Position numbers and translations under genes: made by a program. Shown here in pieces: positions 1 through 64,000 of a stretch of 64,000 bases of DNA. The notes beneath the pieces were generated by a model, which saw only the letters and a list, made by a program, of their open reading frames with translations, searched no databases and was not told where the DNA came from. Source of the stretch: a virus (lineage: Duplodnaviria > Caudoviricetes); IMG/VR virus record IMGVR_UViG_3300028591_000070, positions 64,001 to 128,000 of that record; one strand, written 5' to 3'. Positions within the stretch are counted from its first letter, which is position 1. Each line of letters starts with the position of its first letter.

Positions 1-733
1 CATTAGCTTTATCAAACATATCCTTTTCACGTTCAATTCCAATAAATTGTCTTTTAGCTAATTCAGCTGCAATTCCACAAGAACCACTTCCCATAAATGG
101 GTCTAAAACAATGTCTCCTTCATCAGAATAATTCATAATAATAGAATAGTTTAATAAAATTGATTTTTGACATGTATGGATTTGTTTTTCAGTTGTTGAC
201 AAATAATAAGGCATCTTAAAACAAAAAACAGTATCATGAATATTAAATTTAGGTCTATCAACAACACCTGTATAAACATTTAGAGCATTTGTAATATTCT
301 CTTTATAGTTAAACAAATCATTATTTTCATGAAACTTAAAGTTTTCAGTTTTTGTAAGGTGTAAAATATCTTCTCTAAGAGATTTTAGTTGATACTTAGA
401 GCCACGTCCCTTTTGGCGCGCTAAAGATTTCCAATCTTCTAAATGGTTGATAAATCCTGTTTCTTTAATTGTTTCAAATAATTCTGGAATTTTTGAAGGA
501 GCGCAAAACATCCACAAATTTCCATCATCTTTTAGTATTCTATAGCATTCTGTGAGCCATTGAATATTAAAGTCATAAAATTCTTTTGTGGACATTTTAT
601 CCCAATCATCATTTTTCATGTGATTAGTTGAACTCATAGAGATAGCATATGGGGGATCACACAGTACTAAATCTACACTTTTATCTTCTAATGTTTTTAA
701 GTACTCCAAGCTATCTTTATTGTATAAGTTCAT
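1..733 (-). CDS. N6-adenine/N4-cytosine DNA methyltransferase, beta class (runs off window start)
   Basis: Not in the ORF track. Manual translation gives MNLYNKDSLEYLKTLEDKSVDLVLCDPPYAI...GDIVLDPFMGSGS...RQFIGIEREK; catalytic DPPY precedes the FxGxG SAM-binding motif. Confidence 0.92.
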   Translation of the reverse strand, partial: MNLYNKDSLEYLKTLEDKSVDLVLCDPPYAISMSSTNHMKNDDWDKMSTKEFYDFNIQWLTECYRILKDDGNLWMFCAPSKIPELFETIKETGFINHLEDWKSLARQKGRGSKYQLKSLREDILHLTKTENFKFHENNDLFNYKENITNALNVYTGVVDRPKFNIHDTVFCFKMPYYLSTTEKQIHTCQKSILLNYSIIMNYSDEGDIVLDPFMGSGSCGIAAELAKRQFIGIEREKDMFDKAN

Positions 734-1145
734 ATAATTTTTTCGAGGCAACTCCTACAGTTCTATCATCTAATTTTTTAAATATATAATCACCACAATC
801 TTGATAATCAAAATCAATAGGTGAAACCATTTTTGTTAAAATATCGCTAATCATCTTATCAGCATCTTTGCCTTCAGATCTAATAACATTTCCTAAGCCA
901 GTCCATCTTAAGGGTGTTCCATCTTTTCCTGGAAACCATCCTCTAGGCTGACCTCCTTTATCTCTATATGGAGCTATTACAATTCGCATAACTTGCATTG
1001 TATTAAGCTTATTAGGTCCATTGTAATAAGCTTCATATACTTCATTATTAGAAATAAGGCAGACAACTGTATCATAGTTTACAATATCTTTTACTTTGTC
1101 ATAATCTTCTCGTTTATAAATTATCCAATTGTCTGCTTTAATCAT
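717..1145 (-). CDS. hypothetical protein
   Basis: 142-aa ORF tightly packed in a minus-strand operon. Confidence 0.75.
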   Translation of the reverse strand: MIKADNWIIYKREDYDKVKDIVNYDTVVCLISNNEVYEAYYNGPNKLNTMQVMRIVIAPYRDKGGQPRGWFPGKDGTPLRWTGLGNVIRSEGKDADKMISDILTKMVSPIDFDYQDCGDYIFKKLDDRTVGVASKKLYELIQ

Positions 1146-1147
1146 TT

Positions 1148-1708
1148 TTATTTATTCTTCTTAAAAAGACGATCAAAGAAAGACACACGAGGTTTTGCAA
1201 CCAATTTATATTCTTTCATAAACTCAAAATAAGACATTCCTTCTGGTACAAGCGCCATAACTTCTTCAAGAATATTGTTAATAGCGGCCTCTGTATCAAT
1301 ATTAGGAGTATCACCAATAATTTTCTTAATTTTTGTAAGCTGAACTTTAGGATTTGCTTTCTCATATTCCTGAGATATTAAAATACCATTAAAAGCATTT
1401 TTAATAGCATCTTTATCAACTTTATGCTTTTTAAGAACGTCATTAATTGTTTTAAGGCTCTCAACACAAGTATCTTGATCTTCTAAAGCTTCTGGAAGGA
1501 AAAGATTTTCAAAAGCTTCTTGAAGTTCTTTCTGAGCTTGCATATAATCTTCTAAAGATTCTTCTTTTTTCTTAGATGACTGTTTCTTTTTAGCTTTTTT
1601 AGCATCAGTAGTATACTCTTCAACATCAGTAAAATAAAATTTCTCTTTTACTTTATCATTTTTCGAAACACCTTCTGTAGGTTTTTCATAAATTGATTTC
1701 TTTGACAT
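1148..1708 (-). CDS. hypothetical protein (charged, helical)
   Basis: 186-aa ORF, GGAGG upstream, operon packing. Confidence 0.8.
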   Translation of the reverse strand: MSKKSIYEKPTEGVSKNDKVKEKFYFTDVEEYTTDAKKAKKKQSSKKKEESLEDYMQAQKELQEAFENLFLPEALEDQDTCVESLKTINDVLKKHKVDKDAIKNAFNGILISQEYEKANPKVQLTKIKKIIGDTPNIDTEAAINNILEEVMALVPEGMSYFEFMKEYKLVAKPRVSFFDRLFKKNK

Positions 1709-1711
1709 ATT

Positions 1712-2380
1712 TTAGTCCTCCATATATGTATAATTTACATAACCGTTTTTCAAACAGAATTCCACCGCTTCTTTCCTAACTTCAGGCTTTGAAATAACGA
1801 TAACTCTAAAGAATCTGAATGTTGCACGCATATTGTCAATAAATTCAGCATCCTTTCCATTTCCAATCCAATCAACATAAATATGACCCATTGTATGATT
1901 CATAATCTGTACAAGAGCAAGTTGATTGATTTTATCTTCATTAGTAATTACTGTATAAACATTATTAAACAATTCATAAGCATCTTTATCTGAAATAACC
2001 TCTGGCTTACCTTCCCACAAGAAATAAGGTGGACGATAGTCTTTAAGCTTAAGCTTTCCTTGTTTATCCAATTCTTTCTGTAGATCTAATGACTCATGTG
2101 AGATATTATTTAAGAGGTCTTGAAGCTGATCAAAGTTTTCATTTTTAATAACGTCTGAACCATTAATCTTAAACATAGTTTCCTGAGAACCATCGCATCC
2201 TCTTTCATAAGCATCATTTACTTCTACAGGAAGCTTTGCAAGAGCGTCCTTAAACTCTCCAAACAAATCAATTTTATCTTCAGTATCTTCAACTTCATCA
2301 AAATAAATACTGATTTCTGGGTGTCCATTTGCTGGACCTTTATTCTCTAATTCATATTTAACTTCTTTAATCTTAAGCAT
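1712..2380 (-). CDS. hypothetical protein
   Basis: 222-aa ORF, GAGGAG upstream. Confidence 0.8.
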   Translation of the reverse strand: MLKIKEVKYELENKGPANGHPEISIYFDEVEDTEDKIDLFGEFKDALAKLPVEVNDAYERGCDGSQETMFKINGSDVIKNENFDQLQDLLNNISHESLDLQKELDKQGKLKLKDYRPPYFLWEGKPEVISDKDAYELFNNVYTVITNEDKINQLALVQIMNHTMGHIYVDWIGNGKDAEFIDNMRATFRFFRVIVISKPEVRKEAVEFCLKNGYVNYTYMED

Positions 2381-2383
2381 ATT

Positions 2384-3001
2384 TTACTCCTCTTCATCCT
2401 TTTTATTTAAAATACTTACAAGTGAACTGTTCTTAAAAAACTCTTCTCCAGCTTTTTCCAAAGAATCAAACTCACCTTTACGATACTTTCTCATATAAAT
2501 AACTAATGACTTTCTCTTGTCATAAAGATATTTATAATAAACTCCAATCTTGTCATCCTTAAAAGTACTATTCTCTAGATATAAGAATGCAATGTCCTTG
2601 TGCTGTAAAACTTTATCAATTCTAAATAATCTTTCACCTGCAAGGCGTAATGAATACTTAGAAAGCTGGTCAATTTTAGTTGGGTCTTTTTCCAATTCCT
2701 CTACAAGTTCTTCCTTTGTATTTTCATGCTGTTCAAAAACCTGCTCAACAATACGAGGATAGTGCTTTTCAACCAAAATATCCTTAATTTCAGCGATAAA
2801 GTCTTTTACATTTTCTTTGTAATTAAAAGGGAAGAAGTAATCGCTATTTGTATTTACATGTGTTACTGTAACACCTTTGCGACCATCCTTAATTTCGATA
2901 ACCATCGAAAGCATAATCGATGATTTTTTACAGAAGTTTGAAAACTTCTTTTGGAAGGTTGTTTCCCACATTTTTGGGGAACAATAATTTTCTACTAGCA
3001 T
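2384..3001 (-). CDS. hypothetical protein
   Basis: 205-aa ORF, AAGGAA upstream. Confidence 0.8.
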   Translation of the reverse strand: MLVENYCSPKMWETTFQKKFSNFCKKSSIMLSMVIEIKDGRKGVTVTHVNTNSDYFFPFNYKENVKDFIAEIKDILVEKHYPRIVEQVFEQHENTKEELVEELEKDPTKIDQLSKYSLRLAGERLFRIDKVLQHKDIAFLYLENSTFKDDKIGVYYKYLYDKRKSLVIYMRKYRKGEFDSLEKAGEEFFKNSSLVSILNKKDEEE

Positions 3002-3026
3002 ATCATAATTCCTTTTATCATATTAT

Positions 3027-3044
3027 CCCCTCATATTTGAGGGG
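3027..3044 (-). terminator. stem-loop, possible terminator or processing site
   Basis: CCCCTCA-TATT-TGAGGGG inverted repeat just after the stop of 3050..3355. Confidence 0.5.
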
Positions 3045-3049
3045 TTATT

Positions 3050-3355
3050 TCAAACATGCATCATGCTTCTAGCTTGATTCATCATAGAACTCATACTTGG
3101 AACTGTCATTGCTCCATGAATTCCACCACCATTTTGCTGTTTTTCTTGTTCTTCAGCTTGTTTTTTGTTTCTTTCTTCAATAATCTTCTCGCGTTGATTT
3201 TCCAGACCTAAAAGACGATTTAATGGCATATTCATCATTTCGTCATATCCGAAACCACTATTCTCACTCAAAAGATAAATGAGCCTTAGAAGATCTTGCG
3301 GACTGCATGGCAGTGAGTAAGTCCATGATTCGAAAGTTGTATGGTCGCTGCACAA
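3050..3355 (-). CDS. putative baseplate hub assembly protein (T4 gp51-like); start uncertain, possibly a frameshift extension of the upstream gene
   Basis: LIYLLSENSGFGYDEMMNMPLNR followed by a charged coil resembles the short ORF that follows gp26-like genes; overlaps the upstream gene in the +1 frame. Confidence 0.5.
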   Translation of the reverse strand: MCSDHTTFESWTYSLPCSPQDLLRLIYLLSENSGFGYDEMMNMPLNRLLGLENQREKIIEERNKKQAEEQEKQQNGGGIHGAMTVPSMSSMMNQARSMMHV

Positions 3356-4385
3356 CTTTATTCAAAATAGGGTCGAGTGCAGTGATTTCCTCTTTATAAC
3401 CAAACTTTAGTGAATCAAACATTTCCTGAACCTGCTTGAATGTATTATAGTCAAGTCGTGGGTCTTTAGCTAAGTTGATTTTTTCTCTGATAGAAAGATG
3501 ACTTACATCTTTTCCATCAAACTCTTTAATATACAAAGCTTTAGAAGCAGTTGTAGTGAATAATGCTTTTGCAACTTCATATTCCTTATAATCTTCTTTA
3601 TCACGAGGAGAAACAGCAGGAATTCTAGTCCAATCTACATTTTCACCATTAATCATTCTTTCATTAGCATCTTTTATCAATTGAAGAATATGACCAAGAC
3701 GAGCATATTTTCTATCCTCGTTCTGATAAACATCGTCAATAAACATTTTAAGCTTAAGAAAGTCTCCATATCTTGGAAGAGAGAATGTTACTGAGAAAGG
3801 CTTACCAAATAAATCTGTTTCATATTTTACAGTTGTCTTGAAATTGTCATCTTCTGAGATGTCATAATAATCAATTGCCTGTGAAATATCCAAATCGAAA
3901 GCAGGACGCCATTCACCATTCTTAATAGCTCTAAGCTGTGCTCTATATTCTGGTGTATCTCCACCATTCTGTTTCTTAAGCTCTTCATAGTCTTCTTCCG
4001 TAAGTTCCCATGTTTGCTGTGGGAAAATACTCTGATAAAAGATTTCATACATAGTAATTAAGGTCTCTACAACTTCTTTCTCATGGAAGTCACCAACATC
4101 AATATATCCTGGCTCTCCAGGTTTCATAGGATTGTAGATTAAATTTTGAAGAGTTTTTAAGAGACGAATCTGGAAATCTTTTTCATCTGAAAGTCCCAAA
4201 TTCATAATATCTTCTGGTGAAAAGCTTTTAATAAAAAATGAAGCAGGCGCTCCAACTTTTCCAACTGTTGATAGTTTTATGTTTACATAACCATCAGGAG
4301 CATTTGTTCTATCTTCGACATTTTGAAACGATTGTTTTTGTGCTTCTTCTGAAGGTGTGTGGTCATTTACTGGACCCATTGGCAT
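3264..4385 (-). CDS. putative baseplate hub subunit/assembly chaperone (T4 gp26-like)
   Basis: 373 aa; IKLSTVGK...FSPEDIMNL...IDVGDFHEKEVVETLI pattern recalls gp26-like proteins; AAGGAGG RBS. Confidence 0.5.
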   Translation of the reverse strand: MPMGPVNDHTPSEEAQKQSFQNVEDRTNAPDGYVNIKLSTVGKVGAPASFFIKSFSPEDIMNLGLSDEKDFQIRLLKTLQNLIYNPMKPGEPGYIDVGDFHEKEVVETLITMYEIFYQSIFPQQTWELTEEDYEELKKQNGGDTPEYRAQLRAIKNGEWRPAFDLDISQAIDYYDISEDDNFKTTVKYETDLFGKPFSVTFSLPRYGDFLKLKMFIDDVYQNEDRKYARLGHILQLIKDANERMINGENVDWTRIPAVSPRDKEDYKEYEVAKALFTTTASKALYIKEFDGKDVSHLSIREKINLAKDPRLDYNTFKQVQEMFDSLKFGYKEEITALDPILNKVVQRPYNFRIMDLLTAMQSARSSKAHLSFE

Positions 4386-4628
4386 TTAGTTATCCTCCTT
4401 TTTTGCATTTTTACGTACATCATTAGAATACATAGAAAGTGTTGTTTCAATATCCATTCCATAATAATATTGAGCGAAAGCAACTCCTTTGCAAATTTTT
4501 CTCTCAGTAATACTTTTATGAATTAAATATCTACTTGTTTTAACACTTTCAGAAGCCACGCTTTCGTTCAAATAACGAAGACCAGTATTGAGGTCTATAA
4601 TCTCGCATCTTCTTCTTGTATCTTTCAT
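4386..4628 (-). CDS. small NUMOD1-like DNA-binding protein
   Basis: IIDLNTGLRYLNESVAS...IHKSI...KICKGVAFAQY resembles NUMOD1/IENR1 domains of homing endonucleases. Confidence 0.5.
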   Translation of the reverse strand: MKDTRRRCEIIDLNTGLRYLNESVASESVKTSRYLIHKSITERKICKGVAFAQYYYGMDIETTLSMYSNDVRKNAKKEDN

Positions 4629-4662
4629 ATTATAATTTAATTAGTTTTAGGGGAAAAAGTGA

Positions 4663-4684
4663 AGGCTTGCCAAAAAGCAAGCCT
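4663..4684 (-). terminator. stem-loop terminator
   Basis: AGGCTTGC-CAAAAA-GCAAGCCT after the stop of 4690..5424. Confidence 0.6.
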
Positions 4685-4689
4685 CTTAA

Positions 4690-5424
4690 TTATGACCAAA
4701 GTGTGCTATTCATTCCGGTATTAGGGTCATTATTATGATCAAAACTTACATGACTTATAGAAAAATGAATTCCATACATGTTTATTTTTCCATCTCTTAA
4801 AAGTTTTTTATTCCACATATTAGGGTTGTACTCACCTATTTTATGAACATCATCGAAATAAATCTGGAAATAAGCATTACCTACTTTTTTGAAGTAATAA
4901 GTCATTGAATATTTCCAAGTGGTACCACAGAATATTGTTTCTTCTGCATTATTATTGATATAATCATCCATTTTTGTTTTTTCAGATTTTGTAACATCTC
5001 TTTTCTTTTTATAAAGTTCAACAAACTCTTTATCAGAAATAATAGACTCATGTAAAATATTGTTAAAAATAGACTCTGTTAAGGAATTACCCTTATATTC
5101 TTTATACAATTTTTCAAGGTTTTTATGAATATTTTCTCCAGTAAAACAAGTACCTGGGTCATCGTACATAATTACATGTGGATTTTTATTTTCTTCGAAT
5201 ACAATATTAAAGCGAGCTTCATCTTGCCAATCACCACCAGCATATCCTGAAATATGGCCACTATCTTTATCATCACTACCATTTGAAACTGAGTCAATTT
5301 CCCAGTTTTCAATATCTAAGTTTTTAGGCCAGTCTTTTAATCTTTTTATATTTAAGATGATATGTCCACTCTCAGAAATATATCCTAAATCCTCAAGCTG
5401 TTTAAAAAATTTTTCTAGTTTCAT
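4690..5424 (-). CDS. hypothetical protein, possible two-domain head-internal protein
   Basis: 244 aa; central LTES/LHES motifs; ACTAATT element 12 nt upstream. Confidence 0.75.
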   Translation of the reverse strand: MKLEKFFKQLEDLGYISESGHIILNIKRLKDWPKNLDIENWEIDSVSNGSDDKDSGHISGYAGGDWQDEARFNIVFEENKNPHVIMYDDPGTCFTGENIHKNLEKLYKEYKGNSLTESIFNNILHESIISDKEFVELYKKKRDVTKSEKTKMDDYINNNAEETIFCGTTWKYSMTYYFKKVGNAYFQIYFDDVHKIGEYNPNMWNKKLLRDGKINMYGIHFSISHVSFDHNNDPNTGMNSTLWS

Positions 5425-5448
5425 ACTTAAATTAGTACTAACTTATAT
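5425..5448. promoter_or_regulatory. back-to-back pair of ACTAA(T/C)T-type promoter elements
   Basis: 24-nt divergent intergenic region is exactly ACTAATTTAAGT-ATG (minus) plus ACTAACTTATAT-ATG (plus). Confidence 0.75.
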
Positions 5449-5955
5449 ATGATTAAGGTAAAGGAACAGGCTTTAATAGAAAAAACAGAAAATGACACAA
5501 ATAATAGAGTAGGAGTTCTTATTTTTAATGGAAATGGTAAGTTTTTAATTGAGCATGCTCCTAACAAACCACATGATAAAAACTCTTGGGACCTTCCTAA
5601 AGGACATATTAGTTATGATGACCCTAGCTTAGAATATGCTGTAAAAAGAGAATGCTTTGAAGAGACTGGAATATTTTTAGATAAAGTTGAGGAGTTGGGA
5701 ACATTTTTATATGTAAATCCTTATGATATTGGTGACTTAACTATGTTTAAGGCTAGTGTTAATGATACTCAATTCGCAGACTGCGATGAAGAAGAATTAT
5801 TATCAAGCTTAGTTTGTTCTACATTTTTTGAAGAAAATGGCAAAAAATTGCCAGAAGCTAATGAATATAAATTTATAAGCCCTGCCGAATTAAAAGATTA
5901 TCTCTACGATTCTTTAGTAGATTATTTTAATTATAATTTTAAGTTCAATTTTTAG
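5449..5955 (+). CDS. NUDIX hydrolase
   Basis: WDLPKGH...AVKRECFEETG Nudix box. Confidence 0.9.
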   Translation: MIKVKEQALIEKTENDTNNRVGVLIFNGNGKFLIEHAPNKPHDKNSWDLPKGHISYDDPSLEYAVKRECFEETGIFLDKVEELGTFLYVNPYDIGDLTMFKASVNDTQFADCDEEELLSSLVCSTFFEENGKKLPEANEYKFISPAELKDYLYDSLVDYFNYNFKFNF

Positions 5956-5974
5956 TTATTTCCAAACATTAAGC

Positions 5975-6106
5975 GACCTAAGGCGGTGCCGTGGTCAGCT
6001 TTTTGGGCTCGTGCAGGCCAAAAAGACATCTTTTGAGACTTTGAAAAAGTCGAGAAAGTGGTCATCTTTAAATATAATTTAACAGTGACCAGTTTCCAGA
6101 CTTTTT
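5975..6106. repeat. structured non-coding repeat, copy 1 (GC-rich hairpin plus 63-bp imperfect palindrome at 6044-6106)
   Basis: 38-bp core 6059-6096 is the exact reverse complement of 44881-44918; flanks also similar. Confidence 0.9.
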
Positions 6107-6151
6107 GAACTTCTATATAAGATATGGTATTATCTATAAGAGGTAAATATT
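6105..6151 (+). promoter_or_regulatory. sigma70-type promoter plus RBS
   Basis: TTGAAC-N17-TATTAT-CTATAAGAGGTAAATATT-ATG. Confidence 0.8.
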
Positions 6152-6550
6152 ATGCAGAACTTAGTAAATGTTGAAAAACTTGGAGCATGTTGTGGACATG
6201 ACATAGTTCATGTTGAGAATGGTAAAGCAAAAGTAGGTGTTATCAACTATTATGCTCAAGGTAAAAAAGATTATCTTTTCAAGATTAAGGGTGAAATTCT
6301 TAAAAATTATCTTTTTCGTGATGGAACTTTTCAGGTAATTCTTTTTTCACCTGAAAATCATTCTGGTGTAGCAATCCTTTATTTAAATGGCTCAGAAGGA
6401 GCATGGAAAGTTCTTTTTTCAGAGGATGACTTTGATAAAGAAGCTCTTGAAGCCGAATGCGAAGGTATCACACCTGACCAAATTAATGAAATAACAGAAA
6501 TTGCAAGTTCTCTTGGACTTCTTGATTATAAAACACTAACAAAATGTTAA
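6152..6550 (+). CDS. hypothetical protein
   Basis: 132-aa ORF with promoter, RBS and terminator. Confidence 0.85.
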   Translation: MQNLVNVEKLGACCGHDIVHVENGKAKVGVINYYAQGKKDYLFKIKGEILKNYLFRDGTFQVILFSPENHSGVAILYLNGSEGAWKVLFSEDDFDKEALEAECEGITPDQINEITEIASSLGLLDYKTLTKC

Positions 6551-6555
6551 ATTAA

Positions 6556-6581
6556 AAAAGAGCACTGAAAAGTGCTCTTTT
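6556..6581. terminator. bidirectional intrinsic terminator
   Basis: AAAAGAGCACT-GAAA-AGTGCTCTTTT between convergent genes. Confidence 0.85.
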
Positions 6582-6662
6582 ATTTTTATTTACTAAATAA
6601 CTTTCTAATTTTAAGATAAATTAAGATACAGCAAATCTTAATAAACCTGATAAAATTTTTCA

Positions 6663-7865
6663 TTAGTCCCAAGTACCTTCATCTAAGATGAAATCATTGA
6701 AATCAATGAAGCTTGTTGTAGTTGTAATGCTACCATCTTCATGTAAAGTCTTGTTATGAACTTCAAGATAGTTTGTATAAACTGGATTATTCTCAAGAGA
6801 ATTTTCAACAGTTGTAGGAACATCACCCTCAGCAATCTTCTTTCCAAAATGTTTAGCATCAATAGTTGTAGCATCTTCGATAGCAGTTTTAATATCATCT
6901 GTTGTAGTTTTGTTCAAACCAACTTTGATAGTATTTGCAGTCTCGTCTTTTGCTCCAATGTAAAGACCTAAACCATTTGTTTTAGGTGCATCACCATCTT
7001 CATTTGCCAAGATTGGGTCATGGAACTGGTAGTTCATGTGCATTACGTACTTAGCACATACATAGTATTCTACAGTTTCATACTCAACAGGACCTTCACC
7101 TTCTGTTGTGATATTTCCTGTATTAGCCTCAGTTGTTGTTCTCTTAGAAGCATATGCCTTATAAACATGTGATTTATCAGATCCATCATGTTCTTTCTCA
7201 GGGTCACTACAAATAGAAACTACATAAAGGTTTGTATCATCATTTCCACTGTTTTCATCATCGGCGATGTCTAAGCCACCTTCATCATGCTGAACAATGA
7301 ACTGAATACCATCTTCAAGAGTCTTAGCTGTTGAAAGCTCTTCCATCTTAGCATACATTTCTTCGCGATTTGCAACTACGTAAAGACCTTTCTGTTCAAC
7401 TGAGTTCTTAATAACTTCAAGATAACCTGAGTCAAAAGAATTTACAAAGTAAGTCTGGTCCTGGAACTCATGATCTCTTGTGTTAATTACACGAGTTTTA
7501 ATAGCAACTCTGTGTGCCCAAACTTTACCATTTTCATCATAAAGTTCAGTCTTATTTACCTGAGGAGCAGTAGCAAGACCATAAATCTGGTCAGCTCCTT
7601 CATGTTTGTGATACTGATAAGCTGCATCTGTATCATCTGCATCTACGATATCACCATTAGCATTTGTTGGCTGAGCATAGTTGATAAACTCTTCATGAAG
7701 ATATCCATCTGTAACGGCACGAACTGTACCTTCATCATTGATGTAAAGTTCTTTACCATCCTTATCCAAACCATATTTATGTGGGCCAGTTGCATAACCT
7801 TCCTGATATGGAAGAAGATTTGACTCCAATGGTTTGTGAACACCATGTTTAGTAATTCTTTTCAT
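6663..7865 (-). CDS. hypothetical protein, probably virion-associated
   Basis: 400 aa, acidic and Thr-rich, ends ILDEGTWD; AAGGAG RBS. Confidence 0.7.
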   Translation of the reverse strand: MKRITKHGVHKPLESNLLPYQEGYATGPHKYGLDKDGKELYINDEGTVRAVTDGYLHEEFINYAQPTNANGDIVDADDTDAAYQYHKHEGADQIYGLATAPQVNKTELYDENGKVWAHRVAIKTRVINTRDHEFQDQTYFVNSFDSGYLEVIKNSVEQKGLYVVANREEMYAKMEELSTAKTLEDGIQFIVQHDEGGLDIADDENSGNDDTNLYVVSICSDPEKEHDGSDKSHVYKAYASKRTTTEANTGNITTEGEGPVEYETVEYYVCAKYVMHMNYQFHDPILANEDGDAPKTNGLGLYIGAKDETANTIKVGLNKTTTDDIKTAIEDATTIDAKHFGKKIAEGDVPTTVENSLENNPVYTNYLEVHNKTLHEDGSITTTTSFIDFNDFILDEGTWD

Positions 7866-7884
7866 TTTATTTCTCCTTTAAAAA

Positions 7885-8358
7885 TTAGTAATCTGCTTCA
7901 CTAAATAGTGGGTTATCCCAACTATGTCCGTCATCAATGTAACGATCATCTATTTCAATCCATCTAGAGTCGTCATCATTTTCAGTAACAATAATACCAT
8001 TACGGCCTTTTACTTTGGTAACTCTTTTGATGTAATCTTTATCAATAGAAATAAATGCTCGACTGGTATTCATTTCTTTTCCAATAATGATTCCTTCACC
8101 TTCATAGACACGAGGCATTATTTTTTCATCATCTAAGTCGATATAAACTGTACCATCTTCTTTATGAACAGTTAAAATATCATTATTGGTACTTTTTCCC
8201 TCAATATGAGCTACTAAAGAACCTTTATCATAGACTGAAACGCCCTGACTTCCATCTTTTTTAGGAAGAATTTCAATGTCTGTGAGGCTATAATCCTGAA
8301 ATCCCTCATCTGGAACATAGTGGTTACCATCATTGAGGTAATATTCTTGGTTTATCAT
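7885..8358 (-). CDS. hypothetical protein, probably virion-associated
   Basis: 157 aa; internal GxGI-I...I-ID repeats; ACTAATTA element 12 nt upstream. Confidence 0.7.
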   Translation of the reverse strand: MINQEYYLNDGNHYVPDEGFQDYSLTDIEILPKKDGSQGVSVYDKGSLVAHIEGKSTNNDILTVHKEDGTVYIDLDDEKIMPRVYEGEGIIIGKEMNTSRAFISIDKDYIKRVTKVKGRNGIIVTENDDDSRWIEIDDRYIDDGHSWDNPLFSEADY

Positions 8359-8370
8359 ACTATAATTAGT
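8359..8370 (-). promoter_or_regulatory. ACTAATT-type element
   Basis: ACTAATTATAGT directly before ATG. Confidence 0.7.
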
Positions 8371-8404
8371 TTATACATCCTCAAAATTTCACTAGTTAAT
8401 ATAT

Positions 8405-9022
8405 ATGAATATGAATGGACAAAATAGTTCGACAAAAGTAACCTTACTTACAGGTGGTATGTTTAGTGGTAAAACCAGACGTTTAGTAGATGAATTAGAA
8501 AAGAGAATTTTGGCACACAAAAGTGTATTGTATGTACATCCTTTTAAGGACACACGAGAGAATAAATCTCATCAATCTTTCGTTTCTAAGCATTTGGATG
8601 AACTTATTAGTGATAAGTTGGTTGACATCATTGAAGTAAATGATATTTCAGAAGTAACCAAATTTTTATCTGAAACAGATATCAATTATTCATCTATTTT
8701 TATAGATGAGTACTTTATGATTAAGTTTCAAAATATTGAAGACTTTTTGAATAAAGCAAATGAATTAGAAATTCCAGATATCTATCTAGCAGGTCTTATT
8801 TCAGATGCAAATTGTAAATTGTTTAAGGAAGCAGAAAATGTTTTACCTTATGCAGATGAGATTGTTAAAGCAAATGCAGTTTGTATGGAATGTGGCGCTC
8901 CTGCAAATTATTCCCACTTTATTGGAAACCACTTCAAAAGCGATGATATTAATGTAGATAATGGTTCTTCATATCGTTGTCTTTGTTGGAAGTGTTACGC
9001 CAAAGCCACAAATAGAGTCTAA
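8405..9022 (+). CDS. tdk: thymidine kinase
   Basis: GGMFSGKT P-loop, DTR, IFIDE, C-terminal CxxC...YRCLCWKCY zinc site. Confidence 0.92.
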   Translation: MNMNGQNSSTKVTLLTGGMFSGKTRRLVDELEKRILAHKSVLYVHPFKDTRENKSHQSFVSKHLDELISDKLVDIIEVNDISEVTKFLSETDINYSSIFIDEYFMIKFQNIEDFLNKANELEIPDIYLAGLISDANCKLFKEAENVLPYADEIVKANAVCMECGAPANYSHFIGNHFKSDDINVDNGSSYRCLCWKCYAKATNRV

Positions 9023-9023
9023 T

Positions 9024-9069
9024 TTGAAAATCCTCTTATATTTTAGTATATTCTATATAAGAGGTAAAT
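9024..9069 (+). promoter_or_regulatory. sigma70-type promoter plus RBS
   Basis: TTGAAA-N17-TATATT-CTATATAAGAGGTAAAT-ATG. Confidence 0.8.
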
Positions 9070-10488
9070 ATGGACAAGCAGAAGATTATTAACGAAGTTC
9101 TCATCCCACTTGAAGATGCCGGTTTTAAAGCATATTTCGTTGGTGGATGTGTTCGCGATGAGCTTTTAGGAAAAGATCCACATGATTATGATGTAGTTAC
9201 TAATGCTCGTCCAGATGATATTCACAGAATTTTCCCAAAAATTATTGATATTAAGTCTGAATCATTTGGTATTGTTGTAATCAATATTGATGGCGAAAAC
9301 ATTGAAATTGCTACTTTCCGTAAAGATAGAGAATGTGATGGTCGTCATGCAGACGTTACTTATGCAGATACTATTGTTGAAGATGCAGAACGTAGAGATT
9401 TTACAATCAATGCTCTTTATCAGGATAAGTATGGCAATATTTATGACCCTACTGGTTTAGGTGAAAATGATATTCAGTATGGATTTATCCGCTTTATTGG
9501 TTCTATGTATGACCGCTGTAAAGAAGATAATCTTCGTATTTTGAGATATTTCAGATTTGCTGCTACTCTTACCCGAAAGGATGGTGGTTTCTTCACTTTT
9601 GCAGAAGATATTGAAGAGATTAAAAATCTTATTGATGACCCCACTTTTATTTTATCTTTTAATCATAGAGTTAGTGGTGAAAGAGTTGGTAAAGAATTAC
9701 GAAAACTTATTTCTGGAAAGAATGCACCAAAGATTATAAATCTTATGTCAAATATTTCTATGAAAATGTTTGATAAGATTTTTCCAAAAGAGTTTTATGA
9801 CTTAGAAAGTCAGCCTACTTATTCAAAGTATCATACAACATCTAATAATCTTGCTCATTCATTAATTGTATTCCATAAAATGTGTGAACTTACTGATAGC
9901 TTTGAATTACGCACTGCTGCACTTTTCCATGATGTTGGAAAATCTGTTTGTCAGGATGATGTTGGCCATGCTTTGGACCATGAAATTGCTTCAGTTGAAA
10001 TCTGTGAGCCTTTTTTGAAAGAAAATTGGAAACTTACAAATCATGAACTCAAGTCAATTATGCATTATATTCGTTACCACATGGATATGCATAAAATTTC
10101 AGAAACAAAGCATCCAGAAAAGATTTGGAAATTTATGTATTCTCATGGGTTTGATGGACTTTTGAAATTACTTGAAGCTGATTGTATTGATGTTCCAGGT
10201 GACTATAATGACTATACAAAATTGGTAAGTCACCCACTCTTCGAGTTCTTTAAGAAAATAGAATATCCTAGTGCTTTTACTGGTCCAGAATTGATGGAAT
10301 TTGTTTCTTCAGGTATATTCTTAGATAAAGGAATTGAAGCTGCAAATGCAGCTTTTGCTCGTGAGCTTATTAAAGCTTATAAGCATGGAGTTACTGGAAA
10401 GGTTATTTCTAAAAAAGCAATATTAAAACAGGCTGCTGAAAGAGTTATTCAGCTCCGTAAAAATGAAGAGGTAAAGAAAGATGCTTAA
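9070..10488 (+). CDS. cca: CCA-adding tRNA nucleotidyltransferase with HD domain
   Basis: VGGCVRD...DYD, EIATFR, RRDFTINA, EDNLRILR, ERV motifs; H...ALFHDVGK HD domain. Confidence 0.92.
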   Translation: MDKQKIINEVLIPLEDAGFKAYFVGGCVRDELLGKDPHDYDVVTNARPDDIHRIFPKIIDIKSESFGIVVINIDGENIEIATFRKDRECDGRHADVTYADTIVEDAERRDFTINALYQDKYGNIYDPTGLGENDIQYGFIRFIGSMYDRCKEDNLRILRYFRFAATLTRKDGGFFTFAEDIEEIKNLIDDPTFILSFNHRVSGERVGKELRKLISGKNAPKIINLMSNISMKMFDKIFPKEFYDLESQPTYSKYHTTSNNLAHSLIVFHKMCELTDSFELRTAALFHDVGKSVCQDDVGHALDHEIASVEICEPFLKENWKLTNHELKSIMHYIRYHMDMHKISETKHPEKIWKFMYSHGFDGLLKLLEADCIDVPGDYNDYTKLVSHPLFEFFKKIEYPSAFTGPELMEFVSSGIFLDKGIEAANAAFARELIKAYKHGVTGKVISKKAILKQAAERVIQLRKNEEVKKDA

Positions 10489-11497
10489 AGTACTTGCAAC
10501 TTACAAGAATGGAAATCACAGAGTAATTATTGGTGATGATGGTACAAAGATTAAAGAAACATTCAATCCTGATGCCGACCATTTTACTTATGACTTCCCT
10601 GAAAACTTTGATATTCATATCAATAATCGCTGCAATGCAGGCTGTCCTTATTGTCATGAAGGTTCAACAAAAGATGGTGAAGTTCCATCTCTTATAGAGA
10701 TGATTTTCAAGAATAACAATTTTTCTACTGAAAAGAAAGATGGAAGACTTTATTACACTGGAGAAATGACTCCATTTTATAAGTCCCTTCATGCCGGCAC
10801 AGAGATGGCAATTGGTGGTGGTAACATTTTTGAGTCTAAGCCAGAAGAATTTGAAATCTTCCTTGCTGTAAATAAGGCAAAACATATTCTCTCAAATATT
10901 ACTATCAATCAAATCCATATTAAGCCAAACTTTGAAAAAATTAAAAAATGGGTTGATAATGGACTTGTACATGGCATTGGCATTTCTCTTGTAAACTCAA
11001 AAGATGAAGAGTTCTGGAAATGTATTGATCAGCTTGGAGAAAATGTTGTTATCCACACAATTGCAGGTATTTTGACTGAGAAAGATTTGCCATATCTTAA
11101 AGACCGTAAAGTTCTTATTCTCGGCTATAAACATCTTCGCCGTGGAAATGATTATTTCTCAGATGCTATTCAGAAGAATATTGATTGGTTGAAGGACAAC
11201 ATGAAAACAGTTTCTGAAACCGTTAAACTTATGTCTTTTGACTGTCTTGGAATTGAACAGCTTGAGCCTAAGGAAGTTTTGAACATCACAGATGACGAAT
11301 GGAATACTTTGTTCCAGGGTTCTGATACAGATGTAAAGGATGCTGATGGAAATGTTACATGTTCAACAATGTATATCGACCTTGTTGGTGGACCAAAGTG
11401 TGCTCGTATGTCAACTGCTGGTTTGGATAAGCGTTATCCTTTCAGCTATGATGAGCCAATTGAAGAAGTTTTCAAGCGTTCAACAAAAGACTGGTAA
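10481..11497 (+). CDS. radical SAM protein
   Basis: CNAGCPYCHE (CxxxCxxC) motif and AIGGGN glycine motif; overlaps the cca stop. Confidence 0.9.
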   Translation: MLKVLATYKNGNHRVIIGDDGTKIKETFNPDADHFTYDFPENFDIHINNRCNAGCPYCHEGSTKDGEVPSLIEMIFKNNNFSTEKKDGRLYYTGEMTPFYKSLHAGTEMAIGGGNIFESKPEEFEIFLAVNKAKHILSNITINQIHIKPNFEKIKKWVDNGLVHGIGISLVNSKDEEFWKCIDQLGENVVIHTIAGILTEKDLPYLKDRKVLILGYKHLRRGNDYFSDAIQKNIDWLKDNMKTVSETVKLMSFDCLGIEQLEPKEVLNITDDEWNTLFQGSDTDVKDADGNVTCSTMYIDLVGGPKCARMSTAGLDKRYPFSYDEPIEEVFKRSTKDW

Positions 11498-11545
11498 TTG
11501 ATTTTTCTGGCAAAATTTTGTATAATCTTATATAAGAGGTAATAT
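11498..11545 (+). promoter_or_regulatory. sigma70-type promoter plus RBS
   Basis: TTGATT-N17-TATAAT-CTTATATAAGAGGTAATAT-ATG. Confidence 0.8.
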
Positions 11546-12112
11546 ATGGATATTAGTGAAATTGATTTGCTTAGAAAATTTATAGAAGAAAAAAATCTTT
11601 CAAGTTTGTATCAAGAATGGCGCAAATCATTTGTTAAAAATTATGAAAATGTATCCGTAAAATTCTATTGTTTACATGGCAAATATGAATTTGAAATTAC
11701 AATTGCCAGAAAACAATTACCTTATTTCGTTGAATGGTCTGAGGAAATTGAGTCAGATTATCCTTTTAAGTCTCGTCTTGAAGTAGAATGGGAAAATGGA
11801 AAGGCTACCTACGAAAGATGGTCTGAAGTTTTCTTGACTGGTAAAGATGTTAAAGCAATTTTCTCAGCTATTGACCATAGTAAAGGAGAGAATGGTTCGA
11901 TTGCTATCTCTAATGGCTCAGTTGAATGGGAATGGACAGAATCTGATTATGGAGTTATTAGCGAATATACTAATGTGTCAGACTCCAAAGATGATGACTC
12001 AGAAATCTGTGGCAATGATTTTGTGCAAGAATGTCAAGATTGGGCATATATTACTAAGAGAAAAGACCCAAACTATAATGATGCTTATATTTGGAATATC
12101 GAGGATAAATAA
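11546..12112 (+). CDS. hypothetical protein (acidic)
   Basis: 188-aa ORF after promoter. Confidence 0.8.
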   Translation: MDISEIDLLRKFIEEKNLSSLYQEWRKSFVKNYENVSVKFYCLHGKYEFEITIARKQLPYFVEWSEEIESDYPFKSRLEVEWENGKATYERWSEVFLTGKDVKAIFSAIDHSKGENGSIAISNGSVEWEWTESDYGVISEYTNVSDSKDDDSEICGNDFVQECQDWAYITKRKDPNYNDAYIWNIEDK

Positions 12113-12393
12113 TGGAAGACAATGACTTTACTCCAATCGAAAAAGATATAATTAACTCCCTTAAGGCAGGTATCTCAACTAAAGAAGACCTTGAACGAGG
12201 TGTAGCTTATTATACAATGCTCTTTGAGCCAGTTTTACTTTCTGCAGAAAAAGCAGTGAAGCAATATACAAAAGTAATGAAAGAAGCAGCTGGTGATGGA
12301 GACTTAACAGAAGATATGATTGCTTACCAAGTAATTGGTCTTCTACAAGACGCTCTAGTTGATAGAATTATTAAAGGATCAAAGAATGGGTAG
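12112..12393 (+). CDS. hypothetical protein
   Basis: 93 aa, TAATG coupling. Confidence 0.75.
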   Translation: MEDNDFTPIEKDIINSLKAGISTKEDLERGVAYYTMLFEPVLLSAEKAVKQYTKVMKEAAGDGDLTEDMIAYQVIGLLQDALVDRIIKGSKNG

Positions 12394-12553
12394 GCTGGTA
12401 AGAATTCCAAGTTCTATTTGGATAAAAATGACAAAAGAACAGAAAGAACAGTATTATAAGCAACAGAGAAAAGAAAATATTCTTGTTGGTATTATTGTAA
12501 GCATTACGCTTATTGTGTCATTTACACTTTTATTTTTATGGGGGTTGAAATGA
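12386..12553 (+). CDS. small membrane protein
   Basis: start moved to ATG 12386 (AAGGA upstream); C-terminal TM helix. Confidence 0.65.
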   Translation: MGRLVRIPSSIWIKMTKEQKEQYYKQQRKENILVGIIVSITLIVSFTLLFLWGLK

Positions 12554-13191
12554 AAACAATTAGACCAGGAACATTTGAAACAAATTCTTCAAGCTGTCAC
12601 ACAATTACCCTTAAAGCAACTAAGAAACAGATTGATGAATTCAATGAAGGAAAGAGATGGTATTTTTATAACAGTAATCTTGGATGGAATGACCCTAAAA
12701 GAGAAGCTTTCTTGAATTTTGATGAGCTTTTTGAAGTATTAAATGATGCTGTAAAAAATACAGATGTTGTTGAAAAGACTTATTGCCATGACTATTGCTC
12801 AAGATTCAGCAATTTTGGAATTGATATTTGTGACCTTCCATGGTGGAAGGATGATGAAGTAACCAATAAAGATTATGACAGATTTAAAAAATATTTTGTT
12901 GACAATTTTGATAAGGATATGTTCAGATTTGCTATGGATGATGAATATGATAATCCTAAATATTTTTCAAAAATAATTCTTCGCTCTTTTATTTATTACA
13001 TTTTTGAAGAGTTGGGCTGCCCTATTATGAAGATTGAAAATCTCAGAAATACTTATTCAGAATGTTGCGATAATTCTCAAGTTTTTTGGACTACTTATGG
13101 CAGTAGAAAAACTGATAAGCTCGAGTTTTATAGTGATGGTTGGGCAGACGACCAGCTTATTGAAGTTAATATTGATATGAGAGATAATTAA
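12550..13191 (+). CDS. FETNSSS-motif protein, array member 1
   Basis: MKTIRPGTFETNSSSCH; start moved to 12550 (ATGA overlap). Confidence 0.85.
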   Translation: MKTIRPGTFETNSSSCHTITLKATKKQIDEFNEGKRWYFYNSNLGWNDPKREAFLNFDELFEVLNDAVKNTDVVEKTYCHDYCSRFSNFGIDICDLPWWKDDEVTNKDYDRFKKYFVDNFDKDMFRFAMDDEYDNPKYFSKIILRSFIYYIFEELGCPIMKIENLRNTYSECCDNSQVFWTTYGSRKTDKLEFYSDGWADDQLIEVNIDMRDN

Positions 13192-13194
13192 CTT

Positions 13195-13605
13195 ATGAAT
13201 ACAATTAGATATGATACTTTTGAAACAAATTCCTCAGCTTGTCATGTTTTAACTCTTATAAAAAAAGAAGAGTTACAAAAGATGTTTGAAGACCAATATG
13301 ATTCAGTAATTCATTTTCCAGACACAGGTGAATATCAAACTGATAATAAGTATGAAATAATGTCTTTAAAAGAAGCTTGGAAACTTTGGGAAAGTCATGT
13401 TGATGAATACAATGAACGATATAAGAATATCGATTTCCATGTTGACCATTATGAAAATGAATATAAATTCAAATCGGCTTTGGATAAAGGAGAACTTTCA
13501 CAAGATGAATTGTTTGGAAAGTTTATGAATTATTCACAATTAATGACTTATATTCCTCCATCACAAGATGCTAATGTAGATATTATGTGGTGGAATTATG
13601 ACTAA
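13195..13605 (+). CDS. FETNSSS-motif protein, array member 2
   Basis: MNTIRYDTFETNSSACH. Confidence 0.85.
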   Translation: MNTIRYDTFETNSSACHVLTLIKKEELQKMFEDQYDSVIHFPDTGEYQTDNKYEIMSLKEAWKLWESHVDEYNERYKNIDFHVDHYENEYKFKSALDKGELSQDELFGKFMNYSQLMTYIPPSQDANVDIMWWNYD

Positions 13606-13619
13606 AAGGAGAAGAAAAT

Positions 13620-14078
13620 ATGAAAACTATTAGATATGGTACCTTTGAGACAAACTCATCAAGTGAGCATTCAGTGTCTCTTTACAATGCAGATGAGATT
13701 AAAGATTTTAAAGAAGGTAGAAAATACTATGATACTTATTATGGATTTCGTTCAATTAAAAATTGGGAAGAAGATCTTAAAAAAACAAAGTATAACATAA
13801 CAGATGAGCAGCTTAAATTGATGTTTGATTGGCTTATTTCTTTTATTAAAGAGAATAAAGATGTAAGCGGTTATGAATTTGATGACTTTGAAGATGAATT
13901 TGATGAGTCATTTACTGAAGATATGATTGCTTTTATCAAAGAGATTATGGTTGACTCAGGTCGTCTCTGGATTTGGGATAACTGGGGATATGGTTATAGT
14001 GAGTCTGACATCGACCAAATTACAACACCTCATGGTGACGTAGTTTATGCTTTGTCATATTCTGGATATTGCGATTAA
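13620..14078 (+). CDS. FETNSSS-motif protein, array member 3
   Basis: MKTIRYGTFETNSSSEH; AAGGAG RBS. Confidence 0.85.
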   Translation: MKTIRYGTFETNSSSEHSVSLYNADEIKDFKEGRKYYDTYYGFRSIKNWEEDLKKTKYNITDEQLKLMFDWLISFIKENKDVSGYEFDDFEDEFDESFTEDMIAFIKEIMVDSGRLWIWDNWGYGYSESDIDQITTPHGDVVYALSYSGYCD

Positions 14079-14090
14079 AAAGGAGATTTT

Positions 14091-14576
14091 ATGAAAACTA
14101 TTCGATTAAATACTTTTGAGACAAATAGTTCATCTTGTCACTGCCTTGTAATTTGTGGTCAGAATAAGCTGAAAGAATTCAGAGAGCGCAAAGTTATTGC
14201 TTTGTCAGATGTAAGAGTTGATAGTGACTATGATGTAAGAGAAATCACCATTCCTGATGACTACTTTGTTTCTATTGAAGATGCTTTTAATAAGGTTATT
14301 GAGTATCGTGAAGCTAACAAAGATAGCGACAAATGGTCTGTAAAGCAGATTTTGAAATTGGAAAACTTTGATTTTGATAAATTCAAAGCCATCATTTTTG
14401 ATGAAGATGATGACATGGAATCTTATGACATGCTAGATGTTTTGGAAGATGCATTCAATGTGCCTGAAGTATTTATTTCTGGAAGCTATAAATCACCTTT
14501 GGATGCTCATGAAATAACCACACCAAAAGGTATTGAAGGTCCTATTTCAATTATCTCAACTGAAGTGGAGTGCTAA
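14091..14576 (+). CDS. FETNSSS-motif protein, array member 4
   Basis: MKTIRLNTFETNSSSCH; AAGGAG RBS. Confidence 0.85.
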   Translation: MKTIRLNTFETNSSSCHCLVICGQNKLKEFRERKVIALSDVRVDSDYDVREITIPDDYFVSIEDAFNKVIEYREANKDSDKWSVKQILKLENFDFDKFKAIIFDEDDDMESYDMLDVLEDAFNVPEVFISGSYKSPLDAHEITTPKGIEGPISIISTEVEC

Positions 14577-14578
14577 AT

Positions 14579-15097
14579 ATGAAAACAGTAAGATTTGGAA
14601 CATTCGAGACAAACAGTTCATCAGCTCATGTTGCTACCATTTGTGGTCAGAAAAAGTTGGAAGAATATAAAGCTCATAAGGCAATTTGTGTTTTTGATTT
14701 CTTTTACAGTGATGAAGAGAGTGGTGAAGTAAATGTTGTGCCTGATAAAGCTTTTAAATCATTTGAAGAAGTTTTAAGTGATATTAAAAAATGGTATGAA
14801 AATCCAGACATTGAAGATGGCAAAGATGAAAGTTATATGGAAATAGCCAAAAAGCTTCTTGATGGTGGATTTACTGCTAAAGACCTTGAAAATTGTCTTG
14901 TAAATGAAGGTTCATTTGGTGATATTGACAATTGGGAAATTCAAGAGCTTCTTGAAGAAGATGTTTATGAAGGAACTCGCATCCATGTATATGATCCTGA
15001 AGGAGAGAGTGAGCCTTTTTCAGCAGAAGAAAGCTTAGTTGGTTTAGCCGAAATTGAAGGTCCTATTGTATCAGTTTGCTCTGAGGTATGTTGCTAA
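14579..15097 (+). CDS. FETNSSS-motif protein, array member 5
   Basis: MKTVRFGTFETNSSSAH; start moved to 14579. Confidence 0.85.
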   Translation: MKTVRFGTFETNSSSAHVATICGQKKLEEYKAHKAICVFDFFYSDEESGEVNVVPDKAFKSFEEVLSDIKKWYENPDIEDGKDESYMEIAKKLLDGGFTAKDLENCLVNEGSFGDIDNWEIQELLEEDVYEGTRIHVYDPEGESEPFSAEESLVGLAEIEGPIVSVCSEVCC

Positions 15098-15098
15098 T

Positions 15099-15692
15099 AT
15101 GAAAACAATAAGAAGAAATACTTTTGAAACAAATAGCTCAAGTTGTCACTGTGTTACTATCATGAAACCTTCTGTTTATGAAGCTGTAAAAGAACAAAAT
15201 TCAGTAGTACACAATGTTTTTAATCATGTTGAAGAATATAGCGAAACTTCTGCAACTATCCACAGTTATGACTTGATTCCTATTAGCGAACTACATGAAG
15301 AATTTCTTCTTGAATATCCTAAGTGTGCTAATATTGAATATTTTAAGGATAACATGGAGTCATATTTTGAAGGAATGTGGGAAGCTTTTGAATCTCTTAT
15401 TCAAGATATCAATTTCTTTAAGAAACTGGTTTTCTTTGAAGAGAAAAAACCTACATTTAAGCTGTCAGAAGTTTATGATGGAAAAATCACCAGAGTTGAC
15501 TCTGAAGAAGATGATTTCAATAAAACTCACACTCCTGAGTGGATTATGGCCTGGATTTTTAGAGCAATTTGTTGTGACAGTAATATAAACTTTTTATCTT
15601 TTAATTTGGATTTTGAGGATGAAAATCTCTCTATTGAAGATTTTGAAAAAGAGGATGGAGTTTATAAAGCCGAGCATGATATTAGTTGCTAA
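15099..15692 (+). CDS. FETNSSS-motif protein, array member 6
   Basis: MKTIRRNTFETNSSSCH; start moved to 15099. Confidence 0.85.
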   Translation: MKTIRRNTFETNSSSCHCVTIMKPSVYEAVKEQNSVVHNVFNHVEEYSETSATIHSYDLIPISELHEEFLLEYPKCANIEYFKDNMESYFEGMWEAFESLIQDINFFKKLVFFEEKKPTFKLSEVYDGKITRVDSEEDDFNKTHTPEWIMAWIFRAICCDSNINFLSFNLDFEDENLSIEDFEKEDGVYKAEHDISC

Positions 15693-15701
15693 GGAGAAAA
15701 A

Positions 15702-16394
15702 ATGAGAACAGTTCGTAGAAATGTATTTGAAACAAACTCATCATCAGTTCACTGTGTAACAATTCTTTCTGATAAAGAATACCAAAATATTAAGAATGGT
15801 AAAGCAGTTCTCGATTACCATGATTATGTGGAAATAACACCACAGTTTATTCGAGAAAAAATTGCAGAAGATAAAAAATATTCTGAGTCTTCAATTGAAG
15901 AATATGAAAAGAACATTAAAAAGTTTGAAAAGCTTATTGATGTAGATACTGGTGACTGGTCTAAAGAAGATAAGAGAACTATTGTTGGATGGACTTGGGA
16001 ACGTCTTTCAGGTTCCGAACTTAAGATTAAGCTTCGTGAATATCTTGAACGAGCTAAAGAACGCATTCAAGAAAATAAAGATTCCATAACAGAAGCAGAC
16101 TCTCTTGATCCTGAAAAGATGGTAAAACTTCTTGAAAGAATGATTCCAGATCTTGAAAGACTCAAGGAAGAATATAATGATTATGATGATGATGAAGAAG
16201 ACGACGATGAAGATATTCTTTCTGCCGATGACTATGGATGCTCTGAAGAAGAGTTTAATTGGGCTGTTGAGTTCTTAAATGATAAAGATAATATCGATAC
16301 TTACGGTAGTGAATATGATGAATCTAGCTATGATTCGCGCACTATTGATGGTGTAACTGTTCATGTACTCTCATATTCAGGACGCGATGGCTGA
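15702..16394 (+). CDS. FETNSSS-motif protein, array member 7
   Basis: MRTVRRNVFETNSSSVH; AAGGAG RBS. Confidence 0.85.
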   Translation: MRTVRRNVFETNSSSVHCVTILSDKEYQNIKNGKAVLDYHDYVEITPQFIREKIAEDKKYSESSIEEYEKNIKKFEKLIDVDTGDWSKEDKRTIVGWTWERLSGSELKIKLREYLERAKERIQENKDSITEADSLDPEKMVKLLERMIPDLERLKEEYNDYDDDEEDDDEDILSADDYGCSEEEFNWAVEFLNDKDNIDTYGSEYDESSYDSRTIDGVTVHVLSYSGRDG

Positions 16395-16563
16395 TGCTAA
16401 GGTTTCAGTAGTATATATTACTTACTTTCCTCGAGGATCAAAATTCGCTGCCATAAAAATCTGTACTCTTGAAGAAGTTTCTAAAATAGAACATAATTTT
16501 AGCCTCTCTACTGAAGAGGCTATAGCTTATATTAAAATGAAATGTGAAATTGGAACATTATGA
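16387..16563 (+). CDS. small hypothetical protein
   Basis: MADAKVSVVY...; overlaps both neighbours. Confidence 0.6.
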   Translation: MADAKVSVVYITYFPRGSKFAAIKICTLEEVSKIEHNFSLSTEEAIAYIKMKCEIGTL

Positions 16564-16892
16564 ATTATACTGAAACTGAAACATCTCGTATGCTTAAAAA
16601 ATGTAATGATATTCTCTATGAAACTACACATAAGTTTTTTAAGGCTAAAAATGCGAATGTTAGAAATAGTCTCCAAAAAACTTTAAGTTTTATAAATAAG
16701 GCTATTGATGAATATGCTCTTAAAAGAGAAGAAGAGATTGCAGAAGAAAGAGCTCAACCTGTTACATTACCTGGCGGTCAAATTATAACAAAGGGCAGGT
16801 TTATTGATGTTCAGCGAATGTATGAGTTGGATGATGAAGAAACTGCAAATTACATCATGATGAAATGGCCCTTTGGAAGTGGAAGGTGTTAA
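16560..16892 (+). CDS. hypothetical protein
   Basis: 110 aa, ATGA coupling. Confidence 0.75.
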   Translation: MNYTETETSRMLKKCNDILYETTHKFFKAKNANVRNSLQKTLSFINKAIDEYALKREEEIAEERAQPVTLPGGQIITKGRFIDVQRMYELDDEETANYIMMKWPFGSGRC

Positions 16893-16921
16893 TATTTTCT
16901 TTGTAGAAGGAGATTTAACAC

Positions 16922-17509
16922 ATGATTTGTCCTAATGGTACAACTCCAGTCTCAAGACTCCGTGATATGGTTTATTCAAAAGAGTATGAAGTTTGGTTTG
17001 AACCAAATGACCAGCCTGAGGATTGGGATTGGAAAACTCAAGGTTTTTACCACTCGCCTCATAGAATAAAAATCACAACACAAGCAGATTTAATCGAGTC
17101 TATCAATAAAGAATATAATGGCGAAGGTCATATTATTTATGATATTACTAAAACCTATTATGCTAATCATCCATATGAAGGTGAAGAAGTTAAACATATA
17201 GAAGAAACTTTTGTATGGCAGTATACTTCTCTTTTTGGTAGAAAGCTTTCATATAAAGTTTGTCCATGCTCTTATTTAGGAGAGCCACCTAAGCATATTC
17301 CACTAGAAATTGTTTGTTATGAAGATGGATTTAATGGACCATGTTTTCAGATAGCTTCTTGGGAAAGAGATAGCGAAGGTTATGAATTCCATTCTTGTGG
17401 AAGTCGCCTTTGGGATTATGTTGAAGAAGAAGATATTCCAAGATTTTGGAACTTAATTAAAGAAGTTGATGAATTTTTAGCTAAAAAATTTAAGCAAGAA
17501 AATGACTAA
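16922..17509 (+). CDS. hypothetical protein
   Basis: 195 aa, AAGGAG RBS. Confidence 0.8.
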   Translation: MICPNGTTPVSRLRDMVYSKEYEVWFEPNDQPEDWDWKTQGFYHSPHRIKITTQADLIESINKEYNGEGHIIYDITKTYYANHPYEGEEVKHIEETFVWQYTSLFGRKLSYKVCPCSYLGEPPKHIPLEIVCYEDGFNGPCFQIASWERDSEGYEFHSCGSRLWDYVEEEDIPRFWNLIKEVDEFLAKKFKQEND

Positions 17510-17552
17510 AATCTAAAAGTTTGGTATATTCTTATATAGAGGTAACAATTTT
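17502..17552 (+). promoter_or_regulatory. sigma70-type promoter plus RBS
   Basis: ATGACT-N17-TATATT-CTTATATAGAGGT. Confidence 0.65.
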
Positions 17553-19376
17553 ATGGATAAAGAATCTGTATTTAACGAATATAATAAACTTTTCCCAGTA
17601 CCGGCTCCCAAAAATCCGGCATCTTATGATGAGGTAAAAGGAATTCTTAATAGAACTCCACATAAAATGCTTACCTTTTCAAAGCAGCCTGGTGATGTGC
17701 CTGCTTATGCCACTCGTTCATCAAGTTTTGGAACGACTGGTATTTATAATATTTATGTAAATCCAGAATATGAACAGTCTTATGATGGTTTGCTTCTCCA
17801 TGAAATGGGACATATCATCTTTGGTCATCTTCAGTCTAATGCATTTAATGAAAAAACTTTTGAAATGAAACTTAAGTTTGCTTGGGCACGCATTAGAAAA
17901 CTTATTATGGTTGGAGATGATGTTAAACTTTCTGAAAAAGAAATCCAAGACATTTATCTTAATAAAGTTAAGCAGATTATGCTCAACTATGCTATGGATT
18001 ATGAAGTAAACTCAAAATTGTTTACTCCTGAAGAATGGGCAGAACAAGCTCAGAAGTTTGAATATGACTGGATGAAAATCCATTTCGAAGATGAAAACTT
18101 TGATGAGCAGTCTTATGAAGAAACTTTTAATGTTAAGAAAGATGACCCTACTAAAAAGATTGTAAGTGCTCTTTGGCCTGAAGATGTAGGTTTTCCATTA
18201 AAATTACAGTTTACGCAGTATATTGATTTGATGATTCGCGACCCAGAAAAGTTCTTTGAAAAACTTCTTCTGTTAAATCCACCTCCAATGAGTGGAAATG
18301 GTGGTGATGACCAGGATGATGGCTCACAAGGTCAGAATGGAAAATCTAAAGGTAAGGGTGGCGGAAACTCTAAGAAAAATAAAAATCAGCAGAGTGGCCA
18401 AGGAAATGGTGGTGGCCAGTCAGACTCTGAAGATGAAAAATCTGATGAACAGTCTGGTGGAAATGGAAATGGCAAAGAAGATAAATCATCTAAAAGTAAA
18501 GATGGTAATGGCTCATCTGGCGGAAAGCTGAGTCTTGCTGATATTGATCGTCTTGCTAAAGAAGCTGAAGATATGGATGAAGAAGCCATGAAAAAAGTTA
18601 CTGAAGCCGCAGAAAAAGCTGAAGCAGGTGAAGGTGGCGATGAAGATGGCTTAGGTAGCAGCGGAGATGAGGACGGAGATAATTCTTCTGGAAATTATTC
18701 ACCTTTTGGAACTGGTGCAAAACGCAGTGCAATCATTGATGTAAAAGATACTCATGCTCTTGAAAATGAATTGCTTAAAGCAGTTTATAACAAAACTGTA
18801 ATGAATACTCGCCAGGACCCAGTTTATTATTATAATCGTAAAAAATATAACTCAAATGTTATGATTAGCCGCTCTAGAGAAGAACAGCTTTGGAGACCTG
18901 GAAATATTGTACTTTTGGTTGACTGTTCTGGTTCTATCAATGACACAGCAATTGGAGTAATGATTAAATGTGTTCGTCGTATCGCTAAGAAATGTGGACC
19001 AAAATCTCGTATTGTTTGGTGGGACACTGAACTTGAAGGTGACTATCCACTTAATGCTGATAAAGGTCCAAAAGGTTATGGTGGAACTCGTATTTCAAAA
19101 GGTATTAAGTATGTTCGCAGCCATTATCTTCGTCAGTCTAATGATAAACTTGTAATTATCTCAGATTATGCAGACTCGCTTACAATGTGGTATGATGAAG
19201 CTAAGAAAATTAAGAATGATGTTGTTGGACTTTGTTGGCTTTATACCGAAGATAAAACAGAAACACCTAGACAATATCTTTCTGATTGGTGGAGCTATGG
19301 TAGTAGAGGAGAGGAAAATAAATCTTATGATAAATTCCTTAAAAAGATACCAACTACCTTAGTTAATATTTCCTAA
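17553..19376 (+). CDS. HEXXH metallopeptidase-like plus vWA domain protein (DUF2201-like architecture)
   Basis: LLLHEMGH...NYAMDYEVN, G/S/D-rich linker, LLVDCSGS MIDAS, GGT, IISD. Confidence 0.85.
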   Translation: MDKESVFNEYNKLFPVPAPKNPASYDEVKGILNRTPHKMLTFSKQPGDVPAYATRSSSFGTTGIYNIYVNPEYEQSYDGLLLHEMGHIIFGHLQSNAFNEKTFEMKLKFAWARIRKLIMVGDDVKLSEKEIQDIYLNKVKQIMLNYAMDYEVNSKLFTPEEWAEQAQKFEYDWMKIHFEDENFDEQSYEETFNVKKDDPTKKIVSALWPEDVGFPLKLQFTQYIDLMIRDPEKFFEKLLLLNPPPMSGNGGDDQDDGSQGQNGKSKGKGGGNSKKNKNQQSGQGNGGGQSDSEDEKSDEQSGGNGNGKEDKSSKSKDGNGSSGGKLSLADIDRLAKEAEDMDEEAMKKVTEAAEKAEAGEGGDEDGLGSSGDEDGDNSSGNYSPFGTGAKRSAIIDVKDTHALENELLKAVYNKTVMNTRQDPVYYYNRKKYNSNVMISRSREEQLWRPGNIVLLVDCSGSINDTAIGVMIKCVRRIAKKCGPKSRIVWWDTELEGDYPLNADKGPKGYGGTRISKGIKYVRSHYLRQSNDKLVIISDYADSLTMWYDEAKKIKNDVVGLCWLYTEDKTETPRQYLSDWWSYGSRGEENKSYDKFLKKIPTTLVNIS

Positions 19377-19421
19377 GAAGAATGTTTTTTACATTTAGAA
19401 AACTTGATTTTTAGGAAATGT

Positions 19422-19433
19422 ACTTAATTAAAT
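19422..19433 (+). promoter_or_regulatory. ACTAATT-type element (variant)
   Basis: ACTTAATTAAAT directly before ATG. Confidence 0.5.
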
Positions 19434-19871
19434 ATGGTAACCCTCAAACCTACTAAGCGTGATTTTATTTTTGATAGGTTCTTTGAAAAAAAGAATAATT
19501 ATGAATATTTCTACTATGAGGAAGACCCTACAGTAGAAAATGATATTGAATTGTTTGGCTATTCTAAGTTTGCTTGTGATGCAGCTTATGAAGATGGCGA
19601 AGTTCAATGGAACTATATTGTTAAAAATAATAAAATTTTGGGTATTACTGCTATTAAAAAAGATGGTGATAATCTAAAAATTAAGTTTTTGGAAATAAAT
19701 TCAAAACTTAGAGGAAGAGGTTTTGGAGCTGAAACTATTGAATATTTCAAAGCTCTAAAAGATAATAAAAAGTACAAAGCTATTCTTTTATATCCTAAAG
19801 ATGAAGAAGTTGCCGAGCATTTTTACAAACCCCTTGGATTCAAAGAGAATGGTGGAGAACTGATTTACTAA
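19434..19871 (+). CDS. GNAT-family acetyltransferase
   Basis: LEINSKLRGRGFG acetyl-CoA motif A and FYKPLGF motif B. Confidence 0.85.
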   Translation: MVTLKPTKRDFIFDRFFEKKNNYEYFYYEEDPTVENDIELFGYSKFACDAAYEDGEVQWNYIVKNNKILGITAIKKDGDNLKIKFLEINSKLRGRGFGAETIEYFKALKDNKKYKAILLYPKDEEVAEHFYKPLGFKENGGELIY

Positions 19872-19883
19872 GGAGTTTGATTT

Positions 19884-20078
19884 ATGGCTGATAAGGTTTA
19901 TATTGTTTGGGAAAGATCTGAATCTGAAGATACTTATGGTGACACAATTGTGGATATCTATAAGGACAAAATAAAAGCTCAAGAAGTGGCAGATAATTTA
20001 CGCCATAAGATGATGAATGATCCTGAAAATGATGATGACTCATTAGACTATTTTGTTGAAGGTCATGAGGTAAAATAA
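19884..20078 (+). CDS. small hypothetical protein
   Basis: 64 aa, AAGGAG RBS; KVYIV...IVDIY...KA pattern common in small phage proteins. Confidence 0.75.
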   Translation: MADKVYIVWERSESEDTYGDTIVDIYKDKIKAQEVADNLRHKMMNDPENDDDSLDYFVEGHEVK

Positions 20079-20090
20079 ACTAATTATCCT
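20079..20090 (+). promoter_or_regulatory. ACTAATT-type element
   Basis: ACTAATTATCCT directly before ATG. Confidence 0.7.
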
Positions 20091-20441
20091 ATGGATAATA
20101 AAGAAATTTTTAGAGAAAAAGTTTATAGAACTCAACAAAAAAGATTGGTTGAGAGTATAAATGAGTCACTTATAAGCGAAATTAAAGAAATTTATCGCAA
20201 TTATGTAAGTGAGATTGGTTCTACCATCACTGAAAATCTTGTTACAATAAACTTTATTATTTCTGGAGCTGGAACTTCATATGAAGAAGTTGAAGGTGAT
20301 ATGGACAATATTGCAGATGCTTATGGAATGACAGTTTCAGATTTTAGTTGCTTCTGTGAAGAAGGACAAGATATTGAATGTGATGAATACCTAAGAACAG
20401 GACAACCTGTAGAGTTTTGTGTTTCATTTGAATACCTTTAA
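20091..20441 (+). CDS. hypothetical protein
   Basis: 116 aa with LVESINES motif. Confidence 0.75.
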   Translation: MDNKEIFREKVYRTQQKRLVESINESLISEIKEIYRNYVSEIGSTITENLVTINFIISGAGTSYEEVEGDMDNIADAYGMTVSDFSCFCEEGQDIECDEYLRTGQPVEFCVSFEYL

Positions 20442-20446
20442 AAAAG

Positions 20447-20470
20447 AGGACCTCAATAAGAGGTCCTTTC
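20447..20470 (+). terminator. intrinsic terminator
   Basis: AGGACCTC-AATAA-GAGGTCCT-TTC. Confidence 0.75.
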
Positions 20471-20479
20471 TTATTTAAG

Positions 20480-20491
20480 ACTAATTAAAGT
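20480..20491 (+). promoter_or_regulatory. ACTAATT-type element
   Basis: ACTAATTAAAGT directly before ATG. Confidence 0.7.
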
Positions 20492-21049
20492 ATGAAACAT
20501 TTGATTAAACGTGGAACATCAATTCCTACAGAAGCAGATTTGGAAGACTATCAATTAGGCTGGTGTACTGGAAATAAAAAGCTTTATATTAAAGATGATG
20601 GTGTTATTAGACAACTGAGTTCAACTGTAGTTTTAGAAGATAACACTTTTGTAGAGTCTAAACAACAGGCTATTCAGAATAATGGTACTTATGTTTTTTC
20701 TGCTGTGTCTGATAATTTATTATTTACAATCACTTTTAACTTTAGTAATAATATTCTAAACTTTAAGATTACTCCAACAGGAAATAGAAGATTTACTATT
20801 CAAAATGCTATAACTCATCAAGAATGGATGACAACTAATGGATATAGAAGTCTTTCTAATTTTACAACTCTTGAAACTGATTCAATTGACTTTAATGTAG
20901 GCTCATTTATCAATGCCGTAGATAAAAACTTTTATTTTGAAATGTTTTTTACAATCAATGGATATGACTATAAAATCGATTTTAGATCTGCTGAAGAAAG
21001 CTCAACATCAGTAAGCGCTATTTGTACTATGAGTAAAACAGTAGCATAA
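20492..21049 (+). CDS. putative tail fibre-associated protein
   Basis: N-terminal IKRGTSIP...L...QLGW...KLYIKD resembles the anchoring motif of fibre/Mtd-type proteins. Confidence 0.5.
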   Translation: MKHLIKRGTSIPTEADLEDYQLGWCTGNKKLYIKDDGVIRQLSSTVVLEDNTFVESKQQAIQNNGTYVFSAVSDNLLFTITFNFSNNILNFKITPTGNRRFTIQNAITHQEWMTTNGYRSLSNFTTLETDSIDFNVGSFINAVDKNFYFEMFFTINGYDYKIDFRSAEESSTSVSAICTMSKTVA

Positions 21050-21059
21050 GGAGATTATT

Positions 21060-22160
21060 ATGGGAAAAGCAATAGTACCAAAAAGTAATAGTATTCATCC
21101 TAAAAAAGAAGGCTTATTTATATACAATCATGCCTTATTTATGAATGAAAAAGACTCTAGTTATAAAATTACAAATATTATTCATAAAGCAAAACCTCTC
21201 AGTAAATTATTTACAGCTATACAAGAAAAAATCGCAATTACGGGAACACAGTCACTTTCAGAAAGTGCCAGATTATTAGCAAGCGGCGTTACTCCTGATG
21301 GTATTACTCAAAGATATCCAATTATTCAACCTAGAGTTGGATATTTAAGAATATGGAGAAATTATGAAGGTTCAGATCTTTATTTTCAATTCTTAGATAC
21401 TTATAATAATAACACAGTTGGAAGACCTACTGACCTTATAGCTCATACAACTACTGATAAATCTCAAGGAGCTGGGTGGAATGGGGACCTTAATTTTATC
21501 TTAAACTTTTATTCTATTGATATGAGTTTAGGTTATATTCAAGATTTATCTAAAGGATATTGGAATAATAATAATGGATGGACACAAGGTTCATTAGTAT
21601 ATGATGGTGATGACTTAAATCTTTATTATAAAGATATAACAGTTTCATGGTGTAGAATTTTTGCTCCTACGCCTTCTGATCCACCTTGGACTTGGGTGTG
21701 CTTAGATGATGGCTATACTGGAAGAAACTGGGTACCTATTTTAAGTGGTACAAATGCTCAATGGACTGAATCTCAGATGGCAGAAAGATTTGCCAATAGA
21801 TATTATGATTGTTATAGAAATATAGATCAAGTAATAAATCAAGGTGTATATGCTGATGGTATTACTCAAATAAGTCTAGGTATTGGCGATATAAAATTTA
21901 CTCTTGAAAGAAGCGATACAGATTATACTATATCTTTTACTGGAAGTAGTCTTTCTTCTAAAGAAATATCCTTAAATTGTAAACTTATAGCTGGTGATAC
22001 TTTTAAAATTTTTAATCCATTAAAAGGAACAAGTGATATTCATTTTAGTGGAAATTCTAAAATAGAGATTATTTCTAGAGGAAGCTATACAACTAAACAA
22101 GAGATTTTTATCAACGATACCAATAAACAATTAATGCTTATAACAGAAAAACTATTCTAA
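21060..22160 (+). CDS. hypothetical protein, possible receptor-binding/structural
   Basis: 366 aa, beta-rich with W/G/N; AAGGAG RBS. Confidence 0.7.
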   Translation: MGKAIVPKSNSIHPKKEGLFIYNHALFMNEKDSSYKITNIIHKAKPLSKLFTAIQEKIAITGTQSLSESARLLASGVTPDGITQRYPIIQPRVGYLRIWRNYEGSDLYFQFLDTYNNNTVGRPTDLIAHTTTDKSQGAGWNGDLNFILNFYSIDMSLGYIQDLSKGYWNNNNGWTQGSLVYDGDDLNLYYKDITVSWCRIFAPTPSDPPWTWVCLDDGYTGRNWVPILSGTNAQWTESQMAERFANRYYDCYRNIDQVINQGVYADGITQISLGIGDIKFTLERSDTDYTISFTGSSLSSKEISLNCKLIAGDTFKIFNPLKGTSDIHFSGNSKIEIISRGSYTTKQEIFINDTNKQLMLITEKLF

Positions 22161-22589
22161 TACCTTAAAGAATTCTTCAATAATTTTTTCTTTTGAGAAA
22201 TTAGAGTAATATTGGCCACCTATCTCAACAATAATAGGTTTATCATTTATTTTATGTGACTTAAGACTGTTGAGGTAGGTGTCTCTTGCTCTTGAAGAGA
22301 TTCCCATCCACACTGCTACTTTTTCGGGACTCATTTCAAATTTACCTTCACCATTTATACAATGTTCAACAAATTCTTTATATTCCCTTATAGTATCATT
22401 TGTGGCTTTTCCAAAGATATATCTTTTAGGAGCTTGTTCTTCTTGAACAGATTTATGAACTCGCTTTTCCTCAGGAGAAGTGCCTCGCAATTGAGACCTT
22501 AATTGTTTATTTTCTGTTTTTAATTGGACAATTTTAGTTACTAATTGCCCAATTACCTTTGAGATAAGGGCTTCTTCCTGTGGAGTCAT
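22152..22589 (-). CDS. coiled-coil plus possible HTH protein
   Basis: N-terminal heptads; SPEKVAVWMGISSRARDTYL HTH-like segment. Confidence 0.6.
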   Translation of the reverse strand: MTPQEEALISKVIGQLVTKIVQLKTENKQLRSQLRGTSPEEKRVHKSVQEEQAPKRYIFGKATNDTIREYKEFVEHCINGEGKFEMSPEKVAVWMGISSRARDTYLNSLKSHKINDKPIIVEIGGQYYSNFSKEKIIEEFFKVLE

Positions 22590-22774
22590 TAGTCCTTAAG
22601 TACCTCCTGAGCTTTTGCAAGAATATCGGCAAGATTTCCTGCGCTCTCAGTGTTCTGATTTTTAAGATTACGATTTGTTTCCATTAACTGAGCATTTTGT
22701 GCTTTGAGCTCAACAATTTTGTTTACCAACTTTTCGATTACATTTACTGTTTCATTAATTACATTTTCATCCAT
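22589..22774 (-). CDS. small coiled-coil protein
   Basis: 61 aa, heptad repeat, TAATG coupling at both ends. Confidence 0.7.
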   Translation of the reverse strand: MDENVINETVNVIEKLVNKIVELKAQNAQLMETNRNLKNQNTESAGNLADILAKAQEVLKD

Positions 22775-24300
22775 TATTTTAATATCTCCTTTGCTTTATT
22801 TATTGCATTTTTAAGGGCTGTAAAGTCCATATTAACTGATCCATTATTTTGTTTTTTAGTAGAATATTTATTTATTGTATCGTCAACAGATCCTTCTAGA
22901 TGTTCAACCGCTTTTTTACACTTGAACTCAAACTCATTTTGGTTGAATACACCATCTCCATAATAGTCATCATATACTTCAAGTAAAAATCTTTCTTTTT
23001 CCTCTTTATCTTTCCAGAATAAATATTCAGAAACTTGTCTTAAGAGTTTTCTATCAATTGCTGCTTTTGGTGTAAAATATGAGATTAAAAACTCTTGGCC
23101 AATACCTATAATAGCAATAATAATAATCATTAAAGTTTCAGCAATACCAGACCCAGAAGCATCATCAGATTTTGTTTTTGATGTAATTGCCTCAGAAATG
23201 AGCATAAAAATCTGTGAACTTTCACCTATATCAGAATTGTTTTTCCATTCTTCACGAAGACCTTGCAAAATACCAATTACTTGAGTAATATCAATAGGCT
23301 CACCATTTTCATCAAGAAATGAAACAGGCTTTCCTTCAATTACAAGTCCATTTTCATATGAGTTGGGATGCTTATAGAGATTTTCAAGAGCTAAAATAGT
23401 ATTTTTGATTTCTTCATTATTTTCATTAGCAAGGGCATCATAAGCCGCAATAGAGTCTTTATCTATTTCTGTTTTCTTTGCTTCTTGCTGGAATTTTGTA
23501 ACAAGCTCAGACCTAGAAATATAGTCAATATTATTTCCAATAAAAGTAGGGGCCATTTTCTTAAATGGCTTTCTTTTAGCTTCAATATAGCTAGTTTTTT
23601 CCTCTTCAGTTTCAAGAGCTAAATATTCTTCATTCTCATAAATATCTGCAAGAATATTTTGCCATTTTTCAATATTTGGCCAATATCTATCAGCTTCTCT
23701 TTCAGCCGTCTGTTTTGAATTTGCAGTTCCTTCAAGATTACCACGTGTAAGAGTACGTTTATCATTACTATCAGATTTTTTCTGATCTTTGAGAGCTTTT
23801 AATTCATCAATAGAAATTGTAATGTTTGTAGCATTTCTTTCCGCATCTTTCATAGCAGAGCCAATTGAATTTACAGAAAGTGATAAAGCTGTAATTATAG
23901 AAAGAATAATTGTAAACTTATGCCAAATATGAGCTTTAATAATAGGTTTATTTAAGTTTTTAGCCCAAGAAAAATTTTTAGCATAGAGACGAGCTTGTAA
24001 TTCTTTTAGCATACCAAGCTTCATAGCCAACCAGAATTTAGCTGAAATAAAACCAATAGATATTACTGTATATAATATTGCTGCTGCCATTGGAATTGTT
24101 CCAATATGAAGCAAAGATTTAGATAATCCACTGAAAAAAGCAACATCAATTATTCCGGAAGCTATAGATAAGATAATACAAGTAACAACTGAACCTTTAA
24201 CTAAAACTGTTGAGCTTGAAAGACGTTCTTGATTTTTATTAAAAATAATTTTAAAATTTATACCATTTCTTTTTTTAGTATTTTTACTTTTATTATGCAT
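22774..24300 (-). CDS. multi-pass membrane protein with coiled-coil soluble domain
   Basis: three N-terminal and one C-proximal hydrophobic helices. Confidence 0.8.
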   Translation of the reverse strand: MHNKSKNTKKRNGINFKIIFNKNQERLSSSTVLVKGSVVTCIILSIASGIIDVAFFSGLSKSLLHIGTIPMAAAILYTVISIGFISAKFWLAMKLGMLKELQARLYAKNFSWAKNLNKPIIKAHIWHKFTIILSIITALSLSVNSIGSAMKDAERNATNITISIDELKALKDQKKSDSNDKRTLTRGNLEGTANSKQTAEREADRYWPNIEKWQNILADIYENEEYLALETEEEKTSYIEAKRKPFKKMAPTFIGNNIDYISRSELVTKFQQEAKKTEIDKDSIAAYDALANENNEEIKNTILALENLYKHPNSYENGLVIEGKPVSFLDENGEPIDITQVIGILQGLREEWKNNSDIGESSQIFMLISEAITSKTKSDDASGSGIAETLMIIIIAIIGIGQEFLISYFTPKAAIDRKLLRQVSEYLFWKDKEEKERFLLEVYDDYYGDGVFNQNEFEFKCKKAVEHLEGSVDDTINKYSTKKQNNGSVNMDFTALKNAINKAKEILK

Positions 24301-24322
24301 AGTAATTAAATATTAACTGAAA

Positions 24323-24341
24323 AGGCAGCTTAAAGCTGCCT
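24323..24341 (-). terminator. intrinsic terminator
   Basis: AGGCAGCT-TAA-AGCTGCCT with T-run on the minus strand. Confidence 0.75.
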
Positions 24342-24348
24342 CTTAAAA

Positions 24349-24489
24349 TTACAAACGGATTGCGTTTGAATTATTAATTTGCTCTTTATCCTTATAAAGC
24401 TTCTGAATTGCTTCAGTTTCAGCTTTTTCCAACTTTTCAGCTTCTTTTTTAGCTTTGATTTCTGCAATCTTTTTTGCATCTGTTGCCAT
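24349..24489 (-). CDS. small Lys/Glu-rich protein (46 aa, not in ORF track)
   Basis: MATDAKKIAEIKAKKEAEKLEKAETEAIQKLYKDKEQINNSNAIRL; GGAGG upstream, TAATG coupling. Confidence 0.7.
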   Translation of the reverse strand: MATDAKKIAEIKAKKEAEKLEKAETEAIQKLYKDKEQINNSNAIRL

Positions 24490-24869
24490 TAGTTATTTCC
24501 TCCATTATTTTGGTTATTTTGCTGTTGTTGATTGTTTCCACCCATTCCACTAGCTTGATTTAAGCTATTAGTAGAAACCTCCATATTTCCTTTGTTATTA
24601 CCATTGCCCATAGATTTTTTAATATTTTCTACAAGCTGTTCACCAAACTTCTCTAAAGTAGTTTGAAAACTTTTTAGGATTTCATCTTTAGTATTTTTTA
24701 GTGCTGCTTCAAAAGCTTGCTCTAATGTTTTTTCATCTATTGGAGCTTGTTGCTGCACCTGCTGTTGTGGAGCTGCTTGCTGTTGAGGTTGCACATTTTG
24801 TTGCTGAACATTTCCATCTTCTTGGAGTTTTTCAGCTACATGTAAAGCATATAATACATCTCTTTCCAT
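24489..24869 (-). CDS. Gln/Asn-rich hypothetical protein
   Basis: 126 aa; ACTAATTTATTT before ATG. Confidence 0.75.
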   Translation of the reverse strand: MERDVLYALHVAEKLQEDGNVQQQNVQPQQQAAPQQQVQQQAPIDEKTLEQAFEAALKNTKDEILKSFQTTLEKFGEQLVENIKKSMGNGNNKGNMEVSTNSLNQASGMGGNNQQQQNNQNNGGNN

Positions 24870-24880
24870 AAATAAATTAG

Positions 24881-25450
24881 TTAATACCCAATAGCAGTTC
24901 TTCTCTTTCCCATCTCATAAATAGTTGTTACCATTTCGGCAGGCAAAGCTACTGTTGGGATGGTACATAAGGCTTTTTGCATAATCATTTTAAGGCCACC
25001 AAAGTCACCTACGAGTTCTTTTACTTGTAAAGCAACTATAATTGGGTCGGTAATATCTTCATCAACATAAATTCTGAAAATATAATCATCAACATCTAAA
25101 GGATAATTCCAAGGAACTTGAACAGTATAAGATGCTTCTTGTTTACCTTCTTCATGTGCTTCAATAGGAGATGTCATTTCCCATTTCTTTGTTTCACTAT
25201 TTAATAAAATTCTTCTGAATGGGATATTTACTTGTGCAGGAAATACAGCTCTAATAACATCTATTGATTTAATAGAAGCAAGCATGTCATCACCTCTATA
25301 GTCTCTTTGCATTTTACATAAGATACAATCAATAGGTGATGAAACATTTCTGAGGTTTACGTTATCAATTACTTTTCTTTTTAAATTATCTTGTTTTTGA
25401 GCAAGTCTTGATTGAAAAGTACTTATTCCTAAATCTAAATAATCTGCCAT
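24881..25450 (-). CDS. hypothetical protein, probably structural
   Basis: 189 aa, TAATG-coupled to the upstream gene. Confidence 0.75.
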   Translation of the reverse strand: MADYLDLGISTFQSRLAQKQDNLKRKVIDNVNLRNVSSPIDCILCKMQRDYRGDDMLASIKSIDVIRAVFPAQVNIPFRRILLNSETKKWEMTSPIEAHEEGKQEASYTVQVPWNYPLDVDDYIFRIYVDEDITDPIIVALQVKELVGDFGGLKMIMQKALCTIPTVALPAEMVTTIYEMGKRRTAIGY

Positions 25451-27552
25451 TAAAACTCTTCCTCATCTCTAATTTGAATATTTATAGCTTGTCTAACACT
25501 ATGATATTGTCCATCTGCAGCTAAATAAACAGCATAAGATGGTACTTTATTTTGATCATTATGTGGAATCATTTCAGGTGTAATAATACCTAAATTATTT
25601 CCATTATAAGTTGTATCTATTCCAGACTTATTCTCAAAGTCTTTGTGTAGTTGATTTAATGTGCCGGCAGTTTTATTCCAAGTTTCTTTTTCTTGTTTAC
25701 CACCTAATTTACCTGCTCTTACAAAGTTTTGATTAGCATAATTTACAAAAATTGCAAGATTATATTTAAGACCTTTTAGTAAGCCTTCTAATTCTCTTAA
25801 AGAATATGGCTGATCAGCTGGAACTTCTTCTTCTGGAATATTCTCTAACAAAACTAATAAATCACTTAATTGAGTTAAAGTTGCTTTATTATAGTCTTTT
25901 TTAGAAAGAATGTCTAATTCTTTCATGAGAGAATAATGAATTTTATTAGGATTATTTACCCATTCTTCAACCTTAAATGTAAGAAAATCACCGTTATCGT
26001 AAGAAATATATGTTGGGTCTCCAATAAATGTTTGGCCATCATTTGTAAATTTATGGCTTTTAATAGTAGGTCTTGTATCACATTTTGTATCTAATTGTCC
26101 AGTACCATAAGGATAACCTAAATTTTTATCATTTTGTGCATCTCTTGTAGATTTTCTACCACCTACAAGCTTTTTAATCATTTCCCATAATTCATCAATA
26201 GTACGAGAAATAATACGACCATCCATGATGAGGTTTCCATCTTTCATGAAAATAGCTGGAATATCACCATATTGGTCTGCTGTTTTTCTAGATTCAGGGT
26301 CAAACCATAAAGGTACTGAAGCACTAGACTCAGATGATGTAAATCTATCAGACTTATCTTCTTTTATTTCTTCAAATGTTTCAGTTTGGATAGCGCCAAT
26401 ATTAGAGTCTGGGTCATTTCCATCATCTATTAAAATTTGCATTTTAGATGCAAGGTCAATATTTCCACTATTTTTGAAATATTCTCTTGCATGTGAGTCA
26501 ATTGATGGAGTAGTTGTTGGAATATAAGGTCTTGTAGTTTTAGCTTCGTCTGGAATATTATCATCTATTTTGTCATAACGATTAAAATCACCATTTCCAG
26601 AAAGAATTAAATTGTTATGAATAACTTTGGCTGATTGATTTAAGCTCTGATTAAAGTCTCTATAGTCAACAAAGTCTGCGAAGAAAGAACATCTAAATAA
26701 AAGCCAACAGTGTTTAAGAAGATATTCTGTAATATCTTTCATTGTTACGGCACCAGCTGAGTCTTCTTGTGTAATGAAATCTGAGAACGATGGATTAACT
26801 AATTGGAAATTAAAATATCTACAAAAATAATCCCAAAATGTTTTAGATTTATAGTTGAATACAACTTTATTATATGCTTTTAAGTTTGATATATTTTCTA
26901 GATATTTTTTAGAAAATGGTAAATCTTCTCTACAGAGGAAGAAATCTATATCTTTGTTATCAACTTTTGTAGGTAAGAAGTTTTCATCTATATCAAAAGT
27001 AATAAACTGATTAGGTGAACTTAAGTCAAAAGCTTCAGTTGTTTCAAACTCTTTAATAGACTCTTTATCCCAAACTTTAATACCAGGAGCAAAAGAAGCT
27101 CCACTATTCTGCAATTTAGCAAAATAATCACCTATTTCTAATAGCTGAGGTTTAACTTGTTCCAAATATTTTTGGAAGTCCATTGAAGAAAGTGATGTAT
27201 AAGTTGAGATATTAGACTTAGAAGGAGTGTCATTAATAAATAATGGTTTAGACCTTAAATCAAACTTTGGAAGAGCCAAAGCAAACTTTGAACGATGCTG
27301 CTCAAGAATTTCATTTTCATCTTCTGTTTCTTTAAGTTTATAATATTTATTATAAATAAAGTTATTAGAATTGAAAACAATAATCTTATGGTCTAATTCA
27401 AGAGGTCTTAATTTATTTTTTGTATAGTTTGTTCTTGGAAGAATTTTACCATCTTCGGTATAAAATAATAAATCAAAAAGATTTACTTTTGAAATATGAA
27501 CTTGGTAATTTTCAATAGAAACCTCTTGTTTCCATTCTCTAGATATATTCAT
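25450..27552 (-). CDS. large hypothetical protein, probably structural
   Basis: start moved to 27552 (MNISREW), preceded by ACTAATTTATAC; the track start at 27591 lies inside a terminator. Confidence 0.75.
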   Translation of the reverse strand: MNISREWKQEVSIENYQVHISKVNLFDLLFYTEDGKILPRTNYTKNKLRPLELDHKIIVFNSNNFIYNKYYKLKETEDENEILEQHRSKFALALPKFDLRSKPLFINDTPSKSNISTYTSLSSMDFQKYLEQVKPQLLEIGDYFAKLQNSGASFAPGIKVWDKESIKEFETTEAFDLSSPNQFITFDIDENFLPTKVDNKDIDFFLCREDLPFSKKYLENISNLKAYNKVVFNYKSKTFWDYFCRYFNFQLVNPSFSDFITQEDSAGAVTMKDITEYLLKHCWLLFRCSFFADFVDYRDFNQSLNQSAKVIHNNLILSGNGDFNRYDKIDDNIPDEAKTTRPYIPTTTPSIDSHAREYFKNSGNIDLASKMQILIDDGNDPDSNIGAIQTETFEEIKEDKSDRFTSSESSASVPLWFDPESRKTADQYGDIPAIFMKDGNLIMDGRIISRTIDELWEMIKKLVGGRKSTRDAQNDKNLGYPYGTGQLDTKCDTRPTIKSHKFTNDGQTFIGDPTYISYDNGDFLTFKVEEWVNNPNKIHYSLMKELDILSKKDYNKATLTQLSDLLVLLENIPEEEVPADQPYSLRELEGLLKGLKYNLAIFVNYANQNFVRAGKLGGKQEKETWNKTAGTLNQLHKDFENKSGIDTTYNGNNLGIITPEMIPHNDQNKVPSYAVYLAADGQYHSVRQAINIQIRDEEEF

Positions 27553-27570
27553 GTATAAATTAGTAAATAA

Positions 27571-27596
27571 AAAAGGTGGCTTAATAGCCACCTTTT
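27571..27596 (-). terminator. intrinsic terminator
   Basis: AAAAGGTGGCT-TAAT-AGCCACCTTTT. Confidence 0.85.
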
Positions 27597-27599
27597 ATT

Positions 27600-29522
27600 T
27601 TAGTTTAATACATTTTCATATTTTTCTTTGTTTGCTAAGAAAACTTTCCATAATTCAGGGTCATAAGCATCCGTTGGGAAATATTCCATTGACTCATCAA
27701 TCATAGAGTAAATAAAGCATAGAATGTTATCAGCGGCTTGGTCTAAGTCATTATCATCATTATCCCAGTCGATATTTTTAGTTAATTCTTCACATAAAGC
27801 ATAAGCTTTAGCTTTATAGGAATTTTCACTCTCTTTAAGGTTTGTACTTTCTTCCAAATCAAGAGTTATACGATTATCATATCCATCTTCATATTCATCT
27901 CCATCTGGATGCCAATCTAAGTCATCGTCTTCCCAAAGTTCACCACACTCTTCACAAGTATAATCTTCATATTGATCTTGGCGAATAGTATGACCACAGC
28001 AAGGACATTCAGCAATATTACCTGTATAAGTACCTCTAGATTCTTTTAAAGGTGGTTTTGTATAATCTCCATTAGCAGTACAGTAATAAACTTCTGCACA
28101 ACCTTGTGAAATTGCATAAGCAAATTCTTTTCTCATGCTATTATACTCTTGTTCAGCTTTTTCTGCAGTAAATGGACCATAAATATCATCCCAAGCATCA
28201 TCACCTTCTGCATATTCCATTCTAATGTAGTATTTTCTTGCACCTTCTTTTACTGTGGTAAGTTTAACTGAACCTTCATCAAACTTAAAGTTTTCTTGGT
28301 TATCGTCCTCTTCTTTCTTAGCTTTTTGGTCTTTCTTAAACTCTTCATGAGCTTTAGAGATAGACTCATCTGATTCTTTAACAGTTGTAAGCTTTACAGA
28401 ACCTTCATCAAATTTGAAGTTTTCTTGATTATCATCCTCTTCTTTCTTCTGCTCAACATCTTTTTCATATTCAGCATGGGCATCATAAATAGACTCATCT
28501 GATTCATTTAAGATTGCTTTACCATTAAAGATGCTCTCAAGGAGTTTGAAGTTATAATTCTCTTTAAGATTATTAAGAGGCTTAGGATTATAAGAACTTT
28601 CTTTAATAAGTCTGCTTAATGCATCTGGACCATATCTCTTAATTAAGTTCTGCAAATCATTTAATGTGATGTTATAAACTTCTACCAAGTCATTTGCAGC
28701 TCTCTGTGCATAGTTTGCAAATGTATTACGAGATACATTATATTTTGCAGCAAGATTTGCAATATTCTTTTCAGCATTTTCACCTTTAGCCATATTAGCA
28801 ATAACTGTTTTGAATGCAATCATAGGGCTAAATCCATTTTTCTTTTCAGTTAATTCTGGATCTCTAGTAAATGCTCTAAACATTTTAAGGTTATCTCGCA
28901 ATTCAAACTCTTCTTCAGGATTTGCTATATCACTTGTGATGTCATCCTGTACCTCTCTATTGATTGAATGATCACCAGAACCTACCTTTTCATTGCTAGA
29001 ACTTGTAGTTAAATCTTGCTTAATATTACCTAAGTTTCTTGTAAGTTCAGTAGACATACCACCTGTGGCTTCAAGGTTGTTTGACATATAAAGAATTGCA
29101 CCTACTTTTGTATAATATACCCAAGTAAGATAATCTAATTCTCTTCCTGGTTTTACATACTTAATAAAAGGTCCAATTGTATTTGTATCTGTAATAGGAT
29201 AACCATCAAAAATTGCCATCCAAGAAGCTGATACCCAGTTATCAACAACATCGTTAGCTGAATACTCACCATTCTTTTCAGAAATGTTTAAGTGCTTAGC
29301 CCAAATGCTAATTCTTTTTCTATCTTTCGAGAACTTTGTCTCGATAATATCTTTCATCTGCCAGAAAATATATTCCTTTGCAGATTTATCGCCATTCATT
29401 GCGGCTTTTACAATTTGTACAAAATTTACTCCTTCCCATTCATCTAGAGAACTCTGAGGACAAATTTTTGTAAAAAGCTGTCTCCAATATGGTGTAATAT
29501 GCTCTTCATTTAATGTTTCCAT
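27600..29522 (-). CDS. multi-domain protein: sigma-factor-like N-terminal half, then tandem repeat, Zn ribbon and small domains separated by [LIV]xE motifs
   Basis: KAAMNGDKSAKEYIF, NPEEEF, IANLAAKYNVSRNTFANYAQRA HTH; CPCC...CEEC; repeated LKES/VKES/LNES. Confidence 0.6.
   Translation of the reverse strand: METLNEEHITPYWRQLFTKICPQSSLDEWEGVNFVQIVKAAMNGDKSAKEYIFWQMKDIIETKFSKDRKRISIWAKHLNISEKNGEYSANDVVDNWVSASWMAIFDGYPITDTNTIGPFIKYVKPGRELDYLTWVYYTKVGAILYMSNNLEATGGMSTELTRNLGNIKQDLTTSSSNEKVGSGDHSINREVQDDITSDIANPEEEFELRDNLKMFRAFTRDPELTEKKNGFSPMIAFKTVIANMAKGENAEKNIANLAAKYNVSRNTFANYAQRAANDLVEVYNITLNDLQNLIKRYGPDALSRLIKESSYNPKPLNNLKENYNFKLLESIFNGKAILNESDESIYDAHAEYEKDVEQKKEEDDNQENFKFDEGSVKLTTVKESDESISKAHEEFKKDQKAKKEEDDNQENFKFDEGSVKLTTVKEGARKYYIRMEYAEGDDAWDDIYGPFTAEKAEQEYNSMRKEFAYAISQGCAEVYYCTANGDYTKPPLKESRGTYTGNIAECPCCGHTIRQDQYEDYTCEECGELWEDDDLDWHPDGDEYEDGYDNRITLDLEESTNLKESENSYKAKAYALCEELTKNIDWDNDDNDLDQAADNILCFIYSMIDESMEYFPTDAYDPELWKVFLANKEKYENVLN
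28248..28505 (-). repeat. in-frame tandem duplication, 2 x 129 nt (43 aa)
   Basis: ESDESI..AH.E..KD...KKEEDDNQENFKFDEGSVKLTTVK occurs twice. Confidence 0.9.
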
Positions 29523-29535
29523 TTATATATCTCCT

Positions 29536-30546
29536 TTAATTTGCGCAAAAATATGGTTCTGACCAAGAAGAACCTGTACTATAATTTACTTCTAACCCAT
29601 CATAAATGTCACCATCATATGCATGTTGAACTTTAGCATAGTCTGGAAGCTTTTCTAACAACTTTTTAAGGTCACCAACTGTAGTTACCCTAATAGTCTC
29701 TTCTCTTAAAGCTGTTTCTTTTACTTTAGCTTTTTTACCTTTAACTGGCTCATCATCACCTTTATCATCAAACATAAGGTGGTCATTATAATCAACATTT
29801 GTAAGATTACCATTTTTGCGTGATCTATAAAGAGGTTTATCATCTTCTCTAGAACGCCACCAAGCTAAGAAGTCATCAATAGTACCATTATCAAATCTCT
29901 TATCGAAATCAGTTCTTCCTATAGGATTATAGTTTGGTCCATCAAAGAATGTTTCACCTTCTGTTGTTTTATCTCTCTTAGGGTCAAATCTAGAATAGCG
30001 TCTCTTCTGCCATTCTTTTCTTTGTTTTTCATAATCACTCGGACCACTATATCCTGTTTTGTGGTCTGTACCATCACCTTTACCATTTGCAAATTCCTGT
30101 GGTTCATAATATTTTCTAGCATTTGATACATATTTATCAGGCTCTTTTGCTTTAGGTGGTTCTGGTTTTGTATATACAATTTCTTTTTCAGCAAGTTTAG
30201 CTTTTCTAGCTGCTAATCTTTCTTCAATTGACTGGCTAGATTTTGTAATAACTGCTTCTTCTACTTTTGGAGCTTTCTTTTCTTCTAATGAAGCATTAAA
30301 TTCAGCTTGTTCCATTTTATCAGTCATTTCAGTTAGAGCTGCCATTTTAGCTTTTCTATCAGCAAGTCTTTTCTCTAATAAAGATTCTTCTTTTTCTTTT
30401 TTATCTTCTGCAATACACATAGAAGGAACTACAATTTTTGCGCAGTTTTCAGGAGCAGCAGCTGCAATAGCACCACTCATTTGAGATGCACCACCCACAT
30501 CTTCCTTCATATATGCTTCTGCAATTTTGTCTTTTAATTCATCCAT
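29536..30546 (-). CDS. hypothetical protein, putative head-internal processed protein
   Basis: 336 aa; many [LIVM]xE motifs; ACTAATTATCTT before ATG. Confidence 0.7.
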   Translation of the reverse strand: MDELKDKIAEAYMKEDVGGASQMSGAIAAAAPENCAKIVVPSMCIAEDKKEKEESLLEKRLADRKAKMAALTEMTDKMEQAEFNASLEEKKAPKVEEAVITKSSQSIEERLAARKAKLAEKEIVYTKPEPPKAKEPDKYVSNARKYYEPQEFANGKGDGTDHKTGYSGPSDYEKQRKEWQKRRYSRFDPKRDKTTEGETFFDGPNYNPIGRTDFDKRFDNGTIDDFLAWWRSREDDKPLYRSRKNGNLTNVDYNDHLMFDDKGDDEPVKGKKAKVKETALREETIRVTTVGDLKKLLEKLPDYAKVQHAYDGDIYDGLEVNYSTGSSWSEPYFCAN

Positions 30547-30576
30547 AAGATAATTAGTTCTCCACTATTTATAAAT

Positions 30577-31101
30577 TTAATTTGTATTTTCTTCAATATT
30601 TTCAACTTTTTCAACAGGTTTAAGCTGAGTTGCATTAGCCATATTAAACAAAGCTTGGAAGCCTTGTAAAACTTCCATTGGAGCAATTGTGTTTAATTGA
30701 TTTATTGTTGTATTTGCAGGAACATGCTCCTTTTCTTTTTCCTTCTCTTTTTCTCTTCTCTCAGCTAGCTCATTCTGTTGTGCTGCAGTAAATAATTGAA
30801 TAAATGGAGCTAATGATTTTGAAGCTAAGTCATTTTTATTAGTTGTAGCAGCCGTTAACATACCAACAAATGATGGGTCCAAATCCTTAAATCCATTTTG
30901 TATTGCATGCTGTTGTGCTGCTTGTACAAACTGATGATCTTCAACTTGCTCTTTAAATAAAGCTTTAGCATATTGCAAAACCTCAGCTTGTAGCTGTTCA
31001 ATCACAGATGGTTTTTCATCTTGAGTGATAGTAGGAGGATTATTTGGATTTTGTGTTGCTGGCGTTTGTGTGCTAGTTGGGACAATTTGTGTTGAATCCA
31101 T
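30577..31101 (-). CDS. hypothetical protein
   Basis: 174 aa; ACTAATTTATTT before ATG. Confidence 0.75.
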   Translation of the reverse strand: MDSTQIVPTSTQTPATQNPNNPPTITQDEKPSVIEQLQAEVLQYAKALFKEQVEDHQFVQAAQQHAIQNGFKDLDPSFVGMLTAATTNKNDLASKSLAPFIQLFTAAQQNELAERREKEKEKEKEHVPANTTINQLNTIAPMEVLQGFQALFNMANATQLKPVEKVENIEENTN

Positions 31102-31140
31102 AAATAAATTAGTTAATATTTACAATAAGAGGAAAATAGA

Positions 31141-31920
31141 ATGATTGAATTTAAAGCATGCAGAAAATGTCATCATACTAAAGGTCCAGTTCCTGAAGGC
31201 TATTATATGAGTGAGTCGGTGAATCCTAGAACTGGTGTAAAAGTTCCTGTTATGATTGAATGCGAACATCATAGAGTTTGGCGAATTAAGAAAGCTGCAG
31301 AAAAGAAATTTTTGGATGGTGGTTTTAATAAAGACTTTTTTGACTACGATATTGCAGATTACAAAGGAAATGAGTCAATTTCTAATGTAAGCCGTTTAAT
31401 TAAATATGTTCACTTATTTGATGATAAAGATATAAAGAATGAAGTTGTAAAAAGTGTTTTATATTTATATGGTCCAAATGGTACGCAGAAGACAACTTTA
31501 GGTAATTGGATTGGCTCAGAACTTATTCAAAGAGGTATTTCTTGTCAATATGCTCTTATGAAGAAAATTATCGATGAACTTTGGGAATCTCAGCGAAATG
31601 AAGAATCTAAAGCTTATATTGATAAATTATTAAAGTGCGATGTCTTGGTTATTGACGAGGCTTTTTCAAAAGATAAAATTCATCTCTGGCAATCTGGAAA
31701 TCAAATTGGATATATTGATGAATTTTTAAGAGAAAGATTAAATAATAGAAAAGGAATTATTTTTATTTCAAATAATGCTCCAGATGAAATTGAGTCTCAA
31801 GGTTTCAGCCATTCAATTCATGATTTGGTAAACAGAGAATTGCTAAAAACAGATGGAGCAATGAAAATGGTTGATAAATATTTTGATAATATTGGAGAAA
31901 TTCCAGAGAGATTGTTTTAA
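31141..31920 (+). CDS. DnaC/IstB-like AAA+ ATPase (helicase loader)
   Basis: LYGPNGTQKT Walker A variant, CDVLVIDE Walker B, IIFISN, N-terminal Cys/His cluster. Confidence 0.8.
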   Translation: MIEFKACRKCHHTKGPVPEGYYMSESVNPRTGVKVPVMIECEHHRVWRIKKAAEKKFLDGGFNKDFFDYDIADYKGNESISNVSRLIKYVHLFDDKDIKNEVVKSVLYLYGPNGTQKTTLGNWIGSELIQRGISCQYALMKKIIDELWESQRNEESKAYIDKLLKCDVLVIDEAFSKDKIHLWQSGNQIGYIDEFLRERLNNRKGIIFISNNAPDEIESQGFSHSIHDLVNRELLKTDGAMKMVDKYFDNIGEIPERLF

Positions 31921-32306
31921 TGGATAGGTTAGACTTAAAAAGAAAATTAGTTTGTGAAATGCCAGCTGTGCCTGCTTATTGTGATGTTCCTAAGTTTAAA
32001 GGTGATTTTCATGTGCAGATGTACTATTGGGATGATGATGTGAAGGACTATAGAGCATGCATAAAAGAAGCCCACTTTGATGGTAAATATTTCCATCTCT
32101 ATGATTTAGATGCTTATGAAGCAGTAAACTGGATTGATGATTGGAGTTATTTTACAACAAATATTAAAACTCCAGTTTGTGAAGGTTGGATAAATGAAGT
32201 AAATAAAGGATGGAGAAATCCAAGCCCTTTATGCTGTAAGTTTAATTCAGAAACTAAAAAATATGAAATCATAAAAGAAGATAAACTTAAACTCTTAAAA
32301 GAGTAA
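31920..32306 (+). CDS. hypothetical protein
   Basis: 128 aa, TAATG coupling. Confidence 0.75.
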   Translation: MDRLDLKRKLVCEMPAVPAYCDVPKFKGDFHVQMYYWDDDVKDYRACIKEAHFDGKYFHLYDLDAYEAVNWIDDWSYFTTNIKTPVCEGWINEVNKGWRNPSPLCCKFNSETKKYEIIKEDKLKLLKE

Positions 32307-32311
32307 AAAAT

Positions 32312-32333
32312 AAGCCGCTCAATTGAGCGGCTT
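32312..32333. terminator. bidirectional intrinsic terminator
   Basis: perfect palindrome AAGCCGCTCAATTGAGCGGCTT between convergent genes. Confidence 0.85.
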
Positions 32334-32338
32334 TATTA

Positions 32339-32776
32339 TTAGAAATTATCAGGTACTTGTATTGTTATCAATTCAGAAGCGTCCATGCATTTACCAACTC
32401 CTGGGTCACCGGCAATCAACGCGTGGCGCTTATCAGCATGTCCTAAAATAACTGCTTTAACTATATTTTCCATATCTCTGAAAATGAAGTCGGCATCATT
32501 TGCAATTTCAGTGGCATCTTCATCCATTAAAGCAGCTAATGCATCAGATGGAGCTTCACCAATATGAGAAGCACCTCCATATAATGGGGCATCAGGTTTT
32601 GGAGGAACTGGAGCTTTTGCTTCTTTTATTTTTCTTTCTGGGTCTTTATCAGCATCATAATTTGCAGGATTTTCTTCTGCATTAGGAGCAAAATCATCTA
32701 ATCCTATTTCTTTAGGCATCTCTCCTTTTTCAATGCTTGATAAAATATCTAAAAGACTTTCATTTATATATTTCAC
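32339..32776 (-). CDS. N-terminal fragment of a P-loop ATPase ending in a putative split-intein N-half
   Basis: HALIAGDPGVGK-CMDASELITIQVPDNF-stop; GTG start with AAGGAGAG. Confidence 0.7.
   Translation of the reverse strand: MKYINESLLDILSSIEKGEMPKEIGLDDFAPNAEENPANYDADKDPERKIKEAKAPVPPKPDAPLYGGASHIGEAPSDALAALMDEDATEIANDADFIFRDMENIVKAVILGHADKRHALIAGDPGVGKCMDASELITIQVPDNF
32342..32389 (-). other. putative 16-aa split intein N-fragment (IntN)
   Basis: Cys directly after the Walker A Lys; CMDASELITI resembles intein block A. Confidence 0.6.
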
Positions 32777-32778
32777 TT

Positions 32779-33216
32779 TTACTCTCCTTTAATGCAGTGA
32801 AATAATGTATGCTTCTTAAAAGGACCATAACTTTCTGTTAAAACTAAATCCTGAGTAGGATCTTCAGGAGCAGTTAAAGCCGTAATAAATGGACACTTCA
32901 ATTCTGATGGATCTGTTGGAGTTGGAACTACAGGAGCTTTAAGGCCTGAATTTACTAATGGTTCTGCAGTATTTAATGAGTATTCAATTGGAGTCTCAGC
33001 CTGAGCAATCAATGAAGCTGGGTCTCTACGATTATAAACTACAACTTCTGCCGGATTAGAAGGCTCAACTGTCTCCTGTTCTTTTTGGAATCCTGGAAGA
33101 ATGTTGCCAATATCCTCTGGAGAAATAAAATATTGAATTACCATTCCCTTTGGAGGAATAAAGTTTATTGCTTTAAGAAAATCTTCTTCGTTTGGTTCTT
33201 GAACTGATATGTACAT
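32779..33216 (-). CDS. hypothetical protein (Pro-rich)
   Basis: 145 aa; ACTAATTAAAAC before ATG. Confidence 0.75.
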   Translation of the reverse strand: MYISVQEPNEEDFLKAINFIPPKGMVIQYFISPEDIGNILPGFQKEQETVEPSNPAEVVVYNRRDPASLIAQAETPIEYSLNTAEPLVNSGLKAPVVPTPTDPSELKCPFITALTAPEDPTQDLVLTESYGPFKKHTLFHCIKGE

Positions 33217-33219
33217 GTT

Positions 33220-33756
33220 TTAATTAGTAGAATTGCGACGAGATCTTTGTTTTAAGGCTTTGCTAATATTTTCATTGTGTGACTTTGGACGTTTTTTAGC
33301 ATATTCAGAAATAGATTTATTTCTATTTGCAATTACATCTTCATCTAAATGAGACATCGACTCGGCAATTTTATTTCTAACCTCCTTTGCTTTTTCTTCA
33401 CCATATAAAATATCCAATGGTGGTTTATACCACTTAATATAATGTGGTTTTGCTTCTTCAAATTCTTTTGTATAATAAATTCTCAAACTTTTAAATTGAG
33501 GCTTATTATAAATTTGAATAAGCTTATTATAACAATATGTTTGCATTTCGCCATCGCTCTCTTTCGCTTTAAGGTAATATAATCTCAAAGCAATTGCCAA
33601 TGGAACTTCGAAAAAATATAAAAACTTATAGGTCATAGTATTTTCAGGAATAAGACCTATGTTTACGAGACTTTGAGTTTTCCTAAATAACTCGTCAAAG
33701 TTTTCAATTTTATCCAAGTCATTCCATTGAGAAATGAATGAAACATCTATAATCAT
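33220..33756 (-). CDS. hypothetical protein with NUMOD3-like basic C-terminus
   Basis: YGEEKAKEVRNKIAES...SHNENISKALK resembles NUMOD3 motifs. Confidence 0.5.
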   Translation of the reverse strand: MIIDVSFISQWNDLDKIENFDELFRKTQSLVNIGLIPENTMTYKFLYFFEVPLAIALRLYYLKAKESDGEMQTYCYNKLIQIYNKPQFKSLRIYYTKEFEEAKPHYIKWYKPPLDILYGEEKAKEVRNKIAESMSHLDEDVIANRNKSISEYAKKRPKSHNENISKALKQRSRRNSTN

Positions 33757-34367
33757 TTTGTGTCATACATCCTTGATGGTGTGAAATATTTTCCTTGATT
33801 ATTATGCTCACAATGTACAAACTTTACTATAGGTTCATCATAAGTAAAATCTGGCGAGCAAAAATAACTAGTATTGAATGATGAACAATGGCCATTAAAT
33901 GAAATCTTTTTATCTGGAATTATTAAGCTAATAGGGTTATCTGCAAAATAATTTCCCATAATCTGATAGTTGAGGCTCTCAAGATTCATGCATAAAACCC
34001 AAGTAAACTTATACTCATTTAATGTTTTAATTATATCAAGTTTTTTAGAAAATGGTGGATTTGATAAAACTAGGTCAACATAGCCAATAGTTTTTATTTT
34101 TTCAAAAAAGTCTCCATCTGGCTCAGAAATGTGAGAATGAATAATTTCTATTTCTTTACCAAATTTTTCTTTTAATGCAATTACAAACTCTGAGTTCTCT
34201 TTATCAAAAGGACACCAAATTCGTGGAATTGGTTTTGTTGGATTCCAATTAGAATAAATTCCATCTATGTAATTTTCTACAAAAGGCATAATTACATCAA
34301 CTAAAATCTTTGGTGTATATAATTCATCATTATCTCTTTTCATTGCATTTCTAATACTTGTTGACAT
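33753..34367 (-). CDS. adenine-specific DNA methyltransferase
   Basis: DELYTP...IWCPFD...GDFF...SNPPFSKK. Confidence 0.8.
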   Translation of the reverse strand: MSTSIRNAMKRDNDELYTPKILVDVIMPFVENYIDGIYSNWNPTKPIPRIWCPFDKENSEFVIALKEKFGKEIEIIHSHISEPDGDFFEKIKTIGYVDLVLSNPPFSKKLDIIKTLNEYKFTWVLCMNLESLNYQIMGNYFADNPISLIIPDKKISFNGHCSSFNTSYFCSPDFTYDEPIVKFVHCEHNNQGKYFTPSRMYDTK

Positions 34368-34408
34368 CTTATGTTAGTTAGTAGAATTTTCAAAAATCAA
34401 AATTTTAA

Positions 34409-34469
34409 TTGAACTTTTTATATCACTCTAGTATATTCTATATAAGAAAATTTTATAGGAGATTTTACT
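34409..34469 (+). promoter_or_regulatory. sigma70-type promoter plus RBS
   Basis: TTGAAC-N17-TATATT-CTATATAAG...AGGAG. Confidence 0.8.
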
Positions 34470-34763
34470 ATGGAAACAATGGTTAAAGATTTTTTCTACG
34501 ATAACAAAAACACAGGTGAACGTAAGCGCCGCAATGTTGTAGTTCTTAAGGAACGCGATTTTGCTTCACAGAAGGTTATGCAGTCTGCAGAAGAAGACTC
34601 AATTGAAGGTATTGATCTTTCTCTCCTTTCTGAAAAGGAAGTTAAGCGTTTCTTGAAGGTAAAGGAAGCTTATGATAAGCAGATGGCAAAGGTTATGCCT
34701 AAGGCTTACCGCAAGTTTTTGAAGTCTGGAATCATTGAAGTTGACCAGATCCTTGGTAAGTAA
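34470..34763 (+). CDS. hypothetical protein
   Basis: 97 aa, AGGAG RBS. Confidence 0.8.
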   Translation: METMVKDFFYDNKNTGERKRRNVVVLKERDFASQKVMQSAEEDSIEGIDLSLLSEKEVKRFLKVKEAYDKQMAKVMPKAYRKFLKSGIIEVDQILGK

Positions 34764-34765
34764 AT

Positions 34766-34948
34766 ATGAAACTATTTGAAAACTGCATAGTTCAGTCAAA
34801 ATCTTATCCAGAGTTGAATGGAAAACGTGTGACACGAACTGTTAAGTGGTGTTATTGCGGAAATCAAGACTCAACTCTGTATGAGGTTATTCTGGATGAT
34901 GGGAAACATTATCAGCTCTATGAAGATGAGATGGTGGAAAAGAAATGA
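34766..34948 (+). CDS. small hypothetical protein
   Basis: 60 aa, operon packing. Confidence 0.7.
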   Translation: MKLFENCIVQSKSYPELNGKRVTRTVKWCYCGNQDSTLYEVILDDGKHYQLYEDEMVEKK

Positions 34949-35361
34949 AAGAAAAAATTACATATATTGCCAGAGATGGCCGTGAGTTTTCATCCAAAGA
35001 TGAATGTCTTCACTATGAAAATGGTGATGCAATTCGTTCTGTGAGAAAATCTAAACAAATTGCTTATGACATAATTTGCTCTGAATTACATGCTATTAAG
35101 CAGAAGGGCACATGGCAGGAAACTCTGAATCGGAGTAATAAAAAACTTAACACTTATATAAATCTTCCTCGAAGCCATCAAGTTCTTGAAGAGATGCTCC
35201 ATACTATAAAGGACGTTTTAAGCTATACAAATAGCGTAAATGCCCATAATAACAGAATTAAAGAATTGCGTGAAAAACGTAATAAGTTAAAAGCCGATAT
35301 TATTGGTTTAGACAAAAAAATTGCAGAAATTGATGCTAATAAGGAGTCTAATAATGATTGA
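34945..35361 (+). CDS. hypothetical protein
   Basis: YIARDGREFSSKDECLHYE N-terminal motif common in small phage proteins; C-terminal coil. Confidence 0.75.
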   Translation: MKEKITYIARDGREFSSKDECLHYENGDAIRSVRKSKQIAYDIICSELHAIKQKGTWQETLNRSNKKLNTYINLPRSHQVLEEMLHTIKDVLSYTNSVNAHNNRIKELREKRNKLKADIIGLDKKIAEIDANKESNND

Positions 35362-35593
35362 TCCTGCTATTCAAACAGCTTATGGAGAACTTTGCAAAAA
35401 GCTTCAAGACGAAGCTAATAATCTTTGTGGGCCATCAGCAGTAATTATTGCTCCTGTTGAACGACCTTATGGAACAATGATTTATCTTTCTTATGGTGAT
35501 AAAGAATATGAGTTTAATCCAAGTGGTTTTAATTATCTTTATGTTCTTCGCCAGCTTACAGATAATCCAGTTATGGATGCTATAATGGAGTAG
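35354..35593 (+). CDS. hypothetical protein
   Basis: start moved to 35354 (AAGGAG upstream). Confidence 0.7.
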   Translation: MIDPAIQTAYGELCKKLQDEANNLCGPSAVIIAPVERPYGTMIYLSYGDKEYEFNPSGFNYLYVLRQLTDNPVMDAIME

Positions 35594-35596
35594 ATT

Positions 35597-36052
35597 ATGT
35601 TTTTTCGTCCAACATTTGAAGAGTTTTCAAAAGCAGCTCAAGCTAAAAAAACTCAAATTGAAAATTTAAGAATAGCTGCTGAAAATAATCATAAAAGTGC
35701 TTTAAATCAGTTGAATGTTGCTTTTTCAGCTTTTGCAAAACAGATGTACCCTTATTTTGAAGAAACTTGTAAGGTCAGTGGCCTAAATGACCTTTATTTT
35801 TCAATTAACGAAGATAATTGGGATTATGAGGTGACTTATTACTCCGACCATCGAATAGAGTTTATACTCACATATGATACACAACACTTTATTATTTTGG
35901 AATATCAAGCTGTTCATGGCCAAGAAGGTTCTGTAGACGTTACAGAAAAGCTAACAACAGGTGATGCTGACATTGAGCGCGCCACAAGGTATTTTCAAAG
36001 TCCAGTTTTTATGGGTAGTGTGACAGATAAACTCTTGGAGTGTATACAATGA
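35597..36052 (+). CDS. hypothetical protein
   Basis: 151 aa, GGAG RBS. Confidence 0.75.
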   Translation: MFFRPTFEEFSKAAQAKKTQIENLRIAAENNHKSALNQLNVAFSAFAKQMYPYFEETCKVSGLNDLYFSINEDNWDYEVTYYSDHRIEFILTYDTQHFIILEYQAVHGQEGSVDVTEKLTTGDADIERATRYFQSPVFMGSVTDKLLECIQ

Positions 36053-36237
36053 AAATGATTATTACATATTTGGCTGGTTTTATTTCTGCAGGAGCTTTGC
36101 TTTTAAGCTGGATAAATGGAGAAATTATTTTTGGTTTTATTATTTCCATTCCAATAACAATTCTTGCTTTTATTTTTGTACATAAAGTTCATAAGAAAAA
36201 GCAGAAAGAATATTACAATCGCTTTAAGGGGCTTTAA
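36049..36237 (+). CDS. small membrane protein
   Basis: two TM helices; ATGA coupling. Confidence 0.7.
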   Translation: MKMIITYLAGFISAGALLLSWINGEIIFGFIISIPITILAFIFVHKVHKKKQKEYYNRFKGL

Positions 36238-36239
36238 TT

Positions 36240-36674
36240 ATGGATGATATTGATGATGCACTTTCTTATGCAAAATATAACTTTGAAGGAGTTATTGCTG
36301 GATTTAGAGTTCAGAAAAAAGAACGTCTAAAAGAAGAAAATAAGCGAAAAGATAAAAAGCCAGAGGAATTTAAACATTTAACTCTTTTTGCTGCGCAACA
36401 TCTTTCAGATGAAATAAAAAATTATTGTCATGCTTATGGTGATTATAACCATGCTACAGTTTGGGCAGCTTCATTTTTGAATGATATGGTTAGTGAATGT
36501 AAACAGCATAATTTTGAAAATTTCATTTCTAAAGATGAAATTCCATTAAAAACCTTAATGGAAAAAGCATGTGAAGTTCTATCAGATGACGTTATGGATG
36601 TTCATGTTTCTTGTAAGGCACACTTTCATGAAAGAAATGCGGACCCATATTTTGAAATTATTTTGAAATATTAG
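36240..36674 (+). CDS. hypothetical protein
   Basis: 144 aa. Confidence 0.75.
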   Translation: MDDIDDALSYAKYNFEGVIAGFRVQKKERLKEENKRKDKKPEEFKHLTLFAAQHLSDEIKNYCHAYGDYNHATVWAASFLNDMVSECKQHNFENFISKDEIPLKTLMEKACEVLSDDVMDVHVSCKAHFHERNADPYFEIILKY

Positions 36675-36682
36675 GAGTGATA

Positions 36683-36940
36683 ATGGCTAAAAAACTGATG
36701 ATTATTTCTTGGTTGGCATTAAACATTATTGGATTTGCAGGTATTTTTGTAAATTGGCCTAAATTATTTCTTTTAATTGTTGTTCCAATTTTATTGGTTA
36801 TTCTTATTACTTCCTTCTTCAAAGAAGAAACTAATGTTGAAAAAAGAGAGCTTGAAAGTTTTAGAGCCTATATAAACTCAGGTATTGATGGTGCTGCTGA
36901 AAAAATTGCAGAACATCCGGAGGTATTGCTATGGAGATAA
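36683..36940 (+). CDS. small membrane protein
   Basis: two TM helices; AGGAG upstream of ATG 36683. Confidence 0.7.
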   Translation: MAKKLMIISWLALNIIGFAGIFVNWPKLFLLIVVPILLVILITSFFKEETNVEKRELESFRAYINSGIDGAAEKIAEHPEVLLWR

Positions 36941-37122
36941 TGAGAAAAACATTTCTTGCCACTAAAACAACATTGACTATTGCTTTTCTTATGGGTTTGC
37001 TTTTACTTATGGGAAAAGGATATGAAATGCATGTAATTCCTTTACCTACTATGGTAAGTGCATTTTTATATGTGGTTATTACTGTTGGTGCAATTTGGAA
37101 ATTGGTCACATCTGAACTTTAA
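36940..37122 (+). CDS. small membrane protein
   Basis: two TM helices; TAATG coupling. Confidence 0.65.
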   Translation: MRKTFLATKTTLTIAFLMGLLLLMGKGYEMHVIPLPTMVSAFLYVVITVGAIWKLVTSEL

Positions 37123-37153
37123 AAGTTAATATTTTAATCAAGGAGAAAAATCT

Positions 37154-37477
37154 ATGTTGGACGCAAAGAAAATTACGTTTAATAGTATTAAGCTTGTTAT
37201 TACTGAAATCGCTTATGGTTTGATTTTGACACTCATCAATGTTGGTAAGCAAGTTTTGAATACTGTTATTACTCAGTATGGTGCTACTTCAGAAATTCAG
37301 CGCCTTAAAGGTGAAACACCTTTAGCTGTTGTAGAAGTTTTGCAAAATCATACAAATTCACTTCATCTTGCCGCAAATGGTTTGATGCTTATTGTGATTA
37401 TACTTATGGCTTATTCAGCTTACAAGTATGTAAAAAATACTTATCTTGTAGAAAACTCACCTAGTGAGAAGAAATAA
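37154..37477 (+). CDS. membrane protein
   Basis: 107 aa, two hydrophobic segments, AAGGAG RBS. Confidence 0.75.
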   Translation: MLDAKKITFNSIKLVITEIAYGLILTLINVGKQVLNTVITQYGATSEIQRLKGETPLAVVEVLQNHTNSLHLAANGLMLIVIILMAYSAYKYVKNTYLVENSPSEKK

Positions 37478-37494
37478 AAATTAAGGAGATTTTA

Positions 37495-38604
37495 ATGAAA
37501 AAATCACTTTTTGGACTGTTTGCAATTATTGCAATGTGTTTTATGTCTACTTCTTGTTTGTTTATCAAACCTTATGATAAACCAGAGTATGTATCAATTG
37601 GAACAAATGAAACTGCATTCCTTATTGACCAGTTTGCTGATGACAACAAGGCGAATGGCCAGGTAAAAGTAAATGGTGATGCAAATTACCGTACAGTAAA
37701 CTCTAAGCTTGTAAAGATTGGTCACAAGTGGGTACAGACAGGTCGTCTTCCTGCTACAGGTCATTACATCGCTTCTGAAATTGTAATCGCTGTATCAAAC
37801 TCACCAGTTACAGGTACATGGGCTAATGATATTAAGGTTGAAACAAAAGGTTCTCAGGGATTTACAGTACCTATGAAATGGGGTATTCGTGTTAAGCCAG
37901 AAAATTCAGAACGTTTCTTGCGCAACTTCCCAGCTAATGTTCAGATTATGAGTGAAGATGGAAAGTCTAAGCTCTCTAAGAAAATGACATCAGTTAAGTC
38001 TGTAGCAGAAGACCAGTTTAAGACACAGGTTGCCGCTGAATTGTCTAAGGAATTCCATAAGTATGAATATAAAGATGTTCTTCCAGAGCGTGATGTTATT
38101 GTTCAGGCAGCTGTAGAACGTGTTACAGAATGGGCAACCGAACTTGGTATTACTATTGATAACTTGGCCGTATTTGAAGGTTTGATCCCAGATGATACTA
38201 CATTGCAGGATTCTTTGGATGAACAGGCTAAACTCGCTGCTCAGGTTGAAACTGAAAAGAAGAGATTTGATGCTGAAAAGCAGAAGAAACAGAATGAGAT
38301 TGAACTTCAGAAAATGGAGAAACTTCGTATTGAAGCTGAAACAGAAAATGCTAAGGCTGAAGCTTGTAAGACAGTAGAAACACAGAAGATTTTGGCTCAG
38401 ACATCTAATATCGAACTTGCTCGTAAGCAGCGTGAACAGGAAATTGCAAACCTTAAGTTGAAAGGTGAAGCAGAAGCTGAAGCTATTAAGATTCGTGCTA
38501 AGGCATTGGAAAATGTAAGCCTTCCAAAGGTTGTTACATCTAATGACCTCAAGGTACTTGGTCTTGATAGCCTTATTCGTGAAGCTACCGAAACAAGTCG
38601 CTAG
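37495..38604 (+). CDS. SPFH/band-7-like lipoprotein
   Basis: signal peptide with FMSTSC lipobox; ELGITIDNL segment; long A/E/K coiled coil ending KGEAEAEAIKIRAKAL. Confidence 0.7.
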   Translation: MKKSLFGLFAIIAMCFMSTSCLFIKPYDKPEYVSIGTNETAFLIDQFADDNKANGQVKVNGDANYRTVNSKLVKIGHKWVQTGRLPATGHYIASEIVIAVSNSPVTGTWANDIKVETKGSQGFTVPMKWGIRVKPENSERFLRNFPANVQIMSEDGKSKLSKKMTSVKSVAEDQFKTQVAAELSKEFHKYEYKDVLPERDVIVQAAVERVTEWATELGITIDNLAVFEGLIPDDTTLQDSLDEQAKLAAQVETEKKRFDAEKQKKQNEIELQKMEKLRIEAETENAKAEACKTVETQKILAQTSNIELARKQREQEIANLKLKGEAEAEAIKIRAKALENVSLPKVVTSNDLKVLGLDSLIREATETSR

Positions 38605-38625
38605 TTATCTTTTAAGATAATAAAT

Positions 38626-38651
38626 GAGGGAGCATTTAGCTCCCTCTTTTT
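38626..38651 (+). terminator. intrinsic terminator
   Basis: GAGGGAGC-ATTTA-GCTCCCTC-TTTTT. Confidence 0.85.
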
Positions 38652-38662
38652 GGAATTAAACT

Positions 38663-38950
38663 ATGAAAGAAAAAACTAAAATTATTTGGCTTATTATCGC
38701 AGGACTTATATGTGGTACTATTTTGTGGGTATTTACATCTAGTCTTAAAAGAGATGATAGTCCGATAATGGAAGGTACTTCAATTGAAGAGTATGAACAG
38801 CAAATGTTCGAAGAAATTCCTGAAGAAAAAGAACCTCCTAAAAAAGAAGAAAGTCCAATAGACTTTAATAATTATAAGCCTATTCGGATAATTGTTTATC
38901 AACATGGTTCAGTTTGTATAGATCAATTTGGTCAGGTATTTATTAAATGA
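38663..38950 (+). CDS. membrane-anchored hypothetical protein
   Basis: N-terminal TM helix. Confidence 0.7.
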   Translation: MKEKTKIIWLIIAGLICGTILWVFTSSLKRDDSPIMEGTSIEEYEQQMFEEIPEEKEPPKKEESPIDFNNYKPIRIIVYQHGSVCIDQFGQVFIK

Positions 38951-39636
38951 GAATTAATACAAAAACTAAAAATAAAATTATTTTAGGCATTATTATTGCT
39001 ATTTTACTTATAAGCCTTGGTGCTTGGTTTAATGATTTTATAACTCGAGAAAAAGAAATTAAAAATAGTCCAGTCTTTTATGATGGACAACCTTATATAG
39101 ATGAGTCATATGCTATCGCTGAAGATACAGCTATTAAAGAAAATCGAATACCAGAAAAAACAGCTGTTGCTGATTCATACAACTTTAGTTTAAATTCTGG
39201 CGAGTCTAAAACTGTTAAAAGTGGAAATACAACTATATCAGTAACTTATGGCGATAAGAAAAAAACAAATTACTTAATGTCTATTAATGGGATTAAGGTT
39301 GATAAAAATGGTGAGTTTGATATTGCTATTGATGGAATACAATATCATATTAGAGGTATTTCTTTAAAATGCCCTAATCCAGATTGTCGAAGACATACAT
39401 TTTGTTGGGACTGTAATTTTCAATTTACTGAAGATGAAAAGTTGCATGCTGAATGTAATAAGTGTCACGCTTTATATAAATATGAAAATTCTATAGATGA
39501 TTTCTTCTTTAATTGTCCAGAATGTGGTGATAGCAATTGTACTACATTTAAGTCTTGTAATTATTGCAGAAACTGTGGAAGAAATCTTGCAGAAGATAAA
39601 GAAAGATTATTAAATTATTCATGGGAGAGTAGATAA
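38947..39636 (+). CDS. membrane-anchored protein with multiple Zn-ribbon CxxC motifs
   Basis: N-terminal TM; CPNPDC, CWDC, CNKC, CPEC, CNYCRNC. Confidence 0.75.
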   Translation: MRINTKTKNKIILGIIIAILLISLGAWFNDFITREKEIKNSPVFYDGQPYIDESYAIAEDTAIKENRIPEKTAVADSYNFSLNSGESKTVKSGNTTISVTYGDKKKTNYLMSINGIKVDKNGEFDIAIDGIQYHIRGISLKCPNPDCRRHTFCWDCNFQFTEDEKLHAECNKCHALYKYENSIDDFFFNCPECGDSNCTTFKSCNYCRNCGRNLAEDKERLLNYSWESR

Positions 39637-39902
39637 TGCTTGCTATTATTTTATGGGTTGTTAGTTTAATCATTTGGATTATAAACTTAATTGTAAAAAT
39701 ACGACTTCCTATGAAAAATGCAACAGAAAATGGTTTTCATATCTTAATAGCAGTTTTGTTTATTATACTATCAGTAGTTAATATAGTAGGAAGAGTTATA
39801 AGCTTAAATAGTGATGCTTCTCCTGAGACTATATCTGAAACAACAGAGGCTCCTATAGAAGAACAAAGAGAAGAGCTCTATTATATAGAGGAATCATATT
39901 AA
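39636..39902 (+). CDS. small membrane protein
   Basis: two TM helices. Confidence 0.7.
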   Translation: MLAIILWVVSLIIWIINLIVKIRLPMKNATENGFHILIAVLFIILSVVNIVGRVISLNSDASPETISETTEAPIEEQREELYYIEESY

Positions 39903-40675
39903 TGCATGAACTTTTAAAAAAGGCAGTAAATACTGAAGGCTTCATTAAACCTGAAGATTTGGCCATTCATTTGGGATTTTTAGAAGAAATAAAAAAATTA
40001 TATGGCGTTCAAAATACTTTTGAAATAGGCTTTTATAAAGGAAGATCTTCTATAATTCCTAGAGCTTTTGGCATAAATCATTATGCAATTGATTATACGG
40101 TTCCTGTAAATAATGAGCCAGGATTAACGATTTTTTATGAAGACTCAAACTTCTTAAAAGAAGATTTATCATTTCTGTTTGGTCAGGTTGACTTTATGAT
40201 CATAGATGGTGACCATTCTTACCAATCTACTAAAAATGATTTACAAATAGCAGCTAAGCTTTTATCGCAGAATGGTATTCTTGTGGTAGATGATACCAAC
40301 TTTAAATTACCAGGTGTTAATGAAGCTCTTTCAGATTTTTTGAAAAATAATAAAGATTTTTGTATTATCTGTAAAGATGATTCAGAAACTTTTTTGTGTA
40401 GATCCAGAGTATGGGAAGTTTATTATAAGTTCGCACTTCTAGAATTACCTTCATTGATGTCTAAATATTTAGACGATTTAAATTTAAAAGTTTTAAGTGG
40501 TGATTCTTTTGAAGCTAGTAGCTTTATAAGTCATCCTTATTTGATATTCGAATTTTTAGATTTTAAAGGTGACATGCGAGTAGAATATCTAGGTAAAAAA
40601 GATTATTATGATAATCCTAATACTTTTGTTTTATTAGAACGAAAAAATTTATCTTATTTAAATATTAAGGAGTAA
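39902..40675 (+). CDS. class I SAM-dependent methyltransferase (Methyltransf_24-like)
   Basis: FEIGFYKGRS, IDGDHSY, GILVVDD. Confidence 0.85.
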   Translation: MHELLKKAVNTEGFIKPEDLAIHLGFLEEIKKLYGVQNTFEIGFYKGRSSIIPRAFGINHYAIDYTVPVNNEPGLTIFYEDSNFLKEDLSFLFGQVDFMIIDGDHSYQSTKNDLQIAAKLLSQNGILVVDDTNFKLPGVNEALSDFLKNNKDFCIICKDDSETFLCRSRVWEVYYKFALLELPSLMSKYLDDLNLKVLSGDSFEASSFISHPYLIFEFLDFKGDMRVEYLGKKDYYDNPNTFVLLERKNLSYLNIKE

Positions 40676-40679
40676 AAAT

Positions 40680-41867
40680 ATGGCATTTTTAAACATCGAT
40701 GGTGAGTACTATTGGATGGATGGAGATGGAATCTCTGTCGATAAAGTCATCAAAAAGAAGATTTGGAAAATGGTCCCAACTAAAATGGGTCCAAAACTTG
40801 CGCCATTAGATGATTTTAAACTTTCTCATGGAAAAATTTATGGTAATTCTCAGGCTAGAGCCAATCATATTGTTGAAGCATTTAGAAAAAATGATGCTGA
40901 CCACAACTTAGGTGTATTACTCTCTGGTGGAAGAGGTCTTGGTAAAACCCTTACAACAAGATTAGTTATTGAACAGCTCAAAGATGATTATCCAGTTGTA
41001 GTCATTTCTGAATATATGGGTGGAATGGCCGACTTCCTTTCTCATCTTAAAAATACAGTTATTCTTATGGATGAATTTGAGAAGTTTATGAGTGGTAATA
41101 TCAAAGGTGATGATAATTCCAATGAACAGACTAAGCAAGAGTCAATTCTCTCTGTATTAGATGGAAATACTGGAAGTGCTGGAAACCTTTATCTTTTAAC
41201 TGTAAATAACACTTATAAGTTGGATGAAAATTTAATTTCTCGTCCAGGCCGCATTCGTTATCATTACACTTATGAGAGTGAAGACGCATCAGTTGTAAGA
41301 GCTTATTGTAAGGATAACCTTAATGACCAGTCAAAGATTGAAGAGGTTGTTAATGTTTTAGGCTCTACAAAATATGTTTCAATGGATATTATTTCTTCAT
41401 TTGTTGATGAACTTAATAAGTTCCCTGAATTAAGTCCAACAGATGTTAGAGAATATTTCAATTTGGATGTATCTACTTCAAAATTAAAGTACTCAGTTCT
41501 CATGAGAACTCCAGATGGAAACTTTACTTATTCTACTACTTACTCTGGCAGTCCAGACGAAATCTGGTTGCATATGAATAACTCAGATTATAAGAAGTTG
41601 CTTAAGTCTAAAGGTCTTAAAGAAGAAGATGATGAATCTGATGACTTAGATTATATGTCTGCCATTAACATTACGATTGAAGATATGCCACCAATTTATG
41701 GTGTTCATAAACTTCTTCCTGATGAGCTTACTATAAATTATTTGGCATTCGCGTTAGGTCCAAACCAGTCTTTTGATGACTCTGATGGATATGAAATTCT
41801 TTCTGCAACAATTACAGACCCAGAGTTTGCTTCTTATACTAAGAAATATAATAAAGGCGCATTCTAA
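40680..41867 (+). CDS. AAA+ ATPase
   Basis: GVLLSGGRGLGKT, ILMDEFEK, LSVLDG, SRPGRI. Confidence 0.9.
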   Translation: MAFLNIDGEYYWMDGDGISVDKVIKKKIWKMVPTKMGPKLAPLDDFKLSHGKIYGNSQARANHIVEAFRKNDADHNLGVLLSGGRGLGKTLTTRLVIEQLKDDYPVVVISEYMGGMADFLSHLKNTVILMDEFEKFMSGNIKGDDNSNEQTKQESILSVLDGNTGSAGNLYLLTVNNTYKLDENLISRPGRIRYHYTYESEDASVVRAYCKDNLNDQSKIEEVVNVLGSTKYVSMDIISSFVDELNKFPELSPTDVREYFNLDVSTSKLKYSVLMRTPDGNFTYSTTYSGSPDEIWLHMNNSDYKKLLKSKGLKEEDDESDDLDYMSAINITIEDMPPIYGVHKLLPDELTINYLAFALGPNQSFDDSDGYEILSATITDPEFASYTKKYNKGAF

Positions 41868-41868
41868 T

Positions 41869-41916
41869 TTGTAAAATCTCTTATATGGGAGTATATTCTA
41901 TATAAGAGGTATTTTT
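41869..41916 (+). promoter_or_regulatory. sigma70-type promoter plus RBS
   Basis: TTGTAA-N17-TATATT-CTATATAAGAGGT. Confidence 0.75.
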
Positions 41917-42183
41917 ATGGATTGGGGTAAAATCGCAATTGCAAATGCAATAAATCCTGGTTTGGGTGTGATAGAATATGAAAAGCAGCAAAGAAAAGCA
42001 CAGAAGTTTAATGAAATTGAATTTAAACTTCGTACAATGAAAGTAGGTGCTACTTTGGATGTTGAAAGATATACTATCAAAAAGCAGGGTCAATATAATT
42101 ATGACCTTATGGTTTATAACAGCATCGTTCGTCAGTTTACATCTTATTTAATGCTTGTTGAATACTTAAAGCACATGATTTGA
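41917..42183 (+). CDS. hypothetical protein
   Basis: 88 aa after promoter. Confidence 0.75.
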   Translation: MDWGKIAIANAINPGLGVIEYEKQQRKAQKFNEIEFKLRTMKVGATLDVERYTIKKQGQYNYDLMVYNSIVRQFTSYLMLVEYLKHMI

Positions 42184-42226
42184 ATTTAATTTTAATTTAT
42201 GGTATAATCTAAATAAGAGGTAATAT
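42180..42226 (+). promoter_or_regulatory. sigma70-type promoter plus RBS
   Basis: TTGAAT-N17-TATAAT-CTAAATAAGAGGT. Confidence 0.8.
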
Positions 42227-42499
42227 ATGGCAACAAAAACTTATTCAAATGTACGTAGAAATGGAAGATCAGCATCTTGGGTTCGCGTTCTTAAGGCACT
42301 TAATTTGAGTGATACTCCACTCGCAGCAAAAGAAATTCTTGAAACTGCAGCAACAACAAATAGTGGTGTTATCCGCAAGTTGCACAATGATAATCTCATT
42401 TCACGTAAAAAGATTGGACCCCACAATAAAATGGGTTACACTCTTTCTTATAAAGGTTTGAAAGCTTTGAATGAAGCTGAAAAAGCTCTTCGAAAGTAA
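42227..42499 (+). CDS. winged helix-turn-helix DNA-binding protein
   Basis: basic; VLKAL...LAAKEI...IRKLHNDNLISR...YTLSYKG pattern. Confidence 0.65.
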   Translation: MATKTYSNVRRNGRSASWVRVLKALNLSDTPLAAKEILETAATTNSGVIRKLHNDNLISRKKIGPHNKMGYTLSYKGLKALNEAEKALRK

Positions 42500-42521
42500 T
42501 TTCATAGTTTTACTTCCTACT

Positions 42522-42546
42522 AAGCTCCCAGAAATGGGAGCTTTTT
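42522..42546 (+). terminator. intrinsic terminator
   Basis: AAGCTCCCA-GAAA-TGGGAGCTT-TTT. Confidence 0.85.
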
Positions 42547-42593
42547 GAATTTTAAATAAATATGTGGTATATTCTAAATAAGAGGTAAATATT
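42545..42593 (+). promoter_or_regulatory. sigma70-type promoter plus RBS
   Basis: TTGAAT-N17-TATATT-CTAAATAAGAGGTAAATATT-ATG. Confidence 0.8.
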
Positions 42594-42971
42594 ATGAAGA
42601 AATTTATTTGTTTATTCCTTTTTTCCCTTCTGTCATCAGGCCTCTTTGCTAAAGATTTTATTATATGTGATGATTACTCAGACAGTCATCGAACAGTGTA
42701 TCTAACACAAGTAAAAAATGATGACCAATATAGCGTAATGGTTTTTGAAAATGAAAATTATTGTCCTCAGTATATAATATCTTTTAAATCCCAGACTAAA
42801 AATTATGAAGCTTATAAAAAAGCTAAAGACTGTTTTGAAAATATTGAGGTTTTTATAGAAGAACATAATTTTGAACAAGGAAGAATTTCTAATTCAAATA
42901 TTTATTCTAAAACATCCAAAATTAAAATAGATAATGGCCGCCCACTTATGTATAATGACTTCCAAAAGTAA
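42594..42971 (+). CDS. secreted hypothetical protein
   Basis: MKKFICLFLFSLLSSGLFA signal peptide. Confidence 0.8.
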   Translation: MKKFICLFLFSLLSSGLFAKDFIICDDYSDSHRTVYLTQVKNDDQYSVMVFENENYCPQYIISFKSQTKNYEAYKKAKDCFENIEVFIEEHNFEQGRISNSNIYSKTSKIKIDNGRPLMYNDFQK

Positions 42972-42980
42972 TTCTCATTA

Positions 42981-42992
42981 ACTAATTACTTT
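42981..42992 (+). promoter_or_regulatory. ACTAATT-type element
   Basis: ACTAATTACTTT directly before ATG. Confidence 0.7.
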
Positions 42993-43832
42993 ATGGACTA
43001 TGATTTTCTCTATCCTCAAGGTGGTGGCGAAAAACAATCAAATAATAAAGCAATAGATAACATTCTCAGATCAGGAGCTGACTTTATTGGAAACCAGTTC
43101 CAGGCTATGTTTTATTGGTTTGATGAAGGTGGCAAAATAGAGAATGTATTTTACCAACATTTTAATACAAACCTCAGTTCAACATTAGTTTATGATAAAT
43201 CTAATTCTCATTTTGATCCAGAAAATCCAAAATTAAATAGTGTAGACGGCGATTTAGACTATGATAATAAATATAAGCAAGCTATTTTATCAAAAGAAGG
43301 ATTTTTAGTTCGCTTTTTAAATATTAAAATGCCTACAATAAAACAAGAAACTTATACTATTAAAGTAGGCATGCAGACAATAGAAAAAGTTAGAACTACA
43401 AAGGCAATAACTCCTCAAGCTTCTTTTTCATTTAGATTAGATGCAAACTTAGAGTGGCTAGACTTTTTTAATAAAGCTTCTGGAAATTATAATACCGTAT
43501 CTCAGAATAGTGATGATTTAAATGATTGGAGAAAAAATATTAGTCAGGTAACAAAATGTTTTGTCCCTTCCAATATAACGTCAAATCATCGATTATGCTT
43601 ATTTGTAAATGCAAGTTGTTTTGATTATACAATTCAAAAATACAAAAATGTAGAAGACTATAAAAATCTTATTCCTTTCTCATATGTTTTTCAAGATGTT
43701 AGATTTTTAGGACCTGGAAATATTACATATGAATCTAATGGTGGTGGAACTCAAGAGATTACTGTAGATTTTATTTATAAACGCTTGAGAAAAATTAGAA
43801 ACTTAGAAGGCGGAGTTATTGAGGTAATATAA
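42993..43832 (+). CDS. putative tail tube-like/tube initiator protein
   Basis: shares GADF, F.DV.FLG and QE.T.DFI.KRL with the next gene; pattern typical of gp19/gp54-like folds. Confidence 0.55.
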   Translation: MDYDFLYPQGGGEKQSNNKAIDNILRSGADFIGNQFQAMFYWFDEGGKIENVFYQHFNTNLSSTLVYDKSNSHFDPENPKLNSVDGDLDYDNKYKQAILSKEGFLVRFLNIKMPTIKQETYTIKVGMQTIEKVRTTKAITPQASFSFRLDANLEWLDFFNKASGNYNTVSQNSDDLNDWRKNISQVTKCFVPSNITSNHRLCLFVNASCFDYTIQKYKNVEDYKNLIPFSYVFQDVRFLGPGNITYESNGGGTQEITVDFIYKRLRKIRNLEGGVIEVI

Positions 43833-44881
43833 TGGAATTAAATGACTATAACCTTAAACCATATAAAAATCTCAATCCTTATCTAGATGATACTACTGAA
43901 AGAACTGTTTATGAGCCTATAAATAGTGGTGAATTAGCTCTTTCTGGTAATGAGATTGACAATATTATTGGTGATGAGCTTGCAAAAGGATATGATAAGG
44001 ATGTTCATTATTTAAACTTTGCAAAACAAATCTTAGTTACTGGTGCTGATTTTGCTAAAAACTTTTTTGATACATTTCTATTTGCTATAAAATCAAATGG
44101 AAAGTCAACAACACAAGATGATGCTTTTAATGATTTGGCACAACAATCAAAGGATAATGAAGAAAAATTACCAAATTTATGGCGAACTGTAGGTATGTAT
44201 TCATTTACTACAAGAACAACTAGAGTTGAAATACCTCAACCTAAAGCTCAAACATTTGATTATACTGTTGGCCAATATGTTATTAGAAAAATAAAATCAG
44301 AATGGGATATGCCTAAAAAGTCATCACTTACTATGAGAATAGATGGGTTGGCTTACTATATAGATGCAATCAATTTATTGTCTCAGAATAGTGATAATGC
44401 TGTATTAAATGATAAAGGAATCGACCATTTAAGTTTTATGGGATTTAATAAACATATTGCAGAAGACCTTAAAAATGGAACTCGACTAGACTTAGTCGTA
44501 AGACATACAAATCCTAATGACGAGGGTCTTAAGAATAGTTGGTTAAAAAATGCAGAAAGAGCAGTGTATAGAGAGTCTGCAACACCAGATAGTCAAATTG
44601 GTATGGCTAATATTAGACCAGATAATGCTCGCTCTATGTTTTGGGTTTTTGAAGATGTTAAGTTTTTAGGATGGAATGATGGCCTTGAATTTGGCCATAC
44701 TTCAACTGGAAGTCAAGAACTAACAACTGATTTTATTTTCAAACGCTTGATAAGAGTAGATCCTATGTATTTAGAAAATTATATAGGTGGAACTGCTGGA
44801 AAAGCATTTGAATTGACTGATATTAAGGACTCTGCAATTTCATCTGAATTAAAAACTAAATCTAATTTCTCAAAAGTCTAG
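43832..44881 (+). CDS. putative tail tube-like/tube initiator protein (paralogue)
   Basis: ILVTGADF...WVFEDVKFLG...QELTTDFIFKRL. Confidence 0.55.
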   Translation: MELNDYNLKPYKNLNPYLDDTTERTVYEPINSGELALSGNEIDNIIGDELAKGYDKDVHYLNFAKQILVTGADFAKNFFDTFLFAIKSNGKSTTQDDAFNDLAQQSKDNEEKLPNLWRTVGMYSFTTRTTRVEIPQPKAQTFDYTVGQYVIRKIKSEWDMPKKSSLTMRIDGLAYYIDAINLLSQNSDNAVLNDKGIDHLSFMGFNKHIAEDLKNGTRLDLVVRHTNPNDEGLKNSWLKNAERAVYRESATPDSQIGMANIRPDNARSMFWVFEDVKFLGWNDGLEFGHTSTGSQELTTDFIFKRLIRVDPMYLENYIGGTAGKAFELTDIKDSAISSELKTKSNFSKV

Positions 44882-44971
44882 AAACTGGTCACTGTTAAAT
44901 TATATTTAAAGATGACCATTTTCACGACTTTTCGTCGCTCAAATAGTAGACCGGGACACCGCCCTTCGGTC
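44872..44971. repeat. structured non-coding repeat, copy 2 (inverted relative to copy 1)
   Basis: 61-bp imperfect palindrome 44872-44932 plus GACC...CACCGCC...GGTC hairpin 44949-44971. Confidence 0.9.
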
Positions 44972-45016
44972 TCATACTGACTGGATATAAATAAAAAAGA
45001 GCATATATTACTTTCT

Positions 45017-45028
45017 ACTAATTACTAT
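45017..45028 (+). promoter_or_regulatory. ACTAATT-type element
   Basis: ACTAATTACTAT directly before ATG. Confidence 0.7.
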
Positions 45029-48000
45029 ATGAATAGTAATTTTGACATTCCAGTTGAAAAATTGAACGAACCTGGAAATCTTTGGATTAGACCTCAAAAC
45101 AAACAGCTTAGATATAGCACAGATGCTGATAAAGCAGCATCTTGGCTCAATCCACTTCCTGTTTATAAAGCAAGCAAAGAAATTAAATTTGGACAGCCTG
45201 TTTCTCTTACAAACTATTCTCAAGAACACAGTATTTCTGAAAGTGGTGCTCGTGCTAGAACTATAATGCCAACAAATGCCTTAGAAAACTCGTCATTTAT
45301 TGGTATCGCTATTGAATATGGTGAAGAAAAGAAAGAAATTCATATCTTAAATCAAGGTGAACTTGTTTATGAAATATCTAAAAAAGATAATCCAAAATAC
45401 TGGTTGCCACCTTATCATAAAAATGGAGATGACTTTGTATTTGATTGGACAGATGCAGATGTAGGTTCAACAGTCTATATCACAAGTAATGGTTCATATA
45501 CCTTAAATGTTGATGATGTTTCAGGTGGAAATATTATGTCAGTGGGTAAACTTGTTTTTGCTCCAAAAGCAACTGAAACTAAAGAAAAACAACAGAAAAT
45601 TATTATTCATATTCAAGCTGGTGGTGATGACAGAGGCGTTAAAGATACAGCACAATTTACTGTTCAAATGTCATCTATTATTAAACCTACTTCAATCGAA
45701 AGTGATTACGACCAACTTATTTTTGTTAAGATAAATAAAGATGGCTTAGGTGAAATTATTTTTAATGATGATGCGATTACAAATGATATAGAGTCTTCTC
45801 CTGTGGGTGCCATCATGGTTAAGTCTGAAGATGGACTTTGTGATCTTACACCTATCATTGGTAAGAAAATTACTTTAGTAAGAATGGGTCTTATTAGTGG
45901 TAATTTTGGTTTTAACACAAATAATGTTGGTAAAATTGGACTCTTAAATGATGGTAGAGTAGCTTTCAAATCAGCTAAAGATTATAGCTTAAAAGTTGGT
46001 CTTTTTAAGTCTTATAGTGGTGATACACAAGACTTCTTAGTAGATTGTAGATTCCCAATGGAAGGAGCAGAGTCTGGTGATAAAATTGGCACAATTAAAC
46101 CTGTTTTTGGCCCATCAGATGATCCTCTTTTAGATATAGGATATGCATTAGTTGATAATGAAATCCATAGAACAACATTTATTAGAAATGACTCAGTTGA
46201 CAAAAGTGGAATAGATTGGGAAGATCTTATTAAAAATTGTTATACAAAAGACATTTTTGAGTTTGGTAGAAAAATAAATGGTAAGTATGTTTTTTCTAGA
46301 GTATTAGAAGAATTTAATGGAAAATCTTGGTCTTTAGATATTTATGATACAGACGAAACAGTTGCAATCTTAAATCCTGAGACTTTCTTTAAGTTCCGCA
46401 ATCTTTATTATACTATTAATTCAGATAATGGAATTAAACAAGTTGCTTGCCAGATTAAGTTTAATCAAGATTCAATAAATACAAATGAAGAATGTATTTG
46501 GCCTGAAGAAGCTTATAAGATTAAATTAAAAGCAACTTCTGATAAAGAAGATTATGTTTTAGGTGGTAAAGGACCTAAATCAACACTATTCTGTAATATT
46601 TCTCGTCTTGTTGCTATTGGAAACTATATGGATGGTAATGGTTCTAATATTGAGACATATGACATCACTGTAAAAGTTCAAAGTACAGGACAAATTCTCG
46701 CCCCAGGTTTTTATCAGAACAAAGATGGTAAATGGTGTGGCTATGAATGGTTTATTTATAGTAACAATGGCTTAACATATCTTTATATGAGTACAATTCC
46801 TTCTGGAGTAGATGCTAAAGATTGTAATGGTATTAACACTATTATTGCTGGAGAAAAACTTACATCTTCAGATCCAGAAGAAACCTTAATTGTTACTGTA
46901 AGAAGACGTCCAACACTTTATAATGCAGTTTATCTCAATCAATATCCAACAAATAATCCATGGATGCCATATGTTGATGGTAATACTGGAAATTTAATTA
47001 CAGAAAATGCTATTTATTTTGGCTCACCTTCTAAGTTATTAAATCAAAATCAAACTGGTGATGAAGATGAAGCTACTTCTGGAATGGAATTTAATGAAGC
47101 TGGAAGAAATGGTAAAATTGAGCTTATAACAGAAGATAGTGGTAAAGTTGTTACTCTTTCAACTCAAGTTAGAGGCTCAACTAATACTCCAACATTTAAG
47201 GATAAAAAACAAGTAATTAAGTCCGATGGTTCGATATCAAATACTATTGAATGGGAATATGATTTTGCTAATAATGTTACATCATTAAATTCATATTTTG
47301 CTCCAATTTTAATTTCTAGAAATTCTAAAAAAGATGAAATTGACCTCGTCCCATTGAGTTATCAATTAAATAATGATATTGTTACTACATCAGACTTTAA
47401 TGAGTATTTACATGACAACAGTATTTCTGCACTTGAAATTTTAGATACTTTCTATTTTAGAAATATTAAATATACAAAGGATGCAAAAAAGTCAACAATA
47501 TCTACTTTATTAGGTGATGATACTGATAATTCAAAAATACTTTTTCCAGAAGTTGATATTCTTGCAAATAATTATTCTATTAATTCTGAAAGTTTATCTG
47601 CTTATAAAGATTTCTTATATGTAGATAATAAATATATTGACTATATGTCTTTCATGAGTTTAATTGGACTTTCTACAAAAGATTTATTTAGTAAGGTTCT
47701 TAGATTAGAAAGAATAGTTAATGGAGTAGATTTTAATAAAAACGTCAATTCTCAAATTGAATATTCTGACAATAGTTTAGATTATATTGATAATATTGGC
47801 CTTTTGAGAACTGCTGGATATTTAAAAAATTCATTAATTTTAATAGACTCATTCAACTTAGACCATTTAGAAACAAATGAAGCTTTATTTCCAGACAATA
47901 ATTATATTTCTATTATTGATCGATATATTATTGAAAATTTTTATCATTATACAAATTCAGATGAATTAAAAACAAGATATATTGATTATAGAGATAAGAG

Positions 48001-51000
48001 CTTCTTTGATAGACTTCAATCTGTATTTAATTATACTCACCAAAAAAATAGTAATGTTGCCCAAATGTATATTGCATTTAATGACCTTGACATGAATGAA
48101 TACTCTTACAGAGTAGGTGACTTTTTTAAATTTCTTAACAATAATAAATATAGTTTATCTCCACAGGACGTTTATGAAGGAAAAACAATTTCTGCAGATA
48201 AAATTGTTTTTAGAAAAAATGTTTTAGGATATGATGCTTTATGCAAAGATAAAAATGGCTATGGCTATGAAGGACTAGTAACAGAACCTGAACCTACTAA
48301 AGATGTATATCAGATTAGTACAGATTCATATAATCCAGAAGAAACTTATTATGAAAATGTAGGTAGTAGAATTTTTGTTGTAAAAAGCTTAAAGGAGGAG
48401 GATTATTCACCTAATAAATATTATATTAAAAGAACTATTGACAATAAATATCAGGGTTATCCATTTAGATGGCCTATTTATAAAGATAGTGCTTTTAATG
48501 AATTAGACGTAGAGTATAATTTCTTTTCTAAGAATACTTATGGATTAGATGACAGTATTGCTATCTATGATGATAACAGAAATAAAACAATAAGTTCATT
48601 TAGTTCACAGTCATTGGAAGGTATTACCTTTGATACCATTTCAAAACTGTCTTTCTTATATTCTTGTTTTGATAATAACCATACTTTTGAATCTCAAATG
48701 ACATGGCTTTTACCATTCTTTGTAGATGATGGTACCGACTTTAAATATGAGCTTAAAAGATTATCTCAAGCTAAATCAATTAAAGCAGAGGATAATAAAA
48801 TATATTCTGCATTTGTTACAAGAGACAATAAGATTATTGAGTTGGGTAGCTTAATTTATAATGCTTATCGATTCATGTTCTTTGAATCTAATGCCTTTAA
48901 TGATACTGATGCATCTTCCATAAATTATGAAAATAAATTTTTAGATTGGAGACAAAGAATTTTAGGTGAAGTAGCTCATAAAAATGGTGTCAAAACATCT
49001 AAATCTATTGACTTTATTTTTGACTTAGGAGATAATAAAACTTATAAATTCTCAATTCTAGATAATATTGAAACTTATAAAAAGTTTATTTTCTTGGTGA
49101 CTCAAGGAAAATTAGCTCGTATAAAGAAAATATTGGAAAATGATCCATATAATGCATATAAAACATATGGCGATTTCTTTAAAAAAGATTATCTTATTAG
49201 TATTGATATTTCCACAAATGAAGGAATAGAAGAGGCTAAGAACTCAATTGCAAATTATCTTTATTCTGGTATCTCAGATGATAAATTAAACTTATTATCT
49301 AAATTTTCTGTCACTCCAGCAACTACAGGCCCAAATGATGAATATAATCAATTAGGATCATATAGTACTATTGTTTCAGAAATAAAGTCCCTTAGATTAG
49401 TTGAAGATGTTACTTTAAGTGAGTTACAAGAGTTTTTTACATTTATAGAATCATTTAATAATCCTTCTTCAGATAGTAGATGGGATAGTTTTGAAATTAT
49501 TGACTATGCTAGAGTAGCAGCATATGGTTCAAAAAATATAGTATATTACAATGAATCAGCATATAAGACATTCAATAATATTCCATCAGAAACAAATTTA
49601 AAATTTAATTTTACTCAAATTTTAAATAAAGCAATTAAAGATAGTAATGACCTTATTGATACTCAAGACACAGCCTCTCTTAAGGTAGTTTGGCCTTCTG
49701 AGATAAATACTTATGGTCAAAAACAAGAAAGTCTTACATTTGCTAAAAATAATATTAATCAATTCATTGATAGAAAAGTATCAGATGATACAACTACTAA
49801 TGGAAATATAGGTATTATAAATATTAAGACAAATCCTGTATCAAGAATTTCAATTATTGACGAAAATAATATTCCAGATATAACTGTTGCAGAATTAAAG
49901 CTATTATTAGAAGGTGATGAAACAATTTGCAATAAATGTGGAATTGATAATAATGAAATTAAAGAATATAATCTTAATATTGAGCCACTGAAAAATGCAA
50001 CATTAGACTGGACAATTCCGGTAGTTACATTGGGTGATGATCAATTTAAGACTTTATTTGAAATCAGAAACTTGCAATATCAGCAAATAAGTGCTTATAA
50101 TAATTCTAATGTAGATGAAGAAATCTTGTCAACAGCTGTAATAGATTATTCTAAAGAAGCCATTATCTATGATTTAATTAAGCAAGGATTAAATTATGAT
50201 ACAGCAAAATTATTTGCTGATGGTATTTTAACTGAAGGCGTAAATATTAGTGGTGGCTTTATCCATAATCCTCAACTCCAGACTACATATGGTCTTTTAA
50301 ATACAGATTTATATGGTGAAGTAAAAGAAGATGGTCATATACAATATGGCTCAAAACTTGAAGGATATATATTACATATATCTTCTAAAGAAGATAAAAA
50401 TATTAATGACTTTAAGTTGAAAGATTTATACAATTATAATAATATTGATCAGTTAATTTTAGCTGCAGAAAAATCAAATTGCGATGTATTATTGCAGAAT
50501 CTTTCAACTATTAAAAATTATATTGAATTATTCTTTAGTCATTGTGATAAGATCTTAAAAGATCTTTCAGTTTCAGGTAAGCAATCTCCTATTGAGATTA
50601 AAGGTACTACTTATATTGATGATTTTGTTGATAGTGAAATTACTAATAAAAACTTTAATGAATTAAAGAAGTCATTAGACTCTATTACAACTATTAAAAA
50701 AGAGATACCTACTGATAGTAATATTACAGGTGTTGATGCATATTCACCAATAGTAAATAGTTATTTTGCAGAATTGGCTAATGACTGCGTAGAAATATTT
50801 AGAAAAATTGCTCATATTTTACAAAATAACTTGAATTTAAGTGAATCTGATGCAAAATTAGTGGCTGATATCGCAAATGCTAGGGTATCACTAGACTTGC
50901 CTACTAATCAGCTTAGAGAATCAATTATAAAAACCGCTATAGAAGTTATTAATAAATCTAATTTTACTTTGGATATGCAAAAACCATCTGATATGGAAGA

Positions 51001-52117
51001 TGTTAAAGTTTCAAAAGCATTTAATTTAGAGAAATATAATAATGAGTATGATAGAGAAAATAATACAGGACTTCAAGTAGAATATTATAAATATAACGAA
51101 CTTTTACCAGAATATAGTTATCTCTATTCAAAGCCATCTGATGGAATTTCTATTAAAAAAGTGGTAGATGCTCAAGAGATTAATGGAAAAATGTATCACA
51201 ATAATATAAATACTATTGTAAAACATAGACCTCTAAATGGTGAGGCAATGCAAAAAGAAACATTTATTGGAGATAAAATTGAACTTAAAGAAGGTATGTA
51301 TCTAAGAGGAGAACAACTTCCATTACCAAGAGTTTCATTAAATATTAGTCCTTACATTCAAAATAATACTCAAAGAATTGAGTTTAAGCCTACATATGAA
51401 GATTATGCAAGTACTTATCGTAATCCAACAGTCCATTATGGAAACAGTTCTCAGAAATGTATTAAACTTATTGGTTCATTCCCAAATATTAAAATCGATG
51501 GTTTTGAATACCATATTCTTGCAATAAGAAAAAATATTTTCACTGGAGATGTTTTTGATAAATTGCCTAATGGACTAAAGATTATACCAGATGTAGAAAT
51601 TAAATACGCTGCAAACTATAAGCAAGAATATACTTCAGAGAGTGGTGAGCCAACTTCCCATAGTGCTACCACAACAGGAGAGTTCTTTATCGAGGGTCCA
51701 AGATTATATAAAAACTATGTTTATAGTATAGCATTATCTAATGTTGGTGAAAATAATACTGTTGCAATTTCTAATAAAAATTCTGTATATGCAGGTATTA
51801 CTGTAAATACTTCATGTTTGGTTGAAAACTATCCAAATGATAATAAATATATAGAGCATTTGAATATAATAAAGAGTACTACAGCTGAAAGAGCTTTACC
51901 TTATGACTTAGACTTATTAAGAGATATTATCTTAAATTCAGATCTTTTTATTTATAAGCCTACTACTAAAGAGGAATATTTAATAGATGCTAAAGATAAT
52001 GTTGTATTACAAGTTGGCAATTATGATATATCTATGCCTTCCAGAACTGAGGTAGTAAATATGTTCAAAGGAAAGATCAAACACGTTTCTGAATGTGATA
52101 TAGAATTTGTGCAATAA
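45029..52117 (+). CDS. very large (2362 aa) putative virion structural protein
   Basis: uninterrupted 7.1-kb ORF with late-type element; no catalytic motif recognised. Confidence 0.75.
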   Translation: MNSNFDIPVEKLNEPGNLWIRPQNKQLRYSTDADKAASWLNPLPVYKASKEIKFGQPVSLTNYSQEHSISESGARARTIMPTNALENSSFIGIAIEYGEEKKEIHILNQGELVYEISKKDNPKYWLPPYHKNGDDFVFDWTDADVGSTVYITSNGSYTLNVDDVSGGNIMSVGKLVFAPKATETKEKQQKIIIHIQAGGDDRGVKDTAQFTVQMSSIIKPTSIESDYDQLIFVKINKDGLGEIIFNDDAITNDIESSPVGAIMVKSEDGLCDLTPIIGKKITLVRMGLISGNFGFNTNNVGKIGLLNDGRVAFKSAKDYSLKVGLFKSYSGDTQDFLVDCRFPMEGAESGDKIGTIKPVFGPSDDPLLDIGYALVDNEIHRTTFIRNDSVDKSGIDWEDLIKNCYTKDIFEFGRKINGKYVFSRVLEEFNGKSWSLDIYDTDETVAILNPETFFKFRNLYYTINSDNGIKQVACQIKFNQDSINTNEECIWPEEAYKIKLKATSDKEDYVLGGKGPKSTLFCNISRLVAIGNYMDGNGSNIETYDITVKVQSTGQILAPGFYQNKDGKWCGYEWFIYSNNGLTYLYMSTIPSGVDAKDCNGINTIIAGEKLTSSDPEETLIVTVRRRPTLYNAVYLNQYPTNNPWMPYVDGNTGNLITENAIYFGSPSKLLNQNQTGDEDEATSGMEFNEAGRNGKIELITEDSGKVVTLSTQVRGSTNTPTFKDKKQVIKSDGSISNTIEWEYDFANNVTSLNSYFAPILISRNSKKDEIDLVPLSYQLNNDIVTTSDFNEYLHDNSISALEILDTFYFRNIKYTKDAKKSTISTLLGDDTDNSKILFPEVDILANNYSINSESLSAYKDFLYVDNKYIDYMSFMSLIGLSTKDLFSKVLRLERIVNGVDFNKNVNSQIEYSDNSLDYIDNIGLLRTAGYLKNSLILIDSFNLDHLETNEALFPDNNYISIIDRYIIENFYHYTNSDELKTRYIDYRDKSFFDRLQSVFNYTHQKNSNVAQMYIAFNDLDMNEYSYRVGDFFKFLNNNKYSLSPQDVYEGKTISADKIVFRKNVLGYDALCKDKNGYGYEGLVTEPEPTKDVYQISTDSYNPEETYYENVGSRIFVVKSLKEEDYSPNKYYIKRTIDNKYQGYPFRWPIYKDSAFNELDVEYNFFSKNTYGLDDSIAIYDDNRNKTISSFSSQSLEGITFDTISKLSFLYSCFDNNHTFESQMTWLLPFFVDDGTDFKYELKRLSQAKSIKAEDNKIYSAFVTRDNKIIELGSLIYNAYRFMFFESNAFNDTDASSINYENKFLDWRQRILGEVAHKNGVKTSKSIDFIFDLGDNKTYKFSILDNIETYKKFIFLVTQGKLARIKKILENDPYNAYKTYGDFFKKDYLISIDISTNEGIEEAKNSIANYLYSGISDDKLNLLSKFSVTPATTGPNDEYNQLGSYSTIVSEIKSLRLVEDVTLSELQEFFTFIESFNNPSSDSRWDSFEIIDYARVAAYGSKNIVYYNESAYKTFNNIPSETNLKFNFTQILNKAIKDSNDLIDTQDTASLKVVWPSEINTYGQKQESLTFAKNNINQFIDRKVSDDTTTNGNIGIINIKTNPVSRISIIDENNIPDITVAELKLLLEGDETICNKCGIDNNEIKEYNLNIEPLKNATLDWTIPVVTLGDDQFKTLFEIRNLQYQQISAYNNSNVDEEILSTAVIDYSKEAIIYDLIKQGLNYDTAKLFADGILTEGVNISGGFIHNPQLQTTYGLLNTDLYGEVKEDGHIQYGSKLEGYILHISSKEDKNINDFKLKDLYNYNNIDQLILAAEKSNCDVLLQNLSTIKNYIELFFSHCDKILKDLSVSGKQSPIEIKGTTYIDDFVDSEITNKNFNELKKSLDSITTIKKEIPTDSNITGVDAYSPIVNSYFAELANDCVEIFRKIAHILQNNLNLSESDAKLVADIANARVSLDLPTNQLRESIIKTAIEVINKSNFTLDMQKPSDMEDVKVSKAFNLEKYNNEYDRENNTGLQVEYYKYNELLPEYSYLYSKPSDGISIKKVVDAQEINGKMYHNNINTIVKHRPLNGEAMQKETFIGDKIELKEGMYLRGEQLPLPRVSLNISPYIQNNTQRIEFKPTYEDYASTYRNPTVHYGNSSQKCIKLIGSFPNIKIDGFEYHILAIRKNIFTGDVFDKLPNGLKIIPDVEIKYAANYKQEYTSESGEPTSHSATTTGEFFIEGPRLYKNYVYSIALSNVGENNTVAISNKNSVYAGITVNTSCLVENYPNDNKYIEHLNIIKSTTAERALPYDLDLLRDIILNSDLFIYKPTTKEEYLIDAKDNVVLQVGNYDISMPSRTEVVNMFKGKIKHVSECDIEFVQ

Positions 52118-52134
52118 AATAAGTTTTTTACAAT

Positions 52135-52180
52135 AAGAAAATCGCTTATTTAGTTTTTTACAATAAGCGATTTTCTTTTT
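52135..52180 (+). terminator. long-stem terminator
   Basis: AAGAAAATCGCTTATT-N11-AATAAGCGATTTTCTT-TTT. Confidence 0.75.
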
Positions 52181-52218
52181 TAAATTGAACTACTAAGTAT
52201 TTTAATGGAGGACAATAC

Positions 52219-53166
52219 ATGAATAATCCTATTTCTTTTGTTCCAGGACAATATAATCCAGCAGGATTAGATGTTAATGGAGATGGACAGGCAGATATCA
52301 CATTACATGATTTACATGCGAGTATGATTCGCCGTCCACGTGGACAGGAAGTTAGAACCTTAAATCAGTATACAGGATATTTTTCAACATCAGAAGGAGA
52401 TTATCCAGTTTCTGTTGTTGCAAACTCAATGAAAGAAGCAGCAAAAATTCTTACAATGCCAGGTGTATTTGGACAAGAATCATTAGAGCCAACTATGATT
52501 AAATATGTTAAAGGTTCTGTAGCTGTTTCAGTTCCAGTTCATATGGTTGGTTTTACAACTGTAATCACACCAGCAGGAGCTATTGATTCTGGAGCTTATG
52601 CTACACCAGAACATGCAACTGTAAACAATGGTACAGATGTAATTTTCTCAGCTTATGAGCCATTTGGATGGAAGTTTGTTGGTTGGTACAAAGGTGACCC
52701 AGATAATGGTGGAACTTTAATCTCAGCAGACAAGATTTCTACAATCGACGTTTATGATCCATATTCAACATTAGTAACATACTATGCTAAATATGAGTTC
52801 CAGCCAATAATCAGAAATGGACGCTATATGGACGTTTCTCGTGGATGGACTTGGGAAATTGATACAGATGGCTATTCAAACTATGAAGGACGCATCATTT
52901 TAAGAGCATCTGAAGTAGCCGATTATTACTGGGTAATTACTGAAAAGAGAATGAATGCTGATGGTTCAGGAGTTTGGGTATTAGCACCAGATCCAACAGT
53001 AACTCAACCTGGTGGAGTTGAAGGTGGAATTAAGGCTTCTGTAGCATTTACACCATCTTATATTGGTTTAAATCTTGTATTCAAGACAATTGACCAGAAC
53101 CAATTCACATTTGATACAGACACAATCTGTAATCTTAGATGGGTTGGAGTAGATAATCAGCAATAA
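52219..53166 (+). CDS. putative virion surface protein with InlB B-repeat-like domain
   Basis: AYEPFGWKFVGWY...TYYAKY motif; GGAGG RBS. Confidence 0.6.
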   Translation: MNNPISFVPGQYNPAGLDVNGDGQADITLHDLHASMIRRPRGQEVRTLNQYTGYFSTSEGDYPVSVVANSMKEAAKILTMPGVFGQESLEPTMIKYVKGSVAVSVPVHMVGFTTVITPAGAIDSGAYATPEHATVNNGTDVIFSAYEPFGWKFVGWYKGDPDNGGTLISADKISTIDVYDPYSTLVTYYAKYEFQPIIRNGRYMDVSRGWTWEIDTDGYSNYEGRIILRASEVADYYWVITEKRMNADGSGVWVLAPDPTVTQPGGVEGGIKASVAFTPSYIGLNLVFKTIDQNQFTFDTDTICNLRWVGVDNQQ

Positions 53167-53183
53167 TTGATTAGCTAAAAAAT

Positions 53184-53210
53184 AAAGGAGCAGCAAAGCT
53201 GCTCCTTTTT
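53184..53210. terminator. bidirectional intrinsic terminator
   Basis: AAAGGAGCAGC-AAA-GCTGCTCCTTT between convergent genes. Confidence 0.85.
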
Positions 53211-53226
53211 TATTTAATCAAGTTGA

Positions 53227-53811
53227 TTACTTATCTTCATCTTCACTTGATTCTGATGATTTATCTTCTATCTGAAGTTCTCCAAAAAGAGATCTTCGAA
53301 TTGGTTTTAATTCTTCACGAGGCTCCATGGAGATTTCAAGAAGACCATTTTCCAAATTGATTTTGGTTGTATTTACATCATAAAGCTTAGGATCAAATCT
53401 AAGTTCAAGAGTTTCATCTGTAGGAAGTTTCAATCCCTTATAAGAATAAACTCTTCCACTTTCATCAATATCTTTCTTTACTCTGATAATGATTTTATCA
53501 TCATCAATATCAACTTTTACATCCTTTTTTGAAATTCCACAAAGGCCAACCTCATAGTGAAGGGTTTTATCTTCTTCGGGTTTAACAAACTTTGAATGTG
53601 GTGGGAATGCAACATTTGACTCACTCTTAAGAAATCTTGCTGGAGATTTCAACATATAATTTTCAAAAAGTGGAGTGTGAAAGAAATCATTGAAAGTTGA
53701 ATTGAACATTGAGTTTACGATATCATCAAAAGATACATCATCATTAAACTCACCAGATTTTTGTGTAACGTTTCCGTTTACATTTTTAATAATAGAATAT
53801 TTTCCTGCCAT
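53227..53811 (-). CDS. small heat shock protein (Hsp20/alpha-crystallin)
   Basis: FPP...EVGLCGISKKDVKVDID...LENGLLEI. Confidence 0.85.
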   Translation of the reverse strand: MAGKYSIIKNVNGNVTQKSGEFNDDVSFDDIVNSMFNSTFNDFFHTPLFENYMLKSPARFLKSESNVAFPPHSKFVKPEEDKTLHYEVGLCGISKKDVKVDIDDDKIIIRVKKDIDESGRVYSYKGLKLPTDETLELRFDPKLYDVNTTKINLENGLLEISMEPREELKPIRRSLFGELQIEDKSSESSEDEDK

Positions 53812-53957
53812 AATTTTTTCTCCTCGAGTAAATTAAGCTAATCCATAAAGGTATTGCTTAAAGTCTCTATTATAGCTTTGTTAAATAAATATTTAAGAAT
53901 GATCTCAATATTCCGGACTAAGAGTATCACTCTCTTTATAATTTATATTAACATTAA

Positions 53958-53965
53958 TAATTAGT
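53958..53965 (-). promoter_or_regulatory. ACTAATTA element upstream of Hsp20 (leadered)
   Basis: motif about 150 nt upstream of ATG, just past a terminator. Confidence 0.5.
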
Positions 53966-53979
53966 ACAATTTAAAAAAT

Positions 53980-54005
53980 AAAAGGTGGTTTTTCAACCAC
54001 CTTTT
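53980..54005 (-). terminator. intrinsic terminator
   Basis: AAAAGGTGGTT-N4-AACCACCTTTT. Confidence 0.85.
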
Positions 54006-54022
54006 AAAACCTTAAACTCTAA

Positions 54023-54364
54023 TTAAAGAGCTGGGTCATCTGCAGCAAGAGCAGCATCATCTTCAGCAGCAGGTGTATCTCCTGCAACTGGAGTTTCGAT
54101 AGCTGAACTTCCAAGGATTCCCTGGATTGTAGCAATTGCTGCATTCAAAGCTGAAACCTGTTCACCTGTAAGTGTGAGAGGTTCTGCAGCTGCTACGTCT
54201 GCAACTAAAGCAGGTTCTTCTGTTGGAACAGCTGGTGTTTCGATATCAGCGCCAGTAACTCCATCATCAGGAACTCCTGCATCACCATAAATAGAATTGA
54301 ATGTTGCGTTGTCTTCATAAGAGTCGTCAAACATTCTAATTGCATCTTCACGTAATGATCTCAT
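54023..54364 (-). CDS. acidic Ala-rich protein, putative prohead core component
   Basis: MRSLRED N-terminus; GAGGAG RBS; follows the scaffold-like gene. Confidence 0.6.
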   Translation of the reverse strand: MRSLREDAIRMFDDSYEDNATFNSIYGDAGVPDDGVTGADIETPAVPTEEPALVADVAAAEPLTLTGEQVSALNAAIATIQGILGSSAIETPVAGDTPAAEDDAALAADDPAL

Positions 54365-54386
54365 AATCTATATTTTCTCCTCTTAA

Positions 54387-55640
54387 TTAGCCAAGCAATC
54401 CTGTCTTCATAGACTCTTTCAAGCTCTTGAAGTCCAATTTTGGAGCAAAATAGCTCTCAACATAGCGGTTTGTTACTTCAGACTCAGAAATCTTTGCAGG
54501 AGTTTCTGTCTTTGTTTCTACAGATTCTTCTACTTTCTTTTCTTCAGTCTTAGCTTCTTCTGCTTTTTCTTCTTTCTTAGGCTCTTCTTTAGCTTCTTCC
54601 TCTTTCTTTTCCTCAGATTCTTTCAAACCTTTTGTTTCAGAAGCAGGAATATCTTTTGTAGGCCAAGTCTTAGCAGGTTTAATTTCTTTAGCTGCTGGAC
54701 CAGAAGCATAACCTTTAGCGAGCTCTTCTTCAGATGGGATATGATCCCAGTCATCTTTTGATTCCTGAAGAACACCAAGATGTGTAAGATAAGCTTTTCC
54801 AAGGTCTCCCTTATAGTGCTCATTCATAACATCTAACTTAGCAGCACGGTAAGCAATGCGGTTTTCGCGGTCGCCATACTTTTCAATAAGAGCTGCACCT
54901 TTTTCAGCCATAACATTCTTGAAAGTAGCTTCATCAATCTTTTCGCCATTAGCGCGAATAGCATCAAATGCTTCCATTACTGGCTGAGCTGCTGCATCAG
55001 CAACACCTTCTGGATTCTGTCCTGTAACTGCACCAACATCAGAAGTTGGAGCTGAACCGAATTCATTAACTTCAATACCGGCTGAAGCTTTAAGAGCATC
55101 CAAAGCTGCTTGAAGCTGTGTAATCTGCTGTTGTACCTCAGGTGATACAGTTGGAGCTGCAGTAGGAGCGGCACCTTCTGGAGCAGGAGCGGCAGCAGGG
55201 TCAACTGGGGCAGCTGCTGGAGCAGCACCAGGAACTTCTGCTTCCTGAACTTTTTCAGTAGATTCTTCTACCTTTTCTGTAGACTCTTCAACTTTTTCAG
55301 CTGTTGACTCTTTTACAGGTTCTGTAGATTCTTCTACTTTTGTAGCAGTTGTTTCAGGAGTTTCTGTTGATTCCTGAACTTTTGTTTCTTCAGTCTTTAG
55401 TTCTTCAGCATTTTCCTGAATATGTGGTTTTTCTGAAGTAGGAATTTCAGCTTCCTTAAGGAAGATTCCTTTTGCATTAGCTGCTTTTACAGCTTCACGA
55501 AGTTTGCAAGCATCTCTGTAAGTAGCTGCTTCACCGAGGGTAGCTTCCTTGTATTTTTTGAAGTTTTCCCATACAACTTTGAAATCATTAAGAGGCTTTT
55601 CAGTCTTTTCTGTTGATTCTGTGAGTGATTTTCTAATCAT
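54387..55640 (-). CDS. putative prohead core/scaffolding protein
   Basis: E/K/A-rich, with many [LIVM]xE[SA] motifs including tandem EKVEEST repeats; AAGGAG RBS. Confidence 0.65.
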   Translation of the reverse strand: MIRKSLTESTEKTEKPLNDFKVVWENFKKYKEATLGEAATYRDACKLREAVKAANAKGIFLKEAEIPTSEKPHIQENAEELKTEETKVQESTETPETTATKVEESTEPVKESTAEKVEESTEKVEESTEKVQEAEVPGAAPAAAPVDPAAAPAPEGAAPTAAPTVSPEVQQQITQLQAALDALKASAGIEVNEFGSAPTSDVGAVTGQNPEGVADAAAQPVMEAFDAIRANGEKIDEATFKNVMAEKGAALIEKYGDRENRIAYRAAKLDVMNEHYKGDLGKAYLTHLGVLQESKDDWDHIPSEEELAKGYASGPAAKEIKPAKTWPTKDIPASETKGLKESEEKKEEEAKEEPKKEEKAEEAKTEEKKVEESVETKTETPAKISESEVTNRYVESYFAPKLDFKSLKESMKTGLLG

Positions 55641-55752
55641 TCTTTTTTCTCCTTATAAAACATATTTAAGGTTTTTATAATTTATACTGCGCCATATAGT
55701 TAACTCACTCTATAAATATATAGATGTGACAAATTATAAAAGCTTTATTTAA

Positions 55753-55760
55753 TAATTAGT
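55753..55760 (-). promoter_or_regulatory. ACTAATTA element upstream of the scaffold-like gene (leadered)
   Basis: motif about 110 nt upstream of ATG. Confidence 0.5.
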
Positions 55761-55791
55761 AGCAGACTCATAAAAGACTAAATATAATATC

Positions 55792-57147
55792 ATGAGATCA
55801 ACATCAACAATCGATAAGTTGTATGACCAATATAAGCTACAGGACTGGGATATAAATGCTGATAACCTTAATCCAAAAAGAGAAATGCTTATGGGTCAAG
55901 TTAAACAATTGGAAAAAGCAATTCAAAGTTTAACTGACGATATTGTTAGAAAACGAATTACTCCTAAACAAGAAGATATTGAGATGCTTACTACTTCTTT
56001 TGGTGGTGAATCCACAGTTGGTAATTTGGGTAAAACAATTGCTTCAATAAATGCTGGTTCTGATGATGGAACTATATTTGGAGAAGGCTTACCATCTGAT
56101 GTTGAAGAACAAATTGCTTTATTACAGGCTGAGTTAGGACCAGTTGTAATAGATTGTAAAAAGATTTTAAGTAAATATAATTTTGATGTTGCAAGCTCTG
56201 AAGATATTGATGATGAAGATGGTGAGCATACTTATGTTGTGAATACGGATGATATAGACTCATCAAATAGACCTAAAACAAATGATGTTCTTGAGGAACT
56301 CAACTTAGATGGTTTACAAAATGATAATTGTGCCGCAGCAGATCTTACAATCTTAAAAATCTTTATTGCCATATTAAAGATATTTCAGATAATAGTTAAG
56401 ATTTTGCAGTTTCTTCTTGAATTACCAACTATTTTAGCAGAACTTATTGAATTAGCAGCAATGTGTTGGATTAACCCACCATCTATTGCTTTATTGGTTC
56501 AAATTATTTTGGATTTAATTACTTCTTTAATAGTTGCTTTAATTTCAAATCTTATTAAGTTTTTATGGGATTTATTAGGATTAGATTGTATATCACAACA
56601 AGCAACAGATTTATTAGATAATATTCAGGATTTAATTTCAAAGTTTAAGAATACTGCAGCTTTAATTGATATTGGAGCTGTAGGATTTATGTTTGATGGT
56701 ATTTCTACTCAGATTGATAATATTTCTGATTTAATTAAAAAATCTATAAATGATATGAAAGAGGATTGGAATGAGGCGGTCAATAAAGTTAAGGATTACT
56801 TTTCTGAAGAAGGTCTTGAAAATCTAAAAGAAGCAGCAATTGATGCTGCAGTAAATACTTTACAAGATGAATATTCTGAAGCTGTAAATGGAAATACAAA
56901 CGCAACTATAAATAAAGGAATAAATGACGTTACTAGAAGTTTAGCTCATGGTACAATTATTGAAGATGCCAAAAATAAAGCTATACAAAAATATAATGAT
57001 ATGACAAATGCTTATTACTCTGCAATGGAAACGGCTACTTCTACAGTAGACAACCTTAAAGAGTCATTTGCAAGAATGCAAGACTCTACTACAAAATTAG
57101 GTGAGTTAATTTCAGACGTATCACTTGGTGATTTGGAGATAGAATAG
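55792..57147 (+). CDS. hypothetical protein with long hydrophobic/amphipathic helical region
   Basis: 451 aa; about 80-aa I/L-rich segment; ACTAAATA variant upstream. Confidence 0.75.
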   Translation: MRSTSTIDKLYDQYKLQDWDINADNLNPKREMLMGQVKQLEKAIQSLTDDIVRKRITPKQEDIEMLTTSFGGESTVGNLGKTIASINAGSDDGTIFGEGLPSDVEEQIALLQAELGPVVIDCKKILSKYNFDVASSEDIDDEDGEHTYVVNTDDIDSSNRPKTNDVLEELNLDGLQNDNCAAADLTILKIFIAILKIFQIIVKILQFLLELPTILAELIELAAMCWINPPSIALLVQIILDLITSLIVALISNLIKFLWDLLGLDCISQQATDLLDNIQDLISKFKNTAALIDIGAVGFMFDGISTQIDNISDLIKKSINDMKEDWNEAVNKVKDYFSEEGLENLKEAAIDAAVNTLQDEYSEAVNGNTNATINKGINDVTRSLAHGTIIEDAKNKAIQKYNDMTNAYYSAMETATSTVDNLKESFARMQDSTTKLGELISDVSLGDLEIE

Positions 57148-60100
57148 TGGACTACACACAATTTGAAAAACTTTTAACAAATGCAAACATTATAAAAACA
57201 ACTCTCTCAGATACTCCTAGTAATTTATATGATGGAGCAACTTCATTTGAGTCTAAAAGAGCAAACTCAGTAGATAATTATGGCCTTAGTACAAAATTAA
57301 AAGCAGTTTATAGCACATATTTAGATTTAATTAGAGGCCAAAAGAAAACTCATGATACAATTGCTAAATTAGAATCAATTGACCTTTCAAGCACAAATAA
57401 TAATGCTTTATTGGATGATAGCCTATCTCAAGATCAGGTAGCCAAAGAATTTATAGAAGGTGTAGAAGCTCAAAAAGCAAAAGAAATAATTAAACTATAC
57501 TTTTCTCAATACCTTAATAAATTAAATTCAGATATGCAATGGCGTATTGGCCAACCTATTGATAGTATTACTGAGGTAGATGATGCCTTTTTAATTAATG
57601 GAAAATATCCTTCTAGAGGATTCATCATTCCAACTAGAAATGACACAATTTATAATGGAAAAACTTTTCCAAAAGATGATACAAGATTCGTTAGTTATGG
57701 CTTTCCTCCATATAAAGTAGAGCTTGAGAAAAATATTATTGAAGATACAACAGTCACTTCAGATAATCCAGACTCAACTTTTGATTTTAAGGATTACTCA
57801 ATAAATAGAGAAGAATACACTTATCGTGAGATGGGTATGAAAGCCCTTACAAGTTATATCGACTATCTCCAATATCTTACCGAAGGTGCAACAGGTATTG
57901 TTTCAACTTATATCACAGAATGGGATCTTTCAAACTATATGCAAGAAAATCTTATGTCTGTAACTGATAACAATATTGACTTAACCTTAAATTATCGTAT
58001 CAGACAAGATAATCCTTTCTCAGATAGAGAAGAATATCGTGGAGATAAAGCTCTTTGTTTTAATGTTTGTGGTTCTTCTGTTTCTAAGTTGTATCATGAT
58101 AATGAGAAATTATGGCTTCCATCTGATTATGTTTATTCTTCTTGGTGGACTCCATATCTTGAAGGAATTGATTTTAATCTTAAACAACTTAAATTACCTC
58201 AATATGACACATCTATTTCTTATATGGACTGCTATGATAATTTTGACATTTCATATAATTATGACTCACAAACAGATATTTTAAATGTAATTAAACATCA
58301 AGATATATTAAATTCTATTCTTTCTTGTAAAACAAGTTTTACCACAAGATATTATGATGCATTCTATTCTTCATCAGAAGATGCTTTAAGTGATTATGAT
58401 GTTATGCTCGAAGAATACACAAATGAGGCAGCTGGTTCATCATCCTGTAGAGATGTTGCATCTTTAATTCAAGATAGCAAGATTGAAATGCTTTGTGCAG
58501 GTGGGTATGAGAATGCTTTATATTCTGCTGCTTTTTCTCAAGGTGGTTTATTTGGTAAAAGAGCTATTATTAAAGCTCTTGAAAAAAATGGTGAATATAA
58601 AAAGAATGAGCTTATAAATCAAAGTTCTCAAAAAAACTCAGCAGATATTAAGATCTCATCAGATGGAATTATTGATGATTTAATGCATTCTAATAATATG
58701 AATGGAGCAACTTTGGCTAAAATGGATGGTATTTCAAGATTTGCTCCAGCTATTTATGGAGGAAATCATGGTGCTTGTTATTCTCTTAATTCTTTAAGAG
58801 GTCATTTTGATAATACAATCTTAAATCTCAATACACCTACATTAAATTTAACTCCAGCTTCAAATGATTTTTCTAATATGGAAGCCAAATATATAAATAG
58901 TGAATCATTTCAGATTTGTAGATCTCCTACTATGAATAAGAGAATTCTTTTCGATGGTGAACTTCATTATGTTTATCGTTTAGCTTTTAAAATAGTAAAA
59001 ACTACTCAGGAAATAGAGGCGGATATTTTTATCAATAAGTTTGGTAGATATGATTATTCTTTCCCAGTAACTAAAAATGGCAGAGCAGTTGTTTATTCTG
59101 GAAAACAATATACTAAAAGAAAAACATTTAAGGTTGCAGATATTTTAGCAGCTACAAATGAGAAAAAAGAAAAATTAAATTATTATTCTATTTTTAATAA
59201 TAATTCTATTTTAACACCAGATAGATATGACCCAAAACAGAATTATGTTACAATTGAAGTTCCTTGTAAACAAGCAACCTATTTTGATGCTCGATTTGGA
59301 TTAGTAAAATTGCCAATCATAAATGATAATCCAGACATAGAATGGACTATCACTATGCATAAATTTGATGAGTATGCTGCTGATACTCTTTTAAGTGGAT
59401 CATTTTTAAGAACTGTAAAAATTGCTGATAAAACTGCTTTTAGAAGTGATAAATTATCTCATGAAGCTATGTTACAAAATCCAGGATTTATTTTAAGATT
59501 CCCAGGACACCCAGAAAAAGAGCAAGAAGTCATTAGGAATATGATGTGGTATGGAAAAGGCTTAAATAATAATAATCCTATCTATTTATATTTCTTGGAA
59601 GGAAATAAAGAAAAAAGATATACTGAAGGACCAGAAAGTATCATTAAAGCTCCTTGTTACATTAAATATTATGATGCTAAACCTAAAAGAAAATCTATTT
59701 TTAGAAAAATTATAGACTTTTTATTTAATAGAAATAAAGTTGAAAAAACAAATGTTCCTTATATTTATGTAGACTTATTTAATGCTGTACAGTTTTATGA
59801 TGGACTTAATAAAAATATAAATTATGTTCCAGAGAGTGGATTTAAGCCATTGCATACAAGTAGTGATGCATTCTTTAAGAAAGCTAGTACTGAAGCTGTA
59901 AATCCTGTTCAAAAACTCCATAAAATAAACCAGGATATTTTGATCTCACAAAAAGGTTCTGTGTCTATCTCTAATGTAGGATTAGATGGAATTGGTATTC
60001 TTACTGGATTGATTGGATTAAACTCTAAAACTCAGGATCTTATTTCTATAGGTTCTGATAATGTAGCATTAGATAGTGGTTTAGGCGTAGATTATAGCAA

Positions 60101-61682
60101 AGACACTCCATTAGAAGTGCTTCCACTATATACAGCTCATGTTGAAGTTCCTACTTCTTGGTATGCTGAACTTTTTGGTAGAAAATGGATGACTAGCATT
60201 TTAGGTCACCAGGAATATGTTAAACAACCATATGACCCAGGCTTAAGAAAAGCTTATATCAATATGCTGTCAAGAATCACAATGTTTAAGTATGCAGATA
60301 ATAAATATCAGCCATACTTCTTAGATATGAGTGCTCCTTATAGAGTTATCTTGTCAGCATTAATTTCTCATAAGAATTACTTAAAAACTATTCAAGATCT
60401 TTTAGGAAGTTTGGGTGCAGAATATATTCATGACACTTTAGTTTATAATGTTGATAGATGTGTTCTATATGCTTGTGGTATGACATTTGATAAAGAAGGT
60501 TTTTATAAAATTGGCACACCATTTAAGACTCACATTTTCTATAATTATTGGATCGATAAAGCTGTTCATAGCTTTGGAAATATAAATACAGCAAAAACAA
60601 CTGTTAAAAATGTGGTAAATCTTACAAATCAATTTAATACTTTTGCAGATAAATATATTAATACTATGAAACCTATCCTAGAAAAACAATCTAGAGTTTG
60701 GACAATAAATGATATTGAAACAATGAATAAATGCCTCGAAAGTATTAAAGAAACTTTTAATAAAAGAAATGCTTTGGATGATTTCATGATGATGTATTTA
60801 AACATCTTATATTTCTATCGTTTATTCTATATTGGAAATAGATTTAATAAAGTCGATGGTACTATGTGGAGAATGAGACATCTTGAAGCATCATTACATA
60901 TGATAAAACAACCAAATATTATTAAACCAAAATCTCCATCTGAGTTCCAAGTAAAACCTGAAAGACATACCGTTGCTTTCTATGAGGTTCAAAATACTGT
61001 GGCCATGAAAACAAAATCTATTGTTAAGGATGTTGTTTTGGATAAAGATAGAATTTATCGTATTTATGTTAAAGTAGATTATACAAATAAGGAAGCTTAT
61101 GATAAATGGATTCTTTATAAGAATAATCCGGATAACTATGAAAGAGTTCCAGAAGTTGATAGATATTTGGTAAATGGCGAATATAGATATGTTCTAAAAC
61201 CTGCAGATGGTGTTTATCAATTTAGATCTAAGGAATATAATGAGAATGAAGCAAATGTTAAATGGAATTCAAGACATATAAATGACATTCCTAGAAATGT
61301 TTGGAAAGAAAACTTAGATTGTAAGTTTAATATTACATGGCATAACTCAGCTGATAAGACTCCAATTAGATGGAATGTATTAGGAAATATTAATGTTGAT
61401 AATTTACTAGAATATGCTCCAATGGGAATTACAGGTGAGGATTTAGTTTGTTTGATTGAAGAAGGTTCAGATTTCTGGACAATAAATATCCCTGAAGGAT
61501 TGTGGCCAGAAAAATCTCACTATGTTAATAATTTATATATCAAGCAAATATTTGAAAATGAAAAAGAAGATGACCCATCTAAAGATGCTTATGTGTCTAT
61601 TCTTGGACCATTGGCTCATTCAATATCACCTATTATTAAAGAGCCTATGGACGTGAGTCTAAACTTTACAAATAAATTCTAA
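57147..61682 (+). CDS. large (1511 aa) putative structural protein
   Basis: GTG start overlapping the upstream TAG; uninterrupted ORF. Confidence 0.75.
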   Translation: MDYTQFEKLLTNANIIKTTLSDTPSNLYDGATSFESKRANSVDNYGLSTKLKAVYSTYLDLIRGQKKTHDTIAKLESIDLSSTNNNALLDDSLSQDQVAKEFIEGVEAQKAKEIIKLYFSQYLNKLNSDMQWRIGQPIDSITEVDDAFLINGKYPSRGFIIPTRNDTIYNGKTFPKDDTRFVSYGFPPYKVELEKNIIEDTTVTSDNPDSTFDFKDYSINREEYTYREMGMKALTSYIDYLQYLTEGATGIVSTYITEWDLSNYMQENLMSVTDNNIDLTLNYRIRQDNPFSDREEYRGDKALCFNVCGSSVSKLYHDNEKLWLPSDYVYSSWWTPYLEGIDFNLKQLKLPQYDTSISYMDCYDNFDISYNYDSQTDILNVIKHQDILNSILSCKTSFTTRYYDAFYSSSEDALSDYDVMLEEYTNEAAGSSSCRDVASLIQDSKIEMLCAGGYENALYSAAFSQGGLFGKRAIIKALEKNGEYKKNELINQSSQKNSADIKISSDGIIDDLMHSNNMNGATLAKMDGISRFAPAIYGGNHGACYSLNSLRGHFDNTILNLNTPTLNLTPASNDFSNMEAKYINSESFQICRSPTMNKRILFDGELHYVYRLAFKIVKTTQEIEADIFINKFGRYDYSFPVTKNGRAVVYSGKQYTKRKTFKVADILAATNEKKEKLNYYSIFNNNSILTPDRYDPKQNYVTIEVPCKQATYFDARFGLVKLPIINDNPDIEWTITMHKFDEYAADTLLSGSFLRTVKIADKTAFRSDKLSHEAMLQNPGFILRFPGHPEKEQEVIRNMMWYGKGLNNNNPIYLYFLEGNKEKRYTEGPESIIKAPCYIKYYDAKPKRKSIFRKIIDFLFNRNKVEKTNVPYIYVDLFNAVQFYDGLNKNINYVPESGFKPLHTSSDAFFKKASTEAVNPVQKLHKINQDILISQKGSVSISNVGLDGIGILTGLIGLNSKTQDLISIGSDNVALDSGLGVDYSKDTPLEVLPLYTAHVEVPTSWYAELFGRKWMTSILGHQEYVKQPYDPGLRKAYINMLSRITMFKYADNKYQPYFLDMSAPYRVILSALISHKNYLKTIQDLLGSLGAEYIHDTLVYNVDRCVLYACGMTFDKEGFYKIGTPFKTHIFYNYWIDKAVHSFGNINTAKTTVKNVVNLTNQFNTFADKYINTMKPILEKQSRVWTINDIETMNKCLESIKETFNKRNALDDFMMMYLNILYFYRLFYIGNRFNKVDGTMWRMRHLEASLHMIKQPNIIKPKSPSEFQVKPERHTVAFYEVQNTVAMKTKSIVKDVVLDKDRIYRIYVKVDYTNKEAYDKWILYKNNPDNYERVPEVDRYLVNGEYRYVLKPADGVYQFRSKEYNENEANVKWNSRHINDIPRNVWKENLDCKFNITWHNSADKTPIRWNVLGNINVDNLLEYAPMGITGEDLVCLIEEGSDFWTINIPEGLWPEKSHYVNNLYIKQIFENEKEDDPSKDAYVSILGPLAHSISPIIKEPMDVSLNFTNKF

Positions 61683-61692
61683 AGGAGATTAA

Positions 61693-61896
61693 ATGAAAAC
61701 TCTTACAGGATATGGAATAAAACAAGAAAGCAAAAAAGGAAAGCTCTATTATAGAAACTTTTTTGATGAAAGTTGGCAAATTGCTGAAAAGTTTGATATG
61801 GATTGCATCGCTCCATGGCATATAGTTGAGAATGAATCTAAACAATGGAGTGACTGCGAAATAGTTGAGTTTGATATTATAGTTAGAGAGGTATAA
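61693..61896 (+). CDS. small hypothetical protein
   Basis: 67 aa, AAGGAG RBS. Confidence 0.7.
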   Translation: MKTLTGYGIKQESKKGKLYYRNFFDESWQIAEKFDMDCIAPWHIVENESKQWSDCEIVEFDIIVREV

Positions 61897-61928
61897 AAAA
61901 GGAGGTCCTGCCAACGACAAGACCTCCT
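61895..61928 (-). terminator. intrinsic terminator for the ligase gene
   Basis: minus strand GGAGGTCTTGTC-GTT-GGCAGGACCTCC-TTTTTT (stem completed by G-U pairs). Confidence 0.8.
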
Positions 61929-61965
61929 AGAGGTAAATATCTTAGGTGCTAAGAGCACATAGATT

Positions 61966-63072
61966 TTATGCAACTTTATACTGAACTTGCGGGATAATTT
62001 CGCCTTTCTTTGCAATAGCTACTTTATCACCAATTTTAATTCCAAGTTTATTTATAAGATTTATGTTACAAAGATTTGCGTGAGTAACAGTTGTCCCATC
62101 CAACTCAACAGGTTCAAGAACAGCAATTGGGTTGAAATAGCGACCTTTGTAATTCCAATCAATTCCGACAATCTTTGTAATTGCAATTGTCAAATCAAAT
62201 TTGAGTGCAATTGCTGATTTCTGTACTTTTTCAAGCTGGTCACGATAATCAACTTCATCATCAAAGATAACAATTCCATCCAAAGCAAACTGATTATCCT
62301 GTGTACGGAGTTCACCATATTTATTACGGAATGCATAAACTTCTTCAAGAGTCGTTACAGTTTCATGCGCAGGAGTAATAAAAGACATACCTTCAAGTAA
62401 ATCAAAAACAGCAGACTTTGTATTTGGCTGGTGTCCATCTGAATGGTAATCATAAGCGATAAAAGTTACCTGAGAAAGAATTCTTTTATCTTCATCAGTT
62501 AATTCAGAAGCTTTACGATTGAAAAGACCGGCAACAGCATTACGAGGATTTTTCTTTCCTGTGAAATATGGATCTTTGAAAAGTTCATTCTTTACTTCAA
62601 GCTCTCCACGAACCTGAGATTTATTTGAATGATCTGGAATTATTTTATTAATAGTAGAAATATAATCGGCAAAAACAAGTTTATCAAAACCTGAGAAGCC
62701 ATCACCACGGCTTACAAGATGTGTGAGCTTTCCATTTTCATACTGAAGCTCGCAACCAATTCCATCCTGCTTTGTAGAAATATGAAAACGTTTTGTACCT
62801 GCTTTTTTCTTTTTATTAAACCAGGTTTCAAAAACTGAAGTTGTCATGGCTTTATCCAGAGTACCAGTTGTAAGAATATGTGGTACCTTAACATAACCAG
62901 CAGGATTTGTTTCATCACCTGCAAGACCAGGAATAAGTGGATTGTCTGGGTCCTGAGCACGCAACTCTTCAATAAGAAAATCATATTCTTTGTCAGTCAT
63001 AATTTCCTGACCAGAATAATAAGCGTTTGCGGCATTCTTAATAATTTCTTCAAGTTCTGCTATCGTTTTCAT
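61966..63072 (-). CDS. ligA: NAD-dependent DNA ligase, short form (Ia, adenylation and OB domains only)
   Basis: AYY.G...MTDKEYD, KQDG, SRGDG, VRGE, NPRNAVAG, DGIV, AIALKF, LEPVELDGTTV, GEIIP. Confidence 0.9.
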   Translation of the reverse strand: MKTIAELEEIIKNAANAYYSGQEIMTDKEYDFLIEELRAQDPDNPLIPGLAGDETNPAGYVKVPHILTTGTLDKAMTTSVFETWFNKKKKAGTKRFHISTKQDGIGCELQYENGKLTHLVSRGDGFSGFDKLVFADYISTINKIIPDHSNKSQVRGELEVKNELFKDPYFTGKKNPRNAVAGLFNRKASELTDEDKRILSQVTFIAYDYHSDGHQPNTKSAVFDLLEGMSFITPAHETVTTLEEVYAFRNKYGELRTQDNQFALDGIVIFDDEVDYRDQLEKVQKSAIALKFDLTIAITKIVGIDWNYKGRYFNPIAVLEPVELDGTTVTHANLCNINLINKLGIKIGDKVAIAKKGEIIPQVQYKVA

Positions 63073-63107
63073 ATATAGAATATACCTCTTTTTATGCTAA
63101 AGTTCAA
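63073..63107 (-). promoter_or_regulatory. sigma70-type promoter, apparently leaderless
   Basis: TTGAAC-N17-TATATT-CTATAT-ATG. Confidence 0.75.
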
Positions 63108-63421
63108 TAGACTCTTTCGGACTCTGTAACTTCTTCATCGTCATAACAAAGCCAAAAACTTTCATCATGCATAAGCTGATTAGCATCAAAACCCAAACAG
63201 TCACAGAGCTGAGATACACGATAAAGTTCACCAGACTGCTCTCTCTTATCGATAGGAGAGCTCTCGATTTCTTTAAAGAAATTAGAGATTATAGGTGCAT
63301 TGCAAGTAACACCAAAAGTTTTACGAATAAAATCGTCAATACCTTCTTTTGAAACAAAAAGTTTATCAGCTTTAAGCTCGTATTTAATTGTACCCCAATT
63401 ATAATGGATCATACATCCCAT
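63104..63421 (-). CDS. hypothetical protein
   Basis: 105 aa, AAGGAG RBS. Confidence 0.75.
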   Translation of the reverse strand: MGCMIHYNWGTIKYELKADKLFVSKEGIDDFIRKTFGVTCNAPIISNFFKEIESSPIDKREQSGELYRVSQLCDCLGFDANQLMHDESFWLCYDDEEVTESERVY

Positions 63422-63431
63422 AATTTACTCC

Positions 63432-63605
63432 TTAGTGAGAATATCTCAATTCTCTCTCAAATGCTGTTAAGCAATCTTTTTTATGAGAAAACTGGTCAAC
63501 CTTACGGTTATTTTTGTAAATACACCATGTAGAGTTTACACGATCATAAACTACCTGTAAAGAACCACGAGTTTTATAAACCATTAAAACTGAATTAGAC
63601 TGCAT
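63432..63605 (-). CDS. small hypothetical protein (57 aa, not in ORF track)
   Basis: MQSNSVLMVYKTRGSLQVVYDRVNSTWCIYKNN...; directly after a consensus promoter and RBS. Confidence 0.75.
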   Translation of the reverse strand: MQSNSVLMVYKTRGSLQVVYDRVNSTWCIYKNNRKVDQFSHKKDCLTAFERELRYSH

Positions 63606-63652
63606 AATATTTACCTCTTATAGAATATACTAAGAATCATAAATTTATTCAA
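63606..63652 (-). promoter_or_regulatory. sigma70-type promoter plus RBS
   Basis: TTGAAT-N17-TATATT-CTATAAGAGGTAAATATT-ATG. Confidence 0.8.
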
Positions 63653-63740
63653 AATGTGTTAGTTAGTAGGATTTTCATCTTTTCCTCGAAAGCTACTTTT
63701 TTAAGCTAAATTTAAATATTATTAAAATAGGAGGAATTCA

Positions 63741-64000
63741 ATGTATAATAAGTCTTCTGATAACGGTGGACGTCCACACTCACCAGCTATGAGAGGTATT
63801 GTCGATGCAGGTGCAGACCTTTTGAAAACAATGTATGATGTAAAGATTTTCTTCCCAGACTTTACATCAGGAAAACCTAATACAGAAGCTGGTATTTCTT
63901 CAACATATCCAATCACAGTTCGTGCTACAGGATTTACAGTTCCTGATGTTGAAGTTGGTACTTATGAAGTTGGTTATCATGGACAGAAAGTTAATAAACC
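63741..64000 (+). CDS. putative tail tube protein (runs off window end)
   Basis: Not in the track. MYNKSSDNGG...IVDAGADLLKTMYDV...VRATGFTVPDVEVGTYEVGYHGQKVNK; AGGAGG RBS; GAD motif shared with 42993 and 43832. Confidence 0.6.
   Translation, partial: MYNKSSDNGGRPHSPAMRGIVDAGADLLKTMYDVKIFFPDFTSGKPNTEAGISSTYPITVRATGFTVPDVEVGTYEVGYHGQKVNK

Follow-up and report, generated by a model that had tools for sequence, protein, structure and literature searches.

A radical SAM enzyme and an array of FETNSSS-tagged proteins in a rumen jumbo phage: a probable undescribed protein-modification system

The locus and its recurrent tag

The window, a stretch of 64,000 nucleotides, comes from the 386-kb genome of a rumen jumbo phage and carries seven consecutive genes (12550-16394, all on the + strand) whose products share a 17-residue N-terminal tag, M-x3-R-x3-FETNSS[SA]-x-H. 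A radical SAM enzyme is encoded upstream on the same strand. The features are:

10481..11497, + strand: radical SAM enzyme gene, 338 aa, CxxxCxxC at C51/C55/C58, PHROG 16999 clade
11498..11526, + strand: sigma-70-like promoter match TTGATT-17-TATAAT (10/12), directly after the radical SAM stop; a consensus match only
11546..12553, + strand: three intervening ORFs of 188, 93 and 55 aa, the 55-aa one with a hydrophobic C-terminal stretch
12550..13191, + strand: tagged protein 1, 213 aa
13195..13605, + strand: tagged protein 2, 136 aa, Ala at the third Ser of the tag
13620..14078, + strand: tagged protein 3, 152 aa, GYDG body family; partner in the predicted complex
14091..14576, + strand: tagged protein 4, 161 aa, body homologous to that of protein 5 (E 3e-6)
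14579..15097, + strand: tagged protein 5, 172 aa, body pairs with that of protein 4
15099..15692, + strand: tagged protein 6, 197 aa
15702..16394, + strand: tagged protein 7, 230 aa, GYDG body family with a long acidic helical insertion

A preliminary description of this DNA had reported seven packed genes with a shared N-terminal motif, and all seven ORFs were indeed found, separated by gaps of 1-14 nt, with M1, T3, R5, F9, E10, T11, N12, S13, S14 and H17 of the tag invariant. The proteins are as acidic as had been stated (Asp+Glu 19-27%), and TCN as well as AGY codons encode the first and third tag serines, the third being Ala in copy 2. The middle Ser is TCA in all eight copies of the phage genome and AGY in 71 of 173 dereplicated genes; all three serines thus mix the two codon types freely, which indicates that selection acts on the protein. 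This mixing at the middle Ser rules out both a DNA or RNA repeat as the explanation of the tag and a codon-locked Ser as the mark of a reactive residue. The eighth copy lies away from the array. A tag HMM gave exactly eight matches in the 386-kb genome (E 1e-10 to 1e-13), the next standing at E 1.2, so the recurrence of the tag is not due to chance. A GC-rich pattern search found nothing, and no long fusion joining the tag to another domain was retrieved, which is weak evidence.

The arrangement upstream of the array is also as first described: the radical SAM stop lies 1053 nt from the array start, with the promoter-like site and three ORFs between them, and a search of the + strand from 11497 to 12550 found no terminator-like site. 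Promoter-like sites overall are not enriched (41 versus 44.5 in shuffles). The three intervening ORFs do not recur beside the enzyme in other genomes and are probably outside the system. Two RNA runs gave scattered short contigs over the array; contigs cannot show transcription.

Partnership of enzyme and tag

The clade to which the enzyme belongs is large (756 representatives at 50% identity, E below 1e-30), and a tagged gene lies within 10 kb of the enzyme in 132 of its 146 loci, within 100 nt in 103, with a median gap from enzyme to tagged gene of 13.5 nt and the same orientation in 269/269. After dereplication at 70% identity, a tagged gene accompanies the enzyme in 63 of 75 loci, and no other neighbour recurs in the dereplicated set, be it a protease, a transporter or a metabolic gene. 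At some bacterial MAG loci no tagged gene lies within 10 kb of the enzyme, and six of the 14 incomplete records lacking a nearby tagged gene show none anywhere. The preliminary description had proposed the reverse comparison, starting from a tag HMM, as a check on its reading. The enzyme was present in 63 of 80 tag-selected viral stretches and in 13/16 of the remaining records (the three misses being fragments 8-16% complete), so that tags are not commonly found alone. Among GTDB contigs, it occurred in the same stretch for 30 of 49 genuine tags versus 0 of 34 chance pattern matches. Finally, three independent ORFs (P0212, P0226 and P0334, all plain table-11 ORFs, on 2, 1 and 6 contigs) fuse an N-terminal tag domain to the enzyme. 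The radical SAM gene is the partner of the tagged genes, as had been proposed from the single locus, and one enzyme would serve all tagged proteins of a genome, which number up to 10 per locus elsewhere and eight in this phage.

The pair was found in Lak phages, rumen and gut phages and the cyanophage Ma-LMM01; it also occurs in gut bacteria as two-gene cassettes, so the system is not confined to phages. Ma-LMM01 encodes gp128, annotated as 'Fe-S oxidoreductase' (PHROG 16999), and, two genes apart, the client gp130 (PHROG 28997); these two database families, which have no described function or link, are the same as our enzyme family (E 9e-24) and client family. The text of the Ma-LMM01 transcriptome paper does not mention gp128 or gp130. 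Given the size of the clade and its presence in this cultured cyanophage, the claim of a modification is directly testable with a two-gene construct.

The enzyme and its predicted complex with the tag

The cysteines C51, C55 and C58 are invariant in 269 relatives of the enzyme, which matches PF04055 at E 4.6e-5, below the gathering cut-off, and whose AF2 model (pLDDT 91.6) matches radical SAM folds. With its CxxxCxxC on a partial TIM barrel, the enzyme is a member of the radical SAM superfamily and would cleave SAM reductively. The barrel is preceded by a three-stranded RRE-like sheet (residues 4-27; strands 4-10, 13-18 and 23-27) that lacks the three helices of an RRE and is matched by no RRE/PqqD HMM, and is followed by a cysteine-less, twitch-like C-terminus. 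The best fold matches are the peptide modifiers SuiB (Z 17.4, rmsd 4.2, 290 residues aligned, model 1-338) and SkfB (Z 16.9, rmsd 4.0, 273 aligned), both alignments extending over the N-terminal sheet. Viperin, too, ranks near the top (Z 15.3, rmsd 3.0, 226 aligned), a similarity at the level of the superfamily, and anSME (PDB 4K36) follows at Z 14.6. The enzyme is matched neither by viperin models (NF038283, PADLOC pVip) nor by TIGR03977/TIGR03978 (HxsB/HxsC), and the locus has no sulfatase family match. The absence of a full SPASM cysteine pattern, noted from the outset, extends to the family: no auxiliary-cluster cysteine outside CxxxCxxC is conserved across the 269 relatives (C255 in 12%, C294 in 20%). 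A role for C255 as an EpeE-like H-atom donor was likewise ruled out as a family feature, the position being Asn in 86%.

A homologous enzyme clade is associated with the tag F-V-S-N-S-S-S. It keeps D44, A110, N139, T141, S169, H192, K217, D254 and Y298, of which D44, H192 and D254 are invariant in both clades; K210 is replaced by Ala and E108 by Gln, its tag having Val where FETNSSS has Glu; and it carries Cys at three equivalent positions plus a C-terminal CxxC. In a quick tree each tag type has its own enzyme clade; a sister relationship between these clades is beyond the resolution of the tree. The segment T/S-N-S-S is invariant across both.

A predicted complex of the enzyme with a tagged protein, a further check suggested at the outset, scored 0.86 for protein 3 versus 0.00 for the best of three controls, in a run with custom alignments and ligands that falls outside the score calibration and may partly recall solved RRE-leader complexes; 58 of 80 solved pairs attain the score mark, as do 2 of 110 mismatched ones, and in the complex runs at least 54% of contacts agree and partner pLDDT is at least 65. 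In the model, the flexible tag residues 2-5 pair with the third strand of the helix-less sheet (enzyme 22-27), to which they would add a strand; this binding of the tag N-terminus on beta3 is predicted only. Residues 9-14 thread into the barrel, where the tag fills the substrate channel. F9 would dock at the barrel bottom (N139, G165) and E10-T11-N12-S13-S14 would ascend a wide channel lined with small residues towards SAM (the SAM-facing atom is not given), with K210 probably pairing with E10. Conservation is higher at the contact residues than elsewhere (0.69 versus 0.51, p 1.5e-5), a test that is not independent because barrel interiors are conserved in any enzyme.

The confident enzyme contacts comprise tag residues 1-14. 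His17 is not among them and, in the model of protein 3 (pLDDT 88.7, residues 1-16 flexible), starts the first strand of the folded domain, which makes T-N-S-S a likelier target than His in the modelled complex. The motif first proposed as the site of modification, NSSS-x-H, had included the His.

A putative maturase, its clients and the alternatives

The clients of the enzyme clade are folded proteins of 95-320 aa. The preliminary description had them as a constant tag with variable payload; the constant tag stands, but the bodies are not arbitrary payloads: they group into a small number of families that recur and whose C-termini are conserved (GYDG-, DNDN/KGN-, Cys-rich and other types). Within the array they do vary in length (136-230 aa), though not all are unrelated, copies 3 and 7 being one family and copies 4 and 5 a pair. 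One body family is common to the FETNSSS and FVSNSSS tags, and the bodies carry conserved polar motifs. Comparisons with Pfam, NCBIfam and PADLOC gave no meaningful match to the clients, and client 3 resembled no solved or viral structure in fold searches (best E 1.0 and 0.07 with Foldseek, best Z 3.7 with VIA), which does not prove a new fold. The Atlas neighbours of client 3 are unnamed viral clusters. Between the main body families hhalign was mostly without significant match, so that only their shared architecture suggests a single fold for them all.

These observations probably reflect an undescribed protein-modification system. We consider it likely that a dedicated radical SAM maturase modifies the Thr-Asn-Ser-Ser segment of its clients in a two-component maturation, everything beyond the co-occurrence being prediction; the chemistry and the role of the clients we infer. 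A 5'-deoxyadenosyl radical would take H from one of the residues T11-S14, a Ser being the likeliest; D44, H192 and D254 would act as acid/base or positioning residues, and an auxiliary cluster would not be needed. As to the product, our tentative first guess would be the conversion of Ser to formylglycine or a related carbonyl. We give a slightly smaller chance to a side-chain-to-backbone ether or aromatic crosslink within F9-S14, the same to Ser dehydration or a radical backbone cleavage removing the first 10-13 residues, and a smaller one still to epimerisation or another change. The modified tag would stay by His17 and the conserved C-terminal strand and complete the client's functional site, the modification perhaps switching on small, fast-diverging effectors in phage-host conflict. 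The fullest version of this proposal, in which a minimal enzyme (RRE wing only, no auxiliary cluster) turns a portable 14-residue Ser-rich tag, also a transplantable handle for site-specific protein chemistry, into a novel, protein-derived cofactor or a reactive group arming a widespread, virus-centred, novel-fold effector superfamily in phage-host conflict, we regard as possible rather than probable. Counting against modification, most oxidative peptide radical SAM enzymes use auxiliary clusters, which this clade lacks, and in the window 1 kb with three genes separates the enzyme from the array, while the gene that it overlaps is CCA-adding-enzyme-like.

The tag could alternatively be a binding motif only, the clients docking in the barrel as regulators, adaptors or specificity subunits of an enzyme that acts on a small molecule, nucleotide or host protein, which they would deliver or gate. 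Fusions and co-occurrence suit an obligate partner as well as a substrate, viperin works without auxiliary clusters, and the polar motifs of the bodies could bind a ligand. However, the modelled tag leaves little room in the channel for another substrate, the invariance of T/S-N-S-S in two enzyme clades is as expected of a reacting segment, and both a recurring metabolic gene and a viperin HMM match are lacking; we therefore find this unlikely.

PFL-AE and NrdG place radicals on glycyl-radical enzymes. That our enzyme is such an activase, placing a catalytic radical on the tag of small radical enzymes or spare-part cofactors, accords with the missing auxiliary cluster, the folded clients and the JGI label 'organic radical activating enzyme' on some relatives. 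It seems quite improbable, since no Gly is conserved at tag positions 9-14, which enter the barrel, PFL-AE is a weak sequence match (E 0.2) and not a top fold, and one phage with the system infects an oxygenic cyanobacterium, in which a stable protein radical would not survive.

More doubtful again is a RiPP-like pathway in which the tag is excised as a short modified peptide and the body is a disposable carrier. The predicted RRE-type recognition, the structural likeness to SuiB and SkfB and the higher conservation of tag than body among orthologs (0.91 versus 0.73) speak for it, but the bodies are well folded, old families, no protease or transporter recurs, and it would be odd for one identical peptide to need eight different carriers. 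As for the enzyme belonging with the CCA-adding-enzyme-like gene in tRNA or nucleotide modification, next to an unrelated paralog expansion, the 8-nt overlap of the enzyme's start with the stop of that gene and the promoter-like site before the array are outweighed by the nucleotidyltransferase's failure to recur beside the enzyme where tagged genes do, by the fusions, and by the absence of any other CxxxCxxC enzyme of the genome from this clade, so that co-occurrence and fusions have already largely refuted it.

Among known systems, a dedicated maturase finds its closest parallels in RiPP enzymes with an RRE (SkfB, PDB 6EFN; SuiB, 5V1T; CteB, 5WGG; TqqB), which likewise have an N-terminal three-stranded sheet below the barrel and are encoded beside their substrates; their leaders bind RRE beta3 (PMC12710340, PMC6231123), where the tag is predicted to lie. 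In contrast, the phage enzyme has only the sheet ('wing'), without helices or auxiliary-cluster cysteines, at about 10% identity; recognition strand and reacting segment fall within 14 residues; and the substrates are folded 95-320-aa proteins, often many per enzyme and with no protease or transporter, rather than short leader-core precursors. anSME/AtsB (PDB 4K36) also modifies a full-length protein at a short motif with Ser, converting Ser to formylglycine (PMC10114670), but on C/S-x-P/A-x-R rather than F-E-T-N-S-S-S-x-H, and with SPASM clusters; our clients are not sulfatases and, as far as client 3 was searched, match no solved fold. In the antiphage system HXS (HxsA-D), effector maturation at a Ser/His motif in phage-host conflict likewise depends on radical SAM chemistry; it is a bacterial defence with two radical SAM enzymes, HxsD and a secreted effector that bears His-x-Ser repeats (PMC13128918), whereas here one enzyme, mostly phage-encoded, is paired with an N-terminal S-x-H tag without signal peptide or such repeats.

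Our literature searches on the motif, or on radical SAM enzymes with phage and motif, returned no relevant paper and no description of a phage-encoded, folded-protein-modifying radical SAM enzyme with its own client array; they mostly did not cover subscription journals and are not proof of novelty. To our knowledge, only a small number of radical SAM enzymes modify folded proteins (anSME, glycyl-radical activases, HxsB/C and some others). If confirmed, the modification would assign a function to hypothetical genes of a class that is common in phages, extend peptide chemistry to an enzyme that has a pared-down RRE and no auxiliary clusters, and provide protein engineering with a short, portable tag. 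The aromatic-x-hydroxyl spacing of the tag (F/W/Y-E-T, or F-V-S in the other clade) presumably resembles the Omega-x-x crosslink motif of triceptides, which we take as a lead only. The triceptide cyclophane synthases XyeB, GrrM and FxsB are SPASM enzymes acting on short precursors, whereas our model puts the aromatic residue of the tag at the barrel bottom.

Tagged genes of the phage and their linkage to the enzyme

The source record of the window is a single viral contig of 385,934 bp with a terminal repeat, and because the sequencing runs that contain the stretch are mainly metagenomes from the guts of sheep, cattle and other animals, this is the genome of a ruminant-gut jumbo phage. As the preliminary description stated, it carries a radical SAM gene, a promoter-like site, three ORFs and then seven real tagged genes, with intergenic gaps of 1–14 nt and the tag at a constant offset from the start (M-[KNR]-T-[IV]-R-x3-F-E-T-N-S-S-[SA]-x-H in all seven).

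Window 8405-10488: thymidine kinase, then a poly(A) polymerase/CCA-adding-HD gene that overlaps the radical SAM start by 8 nt; upstream of the enzyme
Window 10481-11497 (+): radical SAM enzyme, 338 aa
Window 12550-16394 (+): seven tagged genes
G000:C1:382349-382966 (whole-genome contig, outside the window): tagged gene number eight, 205 aa, with a body of the DNDN family

A tag profile search of the phage genome recovered these eight tagged genes and no further match. On the circular map the eighth is ~78 kb away from the enzyme, which suggests that the enzyme acts in trans. In a profile search independent of the exact tag string, R5, E10, N12, S13 and S14 were near-invariant; position 9 varied among F/W/Y, 11 between T/S and 15 among S/T/A, with His at position 17. 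Conservation is indeed at the protein level, as TCN and AGY codons both occur at each of the three serines across 173 dereplicated genes.

The proposed association of the tag with this radical SAM clade held in both directions: a tagged gene lay within 10 kb of the enzyme in 132 of 146 loci fetched by enzyme (63/75 after grouping enzymes at 70% identity), and the enzyme was present in 63 of 80 viral stretches selected by tag. The enzyme–tag gap in the 132 loci had a median of 13.5 nt (≤ 100 nt in 103), all 269 tagged genes were co-oriented with the enzyme, copies per locus ran from 1 to 10, and no recurrent neighbours other than tagged genes were found among loci grouped at 70% enzyme identity. 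Eight of the 14 loci with no tagged gene within 10 kb had a clear one elsewhere in their incomplete record, and in the remaining records of the tag-selected stretches the enzyme lay farther off in 13 of 16, the misses being fragments 8–16% complete. On GTDB contigs, the enzyme shared a stretch (up to 8 kb) with 30 of 49 genuine tags versus none of 34 chance pattern matches.

Lak-B6 has the enzyme with four tagged genes directly downstream, and the cultured cyanophage Ma-LMM01 carries the pair as gp130 and gp128. In Christensenellales-type gut bacteria the client belongs to a Cys-rich family, and the pair is a cassette of two translationally coupled genes; it sits at many chromosomal positions among housekeeping genes (GTDB loci L099-L143; near tuf, smpB, leuS and cysS) and behaves like a mobile accessory module. 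The tagged domain is fused to the enzyme N-terminus in three unrelated proteins (P0212, P0226 and P0334), each a plain table-11 ORF. The enzyme-plus-tagged-client system is real and widespread, and apparently undescribed. A single-contig 762-aa ORF (P0255, L391:4001-6289) joins the enzyme to an internal tagged domain with E-T-N-S-S-G-T-H and has a segment that may be HicB-like; on a rumen contig, a second, different radical SAM gene (L343:2775-3800) lies within a ten-gene tagged array.

Enzyme, sister system and client bodies

The enzyme AF2 model (pLDDT 91.6) has N-terminal strands 4–10, 13–18 and 23–27, a partial TIM barrel and a twitch-like hairpin. SuiB is its top structural match (Z 17.4, rmsd 4.2, 290 aligned, model 1–338), followed by SkfB (Z 16.9, rmsd 4.0, 273 aligned); alignments to viperin, EpeE and anSME, the next matches, begin only near residue 26–39. 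The first element of SkfB and SuiB is an RRE (RiPP recognition element), with a three-stranded sheet beneath the barrel (PMC6231123), whereas the window enzyme is predicted to have the three-stranded sheet only. The SPASM Cys pattern is absent, as suspected earlier: among 269 relatives no Cys beyond the C51/C55/C58 motif is conserved (C255 12%, C294 20%), while D44, E108, T141, G167, S169, H192, L212, L214, K217, D254, D300 and S311 are 99–100% conserved. LAGLIDADG inteins occur in relatives P0194, P0254 and P0329 and, by length, in P0219, P0249, P0267 and P0322; those of P0254 and P0329 begin directly after the third motif Cys, P0329 apparently having two. Intein insertion is a typical mark of strong sequence constraint.

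Sister loci, fetched by the tag R-x-G-F-V-S-N-S-S-S, adjoin radical SAM enzymes homologous to the window clade (E 1e-10 to 1e-16; hhalign 96.7%). These keep D44, A110, N139, T141, S169, H192, K217, D254 and Y298, and possess the auxiliary twitch/SPASM cysteines that the window clade has lost; positions 210 and 108 are Ala and Gln in these enzymes, whose tag has Val in place of Glu. The C-terminal signatures GGYDG and DNDNH recur in the sister clients, one of which falls in a body family common to both systems. Judged from the sequences, the common tag core, aromatic-x-[ST]-N-S-S, narrows the likely reacting segment. Of the modified site first proposed, NSSS-x-H, the N-S-S part stands in both tags, and His17 is probably not a universal target since the core excludes it.

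The earlier picture of a constant tag with a variable payload is too simple: clustered with tag and first strand cut off, bodies still group into families. The GYDG-ending family has ~200 sequences, including proteins 3 and 7; the eighth copy and the fusion domains belong to the DNDN/KGN family, in which a YIDH motif is conserved; the Cys-rich bacterial family and smaller ones follow. Protein 1 has one relative and proteins 4 and 5 form a pair, which leaves 2 and 6 as singletons. Because families persist after tag removal and nearly all bodies end in a strand plus a few polar residues, they are domains of old origin, kept under selection and carrying large variable insertions, rather than arbitrary cargo. 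The protein 3 model (pLDDT 88.7) has residues 1–16 flexible, His17 starting the first strand and a C-terminal beta-hairpin, and matched none of the solved and viral folds.

Predicted complex and possible function

Enzyme, protein 3, SAM and a 4Fe-4S cluster were predicted together, alongside three controls. The complex scored 0.86 (runs 0.86, 0.86, 0.84) versus 0.00 for the best control, against a mark met by 58/80 solved complexes and 2/110 mismatched pairs, counts only rough for the present job; contact agreement was at least 54% and partner pLDDT at least 65. The prediction supports enzyme–protein 3 binding, and resemblance to solved RRE–leader complexes may add to the score. The contacts of highest confidence link tag residues 2–5 with enzyme strand 22–27, a predicted docking in the same mode as that of leaders on RRE beta3 (PMC12710340). 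F9 is predicted to contact N139 and G165, and the tag up to residue 14 to contact N42, D44, E108, A110, T141, G167, N188, V190, H192, K210, L212, L214, S252, D254 and T296. Comparison with MoaA-type barrels makes D44/A110/T141/G167/H192/L214 the layer right beneath SAM, which would place T11-S14 at the reaction site.

The enzyme probably matures its clients. Beyond the observed sequences, linkage, fusions, body families and lost auxiliary cysteines, the tag is modelled to dock in RRE fashion and thread into the enzyme; a hydrogen atom would then be abstracted within T11-S14, and a covalent product would form on the tag. Precedents include Ser to formylglycine (AtsB/anSME; PMC10114670), an ether between Thr and the adjacent Gln (TqqB; PMC10114670) and N-terminal processing with a +8 Da change (HxsB/C; PMC13128918). 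Within the maturation reading, any single chemistry is doubtful at best. The likeness to RRE-guided RiPP maturases or anSME would be one of working mode; unlike the former the window system has no auxiliary cluster or short precursor, and unlike the latter no sulfatase motif or auxiliary cluster. Many fast-diverging small acidic paralogues per phage, together with the mobile bacterial cassette, point to possible conflict functions, the biological role being the weakest link of the account.

Other features of the phage genome

In a related strain from bovine gut (run X5), extra sequence lies at both ends of the radical SAM gene, ~1046 bases at window 10479-10536 and ~1200 at 11481-11535; these insertions may be introns or genes for mobile endonucleases. 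The 607-aa protein encoded at window 17553-19376 contains an HExxH motif and a linker rich in Gly, Asp, Ser and Lys, and matches vWA weakly. None of the phage's other CxxxCxxC proteins falls in the window enzyme clade. Outside the window, six CxxxCxxC radical SAM genes unrelated to that clade precede two long Cys-repeat proteins of 589 and 522 aa (G000:C1:19859-33564), and nine tandem paralogous radical SAM genes (275–291 aa) lie in alternating orientations at G000:C1:238731-246372.

Follow-up and report, generated by a model that had tools for sequence, protein, structure and literature searches.

An AAA+ ATPase encoded by two unlinked half-genes of a giant phage, with an atypically split intein at its P-loop

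In a 385,934-bp jumbo (giant) phage genome, with 31.7% G+C and 100% complete according to CheckV, we found two half-genes that most probably encode one AAA+ ATPase, the Walker A motif of which (GxxGxGK|T) is interrupted by a 158-residue class-1 mini-intein, atypically split at S1 and trans-spliced. The first half-gene lies in the window, i.e. the whole 64,000-nucleotide stretch analyzed here (genome positions 64001-128000), and the second is separated from it by 243,350 bp of the same genome, both being on the minus strand. The first gene would give a 129-aa N-extein followed by a 16-aa IntN, and the second, 243 kb off, a 142-aa IntC followed by a 320-aa C-extein, with the break in the intein located past its first beta-hairpin, at the S1 site. 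After translation, the IntN strands would join IntC and complete the HINT fold, Cys1 would form a thioester, Thr+1 would attack this Cys1 thioester, and Asn142 would cyclize with release of the intein. The expected outcome is a 449-aa ATPase with its P-loop restored to GDPGVGK-T. We infer trans-splicing from the conserved catalytic residues, together with the need to restore the P-loop.

Split inteins whose N piece is small enough to be made by peptide synthesis are in demand for the semisynthesis of proteins and for editing them in live cells. To these is added a candidate with a 16-residue N piece, Cys1 and Thr+1, for which nine natural N-piece variants were found, along with dozens of related C pieces, carried by other ATPases, from which orthogonal pairs could be mined.

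The two half-genes and their surroundings

The preliminary description of the window had pointed out an ORF that stops 16 residues past a Walker A motif, with the S/T missing and a Cys next, followed by a terminator and a convergent gene. The sequence reads as claimed, on the minus strand, and both the hairpin (32312-32333) and the convergent gene (31920-32306, plus strand) are in place. The 3' end of the N-half consists of ...KRHALIAGDPGVGK (..GDPGVGK), then CMDASELITIQVPDNF, then TAA, and Walker A therefore halts at GK without an S/T. The features of this region, in window positions, are:

32339-32776, minus strand: N-half ORF, 145 aa (ORF translation)
32390..32776, minus strand: N-extein coding part, residues 1-129, with the truncated Walker A GDPGVGK at its end (match to the contiguous homologues P0022 and P0025)
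32342..32389, minus strand: IntN, 16 codons, CMDASELITIQVPDNF, with Cys1 as residue 130 (ORF translation; homologue tails)
32339..32341, minus strand: TAA stop closing IntN (position kept in all complete homologues)
32774-32776, minus strand: N-half start codon GTG (read from the sequence)
32784..32789, minus strand: Shine-Dalgarno sequence AAGGAG, 7 nt upstream of the GTG (read from the sequence)
32312..32333, both strands: bidirectional intrinsic-terminator-like hairpin between the N-half and the convergent gene (9-pair stem with 6 GC pairs, T-runs on both strands)
31920-32306, plus strand: convergent gene, ending just beyond the hairpin

Since its Shine-Dalgarno sequence coincides with the end of the gene upstream (32779-33216), the N-half closes a cluster of minus-strand genes, and the terminator-like hairpin begins five bases past its stop. 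Homologues of the N-half share the start MKYINE. The same cluster holds an EcoRI-type adenine methyltransferase-like gene (33753-34367, minus strand; E 2.8e-5, NPPF motif), and the convergent pair facing the N-half includes a DnaC/IstB-like helicase loader (31141-31920, plus strand; phrog_50, E 3e-20).

The partner was found by a regular-expression scan for H-N-[STC] over the stop-to-stop ORFs of the genome, which gave one convincing candidate, situated outside the window and 212,127 bases past its end:

genome 340127-341515 (L001 7128-8516), minus strand: C-half (IntC-ATPase) ORF, 462 aa (regular-expression scan and translation)
genome 341090-341515, minus strand: IntC, C-half residues 1-142, ending HHN

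The C-half begins MKTITLSIGELF..., and its residues 118-142 read VPVYGFSIDSEKHLYTDTDGMIHHN. IntC is followed by Thr143 at position +1, which opens the 320-aa C-extein (TYTVTETLKKY), with the Walker B motif VIVLDDND downstream. Among the 5,169 six-frame ORFs of the genome, this ORF was the sole match of an IntC-domain profile (E 2e-61). When contiguous homologues were used as phmmer queries, only the two half-genes matched in the genome, which therefore holds no intact copy of the ATPase.

Upstream of the C-half, the leader (L001:8517-8590, genome 341516-341589) is AT-rich, and the gene starts 18 nt past a GGCCAAC...GTTGGCC terminator hairpin. In contrast to the N-half, no recognizable Shine-Dalgarno sequence was found in this leader, which points to a promoter of its own or to initiation of an unusual kind. 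The GTTAATAT motif was absent near the starts of both the N-half and the C-half. The gene just upstream (L001:8591-9259, genome 341590-342258, minus strand) has a weak match to sigma-70 region 4 (PF08281, E 0.002) and may encode a phage sigma-like factor.

Database searches with the C-half gave three types of relatives, namely intein-free, contiguous intein-bearing and IntC-first proteins. The intein-free homologues (564-617 aa) contain the two extein parts in one chain, with GDPGIGK-TY[TE]V uninterrupted at the junction; P0022, P0023, P0025, P0028, P0031 and P0039 have GDPGIGK-T[YF] without an insert. By phmmer and alignment, the N-extein corresponds to the N-terminal region and P-loop of the contiguous homologues P0022 and P0025, and the N-half shares the motifs LDL.KDIE, D.AP, YD..KDPE and KRHA.IAGDPG with the intein-free homologues. 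In the alignment, the segment that opens with the Cys is inserted with respect to these proteins, and from the Thr onward the C-extein can be aligned with contiguous homologues.

These results bear on most of what had been proposed from the window. No partner ORF had been seen there, and the halves were taken to be unlinked; the partner does lie elsewhere, 243,350 bp away. The decisive test set beforehand was the finding of a distant IntC-ATPase ORF with HN-[ST] followed by Walker B, and HHN|T followed by VIVLDDND was found at genome 340127-341515 (minus strand). Insertion at GK/[ST] of the P-loop, with an S/T at +1, was likewise borne out, as intein-free homologues read GK|TY and the +1 residue is Thr. 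With the partner present, and with no homologue reading GKC within an intact ATPase, neither of the two outcomes named in advance as speaking against a split intein was encountered.

Four contiguous relatives, P0011, P0077, P0079 and P0084, carry a full intein at the same site. In one of these, P0011 (770 aa), GIGK is followed by a Ser in place of the Cys (STSYDEKIKISIG...). Judging by its sequence, P0011 may be either a cis-splicing version of the intein with Ser1, or a protein in which GKS is an intact Walker A motif located before a non-splicing insert.

The exteins, joined computationally from the sequence, amount to 449 aa with Walker A restored. AAA+ hallmarks of the extein are the P-loop GDPGVGK|T (if spliced), the Walker B motif VIVLDDND and an AAA+ alpha/beta fold with a lid. 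A model of the contiguous homologue P0022 (pLDDT 74.6) gave AAA+ fold matches (E about 3e-5, TM scores low) to proteasome Rpt, Cdc48/p97, dynein AAA modules, RFC and Vps4. At a threshold of E<=0.01, Pfam AAA (PF00004) matched 16 of 18 homologues, with 1.6e-5 as the best value; the score of the one member that was detailed was below the curated cut-off. Searches for the function of the ATPase, by Pfam, PDB profile, fold and protein atlas, gave nothing beyond 'AAA+ / viral hypothetical', and 50,697 GenBank phage records held no match to the locus (blastn) or to the C-half (tblastn).

Intein identity, predicted docking and conservation

An AF2 model of IntC residues 1-150, made with a family alignment as input, has a HINT fold (pLDDT 91.1, pTM 0.83). 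When this model was compared with the PDB using Foldseek, 35 matches were obtained at E<=1e-3, and the top of the list consisted entirely of inteins or intein-like (BIL) domains, e.g. Pho RadA (3e-7), Cat (1.9e-5), VidaL (1.2e-4) and PolB16 (1e-3), as well as GyrA, TFIIB, DnaB and gp41-1. At the sequence level a family profile was required, as phmmer with the C-half against PDB sequences gave nothing at E<=1. The IntC family profile matched the PDB intein sequences gp41-1, PolB16, CatC, RadA and VidaL (E about 1e-4), with the IntC of PolB16 aligning from position 1 of the profile (E 1.2e-4). A check with Hint-domain HMMs, suggested at the outset, gave a mixed result: Pfam Intein_splicing (PF14890) matches 11 of 39 IntC-family members on other exteins, but its search over the whole genome, along with Pfam on the C-half, reached no HINT or intein model.

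The catalytic residues are largely in place. Cys1 (Cys130) directly follows GVGK and is invariant in 25 of 25 complete homologue tails; the block-B His74 does not vary among 19 split and 21 family sequences; His130, Tyr132, Asn142 and Thr+1 are invariant, and His140/His141 nearly so. Block G is thus HHN|T, with a penultimate His, a terminal Asn and Thr at +1. Together, sequence, fold and comparative data establish the gene pair and the identity of the intein, and the atypically split intein with an ultra-short N-half that had been postulated is accordingly found as a 16-aa IntN with a HINT-fold IntC partner, of the S1 type.

Two substitutions in the ATPase-borne lineage leave room for a different view of what this intein does. 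The Thr of the block-B TxxH motif is replaced by Ala or Gly (AGEH; Ala in the phage protein), and the Asp of the block-F VYD motif by Gly, which counts against reading it as a splicing intein. The intein pieces might accordingly have lost their activity, dock without splicing and hold the ATPase halves together non-covalently. We consider this quite unlikely, since Cys1, the block-B His, the penultimate His, the terminal Asn and Thr+1 are conserved across relatives that are 37-96% identical. Furthermore, a 158-residue domain within GK|T would disrupt the P-loop, and docking alone would therefore not give an active ATPase.

Association of the two pieces was addressed by complex prediction, in which the last 50 residues of the N-half were paired with IntC extended by 33 extein residues. 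A score of 0.63 was obtained (0.71, 0.58 and 0.63 in the individual runs), as compared with 0.01 for the best control; in the benchmark for this docking mark, 58 of 80 solved complexes attained it, as did 2 of 110 mismatched pairs. Contacts agreed to at least 59% between the runs, and the pLDDT of the partners was at least 47, that of IntN being low (47-52). The confident interface comprises N-half residues 128-145, i.e. GK and the 16 residues, against IntC residues 1-12, 33-38, 68-75 (block B), 118-123 (block F) and 140-142 (HHN). In the model, N-half residues 133-140 (in IntN) are paired with IntC residues 3-9 and 35-37. The model of IntC itself has residues 1-7 followed by a helix at 8-19, which places the break after beta2 and before helix alpha1. 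As split-intein complexes have already been solved, the docking result may in part reflect the memory of the model; it supports in silico a likeness to solved split-intein complexes and is not proof of binding. IntN and IntC are both acidic, with net charges of -3 and -8, respectively, so that the charge complementarity between halves described for several canonical split inteins (PMC2677866) is absent here.

Homologues of the N-half fall into 27 clusters at 90% identity, being 68-96% identical. All 25 cluster representatives that reach the end have the Cys plus exactly 15 residues and then a stop, in nine sequence variants. Compared with a relative of 89% identity, the IntN codons show four synonymous and no non-synonymous changes. 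On the side of the C-half, the IntC start MK[TE]IT is kept in 74 retrieved proteins. Both halves are also present in a related genome, on a single 366,067-bp contig (GCA_016648615.1), where they occupy separate neighborhoods and the synteny of the N-half is kept. A 40.8-kb fragment with a split C-half (L002/G001), from a record that is merely 13% complete, gave no N-half.

Seen from the window alone, the N-half could be taken for the remnant of an ATPase gene with a tail that resembles an intein by chance, as nothing follows it there and its comparison with Pfam and PHROG gave sub-threshold P-loop matches only. The existence of a unique complementary partner ORF makes this a very improbable account, as do the stop position and Cys1 kept in 25 of 25 complete homologue clusters, the exclusively synonymous changes in the tail, the Shine-Dalgarno sequence and terminator of the gene, and the related genome with both halves. 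That a chimeric join or a frameshift split one contiguous intein-bearing gene, as might be feared for a metagenome-assembled virus record without end repeats, is practically dismissed by the recurrence of this split, its ends unchanged, in assemblies that are independent of one another (ENA, Logan, JGI and NCBI; 214 member sequences in one N-half cluster and 454 in one C-half cluster), and by the conserved neighborhood that each half has of its own.

Single-locus relatives and the wider family

The gene-breaking route appears traceable, as relatives of the split ATPase keep intein-free, contiguous and single-locus split stages. The latter stage is represented by two loci, which belong to lineages less closely related to the phage. 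In L014, the N-half ends GDSGVGK|C... with a 26-aa IntN; next come an opposite-strand ORF of 319 aa, a 165-aa ORF and the IntC-ATPase. In L016, a 246-aa N-half with a 28-aa IntN is followed by a 338-aa opposite-strand ORF and the IntC-ATPase. The opposite-strand intervening ORFs are:

L014:199-1158, minus strand: intervening ORF, matching phrog_22677 only
L016:919-1935, minus strand: intervening ORF, matching phrog_22677 only

These two are homologous to each other (E 1e-38). They matched no Pfam family and no GIY-YIG or Vsr model, only phrog_22677, the function of which is unknown; they are thus, by position alone, candidates for a free-standing homing endonuclease or another mobile gene. No homologue of the intervening ORF was found in the genome with unlinked halves. 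From these stages we infer a route from a contiguous intein, via a gene fractured within one locus, to unlinked halves, during which the extra IntN helix of the fractured and contiguous forms would have been lost.

The retrieved 50%-identity cluster representatives (P0096-P0205) comprise 74 proteins that start with IntC, as against about 10 with IntC internal, and the IntC-first proteins follow the pattern MK.I.I.IG.LF...HHN|[TS]. Thirty-nine of the 74, with an extein seemingly unrelated to the phage ATPase, were scanned with Pfam, and a diverse set of exteins was found: ClpB-like, AAA_5 (MoxR-like), AAA, RecA, ResIII/SF2 helicase, DnaB, PhoH and ABC ATPases. Nearly all of these are cut at the P-loop, a known hot-spot for inteins (PMC4760082). 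The IntC-first proteins are likely a large pool of S1-split inteins.

A broader and distinctly speculative proposal, which we would hold only tentatively and regard as rather doubtful taken as a whole, is that the phage pair belongs to a large and essentially uncharacterized clade of mini-inteins targeting the P-loop, where the split state with an ultra-short IntN (S1) would be the usual one and not a rarity, and that unlinked halves could turn maturation of the ATPase into a post-translational AND gate. As the halves are in different transcription units, maturation could depend on the expression of both.

Comparison with known split inteins

Natural atypically split inteins have an IntN of 15-37 aa (PMC13014065, PMC10189870), a range that includes the 16 aa found here. 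Only a handful of natural examples with a short IntN are named in these two papers, namely AceL-TerL, GOS-TerL, VidaL and PolB16. At the S1 site, after beta2, VidaL has a Cys-dependent IntN of 16 aa (PMC13014065), and PolB16 one of 15 aa with Ser1 (PMC10189870); the S2 site, after helix alpha1, is that of AceL-TerL and GOS-TerL (PMC13014065). The phage intein has the arrangement of the S1 type: separate genes, an N gene that ends in a short IntN and a stop, and a second gene with its own start at IntC.

VidaL (PDB 6vgv; Burton et al. 2020, as cited in PMC13014065) is similar in its S1 split, its 16-aa IntN, cysteine dependence and metagenomic origin. Its fold matches that of the phage IntC at E 1.2e-4 with a TM of 0.63, whereas the profile match is weak (E 2.7e-3) and the identity in the fold alignment is about 18%. 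It differs in its host protein; the phage intein is known from sequence, sits in an AAA+ ATPase cut at GK|T with Thr at +1, and comes from a complete genome, in which 243 kb separates its halves. PolB16 OarG (PDB 8cpn/8cpo; PMC10189870) shares the S1 split, with a 15-aa IntN, and comes from a gut (sheep) metagenome; its IntC starts with a strand-plus-helix motif, as does the phage IntC. However, PolB16 is cysteine-independent (Ser1/Ser+1), is hosted by a B-family DNA polymerase, and has a 168-aa IntC in which the block-B His is dispensable (PMC10189870), whereas Cys1 and the block-B His are conserved in the phage intein. AceL-TerL, GOS-TerL and Cat (PDB 6dsl) are similar in their short IntN, phage or metagenomic origin and Cys1, and CatC matches the fold of the IntC model (E 1.9e-5, TMt 0.73), but they differ in being split at S2, with an IntN of 25-37 aa, and in having the terminase large subunit as host (PMC13014065).

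The single-locus relatives L014 and L016 resemble what Dassa et al. 2009 (PMC2677866) called 'fractured genes', as both halves are found in one locus around an extra ORF, in agreement with the route by which a contiguous intein was proposed to become a split one. They differ from these in the opposite orientation of the intervening ORF, and in that the inteins of Dassa et al. are split at the canonical site. In the phage genome, the halves are 243,350 bp apart, unlike fractured genes, which are defined by one locus with a free-standing endonuclease gene in between (PMC2677866).

The phage genome is a complete one in which the halves of such an intein are fully unlinked. Halves of an essential-type enzyme located at distant, unlinked loci and joined by trans-splicing are also found in the cyanobacterial split DnaE. 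That intein is split canonically, with an IntN of about 100-120 aa and an IntC of about 35 aa, and it resides in a cellular genome and in a polymerase, not in a P-loop. The phage intein is thus similar to DnaE in its unlinked halves, and differs in its P-loop insertion, viral genome and 16-aa IntN. Judged by sequence, it belongs to the known atypically split S1 type, with Cys1, Thr+1 and a 16-aa IntN that is not the shortest.
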